A DNA stretch of 64,000 bases, from NCBI RefSeq assembly GCF_963506605.1, contig NC_083286.1, positions 32,736,001 to 32,800,000 on the forward strand. Reading direction: 5' to 3'. The stretch is from Zootoca vivipara. Lineage: Eukaryota. Each line of letters starts with the position of its first letter. The stretch's first letter is position 1. Both the position numbers and the translations under genes were made by a program. The notes under the pieces were generated by a model. The model did no database searches, was not told the DNA's origin, and was given only the letters and a program-made list of their open reading frames with translations. Below, in pieces: positions 1 to 64,000 of this stretch.

Positions 1-1275
1 CTAGGTTCAAGCAAAAGTGATATTCGATCCAAATCCCGTTCTGTATCCAACAGTGCTTAGTGCATTGATCTCATATTGCCTATGCTTGTAAAATGAATAT
101 TTATCCGTATCAAAGTAAATGAGACTGTAAAGAACATGGTCAACATGCATGGGGAAAGAAGGAAACACTGAGCTATACTCAGTTGCTTGGGGTACCATAT
201 AGCAAGCTGAGTATGACCCTCCTTCCCTTTGCTAGTACACGACACTTGGTAGGAAAAAGATTACAACATACAAATCTATCTCAGTTTTCCTGCACCTCCA
301 GGAGATACATGTCAGTGGCTATTTTGTTAAAGTGATCAATGCATTTCAGATATTAACACAAAAACCCTGAAAAACTACCTGCTCTAGCATGTACAGAATA
401 ATAACTTTCCTCTGTAAGTCAGAGTGGCAAACTGGTGCTGCTTCCATAAGTTGCTGGACTGCTATTAGTCCTAGCCAACTTCACCAATATTCAAGGATGA
501 TGAGAGTTATAGTTCTCTGATATCTGTGGACTATAGCCCTGTTGATAAGCCTTAACTGTTACTGGCATTGCCCTTTTCTTTGCCCTCCTGTTTAGTTTCC
601 TGTTTCATGCAGGATGCTAAACTCCTAAGAACAAGGATCTCTCTTCGTAATGGAGAAGCATAATTTGACAAGTACAACGAAGATGCTGCATAAATTCAAC
701 AACAGCAACAAAACCCACTATGAAGCACAGTCTATTCAGTTACAGTTAAGTTTATAACGGATTAAACACTTTAAAAAAAGTTTATACTGGAAAATTGGCA
801 ACTAGTTCTTGTTCTCAGAACTGGCACATCACTCATTCTTTCATGAAAATAAACAGATGACATATTTTTCAATACTTGCCAAAATAAAATTAATTTAGCC
901 ATCAACTTTTTAGTATCTTACATGTCATTTTATTAAATGACTCCTTAAAATATGTTCTGAAGTTGTGGGGTTTTTTTAAGGTACAAGAAGACAATCCAAC
1001 AAGCTGTGTAGGGATGGAAAAAATGATATTGGAGCAGAATTTGGTATAAACACAACCCGATAAGAGAAAATGTAAGAGTTTGAAAATCTTTCAAAACATG
1101 TTTTAGGATGCCTGTAAAATTTAAAAATCCTGTTAAATCAAGAAAAGATGGCACATGTTAACAAATATCTTAGGCTGCTACCAGGCAGATGATTCCTAGT
1201 ACTACTAATCACTGCTCTCCTGCTGTAAACTACCAGAATTGCAGAATACTTTCCTCACTATCAAGGGGTATATAT

Positions 1276-3378
1276 ATATATATTTTTAAATCATAATTTT
1301 TATTGATTTTACAAATTACAAAAAACGGTACATACATGAACACCTTTTCTACCTTCTTCCCGCCCCCCTCCATGGGTCCTCCGCTGCCACAGAAGTATCC
1401 CACGCAGGTGAACAGTCAGAGATGGTCCATTTTATGGTTGGATTTCTGTCCTCCTCCCCCTCCACTGCCCCCAAAGCCCCCCCCTGCCACCAGAGAGCTC
1501 CAGGAAACCAGGGCAGTACGCAGGAAGGCGTCCATCCAACCATCTATTCTCATACCAAAAAAGAGTAAAAAGAAAGAAAAAAAGAGACAAAAAAAGAGAC
1601 AAAAAAGGAAAAACAAAACAAAAATAATCTTTTTTCATTCATAATTAATAAACCATATTTTGTGGGCTTCCCCAACCTCCCCCCTTCCCCGGTTTTCATC
1701 CCTTTTTTATCCTCTTCAACAGTTTCTTATTCTATGAAATAATTACCTTTATACCTTATACTACTTTAAAACTTAGCTATTATCATTTTCACCAAATATC
1801 CAAATCACTGAAAAATCAAACTCCCATTTTTTCTTCCCGTGCCTAATTTCCCCCCCCCCTCTATAAGCCTCCATATTTTCACCTTTTTCCAAAATCAATT
1901 CACTTTTAAACTATAACTATTCCCAATCTAACCTTTCATCCCCAATTTCCGGCTCCAACCCCCCAATCCAGCAAGTTCCGTAGTCAGCAGTCCAGTTTTA
2001 ATCCTAGTAATCCATCCTATTAATCACAACTTCACTTTCCCTTCACCCCACCCCCTTTTTACAGTATTTTGTCATCCAGGCCTCCATACAGCACCCCTGA
2101 GTTTCTTCTCTTCTCTGCTTATTTTTTTCCTCTTCCCTGTGGGCATTCTGGAGTTCCAGTAAATCCAATCGTACCCCCCTCGAAGGAGGGGCACTCCACC
2201 TGACTTTTTGTAGAGTAAAATCATCTTTTTTTCGTGGTGAGCTTCATTTTGTATTATATTGTCACAGTCCTCATCTTCATCTTTTCGTTCCAAATCACAG
2301 TCCCCATCATTGTCAAAATCCTCCAAGTCACTGTCACTGTCATTCTCACACTCGTCTTCCTCAGTTTCAGTAGCTTCATCCTCTAAGAAGTCATATTCTG
2401 CCATCACCATCTGGAATTGTTGCTTTAACTCTTGCTGTTGTGTCTCCTCTTGACATAGTCCTATTCTTACTTCCCACATTATGGTCAAAACAGTCCGCTG
2501 GAACTCAGGCGAATACCTTTTTGTTGACATAGTTCAATCCTGTCAAGGTCAAAACTTGTCAAATGGGGTGGAAAATGGTCACAGTTTATTTTCTCGACTC
2601 CATTTTAACAAGCTGGCTGCATTCTCCAAATCTTATTAGAGATAAAGTTCAAACTCACATTTCAAAAGCATATAAACCAAAAAAAAGGATTTCCAAAAAG
2701 TCCAAAAATAGAAATAAAAATAAAATTCCACTTATAAATCCTGATCAACTCACTGGGTTGTCTGGGCTGCCGGCTCCCGGGGAAAAGAAAGGTCTTTCTT
2801 GATCTTAACCTCTTTCTGCAGGGTATTCACAACCGCAGTCTTTCTCCCCTTTTACCCTGCATCTAGGGGAGATCCTCTTTGATGCCTTTGAGGGAACCTT
2901 TTAAATTGAAATCTTCTATTTACGGCTTCGGGTTTCTATTTACTGTCTCTTAGGTTGCCGGTGTGGGGGGGGGTGGCTTCCTCTTTTTTCCCCTCTCTCC
3001 CAAATCCAAATTATTTTATAGTCCAAATCCAAATCGTGAGATTACTTACACTCTTATTTCCAATCGTTTTTTTTCGGAAGAATCCAGCGTTCTCCGCCTT
3101 TGGCTTGAAGCTTCTCTCCGCTAGGAGAACGTTGTCGCTCAAGATGGCCCCCGCGACTTCTACCCTCCTCGCTCCGGAGCTCTTATTAGAGCTTGCCGGA
3201 GAGTTGGGGAGTCCGGATTGGGGCTCTGCCGAGCAAAATTCGCCCCCGGGACGCTCTTCCCGAGGTTCTAAGGGGCGCAGCTTCGCTCTCGCTGCCCTCC
3301 CCACTCCTAGCAGAGACGGGCCGTCTCGGAGATGAGACGGGACCCCGCCGATCGGCGCTGGCGCTGAACCGGAAGCCC
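1276..3378 (-). mobile_element. Full-length non-autonomous L1-like retroelement (HAL1-like architecture) with a single short ORF
   Basis: The 15-bp direct repeat tcaaggggtatatat flanks it (1261-1275 and 3379-3393). The minus-strand 5' end is GGGCTTCCGGTT followed by a CpG-rich leader. The 3' end has AATAAA and an A/TA-rich tail. No endonuclease or RT motifs are visible. Confidence 0.8.
2072..2530 (-). CDS. 152-aa ORF of the L1-like element (helical Q/E-rich N-terminus, long acidic tract, basic C-terminus); function unknown
   Basis: ATG-initiated uninterrupted ORF at the ORF1 position, after an ~850-nt leader. Contains an acidic tract (EDEATETEEDECENDSDSDLEDFDNDGD...) and an NLS-like stretch (GKRKKISREEKK). 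Confidence 0.5.
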   Translation of the reverse strand: MSTKRYSPEFQRTVLTIMWEVRIGLCQEETQQQELKQQFQMVMAEYDFLEDEATETEEDECENDSDSDLEDFDNDGDCDLERKDEDEDCDNIIQNEAHHEKKMILLYKKSGGVPLLRGGYDWIYWNSRMPTGKRKKISREEKKLRGAVWRPG

Positions 3379-5606
3379 TCAAGGGGTATATATTGTGTCC
3401 TTATACGTGTATACATCCTGCTATATTTCACATTCTAGGCCTGAAGGTGTAACACAGATGCTTTGAGTGAAGAAGGCCTAATTCACCTGGGCAATCTTTT
3501 TTTATTAAAAAAAAATAATCTAATAAACCTGAGCCCCCTAAAAAAAACCTTTTAAATTAGTGCTAAGTGTTTGCTTCTTTTAAAAAGAGATATCCAAGAA
3601 ATGTGAAAAAACAAAGTTTTTCACTGTGGTTTTACAACTCTTCATTTAAGTGCTAATATTTTAATATAAAAAGGGGAAGGGCTTTAGCAGTAATCTAAAA
3701 TTCTAAAAAACAATAAATGTGCTAAAATTGTGACCACTGAAAAGGTAATAGTGAAGGTGTATTGAGCAGCAAAATATTCACCAGCATGGTATGTCACTGC
3801 ACATATCAAAACCCTACCCAGTTACAAAGAAGAGTTGTGCTAGGATTGTCTACACCTGAGGATTGTGCTCCTCTTCTATTCATTAAAAAAAAGGTGGCAG
3901 GCAGATACCCAGGAAAGGGCTGTTACTCAGACTCTTATTCCATGTCTCCACAGAAATTCAAACACTCAACGTGCACCATAGAAAATTCTGAGGTCATATA
4001 AAGTGGGGGGGGGGCAAGTAGCTGTGTTTATCCCCTGAAGCAATAGTAAAATGGAACTTCCATCAAAAGAGCAGAATGGGGTGACTTTAAACTTCTGGGT
4101 GCCAATGACCATCTCTAGACCTGAATACTTCCAAACTCTATGTCAGCAGGACTGCATTATGATGGAAACAAGAACTTTGAGGGCAAAACATGTTCAGCAA
4201 TAATGGCGCTTATGATCTTCTCTACTGATACTCCAAAAGCTTTTCCAGAAGTTCTATTCAGTGTTCTATAGCAACTGTTGATATTTCACAATAAAAAAAC
4301 TTAGCAGCCTTCTGTTAAACTATACTGAACACAACCTCTTCTGTTTAACAGAATTCTCCAGTATGTCTAAGAATAGCTACCCACACATGACTCAAGTATT
4401 AAGATATAAAACTTCCCTACCACAATGTCACTTTGCTGTGCTTCAGCACCACTACATCAAAACCCTCCAGAAAGTTAAGAATCTCTTTCCTTTAAGAAAA
4501 AAATACCACACCATTAACATACTTGGTCATTTTAGAAATAATGTTTATTGAAATTAAGTGATGCAATGGACAGAATTACTGTTGTACTATAAAGAACATG
4601 TCTTTTGGGTTCTTAACCACACAATGAAAAGAATAACAGCTGGATTAAGGTAAAAATAGTGCAATTTGATGCTGATATTTCAGAGGTGTGGACAAGATGG
4701 TACCTGTTCACATGAAATACATGACATAGCACTGAAATATCTTCAGAGTTCATAGCGAGGGAACTAAGCCTACAATGATGTGGTTCTGAGGAAGAGAACT
4801 TTTGCAACCCCGATGGCAGAAATCCTGGAGATGCCAGGGATTTTAAGCTCCTGTCACACATGAAATCACATTGCACTTTCCCCAAAGGGAATTATCACTA
4901 AAACTTTTATGAACTAGGCCAATTTATTTACTTATGTATAAACACTTTCATCAAGGATATTCATGAACAGGGCCACTAATCTAGTGTCACACATTTTACT
5001 AAATAAATTACACAAAGGAGTCAGCGAGTTTGGTAAGAATGTGAATTAGGAATTGATTGATCAATCAATTAATTAATTAATTTCTGATCCATATCAGTTT
5101 TACACATGTTCATTCATACATCCATTCTGTCCTGCTTCTTTATCTGTGATTTTTTAAAATAATTGCATGAAAATTGACATTTTGAACCTATTTATCAACA
5201 TATTTATTTTGTACACATTTTGGTACTTTTTTGAGGTAAGTAGTGTGACACGGAGAAGTACAAAAAGTACAAGTAAAACTGTACATATATTAGATGTGAT
5301 GTGAATCAAGTTGGTTCACTAAAAATGTAGACCAAATGAAATCCTCAAGCGCCTCTAATGTAAACAAGCCTTTTCTGTGTAATAATGCTGCTGCCTTCTT
5401 GGCTACAGAATAAATATCAAAAGCAAACCTTACTAGAATACTCTATCCAGTTCTAGGAACCACAATTTAAGAAGGATACCAACAAGCTGGAATGTGTGCA
5501 AAGGAGGGTGACCAAGATGATAAACAGTCTGGAAGCCAAGCCTTATGAGGAACAGTTGAGGGAATTGGGTATATTTAGCCTGGAAAAGTGGGGACTGAGA
5601 GGAGAC

Positions 5607-5826
5607 AGAATCATAGAGTTGAGAGGGACCCTCAGGTCCAGCCCCCTGCAATGCAGGAATCCTGTCCCCAGCCATCCCTGGGCATAGCTGCCAAGTTCTC
5701 CCTTTTTTTAAGGGAAATTCCCTTATGCTGAATAGGCTTCCTCGTGAGAAAAGGGAAAACTTGGCAGCTATGTCCCTGGGTGGGCTCAAAACATCAACCT
5801 TCTGGTTAACAGCCAGACGCAGCCAA
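5607..5826 (-). mobile_element. tRNA-derived SINE with CR1-like tail, inserted in the CR1
   Basis: Reverse-oriented CR1-type tail (agaatcatagagttg...cctgcaatgcagg) followed by a reverse tRNA-like head. The CR1 resumes at about 5828. Confidence 0.65.
5683..5772. mobile_element. 90-bp hAT-type MITE
   Basis: TIRs catagctgccaagtt / aacttggcagctatg with an 8-bp TSD tccctggg on both sides. Confidence 0.9.
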
Positions 5827-7004
5827 CTTCAAATATCTAAAAGGCTGTCACATGGAAGATGGAGCAGGTTTACTTTCTCCTGCTGTGGAGGATAGGACCT
5901 GTACCAATGGCTTCAAGTTACAAGAAAGGAGATTCTGACTAAACATCTGGCTAAAAACTTTCTAACAGCAAGACCTGTTTGACAGTGGAACAGACTCCCT
6001 CAGGAGGTGGTGAACTCTCCTTCACTGGATGCTTTTAAGTAGATGTTGGATCCATCTGTCATGGATGCTTTGTTTGAGATTCCTGCATTACAGGGGATTG
6101 GACTAGATGACCCTTGAGATCCATTTCCAACTCTACAATTCTATGATTCTACAACCTAACTTTTTCTCTTGGTATGTATATGGAAATACTATACATATTC
6201 TGCAAATTCCTCTTAAAATTAAGGTATGATCTTTTCTGTTAAATGGTTCCACTGACAGCCCCAGTTTAAGGGGCACATGACTCAGTCTTACAGTCTGCAT
6301 TCATCCCTGATCATCCCTGATCCATTTGATTCCTCCTGCAACCATTTAAGAATTGCAGCTACTGCACAGGGTAATAGTTACAATCAAAGAATTAGAGAAC
6401 AGAAAAGGGGTTCTATAAATCCCTTTAACACAGCTTGCCAGTAGAACCATCCAACAGAAGTCTAAACACCATCATATATAAACTGTGTATCTATTTTTTC
6501 TTTTCCATTGCAAATTCAATTATTATGCTACTTGCAATGCATAATGCAAAATACTTTCAGCCAAAATATTTGGATGTATGCCACTGAAACCTACAGATTA
6601 TGGACTAAATCACATTTGAGTCCACGTACTTCAGCTTAACTGGATCAGGCAATATAAAAAGTGATTCTGTTTGGAATTATATACACTCAACAGATCTGTT
6701 AAATCATTTAGAAAAATCACTTGTTAGGCATATTCCTTTTGTACAATCAATTTTAAGGATCATAAGGTGCTTTAAAAGCTAATTCTAACAATTATTATAC
6801 ATATTGTTCATACAAGTAGAGGCTATCATAAACTTAGGGGTATTAGTGATTCTAGCTACTTTCAAATGAGAATGAGCCATGGTGAATCTTAATGGTTGAT
6901 TTAAAACAAGTCAGCATCATAAACCATGCACGTATGGTTGGCATATAAGAAAAATGGGAGTTTCTGGGGTGAAATAATTATACATACTCATCTGGTATAC
7001 TTGC

Positions 7005-7260
7005 CTAAGCTGGTGAAGTGAACCACACAAAAGGACTCAAAGTGATAGAAATGGATCCCTCAAGTGCAAACCCATTCCTTAAAGGAAATATAACCCTATC
7101 TAACATTGGAACATTAGAACACACCACTTCCTTAGACAGACGGACTACCCACCCACAAATACTTCCATCTAGAACAAACATTTGATGCCACCTCCAAATT
7201 CTCACTAAAATGCTATCTTATAGGTTTCTTATACCTGTGACCACCTGAGAGCATCCTGGT
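7005..7260 (-). mobile_element. Degenerate L2-like ORF2 fragment
   Basis: Residual peptide PMLDRVIFPL... resembles the L2 'PVLDGVTLPLK..V.SLGV.LD' region; heavily decayed. Confidence 0.4.
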
Positions 7261-7559
7261 ATGAATCAGAATAATATATACAGGACTGCAGAAATTCATG
7301 TTCTTAGTGCCTCAGAAGAAGGCTACCAAGATCACACAATCCACAGTCCTTAAACTTGGGCTATAATCCTAAACACCCTTACTTTTCAGAATGTACCCAT
7401 GAAGTTAGGGGTGTATATTTTCAAGTATTAGCCTGGACTATCATCCAGGTTGTGTATGTATTTCTTTTCTTTTTATTTCATTTTTTAAACAACACTTAAA
7501 ACAAGCAATATAGAATAAAAATTAAAAGTGAAAATGTGGGGGGGGGGGAGAAAGTTATA

Positions 7560-7791
7560 CAGTGGTACCTCGGGTTACAGATGCTTCAAGGTTACAGCCG
7601 CTTCAGGTTACAGACTCTGCTAACCCAGAAATAGTACCTTGGGTTAAGAACTTTGCTTCAGGTTGAGAACAGAAATTGTGCGGCGGCAATGGGAGGCCCC
7701 ATTAGCTAAAATGGTACCTCAGGTTAAGAACAGTTTCAGGTTAAGAACGGACCTCCAGAACGAATTAAGTTCTTAACCCGAGGTACCACTG
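7560..7791. mobile_element. Tc1/mariner (Tigger/pogo-like) MITE
   Basis: TIRs cagtggtacctcgggtta / taacccgaggtaccactg, preceded by TA, with internal caggttaagaac repeats. Confidence 0.85.
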
Positions 7792-8779
7792 TTTTATAAA
7801 CCTATAATAATTATATATATAATTATATATAACCAGGTTGTGTGTCTGATTCATATACTGTATTATTTCTACGCAACTGAGGGCACATATAAGTCTAACG
7901 ATGATCACACTGAAGGAATTCAATAGTCTTGTCAAGGATGTGAAACGATTCTATGATTCTATTTTTCTTCTTCTTGGCAACTTGATGATTTAAAGGCTCA
8001 AGCTGTTCATTCTCATTAGCTTACTCAACCACTAGCTTTGTGTATTCAATTATATATCCCATTATTGATTAAGCCTTAGTGAATATGAGCTCATTTGCTC
8101 AGAACTCTATTTACTCAAGGAAAAGTTTATTACAACTATTCTTAGGTGTAGAAGCCAGGGGTACTGGGGCATTTATTCTGTATCTATTTATGTGAAAGCG
8201 AATGAAAAAGAAATCAAATAGGTTTTCTAGTTGCCAAATGAAAGCAGACATATTTTGTATTTTTATTGCATTATTATTTATTACATTATTGTAAATTTTA
8301 ACCACAGAAATCTCTTTAACAAAGGCTGGATTATCTAGAATTAGTTTTAATTTACATCTAAGTTCTTTATTATCTGAATAGTTTCTGAATCTGTCTAGAG
8401 CAAATTGGTGATGATTCCCTATGAACTCTGTCTCTTCTCCCCATGCTTCTTCATAGTGGCAATTCAATTGCACCACCACAGCAGCAAGAGCATGCTGGAA
8501 TAACCTCAACCAAGCTTATTTGTGCACTATCAGGCACCAAGCAAAGAAAGCAATGGGAGAACACCAAACCATACAGAATGTTGCAGCACTTCCAGAAACT
8601 TCCCCAATGCCTATGGTATGGCAGCACCATCAATTTTCACCAATCACAGAAAGGTATTTTTTCAACACTGAGAAAATACAACCACCCCTTACACAAAGTT
8701 CAAGTGGAAGTTTTCCAAGTCAAAGAATAGGCAAGAGTTAAAAGCACCTGATTTTAGCATGCAAGCACTTTTGACAGGA

Positions 8780-9679
8780 TGTTATTTGCGATCCGAGGAC
8801 CCGCCCCCCGCGAGAAATGAAGACACGGTGACACATGGATTTGAGTTAATGGGTAAAATAAGGCCACAACTTTATTGGGTAGAGCAAGTGAAAGGTATTG
8901 GCTTAGGCATTGGACACCCTAGCAAGCATGACCCCACCCCGCTCTGCTGGGGGTCATATCAGGTTAACACCCCGAGGGAGGAGCCTGTTGATGCAAATAC
9001 AACTGAAAGCTCCCCCTGGTGTCACTGGGGGTTGTGCCATGGCCCTAGTCTCAGCAGGGCATCGGACGGGATCCACGACCGCTGGATCCCTTAAGGCAGG
9101 CATGTCAAACCTGCGGCCCTCCAGATGTTTTGGACTACAATTCCCATCTTCCCCAACCACTGGTCCTGCTAGCTAGGGATCATGTGAGTTGTAGGCCAAA
9201 ACATCTGGAGGGCCGCAGGTTTGACATGCCTGCCTTAAGGGGATACCCCTATAAGAGGAGGGTTGGATGTTGGCCACAACCAGTCCTCAAACACACCAGA
9301 CAGCTCCATATTCCAATGCCTAACCGCCAAATGCCGAAGGAAGTTGTAACGAATTGCTACGAGGTAGGCGAAAAAACCAAGAGGTCGGTGCCAATTAGCC
9401 AAAAGGATAAAAAAAAACTCCTACCAGGCCCCTTGGGCAACCAAGGCAACCAACCGAAGTCCATAGCAAGGTCAAAGCACACACACAAAGGGAAGACCTA
9501 AAGGGAGGGTGGGTGGGAGATCTGTCAGGATGCAGCAGGAGAAGGAGGATTCCCCTGCTGCACAGATTTAAATGTCCGTAAAGCCCGCCCCCAGGCCGGC
9601 CCTATTGGCCAGCCAGAGGCTTGGTGCGGCAGCAGGGATTGGCTGCAGCAGGGGGCCGATACACGCCCCCCTGCTAGCA
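8780..9679 (-). mobile_element. Probable solo LTR; right boundary approximate
   Basis: GC/CpG-rich block beginning TG at 8780. In minus orientation it has two CCAAT boxes, a GC box and a TTTAAA TATA-like box (~9565-9645), then AATAAA (8871-8876) about 90 nt before the terminal CA. No TSD found. Confidence 0.5.
9097..9232. mobile_element. 136-bp hAT MITE
   Basis: Long TIRs caggcatgtcaaacctgcggccctccagatgttttgg with an 8-bp TSD ccttaagg. Confidence 0.95.
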
Positions 9680-10036
9680 CAAAAAAGGCCAGTGGTGCCT
9701 GCCTGCCTGCCTGCCTAGCCTCCCATTTGTCCATTCCCAAGAGCAAGGGCTGGCAGACTAGCTGGCTGGGCTCCCTGTCTTGCTTACTCTGACGCTCCTC
9801 AGTTCCTGACAACCAGCACCCCCAGGCCAGCCCCAGAGGCACCATTCACCTATGGAGCTTGTAGCCAGGGCTGAGGCAACAAACAGCTGTGCAAAGAGTT
9901 GGAGAAGCAGAGACACGAGAGGACATCAGAGGAGGGAGGGAAAGAAAGAGGGACAGAGGCCAGTGTTGCCCGCAGCACTTATGACCATCATTCAAGGCAC
10001 CCTAGGGTGCCACAGCACACTGGTTGAAAACCACTA
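9680..10036. mobile_element. One-ended hAT non-autonomous element remnant
   Basis: Ends in ...gtgccacagcacactggttgaaaaccacta, a hAT-type TIR similar to the element at 49939. The matching left end is not visible. Confidence 0.5.
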
Positions 10037-10638
10037 TTCTAATAAAACCAAGTAAGGCTGGATTAATACATGCTTATTATACCACAGCACTGGCCTCAGC
10101 CAGAATTTGTTTCCCCCTCTTTTTCAGTTAGCTGAAAAGTTCTATTTACAGCAACACAGTTGTAGGTGCTTGTCAACCACAGCAGAAATTAATCTGAATT
10201 TCTATTATATAGAAGGGCAGGTCCAGAGTGAGCCTGTGGCACACATTTCCTGTACCTTTAAATATAGCATTAGAAATGCTTCTCCTGCATGACTATTTTT
10301 ATTCAAAATGGAACTGGGAATTGTTCCACTTACATTGGCTCATAGAAAGAGGTGAATTATCTATTTCAGAACTTCACCTCCATCTGGTCTGTAGAAAGAT
10401 TTTCAGTAGAAACAAAAGAATTAGGAATCATCTATAGCTAGTTGTGCTTAAAACCCGTGTAATAAAGATTGTATAATTATTTCATATTTTACTGCTATTA
10501 ATATTTCTCACATTTAGCAAATGGACTTTTTAGGGTTGATCCTTTTCCCTGGACTAAAAAAGGTGTAGTTTGGGATACTGGTATCCACGATTCAGCTAAA
10601 TTAATTCCATGCTGTAATAGGTGGAAGAAGCCTCTAAC

Positions 10639-10736
10639 CTGTTGTGTAATGGTATCCCAGGGGCCCTGCCAGAGCTGCTCCCTGTAGCATTCATGTACTC
10701 CTTTCCATATTTCATCCAGAGTTAAAGGCCTTCCAT
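10639..10736 (-). CDS. ATG10: ATG10 internal coding exon, 98 bp
   Basis: Minus strand reads tttttttccag|ATGGAAGG...CAACAG|gttag. It translates to (D)GRPLTLDEIWKGVHECYREQLWQGPWDTITQQ, close to human ATG10 DGRPLTLKDIWEGVHECY...QGPWDTITQQ as recalled. Phase is compatible with the 15704-15830 exon. Confidence 0.95.
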
Positions 10737-12878
10737 CTGGAAAAAAATAATAATTGTAATATATGTATCTCCACATACACACACAAAATGCAGATAATTC
10801 AAAAGCAAAAACAGAAAACACAGAGAAAATTCTATTTCTTTTAAAAGATGCCACAACAACATCTGGGATTTCTGTGTATGTGGTTGGGTGTGTGTGTGAT
10901 GGAACATGGCCCAACCCTGGTGAGTGTTTTGTAGCAGTCTTGTCCACGTAGCAGAATAACTGCCCTCTTCAGAGTCCTCACCATGCAATATTGATTGCTT
11001 ACTCTTGTATCCTGCATAGTTGCTGAGGTTTTATAACAGAATGAAGTTACAGTATTGAAAAGAAACATATGATCTTTGCCCAAGTATTTGTTTTTGACAA
11101 ATGAGAGACTATTTTGATGCTTTTTCAATAAGTATCATTATCTTGGCATTTATCAGGTGTCAGGAGGCCATTATCCTGTGATAAATAGTTTTATTCCACT
11201 GACATTTTCATGTCCGTGAAATAAACAAGATTTATTCATCCAATTAACATTTGAATGTCATGTTTAGAAACAATCCGAAATCCTGTTGCCATCAGATTCA
11301 GTTTTATCTTATTTTTGTTGAGCACACTCAAAATGGAGGACAAACTTCTCTGTTGATACCAGTAGTAACTTCAATGTGGGAAAATAAAACAGGGAGCAAG
11401 CAAAGTCAACAATATCTATGTAGGGAAATAGGATTTTATTGCATTAAGTGATAAAATGATACACAAGCCACAACTACTAATGCGATGGCTAGAGCATGCC
11501 CTAAGTTACCACACATTTAGGAAATGCAATTGAAAAGGTTCCTGGTGATCTCCTTTGTGTGGTTTTTAGTACTGGAGAGCACACAAAGAGCAAGCAGATT
11601 CCTGCTGTGGAATTCCCCTCCTCCATATGTCTGCTGCTAGTGGTTATGTTCTGGATGCTATGTAAGGATTTTTTGCTTAGATAAGTATGGCAATCTCTTA
11701 TTACTATATTAATTTGTCAACACATAATTTAAATTTATATTTGAATTGCTATTCTTACAAATGTTCACTGTTTAATCACCGTAAAGAGGGTAAGAGAGTA
11801 AAAAACCTTATAGATATAACCACACATAACTACATAAAATAATCTGTGCTGTAATATACATACCTGACCATGTGTTAAATTCAATTTGTTGGTCCTCAGA
11901 AACCACAAACTGCACTTTATGTTGTTTCCTCTAATCCCATAATAATATCTAGATCAGAAGGTCTTACTCTACTAGGCTGAGACCCACACCTGGATTGCTG
12001 TGTTGGACCTAAAATGGGTCAAACCAGCAACACTACCATGATACAAATAAATAGTAAAAAGAAAAAAGAAAAAATCTATCAATATAAAAGCAAAAATTTC
12101 AGGCTTCTGAATTCTCGCTAAGAATTAAACTTCATTTAGGTTTTTAATTTATAAAGAATAGTGTGGATCTGGAGTGAGTTTTGCCTCTTTCAGAGATGAA
12201 AGCTTTATCACTTAGCATTTCACAGAGATATGATTGCACCTAATGAAGTTGTTATAAAATAATGTTCCCATTGACTATTACTCTTCCTCAATTGTCATAC
12301 AGAGGCAAATGTTCCAGCAACAATAGTTTTGAAGATTATGAATCCTCACGTGGTATGTTTTCCATGTTGGAAATTTAGACAAGATATTTACATACACTTC
12401 TATTTTGATGCATATACATGAGCTGAAGAGTCACAAAAATGGACAGGTACAGGGAAGTCTACACAGAAAGCTCATCTTATGCCAAATGAACTTAGGATGA
12501 AATACTATGCATGTCGCCCTGCTAAACATGCTTCCTTGTTAAAACTAGGATTGCCTATTGATACACTACTAGTATCACATTTCTAATTTATCTGTTGTCA
12601 GCAGCTAAGCCGATACACTTCACCAGAAATTGCTCATAGGACATTGCTGCCAGAAAATCACAACCATACAGATGATGCAACATGAATCATGCAACTAGGA
12701 GCAGCATTATGTATGGAAGTGGTAAAAATACAACCAAGAGAAAAATAATGTATTGTTTTCTCTCTAGCATAGACACATTCCAAAACGTTTAAAATTTTAA
12801 ATAATATGTTTTCTGCTGTTTTTATTTTTTATTTTTAAATTAATGATAGAAGTATATGTTTTGGAAATGCTCCAAAAC

Positions 12879-12903
12879 GTGTGTGTGTGTGTGTGTGTGT
12901 GTG
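12879..12903. repeat. (GT)n microsatellite
   Basis: Direct reading. Confidence 0.95.
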
Positions 12904-13019
12904 TTTATATACACTAACAACACAATCCGAAACCTGGCTTTTGCAATGTCACACACCACAATTTTATACTAATGACTCAAATATGATACACCAGCATACA
13001 TAGGATCGGGGTGTAAGTA

Positions 13020-13760
13020 AATAATATTTCCTGATGCAGGTGGAACAGAAAGAGAAATCTGGGTGTCACCTGCATATTGGTGACAGCTCACTCCCAATTT
13101 CCTGATGACAGCTTCCAGCAGCTTCCAACAAGTACTAATTTGGGGGGGGGGGCACAACATAGAACTCTGTGGGACAACAGAGGACTTCAATGGCACTGAA
13201 CAAGAGTCCTTCATAACTACTTTCTGGGAATGGCCTCAAAGGTGCTAGTGGAACTATCATAACTTGGTAACTCTAACCACCACCTCTCAGAGCCGTGTTC
13301 CAGAAGGATACTGTGGTCAACAGTACTGAAGTCACCAACAGGTTAAAGAGAACGAGCAGGGTCACACTCCTCCATCTCTCTCCTAGCAAATATCATCAAC
13401 CAGGGCAATCAACACAATTTCAGTATCATGACTGGGTCGGAGTTTGAACTGAAATGGGTCTAGTTAATCAGTTTCCTCCAAGCACGCCTGAAGCTGGACA
13501 GCCATCGCCCTCTTAACTAAATTGGCCCAAAATGGGATATTTGCCACTCAGGGATATTTTTAATTATTTTTGGATCCAGGGAGGTCCTTTTAAGTATTAC
13601 AATAATAAAAACTGATCTACAGATAGAACAGTCAGTGTTTTGGGTGCCTCTGTAGGACTTGCTCTAATCATGGTGTCCAGTTCTGTCCGAATCTATCTCT
13701 AAAGTGCCTTGCAAAATTGTAACAAATAATGGTTGACCCTGATCCCAGTCAGGCAATGTC
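13020..13760 (-). mobile_element. Degenerate L2-clade LINE RT fragment
   Basis: VPQSSMLCP...VSCHQYAGDTQ corresponds to a decayed GVPQGS / YADDTQ RT motif pair. Confidence 0.75.
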
Positions 13761-15703
13761 TGCAAGGAAACAATCTGCACAACTCACTCTGCTGATATGT
13801 GATGTGGTGTGGGTGTGTGTAGCACATGTGTGTATTTGTGCCCCACCTAACGGTGCTCAAGGCAGAATTTTTGCCCATGGTAAAGCAGCTCCAATACCAC
13901 TGCTGCTACATATAAAGGACACCTAAGATCGGTTGGAAAGATCTGTTAAATTGGGATATGCTACACTATTTACCGTAGGTCAGAAGGGGGCTGCTAAAAA
14001 GATGTAAGGAGGCCCTAGTTTATTGTAGAAATCCTCCAAAAGTCATTATTTTCTATTGTGAAAAACTCCCAAGAAGAGTGCTAAAATGTATAATTATACT
14101 TGCAGGAACAATTAAAACTCTGTACTGCAAGGGGAGCTGTTGGCACACAATACAAAGATTGTGCATTAGATCATCCATCAGTTTCTGTAATATCCACTTC
14201 CAGCTATAAGGAGTCATGTTTCAACACCTCCGATTCCCTGATGCTGACAAGCTAAACAACTTGTTTTGTCTCTGGGAGCTCTTCTCTGGTGATTAACTGC
14301 TTATAGTGAATACTAATTATGTGAAAATACAGTACTGTTTTAAAAAAAAAGGTGGGGGGAAGAACTGCCCTACTTCCTTTACCTGCAGCATCACCGTTCC
14401 CAAATTCCCCACTTGCTTCTAAGAGGTATATACTATTGTTCCATCTAATACAAATATGATGACATTTTATCCCACTACAAATAAATTAATGTGCCTACTG
14501 TATATCTTTTGAAAACACTAAGTGACTTGGGCAGCAAGATTTTCTTTATCCTGCCATTTGCAGACAAGTTAAACACCAGTGTATTGCTACTTCGTTAAAT
14601 GTTTGCAATAACCACAAGTACGTATATAATTGCAGTGTGGTATGTGTGAATTAGGGAACTATTACTAGGAATGGAGCCTGATATATGTCCCCAATTCCCT
14701 ACATCCTAACTTGAAAATATACCCTGAATTGTCATTTGTGTGAAAATGAACCTCAGATTAAAATCCCTTTTACCGGAGGAGTCAGAGAATTTGTTCTTCC
14801 ATTTTACATCCAAAGAGCTGGTTAAAATGCTAACATGGCAAAATTAAAAGCCATTAAACAATATAAGGCAGCGAGTGATTAAATCTACCAAACACATTCA
14901 AAGCAGCTTAAGCTACTTTTTAATTAAAAAGAAAAAGATATCACTAGCAACATTCAGATGTGTTCATCTAGATAAAGCTAACAGATCATTCCAAACACAA
15001 AAGCTACTGATACTGCTATACAGGAGGCTAAGTTTAGAAAATGACCTCAGGATCCCAACTCCCTGGCCTCAGGTACAGACTCCTTGGGCAGAGCAGAGTA
15101 GCATATAGACACTGCTACAAGTATAATCACTCTATGCCTGCTAATTAAGTAAGCATTACTAACAGTGGCCTTGGAGGAGGCAGTGTTCCACCTTCCTGAC
15201 AAAATAAGGGAAGCAACAGTGGGGCATTGGTTGCAACACAGATTGAAAAGAAAATACCAAAAGCAATGTATGCCAGTGAAAATACATAAAGCTAACTTTT
15301 GGCACAAAGAGCTTTAAAACTATTATTGTAATTGTTGAAACATGATAAAGTAAGTGGTGTTCTCTATTTAATCATTCTCAGCCAGAATACATTATTAATT
15401 TAAAATGAAAATTCTGGGTAAGTACATATTCAAGGGCATATTTTCAGAAGTCGGCCCCAGGTATTCCATTTCTAAGTCTGACACAGTAGATTTTTCTATA
15501 TATATATTTTAAAGAAATTGCCAGCAGGTTTAGTTAACCATAGGCTTGCTGCCAGGACTCTTAAGATCAAACTTATTCAGGCTGAGATGATATCATCTGC
15601 CCCAGGATACTGATATTTACAGAATCTGAAAGATATACAACAGCAACCACCATACGCTAATATTTTTCTTTTTTATAATTGTTTCATGAAGAGGACATCT
15701 TAC

Positions 15704-15830
15704 CTAAAAAACATGCCCTAAAATAAAGTACAGGAGCTTGATAGCTGCAGGAGTACAAAACATGATATTCATAGCGAATCACCTCAGATGCTGCAGAGTT
15801 TCCAGCCACTTGAGAGTCATCTAGACATTC
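15704..15830 (-). CDS. ATG10: ATG10 (ubiquitin-like-conjugating enzyme) internal coding exon, 127 bp
   Basis: Minus strand reads tttgtttcag|GAATGT...TTTTTAG|gtaag. It translates to ECLDDSQVAGNSAASEVIRYEYHVLYSCSYQAPVLYFRACFL plus 1 nt, matching the recalled ATG10 motif EYHVLYSCSYQVPVLYF. The leftover G joins AT of the next exon to give Asp. Confidence 0.95.
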
Positions 15831-16239
15831 CTGAAACAAACATTAACAGTGGACATAACCAAAGAGAATGGGAATGAAATACTAATGAATAAATACCTTA
15901 AATACTCATAAATGCTATCACCATGCTGTCACCTCCCTTATCATAAGATTATAATTTTAGCAATCACTTCACATTCTTCAGGCTGTCTTCCTTTTTTGTT
16001 TTATTTTTAAAACTTTCATTAAACTATCTTTATCTCTTTACTTGTTGACTTATTAATTAAAATAGGATATTTTTTAATGAGAGAAAGGTTTCTTAATGGT
16101 ATCATAGGCAGGTTCCTGGAGAAAACTTGTAAAACTTACTCTGCCCTTCAGAACTCAACTATGGAAAGGGCATGTATGAATTGAGCAGGTCACTTCCAAA
16201 TTAATAATTTGCATTTGTTAAACACATTCAAGCATCCAA

Positions 16240-16438
16240 AGTGCTTCATGTGCATTATCTAACTGTATCCCTTACTACAAACCTGTAGGAGAAATTCAGT
16301 TTTATTATCTCCCAGAATGCAGAGAGGACGACTGAAGCTAAGACAGAACGGCTTGCCTAAGACTCGTACCAGAGCTGAGATTTAAACATGGGACTTCCTG
16401 ATTCAAAGTTCAGTCTCTTCGCCATGATACTACACCAA
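16240..16438 (-). mobile_element. Ancient MIR/CORE-type SINE remnant
   Basis: Core-like ttttattatctcccag...gactgaagctaagacag followed by a reverse B-box-like gagatttaaacatggg. Confidence 0.55.
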
Positions 16439-16862
16439 TTCCCTATTATGTCTGTTTCACCTATGTTCTTTCTAACCCAAGAAAGGATGATCGATGTACT
16501 TTACTGTAGCCACTTGCAGATGGCAGGGAGGGTGCCAGCACTAACCTCCCCAGTTGCCTATGCCACTGCTGCATATTGGGATGGAGAGGAACAGGTGGTG
16601 GTAAGGTCTGTGCAGTGCAGTGCAAATGCACCAGCAGAGGGAACTGTTATATAAATATATCCTGGGTCAATTCACGCAGGCAAACCCACACAGAAATCAA
16701 CACATGTTGAAGCAATTGTACGATTTTTATGAGGCTTCTAGCTTGCCCCATGTTTTGCTACTAAACCTGGTTTAAGCAACTTCGCGGTGGCATGGTGAAT
16801 TAGGATGGGTAGATGGACAAGTTATTATCAAACAGTTTTACCACTTTCTATATTCTATATTT

Positions 16863-17046
16863 CCCTGATGCTGGGAAAGATTGAGGGCACAAGGAGAAGG
16901 GGGCGACAGAGGACGAGATGGTTGGACAGTGTACTCGAAGCTACCAACATGAGTTTGATCAAACTGCGGGAGGCAGTGGAAGACAGGAGTGCCTGGCGTG
17001 CGCTGGTCCATGGAGTCACGAAGAGTCGGACACGACTAAACAACAA
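16863..17046 (+). mobile_element. 5'-truncated BovB (RTE) LINE 3' end
   Basis: Encodes LMLGKIEGTRRRGRQRTRWLD, ends in the tail gtcacgaagagtcggacacgactaaacaacaa, and has a 6-bp TSD atattt. Confidence 0.9.
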
Positions 17047-20000
17047 ATATTTTGCATGGATACATTCCACCTATTTTGTCAACATACCAATTTAGTTCTG
17101 TGAAATGTTACGGTTATAGATGATCTTCCAATCAATTTGAATAGTAGAATGACCTCAGATAATTTCCTATATACCGTAATTCAATTTATGTGGAACAAAT
17201 GCCAATGTCAAGACTGAAAGAGATAGTAGGCTTGATGCTTTAAAAAAATTATTAAAGTAAGATCATGTACTTCAATGTCATGCAAAAATAAAGAAAAGCA
17301 ACACAACTGAAAGAAAATGAAATTTAACATCCCCCATCCCCCAAAAATAAAAATAAATGTGGGTTGTTTAATTCACAATCTGGGAGGAGTATTGGTGTGA
17401 TAACCTTTTTTTAAAAAAAATGTTGTATTTATAAATAGCAAAATATTGTGCTCAAGGTATGATATTCTCACAAAGCTGAAAAGATACTAAAAATTCCAAA
17501 TATTAGCATATTTCACAGAAGGCATTTGAGCACTGCTATCATCGTTCATATATAAAATAAACAGCTTGGTGCAATTTTTGAAGTGAAGAAATATCCACAT
17601 AATCCCTCCAATTCTGTTCTTGCTACAATATTGCACAACTGATTATTATTATATATTTTTGTTAGTTTATAAACCTTTGCAACCATGTTATTGAAAACAG
17701 AGCTCTTAAACTGAGTAAAACGAGAGCATTACTGAAGAAGGAGTAAATAATATGGTGAAATATCTAAGCTACAAGGTAGGTGGAGCCTAATGCAGAGGTG
17801 TTTATTAAACCCTCCCAAAAGATCACAATTAACAAATTAATTTACTGGCAAATACTGGTGTTCAAAGGCTTTTGAAATGAGGCCATTAACTTCTTCTCTC
17901 TTTTCTTTTTAAAAAACATGCTTCATGGAGTGAACTAAAAGGAAATAATGGAACATATTTGTCAAGATAACACAACTGATGCATTCACAGTATAAAGGCA
18001 ACACGCCTGCCAGAAAAACGTGCATATGTGCGCACAAGCTGAGTAATGGCATGCTTCCAAACTCATGCCTTATACAGCCATAGAATTTGTAGGTGCACTT
18101 GGTGATAACCAGCTGTGAGTTCAAAATTCACTACACTGATTTTTCTGGGTGAAGTACTGAATGGCTGAATGGCTGAAAAAACAGCTTCCCTAAGAACACA
18201 GTTGGGGGTATCATATGCCTCTCAGGTTGTTAATGAACTTTAATTCTTCCTCCTACATTAGAAAAATGCCAGAACGGATCCTGTTAAAGATGGTAGACTT
18301 GTGTTAAACTTGACTAAACACGTAACATTATGTTCCAACTTAGTATTAGCCAACAGCCTGATCTTATTCAGAAAATAAAACCAGTATATTATTTAAAATA
18401 GTCAAGATAATTACTTGAAAAACAGAACAGCAGTATTTTCTAGAAAGATGCTGAAGCATTTTTTAAAAAGATAAAAACCTGTTCAATAGGCAACTATAAC
18501 ACAACATGCCTTTTTATAGAGAAAACATACATGGTTTTTACTAGATATTCAGAACTCTCATTTTTGCCTGCCTTGTTTCTAGAGACATGATGACTCGCTA
18601 TATCTGTGATCTATAAACATACAAGGACTTCTGAATCCTTCTTAAGGCCAGCTCTAAACCCTTTTTATTTGGTAAACAGTAGAAACAGGATGCATGACAT
18701 AAAGGCTTGAGTACTCATGTGTAATATTTTTCTCTGTACTTCCAATAGGGTGGATGAAAAGAATTTACCAAGGGGAAGTCAACTTTGGTCTCTGCAAATG
18801 TTGATAGCATCATTTTCTGAAGCTGAGCCATGTTCTAACTGAAGTTCATTTTAAGTCGCCTTAATACACCCTTTACAGTATTTGATGCTCCCTGTGAATG
18901 AAAAGACCACAAAATCTGAGAGATTATTCTATGTTTAGTATTATGTGCAAAGGAAAATAAATTGTGTTTTTAAAACAAATTATCCTAGCTTTAGCTATGA
19001 TTAGCAATTACATTAAGTAGTAATGAAACAAGGAATTTTTTTGATCATCACTAAGGAATGTATAATACACCATAGGATACATTTCTTTGGACATGATTCT
19101 GCCTCATGTCCTAAAAGCAAGGTATAAAGAGGCCCTATATGGTAATTTACAATAGCCCTTCCTTTTTCATTCCATGCTGGCACATCACAGCTGTGCCAGG
19201 TGCACATAAAAGTGACCAACTGGCTATGGTAAACCAAGTCCCTCCCACACCATGCCTTCAGGTATATATACCAGCTAGTTGTTGCTTTTTAGTCTCTGTG
19301 CAGACTACTTGGAGCAGGAGTGATAGTCCACAATTACAAAACATTCCTATGAGGAACCCCTCTGTCCTCTTCACCAATGCTGACACAGCAGGATATTTTA
19401 ATTTTGAAAGACAATGCAATCTGTTTTTATTGTTAATAGTGCATTGTTCAATTCAACTCAAGGTGTTTAATTCAACCAAGTCAGCCTTAGGGCAGATCCA
19501 ATGAAACCAATAGGCTTGACTAACTTAAGTCCACTGAGATGACAAAGTTGGGTTCAATAAGCAAGTTCTGTTTGACAATTCCAAACAGCATGGGAAGCCT
19601 TCCTCAGCAGAAGAAGCTCTCCACTTCAGACTTTTGCCCTCCATGATTGGGGAGGGGGTGGCTACAGGAACGGTAGATCTTAGGAGATTTATTCCTGTTC
19701 TCACTTTTTTAGGTACAGATTTTACACACAAGCAGAATGCCCAAATAGGGCCACAGACAGACATGCACCACAAGCAGACAAGCAATTTTATCCTCAGCAT
19801 GCAGTTTATTCTGAAATTATTTTAACAGATATTTAGTCTTAGGATTTACTGCTGCAGATTTTTAAAAGGTCATTTTATTATATATGTGCATTGGTTTATT
19901 ATGCTGTTATAGTTTTTGTGCTGCTCCTATAATTCTTTTAGATGCACTAGTGTGTTTTAGAGTATGGGTGACATCCACCACCATGCGAATCAACTTCCAC

Positions 20001-21194
20001 TTGCACAATGGAACTTCTCCTTCCCCATCTTCTGGAGCAATTTCTGGAGACTTGTGATGAGTTACCGAGGAGGAAAGGAAAGGAAAACTCTATTGTGCAA
20101 GTGAAGTGTGTTAGGCAACTGGGTGGGCATAACTGGAGGTCACCTTAATTTTTGATAATTTTATGGTTTGTTTTTAAATGGTATTTAATATTGTGTGCTG
20201 CCTTCAAAAGGGTACCCCTGAAAGGCAGTCTAAAATATTGAAACTGAAATAGTACAAATAAATGGATGTGTCATAACAAACAATTAACTACTCTAATAAA
20301 TGCAACTGAAACAATGCAGTACAAAAAAAATAGTTCTATTACTGCTCAATTCATTTTGCATTATGCTGCTTGCATTAATGTAACTTCCACTGTTTTTGAC
20401 TGGTTTTATGAAGGCAGAATTAAAGTCTATCATCAAAAGATTTGTTTATAGAATGATGAGTAGAAAGTTATCATATTCAACTGTTTCAAAACAGGATTTA
20501 ACTTATTTTAATTCAACAGGAACTAATATTTTCTAGAAAAAAAGCACACAATCACTTGATTTCCCCCACTTATTTTCTTCTCCATGGTAATTTTACTTGC
20601 ATGGCTGCCACACTGCATAGGAAAACTGAATCTGGAGCTGACTGTTTCCTAAACAAATTGGGAAGTTGTCATCAGGAAGCATCTGTTATTTTATTACACT
20701 CACGTAAATGCATTTTTGTGCTATCATAATGGAATACTGAGCAGATGCTTTAAAGCACTATACCTAGTGCAATAAATGCTTAATAATAAAAAGACAAGTA
20801 GTTGCCATCTAATTAATGATACAAGTTGCTTTACAAATGCATTCTCACCAGCAAAATTTGTCAACCTTCGGGTGGTTTTTTTTTTTTTTAAGTATTATGT
20901 CTGCTTCCAAAATGTATCAGTTCTGTTCCCTTTAAAGCTATATTAGAATTGTTTGGGGGTTTTTTTTGAGAGAAAAGTTAATACAACATATACATTTCTC
21001 TTTTTGCAAACAAAGGATTTTTGTCTTCTCAAAAAGTTCTTCTAACAAGACCCTTCACACAAAGTTCAACTGTTAGCAGAAGTCATTAATTTGACTTTGA
21101 CATTGACTGGTCCAGGTCAAGGCAGAACACAAAGACTACTCTTGAGGAAGAGGTAGGCCGACAGGAGCTGTGGTCAAACAAGGAAGGCAACTGT

Positions 21195-21195
21195 A

Positions 21196-21240
<45 letters not shown>

Positions 21241-21587
21241 AATAATAATTTATTATTTATACCCCGCCCATCTGATCGGGTTCCCCCAGCCACTCTGGGC
21301 GGCCTCCAACAAAACATTAAAATGCAGAAATCCATCAAACATTAAAAGCTTCCCTAAACAGGGCTGCCTTGAGATGCTTTCTAAAGGTCTGGTAATTGTT
21401 ATTCTCTTTGACCTCTGGTGGGAGGGCATTCCACAGGGTGGGTGCCACTACCGAGAAGGCCCTCTGCCTGGTTTCCTGTAACTTGGCTTCTCGTAGTGAG
21501 GGAACCGACAGAAGGCCCTCGGCGCTAGACCTCAAGTGTCCGGGCAGAAAGATGGGGGAGGAGACGCTCCTTCAGGTATACTGGACC
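21195..21587 (-). mobile_element. L2-type LINE 3' end with (TAA)n tail
   Basis: Encodes RAFSVVAPTLWNALP...FRKHLKAALF. Its 3' UTR matches the element at 32240-33318. The (TTA)n array is at ~21195-21250. Confidence 0.9.
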
Positions 21588-23784
21588 ATATACTGGACAA
21601 AAAGTTTTCTTCCCCATCCTAAAATATCACACAAAGCTTGGTCCAGATCCTTTCTGAAGTGAGAGTCTCCAGCATTGCAGATCCAGCTTGTATGCATTTT
21701 AACAGTATGAAAAAGTGATAGTGGAATAGGGTGATATGACATGGATGTATTTGCAAGACTGCAGTTCTTCCTACACCTCTTCAACAAACTCCCTTGCTCT
21801 CCTACTGCTAACTGTAACTCCATTCAAAATTCATATTGCAGAGTCAGGTCTTGATCCCATCAACAAGAAGTCAGGAGAAGCACAAAGTTTCTAGTATGAT
21901 TAGCTGAAAATCTATTGGATCTGAGAGATGTAAAAAAAGTAAATGCAAACCATTTAGTGCTAATAGGGAACACTAAAGTAGCACTAGTCTATTATGTTTT
22001 AGTAACATAAATACTGGATCCCTAAACTCCAAATTCCTTAATGTGGGGTATGGTGCAATCCCCATGCAATAAATAATTGTTTAGGAAAGTCTCAGGAAGA
22101 AGATGCATCCAGAAAACAGGCTGTATGCTTTTATTTTAGGTTTCCTACTCTGGAGAGCACAAATCAGTAATATTGTGTTACCAACAATGACTTCCCACAA
22201 GGCTTTGCATATTTTAAACTTCTGTGTGAAATATTACCCTTTTTACACCCCAAATTATACAATTACAAAGGTACGCTTCACCTTGGGCAAATGGAGTACC
22301 AGATCAAATGAACATGGAAGACTACATCAGTACAAAGTTAAACAAATAAAGAACTGAAATTAGTTTAATGTAAGGGTGCTGCTGGGGCTTGTCTGCTTGG
22401 TTTGATTTTATCTCTACCATTTGTTTCCACCTCCCAGGTGTTCCTTATTAATCCTGAATTCACCCTTGTTGCTTGCAGTCCCCACGAGTCTAATATATTC
22501 AAGCTTACTTTGGCTTTTTGGCATAACTTACTGAGTTGTGTCTAATCCTCCCCTATGGAATCCAGCAGTTAAACATATGTGGTCAATTACGTATAATTTT
22601 CTAGGATCAGACCACCTCACAATACTACCTACCCCCAACACATATGGCTGTCAAAAGACATGGAGAATGGCATTGGGAGAACAGCAATTCTTGGCACATG
22701 AACAGTGTTTCCTTCAGACTGAATAACCACTAGACCACATAGGCCAGGAAAGCAATGACGATTATAGTTCAGTTTCAGCTCCAAAACATGAAATCATGAG
22801 ACTGGAAGGAACTCAAAGCCCCAAATCATACTTTAAGGCAGGATCTTCTACCAGATATTAATCCACATCCAGACCGCATACCACATTACAGCATGCCACA
22901 AACACAGAGCGGGAATGAAAAACCCTGCAGGCAAGGAATAGTTTGGTAAAACAAATCCAAATGGCTCAAGCAAATAAGGTAAACATGCTATAAGGAAAGA
23001 CAACGCCTTACCCCAAATTGACATCAGAGAAAATTCTCTCTCAACACCAAATAATGCTTAAAATTATTTGAGAAGTGGAAACAGAGCTCCATAATAGGGG
23101 GGGGGACCCTTCCTGCACAAAAAAAGAAATATGGAATGTTGAAAGCCTGACATTTCCAAAATCCTCAAGCTTCCTGTAAAAGCTTCTATTTTTCTTTTGA
23201 CAAAGAAATAAGACTGGATCTTAAATTTCTATGTATTCCTATGGCAATAAGTGGAAAGAAGCAATGAAGCTTTGTATTAATTACAAACATGAGCATCTGC
23301 ATGAATTCACCATAATCGTCTTTCTACAATTTAACAGCTTTATGGGAAATCCTAACCAAATTCTGGATAATATTATGGTAAGCACCAATCCCACCCCCTC
23401 CACATTAAAAAAATAAAATAAAATGTTTCACTGACAACTTATAGATGATCCAGTGAAAGGAATGCTTTGCCTTAAATAAAGTTTTAAACATCAATGTTTT
23501 GCAGAAACAATTGGCTGTGGTTAATTTCTGTGGCAAATGCAATTTCAACAAAATATTTCTTTCAGAATAGCTTGCAACTTTACCAAGCATAAAGTCAGGG
23601 TGGGGACACAGAGGGAACTTATGTTCTCTCCAGCAAGTTCCAGGGCAGGTCTGGCATATTCTTTGAGGTTCAGTTGGTTGCTACGCAGAAGACAAAAGCT
23701 TTAGTGTTTTAAGGGAGCTATACAGAATCTTTATTGTAGGAAAATGAATTTCACTTAATGTTACATTTGTACAGTACTACAAAT

Positions 23785-24356
23785 CTATGGTGCAACAGCA
23801 TTTGAAACACTGTGTACCATTCTGTTCACCTCACCTCGAAAAGGATACTGTAGAGTTGGAAAAGGTTCAGAAAAGGGCAACCGATATGATCAAGGGGGTG
23901 GAGTGTCTTCCCTATGAAGAAAGGTTGCAGTGTTTGGGACTTTTTAGTTTAGAGAAAAGGCACGTAAGGGGTGACCTTCCTCTCTCCTAACACTAGAACT
24001 CATGGACATCCAATGAAGCTGAATGTTGACATATTCAGGACAGATTTAAACAAAGTACTTCTTCATGCAGCACATAGTTAAATTATGGAACTTGTTCCCA
24101 CAGGAGACAGTGATGGCCACCAATTTGGATGGCTTTAGAAGAGAATTGGACAAATTCATGGAAGATAAGGGCTCCTAGCCATAATGGCTATGATCTTCCT
24201 CCATGGTCGGAGGCAGTATGTGGCTGGAAGCCACAGGAGGGGCAAGTGCTCTTAAGCTTGGGTCCAGCTTCCTGGCACCTGGTTGGCCAGTGTGAGAACA
24301 GGATGCTGCGCAAGATGGGGCATTGGCCTGACCTAGTAGGCTCTTCTTATGTTCTT
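23785..24356 (+). mobile_element. CR1 LINE 3' fragment with internal deletion
   Basis: Encodes ELEKVQKRATDMIKGVECLPYEERLQCLGLFSLEKR..RGD and ends in a ttcttatgttctta tail. Confidence 0.85.
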
Positions 24357-24435
24357 ACTGTCTCTGATCCTACTGCAACAACATCTTCAGGATAAGCCTG
24401 TTTGCCCGCATTCACAAAAAAAGTGTATGGCTGTA

Positions 24436-24685
24436 CAGTGGTACCTCGGTTTAAGGACGAAATTGGTTCCGGGGAGCCATTCACTCCCTGAGCAGTACTT
24501 AAACGGAGCAGCGATAGTGCATGTGTGCAAAGTGCCGCTAGAGCACTTCTGCGCATGCGCGCGCCGCACCAATCGCTTCTGCGCATGGACATGCTGCGGA
24601 ACCCGGAAGCAAAGACTTCTGGGTCTGTGGAGTACTCACACCAAGAGTATTCAAACCGCAGCGGACTTAAACCGAGGTATGACTA
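24436..24685. mobile_element. Tc1/mariner (Tigger-like) MITE
   Basis: TA|cagtggtacctcggtttaa ... ttaaaccgaggtatgacta|TA. Confidence 0.8.
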
Positions 24686-24709
24686 TAATGTACCATGGTT
24701 TAGTGCAAT

Positions 24710-24865
24710 GTTTTTGTTTTGGTATGAGCTTTCGTGTGCATCTGATGAAGTGTGCATGCACACGAAAGCTCATACCAAAATAACAACTTAGTTGGTCTTC
24801 AAGGTGCTACTGAAGGAATTTTTTCTATTTTGTTTGCACTATTATGTCAGTCCTCTATCCAACCA
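24710..24865 (+). repeat. Exact 156-bp copy of 25785-25940
   Basis: Identical base for base by eye, at an offset of 1075. Confidence 0.95.
24738..24775 (+). ncRNA. Minimal type-I hammerhead ribozyme motif (Penelope type), duplicated copy
   Basis: CTGATGA-A-GTGTGCATGCACAC-GAAA-GC-TC-ATAC. Stem I is imperfect. Confidence 0.6.
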
Positions 24866-25701
24866 GTAAGCTGCAGTAAGTCTTAGGCTCACATGTTTTC
24901 TCCTCCTAAGAGATGCTTGAGAAGAGTTCAGATGCTTTTGATTCAGGTTTCAGTTAACCAGTTTGCAGTGTTGTCCTGGGTTTGTGGTTAACTATACCCA
25001 TGACTAGTTTCAACAAATGAATGTTAGAAATCACGCCTTACATGACTTTTGAACTACATACTTTCTGATTCACAGCATGTAATCTTAGTCACACCATATT
25101 ATATGCATCAGCCTCATGGGAGCATGCCAATGATTGTGAAATAATGGGAAACCACAATCTGCTTCCTAAAGGGATGATTCAGTTCTAAATTTGGGTCTTC
25201 GTGGTGCAGCCTTATAATCAATAACTTGGTTCAGATGAAAGGTTCTTGGTCCAATAAACCACAATTTACTAGACCAAGAATGAGGCTTGCACATATGCAC
25301 TCCCTCCTCCTTTGTGTAATGAAAAAAAACTCCCAATGCATATTAAACAACCACTTCCTGTTACATCTTAACCATGACACAGTAGTTTAATATCTGGCTA
25401 TAAACCAACATATCAAACCACAATTCAGATTAATGGGAAACTGTGGTTTAACAGGAAAGTGTGGTTTAATAATGGGAGTTTTCCATTATGGCATAGAAGA
25501 GAAGCAGACAAGGAAATGTGTGGGCACAATATTTGTTCTTGTTAGGCATGAACTGGAGCTTAGTCTCTCTGCAATCATCATAAGGATAAACTACGAGGAT
25601 GGCTATTGACACATTGAGCCCCCAAATGTTCTCTTCAGGTTTGCAAGATGTTCTCCAAAATGCTACCAGAAGCTACCTTCAAGTCATTCTTGCACTATTA
25701 T

Positions 25702-25908
25702 AGTTACAGGTAGGTAGCTGTGTTGGTCTGAGTCAAAAAAAAAATAAAAAAAAATCCTTCAGTAGCACCTTAAAGACCAATTAAGTTTTTGTTTTGGTAT
25801 GAGCTTTCGTGTGCATCTGATGAAGTGTGCATGCACACGAAAGCTCATACCAAAATAACAACTTAGTTGGTCTTCAAGGTGCTACTGAAGGAATTTTTTC
25901 TATTTTGT
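25702..25908. mobile_element. Penelope-like element remnant with inverted (fold-back) pseudo-LTR halves
   Basis: Imperfect inverted repeat (ccttcagtagcacctt...gagctttcgtgtgcat / atgcacacgaaagctc...aaggtgctactgaagg) containing a hammerhead core. The 12-bp TSD ttgcactattat lies at 25690-25701 and 25909-25920. Confidence 0.8.
25813..25850 (+). ncRNA. Minimal type-I hammerhead ribozyme motif (Penelope type)
   Basis: CUGAUGA core at 25817-25823, palindromic stem II, GAAA, AGCU palindromic stem III and a UC cleavage site. Confidence 0.6.
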
Positions 25909-26199
25909 TTGCACTATTATGTCAGTCCTCTATCCAACCATTGCTCTATGAAGATTAATGCAATTAAAACTGTAAATAAGACAAGAGTAAGTCCCTCAAA
26001 ATTGGGGGCACGGGTCAGGAAAGAAGCAGTCCTTGGTCACAGATTATTCATTTTGCCAAAGTGAGGGGAGAAATATGAGGGACTGTTGGTATAAAAAGAT
26101 CTGAAACTGTAATCTGCATAGAACAATTTTATTAGAGCAAGAGGAAACCGTATGAAGTCAGTTGTGTACTCTGATAAATCTGTTCCCAGACAGTAGTAC

Positions 26200-26289
26200 C
26201 ATAGCTGCCAAGTTTTCCCTTTTCTTGCGAGAAAGCCTATTCAGCATAAAGGAATTTCCCTTAAAAAAAGGGAGAACTTGGCAGCTATG
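26200..26289. mobile_element. 90-bp hAT-type MITE, same family as 5683-5772 in opposite orientation
   Basis: TIRs catagctgccaagtt with flanking repeat gtagtac (7 bp). Confidence 0.9.
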
Positions 26290-26546
26290 GTAGTACTCCC
26301 TTGCTAGAAAACTTAAGACTGGCTGGCTACTTGTCTTTCCATGAGCAGGTGAAGACTTTCTTATTCCAAGAGGCTTTTGGTAACATTTTGTAAGGAAAGA
26401 GCTGCTGCTGTGATGTTTTTACTTAGTTATCTGTATGTTTTACTAGATCATAAAACATACAGATATATGATCTATTAAAACATACAGATCACAGCACCAG
26501 CCCTTCTATTAAAAAATATTTTCTATTTATTTGTTTTTAATTTTTT

Positions 26547-26698
26547 GGGAAAGCTCACTTGGTAGAACATGATACTATTAATATCAGCGTTGTTGGTTCG
26601 AGCACCACATTGGGCACAAGACCCCTGCATTGCAGGGGGTTAGACTAGATGACCTGCATGGTCCCTTCTAACTCTACAATTATATGATTCTATGATTC
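26547..26698 (+). mobile_element. tRNA-derived SINE with CR1 3' tail
   Basis: A-box-like agctcacttggtaga, B-box ggttcgagcac, then cctgcattgcagggggttagactagatgacc and an ATTCTATG tail. Confidence 0.8.
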
Positions 26699-28066
26699 CC
26701 TTTTTAGCTGTTACCATTTTCTCTGTAAGCTGCAGGATATAATAAGCACAATAAGAATAAGAATAACTCAACAAAAACTTTTACTGTATAGAGGAATATG
26801 GAAGCACATAATAGCTACTAGGAGAACTGAAAGTGCTCTGAGAGACACTGTATTTCCCTTGGTGTATATTTGTATTTTTTCTACTGCCAACTCTGGTTAA
26901 ACAAACAAACAAACCAGTTTTGAAGCAACACAATCTTACAAAGCCTGTTTATCAGAGGCAAAAGGATGCTGAGCAGTGATCACAAGCAACTGTTTCTTTT
27001 TTTAATTGCCTTTATCTCTCTGAACAATATTTTGTGTTGCCTTTGGCCTTCACTGCAACATTTCTATGCGCAACAGGGTGCAATACAGTGCAAAAGTTTA
27101 GATCATGAGACACACTGCCATGAACCCTGAGAGGCTGTCGACAGGGCGTTTGTTTGCCTGTACTCCATGATTCAATACCTAAAAATTACTGCAAAAATGA
27201 TCCCAGGAAAAGGAATACGCCTGTGTTGTCAGAGCAAAGCTTGCCATGCTGATGTCACAGCTCGCATTGATCCTGCAATCATCTTACCAGCAGTGCAGTT
27301 TCTATATTATACAACATAGAGTCTGTTGGGATTGGAAGTGTTGTATGAGGGCATCCAACTGCCAAATTAAGCCGCACTAAAAAGCAAATTCTATGAACAG
27401 CCAAAATGCAGCTTTTATGCATGGAGAAAAACTGAATGCTAACAAGTAAAACACTTCTATGAGTCACCGAACCAACAGGCACTCTCAAGACACTTCTTCC
27501 CCTCTGTCTATCTGTTCTCAATATGTATGCTCCCCCTCTCTAGACTCAACAATATTGTCTTACATTTCAACCTCACTTTTAGGGAGCTTTCTGAAGTGAT
27601 GCCAGAAACTACTAAATGTTGGAGAAGAACTCAAATATTAAGCTGATAACTGAATATGGATTAAATTTTTGTAGAACATATCTCTGCAATGTAAGGGGTG
27701 TCAATACACTCTAGACTGCCATAGTCATCCTTAACATGTAACATTTAAAAAGATCTTTGCCAAATAAAGCATGTTAGAACATGAGCAGAACATGTTGATT
27801 GCTTTCTATGTTTTTGCCTTATTTTCAGCTAGGCAAGAGCAATCAGTGATGTCAGCCGAGAAAGCATAAGACACAGTAGTCATTATGCACAACAAATTCA
27901 CCCAGAAATGTGAATTGACAATACTGTAACTTTCTAGTTTGGAGCTTGGAATCAGCCCTTTCTAAACCCCAAGCTATCAGAGCCATCAGAACCAACTCTT
28001 CAGTGGCACCAGTGGAGGTGCAAGACCACCACCACATTCTGAATTTTCTCCTCATTGCTTCATACA

Positions 28067-28485
28067 AGAATTAAAGAATAATAGAATTGTAGAGTTGGAA
28101 GAGACCCCAAGGGTCATCGAGTCCAACCCCCTGCAATGCAGAAATCACAGCAAAAGAATCCCTGACAGATGGAGACTCAACGTCTCTTCTACAACCTCCA
28201 ATGAAGGAGAGTCTACCACAGGCATCCCCAAACTGCGGCCCTCCAGATGTTTTGGCCTACAACTCCCATGATCCTTAGCTAACAGGACCAGTGGTCAGAG
28301 AAGATGGGAATTGTAGTCCAAGACATCTGGAGGGCCGAAGTTTGGGGGTGCCTGGTCTACCACTTTCCAAGGCAGCCCATCCCACCGTTCAACAGCTCTT
28401 ACTATCAGAGTTCTTCCTAATTTTTAGTCAGAATCTCCTTTCTTGTAATTTGAATCCACTGGTTCAGATCCTGCCTTCTAGAGCA
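28067..28485 (-). mobile_element. CR1 LINE 3' end interrupted by a MITE
   Basis: Reverse complement of the CR1 3' region seen at 5880-6151. Confidence 0.8.
28219..28354. mobile_element. 136-bp hAT MITE, TIR variant
   Basis: caggcatccccaaact...agtttgggggtgcctg with an 8-bp TSD gtctacca. Confidence 0.9.
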
Positions 28486-29339
28486 CATGCCCATACTGGA
28501 CACAATCTATGTACAAATCACTCAGGCTAAATTACAATGTGATAGGGAGATCTTCTAGGTGGCTACGTCAAATACTAAAATTTCAATTTACATTTATGGT
28601 TTTAATATGAAAATATCAAATAGAAATTATTGATTAAGTATTTAAGTGTTGGTTACCCAGTGATGTCCAAAGGGTAGAGTAGATTGGGGGAAGAACACTG
28701 GCCCAATCTCAAATTGGGCATAGAATCTGAGGATGATCTTGGGAAAGTAGCATTATCTCAACAACAACTTAAATCTAAAAGTAGATTAACCCTAATGATA
28801 CTTCAAAATCTAAAGCCTCCTGCATCAGCAAGTAAGAACTTGGGATAGGGGGAATCTACATAAACCTAGCATGACTTCATTAAACAAGATGATGTACCAT
28901 TACTACAAAAATAATGAAGCAAGCATTTCAAGGATACATGCAGCACTTGGAAACTCATTCACAGCACACTGCTACCACATAAACACTGCCCTGGCTGGGC
29001 TGTGATGTGATCCAGTACTAGCTGAGTGTAAATTTAATTGCAAATCAGCTTTTTAAAAAGTGAATGCAATTTGGCAATGTGAATTAAAAGCTGCAACTTA
29101 TATTTTTATTCTGAACCGACACGTGTTTTGGTTAAGATACTCTGGGAGTCTGTTCGCTTGTTTACTGTTTTTAGGGTTAGGAATGTCTTCTTCCCACTTC
29201 AGCTGAAACAAGATTAATAAGGGACCCAAAAATCATTTCTCTCGTGTAAGCAGCTTCCATACGTTAGTTCACATCTCTGGATATCCCAAAGTCTCAACCA
29301 AACCTCAAAAGTTACTTCTCAAATCTGGGAGAATCTAGA

Positions 29340-30330
29340 CACTTGACCCCCAAACTTACCTGTATCCTTTGGAAAGAGCCAAATAACCAAAAATTCCCCT
29401 TTCTTTTGTCCAAAACAAGAACTACACTTGTATCCAATGCAAATCTCACCCTATTATTGTGAAATAGCTCCCACTCAGCCCTAAAATTATACTACTGAAG
29501 GTGCTTTATGATGATCGTCCACAACTTCATTCCTCTAAGTCTAGCACTTCCTTAATTCCAAGTCAACCACAATTTGGAAAAATCCAAACAGCCAAATGAA
29601 TTCTAAAACTTATCCCTCTGTCTTTTATGCTATGCCAGAGTTCTTCAAAACCCTTTTCGAACGTCAAAAGTTCTGCCAGTCCTTTTGTGATGCCACATTT
29701 TCATCTAAACCCCCAAAGTCTGATCTGCAAAAAGGTCATTCATTTTAATTTGGGTGCCAGAAACTCATCTCGAAAATGCATCCCAATCCCAAAAATCAGT
29801 TTCTCCATTGGACACCCCAAAGCACCCATCAAGTTCACCAAATTATCACTCTGTTTCTGGTAAAACAAGCTGCTCAATGGTGTACCTAAACTCTTATCTT
29901 TCATTTAGGGAAGGCCAGATTATGATCTGAGCCCACAATGCCACCACACCTCTCAGACCCTATTAAATACTCATTTGAATCCAAAGTCAAGCATCATTTG
30001 GGAATGAGCAAATGTCAATCTGAACCCCATTTTAACCCCCCTCAAAGTAACCCCCCTTGTTTGGGCAAGGTCAGGTGTCCATCGAAATCTCAATTGTCAA
30101 CCTTCTACCTTGAGTGGGAATAGATACCCAGTGGAGCCACAGTCCTTTGCTCAATTGCCTATAAAACCCCATTGGGCAAGGTTGAATGCCCAATCCGAAT
30201 CCCACCCCAAATCTGTTCCTTCATACAATGATTCACTAAAGGAAAGTTGGAGGTCATAATATGGCTATACTGAACTTTATATTGGGGAAAGAGAAAGTTA
30301 TCAGCAGTAAATTTTCATTCATCGCTAAAC
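29340..30330 (-). mobile_element. Possible highly decayed LINE endonuclease-region fragment
   Basis: Strand-biased composition and a minus-strand GSDH peptide (~29920-29935) resembling the APE endonuclease SDH motif. No long ORF. Confidence 0.3.
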
Positions 30331-32239
30331 CTTTACGGTGAAAAATAAATTAGATTAAAATCAAAGTTTGTAATTAAAACCATTATTTTCCACAAATTTC
30401 TTGGTTACACACTACAGGTCAGCATCATACTCCCAACAAAGTCAACACAAAAAGCCCTCACAATGGAATGGTTGATGCAATTTATATTATTCACACAGTG
30501 TTCTCCGTGAATAATTATTCTCACAGTTAAAAAGCTCTACTGTTAAACTGTTACAATACCTCACGACATGCATTTTTAATACTGAAATTAAAATAAATCT
30601 GTTGAGTGTATATATATCTCACCCACACCCACACAAAATTGAGCACCCTGAAACATAAAATACAAATATACCTTATGATAACCAAATATGCCTAAAATTT
30701 TCTATTCTGTGGCATTAGATTTTTTTCCTCACTGTTGCTAAAAGGTCATGTTCAAAATTTAAATGCAGTATTTGAAGTGTTCTTGGGCACAATGAATCAG
30801 CTAAAATCTTTGTCTTGGGGACATTTTTGCTTCCTGACAGAAAGCCTGAAAGACAATTAATGAAGACTAAAATAATCCAATAGTAGTATCTCAATGGTAG
30901 TTGGCAAAATGTAAAACTGACAGAATGAAAACAAAAGTAGCTGCTTTAAATGAACTATGGACAAGGAATACACAACTGACATAAAAATATGATAACAGAG
31001 TTGACATGGCATTTACTGATACGCTAATATGTGCTTATTTCCCCATTGGAAAAATAAATTAGTCTCAGTTTAAGGCATTCAGTCCTCTTCAGTGTCTTCT
31101 ATTATTACAAATGTTTCATGACAAGGAGTAATAGAGACTATCACACATTGAGCTTCACTTTCAAATAGTGAAGGAGAGGTTTAAGAAATATGTTTGTGAC
31201 CATTGATTTAAAAAGTGAACTGTCTGGGTCAAACAACTATATGAGCAAATGTGGAGAATCAACCTCTATGAAGGATTGTGTGGCCTTGGAAAGCCATCTG
31301 TAGTCTAAATTTTCCATTTTAGCCAGTTCCAAATGGTTGCTCAGCACTGTATAACAAAATATCACTTCCAATAGTGAGACCAGAACTTTTGAATAAATGA
31401 GTTCAAATTTTGAAAAATATTATTTCTATACTTACTAAACACACTGCATTTGCATCACTAGTTTTATAAAATGTGTATCTTCTGCAGTTCCAATTTCATT
31501 TTTACAGTTTTCCCAATTGACAAAGGCAATTATCTAACAGTGCCCTGTCCAAACTATTATTTCCTGGGATACTGCCAGCCCTGCATAAGAATATAATCTT
31601 TTTGAAACTATTTTACTGTGGGTGATTTTAACAACTAATTGTTCTTTATATGAATTCCCATCACATATATGAAACTCTTGGGCTGGCTGAAATAATTGTT
31701 CATTGTAAGCAGAAGCAATAACATTTATTCTATATATAAATATAACTGGATTTATGTTAAATGGTTGCATAAATGCAACTGTTTTGGATCCCATTTATGC
31801 TCAATGGCTCCTCAAGTCTGCAAATATGTTACTGAAAAACCATTTAGGGAATGGGAAACATTATAATAAAGATTATTAATAATATGTAAGCATGAACAAT
31901 CTAAGCAAGCCAGGGAGAAAGCTTAGCTCCTAGTTTCAGAAGGCTTAGAAGCTTGAAATCCTGCTCTGTGCAGAACCAGAATGAATGACTACACAGAGAG
32001 CATAAAGAGGAATGAAAGTACATAAGCAAAATGAATCCTGAAATGTTTATAAATGGAACACTGATATAAAGTGTTCAACTATATGATTAAATTCAATTAG
32101 ACTTGGACAGACCCATCCCTATAAATTTCGCTGGGTGAGCTTGGTCTGTTATTGCCTAACCTTCCTAACATGGTTGTTGCATGGATAAAAACAGGAGGGG
32201 GGAACCATGTTTGTCACCCTAGAACAGTACATGGGGGAG

Positions 32240-33318
32240 GATCATTCCTCCTGAGCTGTGTCCAAAAAGTGTTGTTGGGGAATGAGTGTTCAGACCTCTG
32301 GGCTCTCACTTGTGGGGTGCCTCAGAGCTCCGTCCTCTTCTCCATGCTTTTTAACATCTATATGAAACTGCTGGGAGAGATCATCAGGGAGTTGAGGGTC
32401 GACGTTCACCAGTATGCAGATGATACCCAGCTCTACCTCTCCTTCAAATCTGAACCAGTGAAGGTCCTGTTTGAGTGTCTGGGGGCAGTTAGAGAATGGA
32501 TGGCAACTAACAGATTGAGGCTGAATCCTGACAAGACAGAAGTACTGTTTTTTTGGGGGGGATGGGGGCAGGCAGGGTGGGGAACTCCCCAGTGCTGAAC
32601 ATGGTAACTGTGCCCCAGAAGGACCAGGTGTGCAACCTGGGAGTCATTTTGGACTCAGCTGTCCATGGAGGCGCAGGTCAATTCTGCCTCCAGGGCAGCT
32701 GTCTACCAGCTCCATCTGGTACGCAGGCCAGATGGTACCCTACCTGCCTGTAGACTATCTCGCCAGAGTGGTGTATGCTCTAGTTATCTCCTGCTTAGAC
32801 TACTGCAATGCGCTCTACGCAGGGCTACCTTTGGAGGTGACCCGGAAACTACAACTAATCCAGAATGTGGCAGCTAGACTGGTGACTGGGAGTGGCCGCT
32901 GGGACCTAAAGGATCTTCATTGGCTCCCAGTGCGTTTCCGAGCACAATTCAAAGTGCCCTAAATGGCCTCAGCCCAGTATACCTGAAGGAGCGTCTCCTC
33001 CCCCATCATTCAGCCTGGACGCTGAGGTCCTCCTCCGAGGGTCTTCTGCTGGTTCCCTCCCTGAGAGAAGTGAGGTTACAGGGAACCAGGCAGAGGGCCT
33101 TCTCAGTAGTGGCGCCCGCCCCGTGGAACACCCTCTCATCAGATATCAAGGAAATAAACAACTGACTTTTAGAAGACACCTGAAGGCATCCCTGTATCGG
33201 GAGGTTTTTAATGTTTGATGTTTTAGTATGTGCTGATATGTGCTGTGAGCTGCCCAGAGTGGCTGGTGAAACCCAGACAGATGGGCAGGGTATAAATAAA
33301 ATTGTTGTTGTTGTTATT
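32240..33318 (+). mobile_element. 5'-truncated L2-clade LINE (RT C-terminal half plus 3' UTR), frameshifted
   Basis: Encodes CGVPQSSVL...HQYADDTQLY...LRLNPDKTEVL, LDYCNALY, LHWLPV and RAFSVVAP; ends aataaa plus a (GTT)n tail. Confidence 0.92.
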
Positions 33319-34961
33319 CAAGCTAGCAAGCTGACAGTCCAATTGTCAGGACTTCAAAGTGCCCATCATCAGACATCCCAGTTATATCAAATGATTGAAA
33401 TGTGGGTTGCCCTGCCCAAATTTGACCAGCAATGGGGAGGAGAAAGATCTGGCCAGCCAAGAAGGTCCAGTTCCCCATCTCCACCCTATTCTATTCCTTT
33501 TGTTTTTGTTTTTTAAGAAAAGATAATTATGTGTTGCATTTCTGCAGTTTAGGAATCTCCCAAATATGTGGATGATGCTCCTTCTTGTTTCTCAATGTCA
33601 CCTTTTCGGCTCTAGTTCTATTAGCACTACTCACTACCTGAGTTCCCTATTAGAGGAAGTGATAATCTGAGCATGGCGATTCCATTTAGTTGTCATAGCT
33701 GACAGGAGGAACGTCATATGCGTTCCATTTGAACACAAGTTTTTGTGTGTACATAAGTCTAATCTGAAACAGCAGTTGAACATGTAGCTTTGTAAGGGGA
33801 GGGGGGAATCACAGATAGGAGTCTTCACATGATGCATAGGACTTACAGCACCTCCATTTTTTGAAGTCATCAGCTGTCCTGCCCGAAGGATATAAAAAGT
33901 GCCCTCCCTCTCTGTTCTGAAGAGCAAATAGTAAGTGCATCAAATTGCTATATTTTAACTGTCATCAGTAAAATCACCTACGGAAATATTCACAAGCAGA
34001 TTTGTGACACTTGGCTAAATGTTCAAAGATAGACAGTACTAAAAATGTCATTTGGAGAGCAATTAATTTAAATCTTCCGCACCCAAGGCTGTGTACTAGA
34101 GTGCTTGTTCATAGAATGCTGCTTAACTAAGGCTTCAACCCGCACTGAACACAGTAGCACCTGCAAAAAAACATGAATACTACGTACTACACTTTGTAGC
34201 TTTTAACAAATTATATTTTCTGCATACTAGTTCTCTCACTAAGTTCTAAACAGACATTTATTGTAATGCAAAAGACAAACATCTAAAACAGTTTTCCGTT
34301 TTTTGGCTTATTTTGCTAAATGACTGATTACGAATGTCTTTTTACGTAATTTCACAGCTGTTGTCAACTACCTCTGTGTTCCAACTATAAACAGACTGGT
34401 CCACATTTATGCTAAACAACCCTTGAATAAACTTTTAGATTTGTATAAAAGAGGAATGTTTTTAGTGAAGAGCAAGCTGGTCAAAAAGAAGGATGTTCTG
34501 TACAGAGGAATTGTTTTATTCTTAATTGTTCAGTATTTACATATTCTGTTGTCAGAAAAAGCAAAACTCTTTGGAGCATTTATTGACCTGATATCTGCTT
34601 GAACTCAGTAGATAGAGAACAATTATGGTACAAACTCAAAAAGACAACTATTGATCCCCAATTATTGTTTCCCTTAGAGAAATCCATGTATACGATAGAG
34701 CTAATGGAAGAACTGACTAAAATAGAGAGCGTAACGAATTATTTTTAATAAACAAAGGAAGGGAGGAAGTCTTTACCATTTGTTGTCTTTTTAATTTAAT
34801 TTTTTTTATTCACATGTTTCAAGTTCTCTATCCTGCTTTCAGGAGGAAAATCTGTTATAGGTAATTTGCAAAAACACTAATCAAATTACTTAATAATGAA
34901 ATACAAATCTTGTATTTCTTAGTCAACAGCAAGTAAAATACTTAAAACAAACTTATGTCAA

Positions 34962-36166
34962 TCTATATATATATAAATGTAAAAATCATGAAAGTGTGGG
35001 CTCCACTTTTCTCCATAACCGCTTGACCGATCTTGACACAACGATCCAGGCCACTCCCCGAGTGTTGTTAGAAAAAAAACCGACACATCTCACACCTCCG
35101 CAGGTAAAAACCTGTTTTTCAACAAAGTAAAACAGCGCCCTCAAGTGGATTTCCTCCCACAGTACACCCTCTCTCTTCCTGTGAAATCTACACCACACCC
35201 ACAAACCAAATGATGACATCATCAACCAAGCAACTGAAATCACCAAGGCGGCCATTATCAGACCCCTAGGCCCCTGCCAGGCTGCTAGGCCCCCACTAGC
35301 CCGGGGGGGAGAGGGCGAGCACCCAGATCGCAGGCCACAGCACGGCCTTTGTTTTATGTAGGCCCCTGCCAGGCCGCCAGGCCCCCACTAGGCCGGGGGG
35401 GAGGGATAACCCACAGCAACGCACTTGGGGGCACAGCAAGGGGTTTTTACTTTACAATTTAGCGGGCGCTGTGTCACATGCGAGGCTCCGGTGGCCATTT
35501 TAAGTAAGGGCAGCCATGCCCCTTTTAACCTACGCTTTATACTATGACTGACTGCAAGCCTCTGCGTCTTTAAAAAAAAAACCATGCACTTTCTCTCCCC
35601 AGTTTAAGTCCTTAGATATTTGCAGTGGCCAACACCCCCCCCCCCCCATTTACAATCTCCTACCTTCCCCTTGCCACTTCCTGGGTTTTTTATGGAACCA
35701 AACAGTTCAGGTGCTTCGGAACTCGCCTTCTGTTGCTACGGGGCTGAGTCTTCGCTATTTGGTTCCCCACCCGGGAATTAAAGTAGTTTTCTAAGTTCTC
35801 TGGGTCACCTACTCCAAAATTAGAAAATCCAAATAACAAAACACGCACACACACACACACACACACAATGCCCAAATCATACAATACCCACCAAAATAAA
35901 TGACAACCCCAAAAATAAAATTAAACAATAATAACTTCTGCTTCTCATGTTCTTATTTCAAAAAAAATTTAATCTAAATATATATAAATGTTCATGATGT
36001 GTGCACAGGGGCCAATGTATGGAAATACAGGGGGAGAGGGGACAACACTCCCCGGGGAAAACAGAGGGAAGGGTGTCCTACCCAAACACAGGGATGAGCC
36101 AGGTGGTTAGAGGGAGGAGGGGTGGGATACGTCATGGATCGGGACAGTGGTGGCCGGGCCAGCTAG
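34962..36166 (+). mobile_element. Non-autonomous Helitron, 1205 bp
   Basis: 5' A|TCTATATATATATAAA and 3' ...tggccgggccagCTAG|T, inserted between A and T with no TSD. Has a Helitron-like subterminal aaccgcttgaccgatctt and an eroded GC hairpin before CTAG. Confidence 0.8.
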
Positions 36167-36181
36167 TGGAATATATAAGTA

Positions 36182-36363
36182 CTGTATATTCCTGTGTATA
36201 AGACTACTTTTTAACCCAGGAAAATCTTCTCAAAAGTCGGGGGTCGTCTTATACGCCGGGTCGTATTTCTTATATGGCGAGTATATCCCAAACTCTATAT
36301 TTTAACTGGGAAAGTTGGGGGTCGTCTTATACGCCCAGTCGTCTTATACACCAGAATATACGG
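36182..36363. mobile_element. Tc1/mariner (Tc2/pogo-like) MITE
   Basis: TA|ctgtatattcctgtgtataagac ... gtcttatacaccagaatatacgg|TA. Confidence 0.85.
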
Positions 36364-37639
36364 TATTATCAGAAAGCCTCCCTAAAGGAAAATCATGTTT
36401 TATACTGATGGCTAAAAACCTCCATCACTTGGCTCCAAGTGATCTTTCAGGGCAAGGTATTCTACAGTTTTGAGTGCCGTCGCCAAGAATGCCATACTTC
36501 AACTTTACATGTGCACTTCCGCTGTTAAGAAAGCCTGTTTTTCAACATACGGCAATATAATACCTAACATTCAAGGAGAGACTTCTTACCCATTCACCAC
36601 AGTGGGGCTTGATTCTGAGCAAAACATGAATAGAGTTGCTCATCCTGGCTTTTAAGTTCCATAATTTACCTGGAGTTTTTAATTACAATATTTAACTCTA
36701 GTCAAACTAAGATTAACATTTTGGATCTTACAGCATTTCAGACAGCTGGTGAATTAATAATTTAATCAACCAAACAGATCTCTACTTTTTCTTATCTACG
36801 TCTAACATCAAAATAGTTGAACAAAACATATTTTGACTGTCTTAATAAAAGCCAAAAAAATATATAATCAGCTAATTAAGACTGACAAGAATTTATGGTG
36901 GAGGAGAATTATAATACTTTTCATTATAATTAGAAATTAATTTGGAATATTTCAAATTGAGCCAGAAACTTTTCAAAGTGATTTTGGGAGAAAATATGTT
37001 TGATTTGCCTACAATAATTCCAGTGCCTTTGCCCAGGGCTGAGAAAAAATAAGTTTTGCTACTAAAGATTATCAGATTAAAATACAGGAAGTCTTTGCAT
37101 CTGAAAAACTAAGATGATCAATTCTTAAGTTATTCCCCCTCTCCACAGTTAGACCATATGCACCAGGCTGTAAAGTTATCATGATTCTTTTATTTTAAAA
37201 AATTTATAAATATATCAAACATACCCCTGCCAAAAAAAAGAAAAAAAGAAAACCCCAAATAAAGACTCTGGACCAGAGAAAAGGTGTGACAGCTGAAGTA
37301 CAGTGGTACAACGACGATGCTTAACTAAGCATTGGCCACCGCATTTCCCCGATGCCACCTGTGCTTTGTGAAATACATTCCCAATGAAATGACATTACAA
37401 ATGCTAACATATCCTCCTGGACGGTCTAGGAGGGTTGAGAATTAGGGGCACTGTTATGCAGTGGTTCTGCTCCTTAGTCCTGGGCAGTCTCCGGAAAGTG
37501 GTGTTGGGGATGAGCATTAGGACCCCTGGGTGCTCACTTAGGGGGTGTCTCTGGGCTCCGTGCTCTCCCCATTTTTTTTAACGTTGCTTCACTCTGGGAA
37601 GCAGGTCACGGGAAAATGCTGTGAATATTGGAAGGAGAA

Positions 37640-38580
37640 TTTAATTTTCCAGATCTTAGTCTATATCACAAGGCATTTTTTTTAATTCATGAGGAATTGA
37701 CATGCTTCTTTTTCTGCAAATATCCCTGCATAAGAAATCATTAGAGAGGACTTACTTAGCACCTTTTTATGGATTTATGGATGCATGCATGCATGGCATT
37801 AGATTTGAAGATAAAGAGGCAGTCCTTTTATGGAATAAATGGGCTGATAGTAGGATTTATTCATTAGATTACTTAATAGGATTGGGTGGAGAATTTCTGT
37901 TATTTGCAATATTGCAATTTAGACACCACTAGTGCTAAATGCCAATACTTACAGCACCTTTGTCTGTCTATGGGTCATCAGCTTTGAGTGCATTGGCATC
38001 TCCTCTATTGCCAGAGGGGGAAATTGGATATTTGAAGAAAGTTAAACCTTTAAAAGTAGTTTATAAATATTTATTGGTATGTTGCAAATGTTCAGGATTT
38101 TGGAGACAAATGGAATAGAAAATTAAGTGTGTTCCATACATCCTAATCAATGGAAACTTGCATTTAGCATCTATGTGTACTGTTTCAAACTGATATTGAT
38201 TCAACAAAATCAGGTTTGGGGTATATTGCATGTCACAACATATTAAAATAAAGGAACTGGTTGCTTCAGATAGGTGCTTGAAATGTAATGCTGATAGTGG
38301 CTCTTTGAGTCACAAAATGGGGCATGTCCTGTGGCGTCTTGTTTCTGGCGTCTTGGCGTCTTGTTTTCCCTCAAGCATATGACTGAATTCCAACTGAACT
38401 TTATCTTCACTTGAATGAAGATGACACTCTTTGTATGATTACAACTGCATTTTCGTCTTGGAACTACTCCTACACTAAGGACAGAGGAGAAAGCACAACT
38501 GCACTATTGCAAGATTTAATGAAGTTGTTTTAAGAATTCTTTGATCTTTCTTTTTTTGCATTTATAATTAATCATATATG
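37640..38580 (+). mobile_element. Decayed L1-clade ORF2 C-terminal fragment
   Basis: DRCLKCNADSGSLSH..(W).CP...FW at ~38269-38350 resembles the L1 CCHC domain. Many stops; boundaries approximate. Confidence 0.5.
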
Positions 38581-41500
38581 AAAGGATGAAGTACTGAAAA
38601 GGTTAACTAGTCTTGTTTTTTCTCAACTGAGATATTCTGAGAACCTTCAAGGCATTTAATTCCAAAACAGGAAGCCAGAAAGAGGAACACTCAGCTATTC
38701 TAATCTCATGCAGATCTTTTGGAAAGTATTTTCCTAAACACTTGCTGAAAGTTTTTTTCTTGTTCTGCACACTACCACATGCAGACTAAATGCAGTGCTG
38801 GAAAAAAGAAAAACAAGTTTCCTATTTAATTCCTCCTTATTAGGTAAAGGATCAATTTAACACTCATAATCAGAATCTGGTGGGGGTGTGGTGGATAAAA
38901 GGAAACAGTTTACTACTCAGTGGTACAGTAGGAATAAAACACAAAGTTATAGGATGAAAAACTAGTTTTTTAAATGCCTGGATTAGAACAAAGCAGAAAA
39001 AATCTGCTGCTAATAATATGATATCTAGAAAGAAGTACATAAACAATTTGTTTATTCTTGATTTTATTGGGAATTGGATTAGAAAAGAAGTGAAATTTCT
39101 ACTGCTGCTATTGCTATTATTCTCTTGCTTTATACTTTCAATTATTTAAAATTGAGTTTTCTATTTTGTAAGCCACTGTGTGAAAACAGTATATTTTGAA
39201 CAGTAGCATATAAATGAAGTAAACTTCCTACAGTCAAAATTAAGAATAAATGCAAGATCACTCTCTTAAAATGTTTAGCTGTTAAGGAAGTTTTATCCAT
39301 TTGGAGAAGTTCATGGATCATTGCTTCAATGAACAGTTTTCAGATTTGCTTCAATGAACAGTTTGCAGATGGGTCATCTTCCAGCCATGTCAAAAACGTA
39401 TGTGTATTCTCAGTTTTCCTGAGCTGTGTCTTCTATTTAACCAACATTGCTAATAAAAGCATTGCTGTAACAGTCTTTAAAGCTGGGTAACGACACTATA
39501 AAGGTCCCCTTTGGTCAGTTCAAGCACTGTACTCATGGATTCTGCAAATTTTATTTTAAAAAATCAGGACCATATACTTTATCAATACATTAATTTGATT
39601 ATGTTACTCTGAGGTAAAGTACTGTAATAAAATACTATTTAACAAACCAAGTTAAAAGCCAATCTACTAGTCTGCAACTTCAATATAGTCTTGTAAGTTT
39701 AATTATCATGTTATACTCAAACATTTTCTGAGCAAAAGTGATGACAATGTTTCAAAATGCATTCCTACAACTAGCCACATAGTTATAAAGTCTGTTTCAC
39801 ACACAATTTGGGAAATCAGAATGGGATTTTAGCCTAGGGATTAGTCATTTAGTCTGGCAATGTGCCAAGGAATACACAAACAAACAAGATCTCCCATATG
39901 CAGCAGTTCAAGGCCAAAAAGAGAACGATACCTCTCTACAGAGTTCCTCTACTCAACCAGACTAGAGACATGTGGGATGGGTCCCAGTGGTCCTCCTGCA
40001 CAGTAGTGAGAGCATTGAGGTCACTCACTCTGCTGTATAACAGACAGGGAGCTGCTTACAGAACTGCTCCTATCCAGCTGCACTGAGTTTTGTAGAACCC
40101 CTCTTCAAAAATGGGATTAATCTAGGTTTCTGATTGCAATTTACTGTGGTCCCTCAATGTTGTCCTGTAGGATAAAATAAAAAACTAAGTTTTTATGGTC
40201 TTATTAAACCAAAGATTTATCCCACTGGGATATAGCTCCTGCCCTTATTAATTTTAGCCGCTAGTTTGATAGATCACAGACAGACATGACATTAGTGCTC
40301 TCCTTACACAGGTGCCTAATACGCTTGTTACCTTGAAGTTTTCTTACTGGGGCAGCGAAACTTTTGTCAGCTGATGCTCCCTCTTGCTTTCAGTACAACT
40401 TTGCTTTCTAATGATGTCAGACTACAAACCCATAGAAGGAATGCCAAACTGTGACCTCATCAGCCTTTCTAAAGACCTGCATGACACATCTTTTTAGCAA
40501 GCATTTTTCTATGATTTTGTTACAAATATGAATACATGTAAAATGGTATTTTATTGTTTACTCTCTCACACACACACAAATACATATGCATCTTTTATTG
40601 TAAGGCACTTAGAATTCACTGTAACATGGAGCAGACCAAAAAGAAACGAGAAAATATCTGAGTCACTGGTAAAAGGTTTCAGTGCTTTTGTACAAGAACA
40701 CAAATTCTACCATGGAACTTGGTGAAACAAAGAAAAGGAATCTTATACTAACAATGGAATGCAGTCACTTCCATCAAGTCTCACTTGTTAACATATGTAT
40801 AAAGAGCATATCAAAGGAAAGAAAATGATACCAATGAATATATTAACATAGTCCAGATTTAAGAAACTGATTTCTAAAGGTATTTTTTAAATGTTTTGCA
40901 CAAAAGTCCCACAGATCTTTAACACTGGTCTGACGATTCCACAGACTTCCTTAACCATACCACAACTGGCTTTGGGCCATACAAAACCCCAGACATCCTC
41001 ATTACCTCATTGTTATGTGTTGGCTGCACCCTACTCACTTTTTCAGCTCAACGCAAAGAATTGTATAGCCTGCATCAAGAAAAGGTTGCTTAACTCTGCA
41101 AATCAGATCGTCAGTCTTCTAGCTGACAACATACTCATACTGTTCACAGCACCTAGTCCTTAACTGTGCGGCAATAGTAGTCGTATCTTCCAAAATTCCA
41201 CTGAGCTACAAGACTGTTTACAAGTTATGAGATCAAAACCCACTTTTTTCACGAGTAAGATTCAAAACTAAATCATTCAATGAAACAAACCCCTCTGCCT
41301 TCTATTTCAGCTGTCAGAAATAACCTTAAATGTGGAAAAGGTTTCTTTTAAGTGCCTCCTCACTCCTTGCCATAAACCATTTCATGGACTATTCAGTGGC
41401 TAAATTCAGCCTAAGCAGCTATTCACAACCAGTTTGGGTGTAGTGTTCCTAATAACTTTAGAACTATTTGTGGTAGAATAGCATTTTGAAAATCACTTGA

Positions 41501-41589
41501 CCAACATTTTAACACTGAACTTTTTAATCTTCCAAATTAATCCAATGAAAACTTGGAATTTACACTATCCAGAAATCTCTCGCACAGAG

Positions 41590-42900
41590 TGCTGACTGTG
41601 ACATTGATCAGACCCTGGCGGTGAGCAAGATCCCTCTCCAACCAAAGAGTACCTATAGCACAAAGCAGAAAATGTGGCATCAAATTATCAGTGTGACAAC
41701 AGTCATATCTGAACTCTGTGCACTTCTCTGATTCTGTCAAACAAACACTACTGAATTGCCCTACAGACAGCATTGAAGTAAGGTGGAACCACATCGAAGA
41801 GGCAACCTACAATACAACTATGTCCTCTTTTGGCAGAAGACAGCAGCAGATCTCCAACTGGTTTGAGGCTGAAATTAAGGACATGGAGCCTGTTATCGCT
41901 GCAAAGTGTGAGGCTCCTGTGAACTACAAGAATCACCCTGCGATAAGAAACTTGCAGCACTGAGAAAGGTAAGGAGTGATGATGCCCAGAGGATTGCCAG
42001 ATGCTATCTATGCCAATGACTACTGGCTAAAGCTATGTCAGAGCACTCAACTTACAGCTGACAGTGGCAATACTCCCAAAATGTACAAAGGCATGAAGAA
42101 AGTCTTTGGAACAACAGTAAGAAAAACTGCACCACTAAAAACCTTGCCTGGAGAGACCATCAGACAGCAGCATATGAAGTGATGGGCAGGACACTATGAA
42201 GAACTGTATTCATAGGAAAATACTGTCTTCAATACAGCAGTTGACAGCACCCTGACTCTGCCTGCTTGGAAAAGCTGGATGTCCCTCCTTCCCTCTACGA
42301 GCTAAAGAATGCCATCAACTCTCAGGTATGCAGGAAAGCCCCAGGGGCAGAACAAAATCTCAACAGATGTTCTGAAAGCAAGCCTCAAATCCTCCCTCAT
42401 GACATACCTCCATGGCTTTTTTTGAAGGGTTGGGGAACAGGATTTGTGCCACACAACATGCATGACTCCAGCATTCTGACCCTCTACAACAGAGGTCGGC
42501 AACCTCCAGCCCATAGGCCGGATATGGCACACAGAGGCCATTTATCCGGCCCACAGGCCACCCATGAACCAAGCCGCCCACTCGGCGAGCCCCCCATGCG
42601 CTGTGCTAAACCGGCGCGGCACAGGGACTTGCCAAGCGACGCCAGAAATGGCGCCTGCGCATGCCCAGATGCTGAAAATTGCTTCTGCGCAGGCGCGGTA
42701 TCTGGCGTCTCCACAGCCACAGAAGCGATTTCCGGCGCCGCGCAGCACCCGTCCGGCCCACGGACAACGTCTGTGGGAACAATCCAGCCCATGGCCGGAT
42801 AACCTTGCCGACACCTGCAAAGGTGAATGCCATGGCTGTAGCAACCACCATGTATTCTTTTCCCTGTTGCTCTCCTATGCCTTCAGCTCAGCTGAAACCT
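41590..42900 (+). mobile_element. Decayed RTE-clade LINE ORF fragment interrupted by a MITE
   Basis: Encodes WNHIEEATYNTTMSSFG..NWFE, NDYWLKLCQS.Q..ADSGN...MY.GMKKVFG, KAPG, and I.TLY(K)..KG across the MITE. Confidence 0.75.
42490..42817. mobile_element. GC-rich hAT-type MITE
   Basis: Imperfect TIRs cagaggtcggcaacct / accttgccgacacctg. No TSD visible. Confidence 0.7.
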
Positions 42901-45699
42901 TTTGACTAACCACATTGCAGGAAACCTGAAAATCCCAGGCACTACTGCAGTTCAGCTTGAGTCTGAAAAACCTTGACATAAATTCTCCCCAAGACACAGG
43001 GAACGAAATCTATGGTCCTCAAAATGTTGTTTAACCATAACTCCAATTATCCCTGACTCTAGGCAGTGCTGGCTAAGGCTGATGGGAGCTGTCCAACATA
43101 TCAAGTACCACAGGTTTGTCAGCATTAATGCCACTTAGCCTTGTCTCCTTAACAATGCAAGACTAAAATATGTTGCCCTAATAATTTATTGAGAACATTA
43201 TAGGGCCATGGTTGTGGTCTTGGGTTATGAGCAAGTCAGGTGAATTGCATTCTGCCATTATAAAAGTGGGTACTACATTCTATGGCTGATAGAAAAAGTC
43301 TCAGCGAATTGTTTTGAAACTCAGCAATCTAGCAGAGGTACAGTATGTTTGAGGGGAGCCCATGCCAAATGTGAGGTTGTGCTACATACTTGCATGACAT
43401 TGTGGTGTGCAAAAAGCATAGCAATAATCTCTGTCCTATTTATTCCCTATAGTAACTAAAAGGAAAGATGCTTTACCTGTGGCAGGGGGCAGGGTGACTA
43501 GATGACCAGCAAGGTCCCTTCTAGCTCTATCATTCTATGTGGATGGTATCGTTTACCAGTTAGGTACTTAAGGAATGATCACTTCAGTCACATAAATTCA
43601 ATGTGTCTATTCCAGTGAACAGACAAATCTTGAGACTTAAGTCCATCCCTCTACCACTGACAGTCAAGGTAGTGGTGAACCTTGGATGTTCAGCATAGGA
43701 TACCATAACATATTGCCTAAATGAGTTTGAGCGGACATGGAAAGCCCATGTTAAGCCTAATTGTTAACCTAATATCACAAGGTCCATAAAAAGAGAACTG
43801 GCGTCACCTGGGATATTCCAAAATTGTTTCAACATTGGTAAATTAAAAGGCATATTCAAATATGACATTACTGTCAGGTCAAAAAATATATACTTTGAAG
43901 AGACATAGAAATTAAATTCTAAAATGTTTTATAAAAGTAAAGCAAGTAACATTAAGTGAATACAGCTATTCAAAAAAGCACTTTTTAAATCTCTGTGTTG
44001 TGTCCTTATAAAGCTACTTTTCTGAGCAGTCTGCGGATGTTATTCATGTGCCAAAACACACAATGTGTACAATATGTTTAAAAGAAGTACTGCTTGTCAG
44101 TCAGATTTACTTGTCGCTTTTGCAAAAGGAAAAAAGGGGGGGGAACTGTCTACACGAAAACTCAGAAGCATAGTTGTTAATAATAGTTTTAAGTTAAACT
44201 TTACATGTAGCTCTGTTCAGTTTCAAATAGAAAATATTTATTTGCTTTTCATATTTTAGAAAAAAAACATTTAAACTATCAGTTATCAATGTATTTAATA
44301 AGGGAAATGTTACTATCAAAATTTTACCTGCTGACAAGACACAAGACACAACACAGCACACTTTCTTGTTTTTACAGCAAATAAAATTCATGACTTTTGG
44401 ATTTTGAACAGTTAAGCCAATATTTAGTCTGGTTCTTGGGAGAGCTAAACTGGGTGACCCAAAGTAATATGTAAGAGTAAATGCAATACAAATTATTAAG
44501 CATTCAAACTGAAAATGCAATTACTAATTATCTAACTAAAAAACTAACAAGAAACAATTAGGAAATCTCATAAAATCCCACATACAACAAACAAATCATG
44601 TTCCTTTTGGGTGTTTTCAGAATGTAGAACCAGATAACAATACTGAAGTCAGTTATTACTTACCTTGTGTCCAAGATAATGCTATTTCTTTCAACTTGAA
44701 GGCACCTGTCTTACCTCTCATACAACATTCATTAACATTTTGTTGCAAATTAAAAATTAAAAATGCTAAAGCATAGTATATAATCAGACATTACATATTC
44801 TCTTAACACTTTCATAGATGGAGTGATTGTATATATGCAGGTTTTTCAGAACTTAAGTGGCTGAATTTATCTTACAAATGCAAATTTGATTATAATTATG
44901 CAACCTTGAAACAACCCACCATCTCACATACATGTATTAAAATTATGGCATGCATATCCTCTGAAGCAGTGGGGCGTGGAGCCAAGCAGCATAATTATGA
45001 ACATCTAATATTTGTTGCTTTCTAACTGAAGAAAGGGTGATTTCTATAGTCTTCTTCAGGTACCTTGCATGTTTTGGGAATGTACTGTGGAACTGTATGA
45101 TAATTTCCTTTACCAACTGTTCTTTCAAGAATAAGATACAAGATGCTGAAATGGGAGTGAGGAGAGGAAAAAGTTATATTGTTATCCGTTTGGAAGCTTT
45201 CATTATTGTGACTAATAACTGTAGGTTTGCCTACTGAACAACGGGTAATCTGAAACTTAACAAGTAAGTTGAAGCTGGCGCCCTTGGTATGTGACACCCA
45301 TCAGAATATTGCAGGAAGGCTAGAAAGACAGAAAGAAGCTGATTGAAATTTAGATACAAAAAGTTTAGAGATTTTTGCTGGTTGGCCAAAAAAAATAAAG
45401 CATATTTGGACTGTAGTTGCTCTTTTTCAGAATGTTGCAGGATTAGTGGCTGTGTTGGCAGTGGTTGTGTTGGCTGCTGTAGAAGCCTATTCACTTCCAC
45501 AATATTATGCTTAGAGAACAAAGAAAAGACAACATAAGTCTTCAAAAATTTATCATCTAAATGAAAAACTTTAACTTGGATTATAGAATACATATTAATA
45601 TATACTTAATTAGTTTGTACATGAACCTATACATTGAAAGAAGGGAATGGAAAGTGAAACAGACAAATTCAGAACACAAAAGAAACATAACACAAGTTT

Positions 45700-45825
45700 A
45701 GGCAGCCCTGTATTGGGATCTTTTTAAATATTTGATGTTGCATTATGTTTTTACTTGTGTTGGAAGCCACCCAGAGTGGCTGGGGCAACCGAGCCAGATG
45801 GGAGGGGTATAAATAAAATCATCAT
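45700..45825 (+). mobile_element. L2-type 3' end fragment
   Basis: cccagagtggctggggcaacc...ggggtataaataaa, as at 33250-33300. Confidence 0.7.
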
Positions 45826-48800
45826 AGTTGGATTATTAAGGAACTAGGGAAAGGTCTTCTTTCACATGCTACTACTGAATCTTCTCAGAGTCTCCTGTGA
45901 GCCTCTGTAAACAGGTTAGCAGTTTCCATATAGCAAGAGGCACAGCCTATGGCTATGGGTGGATCCCAGGCCTCAAGGTATCCAAGGAATGTGTAAGCCA
46001 GTATCATCTACTTAAAACTGGGCCTGGAAACACAGTGGAAATGAATGGACTGTTGAGGTAACAACACATACTGAAATTAGGAAAATGTATTGAGGTGGAC
46101 TAGAAGGAAAAAGTAGGTTCCTGAGGGGCATACTTCCAGTGCACGCAAGTTTGTTGGGGGAATGATGCTCTGCTGTGCCATGGGATGAAGAGTATTTTTC
46201 AGTGGTGGATCCCCAATTGTAGAACTTCCTTCCTAATAACATTCAGCAATCCCGCACACAGACTACGTATAGGCACAAGCTAAAACCTTTTCTTACCTTG
46301 TCCAGACCTCTGAGGTGTAATTGGCTTTTTATTTTTAATATTCTATAATTTCTGCTGTCTCTACTACTGCTGCTCTATTCTGCTTTCATATCCAGTTATG
46401 ATGTGATGCTAACAATATATTAGTGTTGTGTACTGCTATGTATGCAATGTTGAATTCTTAGCTGCTCTGTGCTTCTATTGGGAATAAGGGTGGAGTATAA
46501 GCACAAGGAAATAAAATATGAGCGGTGTAATAACAAATAGGCCAACAACAGAAGAAATGGATAGCCTGCCTGTACGTAGATGAAAAAAGGGGCATGAACA
46601 GAAGCAGTATAGCAGACCAGAGAGTTGGCAGTATAAGCACAGGGTGGTTTGGGGTATGTGTGTGCATGTATATTTAAGAAAAGCAAGCTTTAGAAATGAA
46701 TGCCAAAGACAAATTTATGTCCTTGAATTTGGACATGGATGATGCATAAACTGTGAGGTTGACAGGGGAAAAACTCTCCAGGGGCATAAATGTGCAGTAA
46801 ACTGATGTGTATTTTTAAACATTACTGTTGAAAAAGTATGACGGCTGCCAAACCAAATATTCTGAAATCAAATGTAAACACCTCAAGCTGTGATTATTTG
46901 GTAGCAAAATATTAAACAGTTTAAAAATCCCTTTTCATAATTATTCCAATTTAATCCAAAAAGTCACTCACATTACGTAAAAAGGTTTAGAATAAGCCTG
47001 AAACCATCTTAAATCACAACAGTATACATATGCAAACAGTCTCAAAAAGATTAATCCAAATGTGTTAGAACCTCTACAATTTTAGCAACATTTAAAAGGA
47101 GCTCTTTGGGGGGAAAATACAAACACACTATTAAAAATTATTACATTTGGTATCAAATATCTAGTGTTAAGTTTACAATGGCAAAAATCCAAAAAGCTCT
47201 ACGTTATGCAAGCCCCAAAAGCTTGCTTATGCCCAGATGGTTTTTACTTATTTTCTCTGAGAAGCAAACCACAGTACCATGCCATACCATAAGCTGATTT
47301 TGAAAATCACCTCTGTTTCCACATGGCCTAGCAAACTGCTTTTTAAAAAACCAAAGCCCCTTGAAGTGCATGGAAATAGCTGCAAGGGTTTTTTGTTTTT
47401 GTTTTTTGGATTCTAGTCAATTTTGAAAAGATTTGTTTGTGCACGAGAAATTAGCAAACAATGAATATTACACTAACGGCTCAATACAATACAGAATTCA
47501 GCATGCTTAAAATCTATTTATTTCAGTAGACTTGGGTGCCCCTTATTCTTTATGCTGGATTTGGCTACAGGGCTTATTGAGTTATAAAGAATTTTAAATG
47601 GCACCAATCATAATATGGTCACTGTTGGGTGCATGGCATAGCACAAGATGTCTGTGGGGGGGGGGTGTAGCATAGCACAAAGTTAGAAAGAGCCATTACT
47701 GCTTGTCCATGCCCCACAACTTGCTTACCATGGGAAGTCAGTGCTATCTCATGCTGGTGCTATTTGTGGCAGTAACACAAATTGATTCTCCATACACTCA
47801 ATGATGCTGCACTTGTCTATTAACAATAGGGAGTATTCCATGGTACCAAGGAAAATATGCAATGTGGCCATGCCAAACTGTCTCTTGCATGCCCACAGAG
47901 TACATGTGTGCACTCACCACACACATGCAGACCACAGACACACATGGATCTCTTCCCTCCCACACACACACACAGTTTTTAATTGCCTATTAAAATATTT
48001 TGGATAACTAGGTGAACAGAATTCTGAACTAAGTGAACAGAATTTTGTTGAATTGCTTAAGCACTGCATAAAGATAAGAAACATCATTTTCTGAGTTAGT
48101 ATTGTTGCTGCCTAAAAGCTGTGAATATGCCAGAGCCGATGTCAACTTCGATTATGAAAACAGTTTTCTAAACTATTTTTAGAGGGATGGGCTGTGAAGG
48201 CTTTCTACATTCCTCCCAATATCTAGGGATTTAACTACGACTTACCTACTTACACAGAAAGAAATATTACACATGTAGTTATCTAATTTACAAAGACAGT
48301 GAAGAAACTGAAGGGTACTAGCTGGTTTTCTATAAATTAGCACCATCAAAAGAGAAGTGCCCTTTTTATTTGCTTATTTCTTCTTTACTTTTCTTGCACA
48401 TTTTTGCCATAGCAAATAACTTTGACTATAAAATTGTCTACAAAACTGTTTTCAACTGTGTTAAAACAATTAATGCAAATGAAAGTTATGTACTGTTTTG
48501 TTTAAAAAACACACAGAGAGACACAAATATTGAATGTTGAGAAGTTTTGGAGCAGTGCCCCAGCTAAACAGTCTGAGTCCCAGCTATTTACTGAACCACC
48601 TTGATACTATCCTGCCCGCAGATTAATATCACCTGCTCTGGAAGCTCTCCTGCTTTGCCCACCCCATATGTCAATAAGGTGTATGTCCTAGTGTGCTCAC
48701 TCTACAGGTTTGTATAAGGGTGCTTTGGACCCCCTCTGAAGACCAATGGCTGGAAATTCAAATTGAGGAGAGCACTGGTTGCACTCAGGTCCTGCTTGCA

Positions 48801-48899
48801 GATTTCCCATAGGCACTTGGTTCTGACTGGCCACTGGAACTCAGTGCTGGACTAGATGGACCTTGGTCTGATCCTGAAGGGCTCTTTTTATGGAGGATT

Positions 48900-49200
48900 A
48901 AATGAGAGGTCCTTCTCCGTGGTAGCTCCACATTCTTCTGTTGGACATACACCAAATCTCTACACTGTGGGCTTCTAAGAAGGCTCTAAAGATTGACTTT
49001 TTCAACAGGCCTTTCAGGCAAGAGGCTTGTTAGGAAGGTGATGGTTTGACTTGTCTATGATCTCTCTGGTTCTGTATTTTTTATGTTAAGTGTTAATTTA
49101 AATGTTGTTTTTAAATATTTTTTATCATTTTTATCTTTTGCTTTGCTTATAAACGGCTTTGGACTAGCATTTATGCAGAAAAGTGGGCAAAAATATTTTT
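48900..49200 (+). mobile_element. Old L2-type 3' end fragment
   Basis: RSFSVVAP...F*EGSK-like remnant followed by a T-rich 3' UTR. Confidence 0.45.
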
Positions 49201-49263
49201 TAATACGTATATATTCCACAATTTTTCAAACTTGTAGTCTGTGTATTAGGGATTAGGTGACAT

Positions 49264-49403
49264 CAGTGCTTTTTAAAAAAAAGAAAAAGAAAAAAGGTGC
49301 CGGTACACACCATGAAGTTGTTACAGTAAGTGCCACTCTTGCAACTTTTTTTTTAAGGTGCCAGTACTGTGTACCCTTGAGTATCCCCAGAAAAAAAACA
49401 CTG
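49264..49403. mobile_element. hAT-type MITE
   Basis: TIRs cagtgcttttt / aaaaaacactg; TSD ggtgacat/tgtgacat (7 of 8 match). Confidence 0.7.
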
Positions 49404-49938
49404 TGTGACATGTTGATCTGTAAATGGCAGACATGTTTCCTGAAACACAGCATGTCTGCTACTACCAACCATTTTTGCAATGCACAGCTCCAGGGGCTGT
49501 TAAATTTACTTTCACATAGGCAAATTGTTAGACCAACAAGGCCTTTCAGATATGAATCAACTTCATGTCCAATAATGTACCTTTGTATTGTCTGCAAGAA
49601 GCAGAGATGTCAAAACAAACAGATAAATGTATACAGCACTGCCTGGTTATTCTGCGAAATATCTTACATATGCTATTAAATTTCACTTTTCTGTGCCAGA
49701 GCACCATTGAAAAAATAGAATATTTAAACAGGAAGCTGCTAATAGAGACACATTTATTTTAAGGTAACAAATGCACTAATAGGTCTTTGCAACAGATAAC
49801 TGTTTTTAGCACCTGCCTTTAACATTTCCCCAAAAAATTTTTTTAAGAAGTTAAACATTTCAATGAATCAGTCAGTCAATTTGCAGTCCAACCAATTATG
49901 ACAGTTATGCCTAGTGAAAGCAAAATGCAACATTACAG

Positions 49939-50230
49939 CAGCGTTTCTCAACCACTGTTCCGCGGCACACTAGTGTGCCGCGAGACGCTGGCTGGTGTGC
50001 CGCGACGTGCGGCGACGAGAAGGGCGATTTGCATTGTCACGTGCCTGCCGGCCGCCAATACACAGCACTGACCCGCCGGAAAGCAATATTTGGCAAGTGT
50101 TTCTTACAGTCATAATTATAATATAGGGCGGCACAGAGTTAAATTTTTTAACTTTTTTAATGGTGGTGTGCCTCGTGATTTTTTTCACGGAACAAGTGTG
50201 CCGTGGCCCAAAAAATGTTGAGAAACATTG
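49939..50230. mobile_element. 292-bp hAT (Charlie-like) MITE
   Basis: TIRs cagcgtttctcaac / gttgagaaacattg, perfect 8-bp TSD cattacag, and gtgtgccg subterminal repeats. Confidence 0.9.
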
Positions 50231-63853: not shown

Positions 63854-64000
63854 ATAGGTAGGTAGCCGTGTTGGTCTGACATACGTAGTCGAAACAAAAT
63901 AAAAAAAATTCCTTCCAGTAGCACCTTAGAGACCAACAAAGTTTGTCATTGGTATGAGCTTTCGTGTGCATGCACAGTTCTTCAGATACTTGGAAGGAAT
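63854..64000 (-). mobile_element. Penelope-like element end, same family as 25702-25908; may continue past the window
   Basis: ggtaggtagccgtgttggtctga...cagtagcaccttagagaccaa...ggtatgagctttcgtgtgcatgcac. Confidence 0.8.
63952..63989 (-). ncRNA. Minimal type-I hammerhead ribozyme motif (Penelope type)
   Basis: Minus strand GUAU-CUGAAGA-A-CUGUGCAUGCACAC-GAAA-GC-UC-AUAC. Stem I (GUAU/AUAC) is intact; the stem II closing pair is mutated from G to C. Confidence 0.6.

Follow-up and report, generated by a model that had tools for sequence, protein, structure and literature searches.

The element near the start of the window (the whole 64,000-nucleotide stretch of DNA analysed) belongs to a group of retroelements that is large, old and recently amplified, and that has no copying enzyme of its own. 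Our best explanation, held with slightly better than even confidence, is that it represents a frameshifted copy of a superfamily of 2.1-2.3 kb elements, which are likely copied by L1 ORF2p and encode their own 130-167 aa protein, likely an adaptor. The finding exceeds the proposal of the first-pass annotation, in that the group is a superfamily made up of two clades, in which RNA features are conserved as well. The features of the window copy were as follows:

1276-3378, minus strand: full-length non-autonomous retroelement of 2103 nt; near full-length relatives at 91-99% identity were spread over many contigs, most with their own target-site duplication (TSD)
1261-1275, no strand: TSD at the 3' side of the element, a perfect 15-bp direct repeat (100%)
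3379-3393, no strand: TSD at the 5' side of the element, the same perfect 15-bp direct repeat (100%)
3367-3378, minus strand: 5' terminal motif G(G/A)CTTCCGGTT, common to the autonomous L1s of this genome and the lizard clade-1 L1 5' end published in the available part of PMC5381506
3050-3378, minus strand: CpG-island head (CpG o/e 1.02), the best-kept DNA between families
2540-3049, minus strand: putative leader intron, with a GTAAGT donor-like site at element nt 330, a branch/pyrimidine-like stretch and an AG 9 nt before the ATG
2072-2530, minus strand: ORF as read in the window copy (152 aa), frameshifted past about residue 102
2226-2232, minus strand: A7 run, the one-base frameshift site, identified from the nearest copies and RNA reads
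2043-2225, minus strand: C-terminal part of the family frame, ending in KKGVG and a stop, out of frame in the window copy
1665-1677, minus strand: GAAG(T/C)C motif in a putative small hairpin with weak pairing
1472-1502, minus strand: hairpin 1, with a GUGGCAG loop
1372-1402, minus strand: hairpin 2, with a GUGGCAG loop
1299-1304, minus strand: AATAAA polyadenylation signal
1276-1287, minus strand: short tail, only A5 followed by a short (TA)n run

The architecture initially read from the sequence was partly borne out, namely the 15-bp TSD, the ~850-nt leader (848 nt), the ~800-nt 3' UTR and the AATAAA signal (1304-1299). The intact, CpG-bearing 5' end was likewise upheld: the element starts with GGGCTTCCGGTT at 3378 and contains 31 CpG within its first 330 nt. 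Its nearest copy is 98.5% identical.

Exact copies of the 5' head were found 499 times in the genome, versus none for the control, and the copy search yielded 1744 candidates (40 of them scored), confirming the proposed multi-copy family and discarding a single-copy origin. Copies with 99.5% identity also occurred. Copy counts and nested subfamilies with inherited changes, which showed omega values below 1 on internal branches, indicate that the element replicates as its own family. TSDs of at least 10 bp were detected at 79 of 93 loci (median 17 bp), with an A-rich start and, in 69 of the 79, a preceding pyrimidine (Y/AAAA-like sites); 5'-truncated copies and one inverted copy (L137) were also present. 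Neither the 11 loci selected through the 3' end nor the 20 selected through the hairpin had an ORF2 attached to the element, all 40 head-picked loci were short elements of the same kind, and no autonomous partner with the same 3' end, head or hairpins was found in these samples (11, 40 and 20 loci). The absence of ORF2 at these loci, together with the L1-type TSDs and truncations, supports the earlier description of an ORF2-less L1-type element. Between families, identity was about 80% over nt 1-310, the remainder being barely alignable. Two other origins were tried and rejected. SINEs are non-coding and their heads derive from tRNA, 7SL, 5S or snRNA, whereas here Rfam gave one weak match far below threshold and the ORF is under selection. 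Processed retrocopies of a host gene are star-like copies of one parent that decay neutrally, in contrast to the nested subfamilies, the internal-branch omega below 1, the L1-type head and the lack of a host homologue observed here.

The ORF is real and under purifying selection. It was intact in 21/30 copies picked by DNA similarity, 10/12 picked by the leader and 37/40 picked by the head, its inherited indels were in frame, and an omega of 0.389 was preferred over one fixed at 1 (lnL -2979.5 vs -3014.3), with values of 1.43, 0.87 and 2.04 in the control frames. Conservation of the ORF among copies was therefore established, and the protein is in all probability functional, promoting the spread of the element. 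The window copy itself is an imperfect representative. Among its 30 nearest copies, the base run at the frameshift site was A8 in 15, AAAGAAAA in seven and A7 in three, so that eight bases were the majority state, while the window copy has seven A; most RNA reads carried an extra base at this run (2/3 raw-read runs). Being one base short, the window copy shifts frame near codon 102, which places its last ~50 residues, basic tail included, outside the family frame; the latter runs on to KKGVG and a stop at 2045-2043, and the proteins of this subfamily measure 162/164 aa. Thus, the 152-aa ORF described previously does exist from its ATG (2530-2072) but is not clean, and both its length and its basic NLS-like tail are artefacts of a frameshifted copy.

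The proteins of the sister families (130-167 aa) fall into two clades, with identity as low as 19-30%. Across families, the proteins retained a helix with MxT..F..VL..WE at the N-terminus, an acidic central part and [RK]xGVG at the C-terminus; M1, T3, F10, W19/E20 and GVG persisted in the deep families, with synonymously varying codons, and H131 was as invariant as F10, W19 and the GVG end. The [RK]xGVG terminus was present in 21/27 clade-A proteins (RKGVG in 13/27, and K at the same place in nine), and RxGVG in the 4/4 clade-B proteins listed; position -5 was K, not R, in the youngest clade-A families, including that of the window copy. The middle was nearly unalignable between families and tolerated large in-frame indels, and its acidic tract varied in length and was much weaker in several sisters (pI 4.2-8.6), which disfavours charge mimicry as the core function. 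Structure prediction gave an N-terminal helix (pLDDT ~95) and a disordered middle, no beta strand being present in either of the two models (all-helical plus disorder), and no RNA-binding domain was recognisable in this protein, which is usually acidic. Searches with one sequence and two alignments, restricted to proteins of similar length, returned no homologue at E <= 1. The only match in a search of 1.84 billion proteins, which used the narrow alignment A1 only, was a fern leucine-rich-repeat protein that failed pairwise comparison. ESM Atlas yielded no usable match for either clade, no Pfam entry reached its cut-off, no PDB sequence scored below E 1.3, Foldseek found no fold at E <= 0.001, and VIA-align retrieved only generic long helices (Z <= 5.8); the PF02994 genome search was negative, as were its controls. 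Among the literature listings and abstracts searched, outside subscription journals, Repbase Reports and supplements, no description of the element family was found.

At the RNA level, 15 elements representing both clades shared a splice-donor-like site at nt 322-330, whose fixed position suggests that it is functional, and the CpG head is likely an internal Pol II promoter plus exon 1. The leader holds 3-9 upstream ATGs. The putative intron was still present in genomic copies, no spliced joint was seen in RNA from four runs, and no genomic splice junction was detected for the one acceptor choice searched. RNA was low-level and of inconsistent strand (154-265 reads per ~7.5 million). Hairpins with a GUGG(C/G)AG loop were kept among families and showed covariation, with a score of 0.586 versus 0.411 in shuffles that ignore relatedness and at most 0.33 in slid controls, for a sample picked by a pattern fixing part of two pairs. 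A CTCF-like DNA reading of the hairpin motif was set aside, given that the flanking bases show stem covariation and the position preceding the loop is not constant.

We consider it very likely that the element is transcribed by Pol II from its CpG head and that L1 ORF2p then uses the polyadenylated RNA, in its unspliced form, as template in target-primed reverse transcription. The protein might be made from a spliced message from which the 3-9 upstream ATGs would be removed. Its N-terminal helix would dock either on one of the L1 proteins or on a factor of a host RNP, the conserved C-terminus or some partner from the host would hold the GUGG(C/G)AG hairpins, and the acidic middle would act as a flexible spacer; we give about an even chance to the protein being such an adaptor linking the element RNA to the L1 machinery. 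A point that tells against this model is that trans action through a spliced message would weaken the selection expected of a pure cis-adaptor. More tentatively, and with considerable doubt, the elements may constitute a new class of vertebrate retro-parasite, an L1 satellite with a non-ORF1p protein, its own cognate hairpins, a retained leader intron and a retrovirus-like logic, in which spliced RNA would give a protein acting as adaptor or in counter-defence, whereas the unspliced form would be the mobile genome for L1 ORF2p.

Intact L1s (ORF1p of 304-388 aa, ORF2p of ~1250 aa) are abundant in this genome and share with the element an ~11-nt 5' motif and GAAG(T/C)C (20 L1 loci sampled), most local L1s having a similar motif in their 3' UTR. 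Beyond these short terminal motifs no alignable parent was found among the 20 loci, whose 3' UTRs lacked the hairpins, and no similarity to local ORF2p was detected. An origin as an ordinary L1 that suffered a single internal deletion and has an ORF by chance would agree with the 5' motif and insertion hallmarks, but is refuted by the hundreds of copies in many subfamilies, the selected ORF and a body without L1 homology, leaving it a practically nil probability. An extremely eroded HAL1, whose protein would be an ORF1p remnant (the first coiled-coil heptads plus an acidic tail) co-assembling into helper ORF1p trimers, is unlikely but credible: the ORF occupies the place of ORF1 behind a leader of ~0.8 kb that bears the L1 5' motif, the best, non-significant profile match aligns LLWExxIG with the initial heptads of ORF1p, the C-tails of local ORF1p proteins are acidic, and an acceptor-like tract just precedes the ORF1 ATG in 2/9 L1 leaders. 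The match nevertheless remained non-significant in hhalign against 11 local ORF1p (probability 0.18% and 0.31%, E 0.2-0.33) and in HMM cross-searches with local L1 proteins (E >= 0.1), the RRM, CTD and any beta strand are absent from the predicted protein, and W19, F10, H131 and the GVG end have no counterpart in the 16 ORF1p compared, all from clade-1-like L1s. These values (hhalign 0.2-0.3%) agree with the initial remark that the protein is not recognisably ORF1p.

A rather low probability was assigned to a counter-defence role, in which a host factor repressing L1-type RNA would be bound by the N-terminal helix and destroyed by a CRL2 ubiquitin ligase that the glycine end recruits, or would shorten the protein's own life. 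The layout, with a short conserved segment at either end of a disordered linker, is adaptor-like, and the frequent [RK]xGVG terminus of clade A and RxGVG of clade B resemble, as a motif match, the RxxxG type of C-degron, for which the available text of the sources describes an APPBP2 form, Rx[2-4]Gx[0-3] (PMC7458402), a link to KLHDC3 (PMC12922316) and use by a viral adaptor (10.1101/2023.09.27.559663). However, K replaces R at -5 in the youngest clade-A families, the penultimate residue is V rather than the R/K/Q of the KLHDC3 consensus (PMC11568203, in part), and a suppressor acting in trans would profit all copies, so that weak selection would be expected. It is improbable that only translation matters, by holding the ribosome near nascent ORF2p or by escape from RNA surveillance, with an incidental protein sequence. 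The near-unalignable, indel-tolerant middle and the only moderate omega (0.39-0.57) would suit it, whereas specific residues stay invariant at 19-30% identity over synonymously changed codons, and omega is well under 1, unlike in the shifted frames.

If the preferred explanation of an L1-copied superfamily with an adaptor protein holds, this young, intact 2-kb system, with copies 99.5% identical, would suit asking what an RNA needs for capture by ORF2p in trans, a question still unanswered for Alu, SVA and retrogenes; reptile annotation would gain an orphan gene family along with a new RNA motif. SVA and LAVA are also kilobase-sized parasites mobilised by L1, but are non-coding composites, whereas the element encodes a selected protein. 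The probable helper is the lizard clade-1 L1, described in part in PMC5381506 as having the 5' end GACTTCCGGT and a long CpG-containing 5' UTR; it resembles the element in its 5' end, CpG-containing leader and 3'-UTR GAAG(T/C)C, but is autonomous, ~6.5 kb long and without alignable DNA past the short motifs. Splice signals inside the leader of an L1-type RNA recall the SpIREs of the human L1 5' UTR, where splicing gives dead-end copies (PMC5860796, in part), although here the donor-like site is position-fixed in both clades and no spliced copy was found. The closest parallel in working appears to be HAL1 (half-L1) of mammals, with a single ORF downstream of an L1-like 5' end, no ORF2, L1-type TSDs and an A tail; the element likewise lacks ORF2, bears L1-type insertion hallmarks and forms a family of its own. 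HAL1 is, however, defined as non-autonomous and encoding ORF1p without ORF2 (PMC5753468 and PMC5786205, in part), whereas the element protein is under half that size, has no RRM/CTD and shows no significant similarity to local ORF1p, so that, judging by the clade-1-like L1s compared, it does not appear to derive from ORF1p; the repeated 3' hairpins and the conserved donor-like site also set it apart. HeT-A (Jockey clade) and Ag-Sponge (CR1 clade) are further protein-coding non-autonomous LINEs, of other clades and hosts, and the proteins of such elements are thought to multimerise with those of their helpers (PMC5786205, in part). According to the same source, HAL1, HeT-A and Ag-Sponge all encode the ORF1p of their partner. 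A parasite whose small protein is unrelated to it and which spreads to thousands of copies would represent another route around L1 cis preference.

The element lay on the minus strand of the window, and its parts were as follows:

3378 to 1276, minus strand: whole element, bounded by perfect 15-bp direct repeats
start of the element, minus strand: 5' start motif GGGCTTCCGGTT
848 nt, minus strand: leader
2530-2072, minus strand: ATG ORF as read in this copy, 152 aa
~800 nt, minus strand: 3' UTR, with AATAAA and then a short A5(TA)n tail

The 15-bp target-site duplication (TSD), the GGGCTTCCGGTT start, the ~850-nt leader, the ~800-nt 3' UTR and the AATAAA described in the first-pass annotation were all found, and the first 330 nt contained 31 CpG (observed/expected 1.02). 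Elsewhere in the window, a minus-strand stretch (10501-10968) reads DGRPLTLDEIWKGVHEC...GPWDTITQQ, which presumably resembles an ATG10 exon, an identity not confirmed by Pfam or PDB searches; the element would have the same orientation as this putative exon and would be downstream of it or intronic. A broken reverse-transcriptase fragment (YADD) from another LINE was located at 32125-32959, plus strand.

A DNA search of the host genome (1.44 Gb, 48 contigs) yielded 1744 candidates, and the majority of the 40 scored were near full length, with 91-99% identity. The exact pattern of the CpG-rich 5' end, or head, occurred 499 times, against 0 for the control, and TSDs of at least 10 bp (median 17 bp) were present at 79 of 93 loci, bearing out the suspected multi-copy family with its own TSDs. 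These TSDs started A-rich and were preceded by a pyrimidine in 69 of 79 cases, in agreement with the target preference of the L1 endonuclease. 5'-truncated copies were also present, as was one internally inverted copy (L137); TSDs, truncations and inversion together are the full signature of L1 target-primed reverse transcription. ORF2 was not found at the element copies in three sets (11, 40 and 20 loci), and local L1s with ~1250-codon ORF2 frames were plentiful. Given these hallmarks of insertion and the lack of ORF2 at these loci, we infer that the element would be mobilised by L1 ORF2p. Nine copies of one subfamily were 98.7-99.8% identical, indicating recent amplification. Four family copies (L019, L026, L146 and L175) were inserted within or immediately adjoining other family copies, two loci (L008 and L010) had identical TSD and flanks and are therefore products of segmental duplication, and contig C18 carried a cluster of several copies with equal scores and repeated identical hits.

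A protein of 162 or 164 aa ending in KKGVG was encoded by 21 of the 30 nearest copies. Near codon 102 the window copy is one A short in a homopolymer, as are two other copies (L004 and L016), so that the basic NLS-like tail proposed earlier proved to be out-of-frame sequence created by this slip. RNA reads had the extra base at this site in 19/31, 18/19 and 4/17 cases. Family RNA was low (154-265 reads per ~7.5 million, mainly 90-95% identical to the window copy), with coverage that extended to the element 5' end and dropped to zero in the flank.

The family ORF is under selection. It was intact in 37 of 40 copies chosen by the 5' head alone and in 10 of 12 chosen by a leader motif. Across 69 copies, 40 of them chosen by protein search and hence biased toward intact frames, the three inherited ORF indels were all in frame (33, 27 and 6 nt) and the sole shared frameshift was the homopolymer slip, as compared with 14 of 114 shared UTR indels divisible by three. 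When 58 unique coding sequences were fitted with a codon model, omega was 0.389 (lnL -2979.5 vs -3014.3 at omega 1), the shifted and reverse control frames gave 1.43, 0.87 and 2.04, and parsimony on internal branches gave 0.29-0.48; preservation of the ORF among copies, on which the first-pass reading depended, was thereby upheld.

Copies chosen by their head exposed sister families, alignable well at the DNA level over the first ~310 nt only, with a 130-134-aa ORF at the matching position, and protein searches widened the set to 27 representatives (23-81% identity). A second clade (B; 931 candidates, no stop in most of the 150 scored) was reached through a hairpin motif; its protein, MKTKYSRAFQEAVLNYLQxWE...GVG, is 19-29% identical to that of clade A, which includes the window copy, and it has the length, head, TSDs and donor-like site of clade A. 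The clade-A profile by itself scored clade B at just E 0.005-0.18, and the link between the clades rests on architecture and two terminal motifs. Residues invariant in both were M1, T3, F, W-E, a Q and the opening G of GVG; their codons varied synonymously. AlphaFold modelled residues 8-50 as a confident helix and the middle as disordered, with a weak helix at the C-terminus.

GT(A/G)AGT was present at nt 322-330 in 15 elements representing both clades; the predicted exon 1 had 0-3 ATGs, with none in 8 of 10 leaders from clade A, the next ~500 nt had 3-9, and a branch-like, pyrimidine-rich stretch and AG preceded the start codon. The arrangement looks like an intron kept in genomic copies, and it remains a prediction, since four RNA runs showed no splice joint and one junction pattern turned up no spliced genomic copy. 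In two autonomous L1 families (L119 and L125), CAG and a strong polypyrimidine tract lay just a few bases ahead of the ORF1 ATG, and upstream there were donor-like sites, which suggests that some lizard L1s have an intron in the 5' UTR. Two other local L1s (L128 and L129) carried CTCCATCTGGTGG ~45 nt before ORF1, which we take to resemble an opposite-strand CTCF site.

Most 3' UTRs examined contained 2-4 hairpins with a GUGG(C/G)AG loop. In 50 hairpins, chosen by pattern and related to one another, 87% of cells paired and the covariation score was 0.586, vs 0.411 shuffled and at most 0.33 slid. The motif occurred 7150 times in the genome vs 1246 for the control, suggesting a total of roughly 1500-3000 elements; none of the 20 L1s examined had it in the 3' UTR, and no Rfam family matched. 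GAAG(T/C)C, common to the elements and most of the 20 L1s, is a candidate ORF2p recognition signal. In the 3' UTRs of most of these divergent L1s (L113-L131) it was found, often within a small hairpin. In the window copy, a U-rich tract of the 3' UTR was predicted to pair with purine-rich sequence preceding the poly(A) signal (1280-1640, minus strand), a pairing that would enclose both hairpins (z -2.7).

A selfish element retains an ORF under selection only where the product aids its spread. Two short conserved ends joined by a variable linker suggest an adaptor, and the favoured reading is that it would link element RNA to the L1 particle. The protein might instead be an eroded ORF1p, a relationship for which the sole hint was a non-significant alignment of LLWExxIG to the first ORF1p heptads; comparison with 16 local ORF1p and with every frame of 20 L1 loci detected no significant similarity, in line with the earlier remark that the protein does not resemble canonical ORF1p. 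No match was found in Pfam, PDB, the Atlas or a 5.8-billion protein collection, and the sole match among 1.84-billion representatives, queried with a narrow alignment, was an artefact. Most local L1 ORF1p (L112-L130) ended in an acidic tail and carried an RRxS-like motif close to the N-terminus; three were compared with the Pfam L1 ORF1 models, and none matched. A degron-bearing counter-defence protein is a further alternative, which the [RK]xGVG end fits in part (RxxxG), and in another, translation would matter for its own sake.

Local L1s start with the lizard clade-1 5' motif, as published in passages of PMC5381506. No description of the family was found in the literature searched. The family is real, and there is a fair chance that it is a new class of element. 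It would work in a similar way to HAL1 (half-L1), HeT-A and Ag-Sponge; these encode ORF1p, according to passages of PMC5753468 and PMC5786205, whereas the family protein has no detectable similarity to ORF1p, and for this reason the element was not assigned to HAL1.
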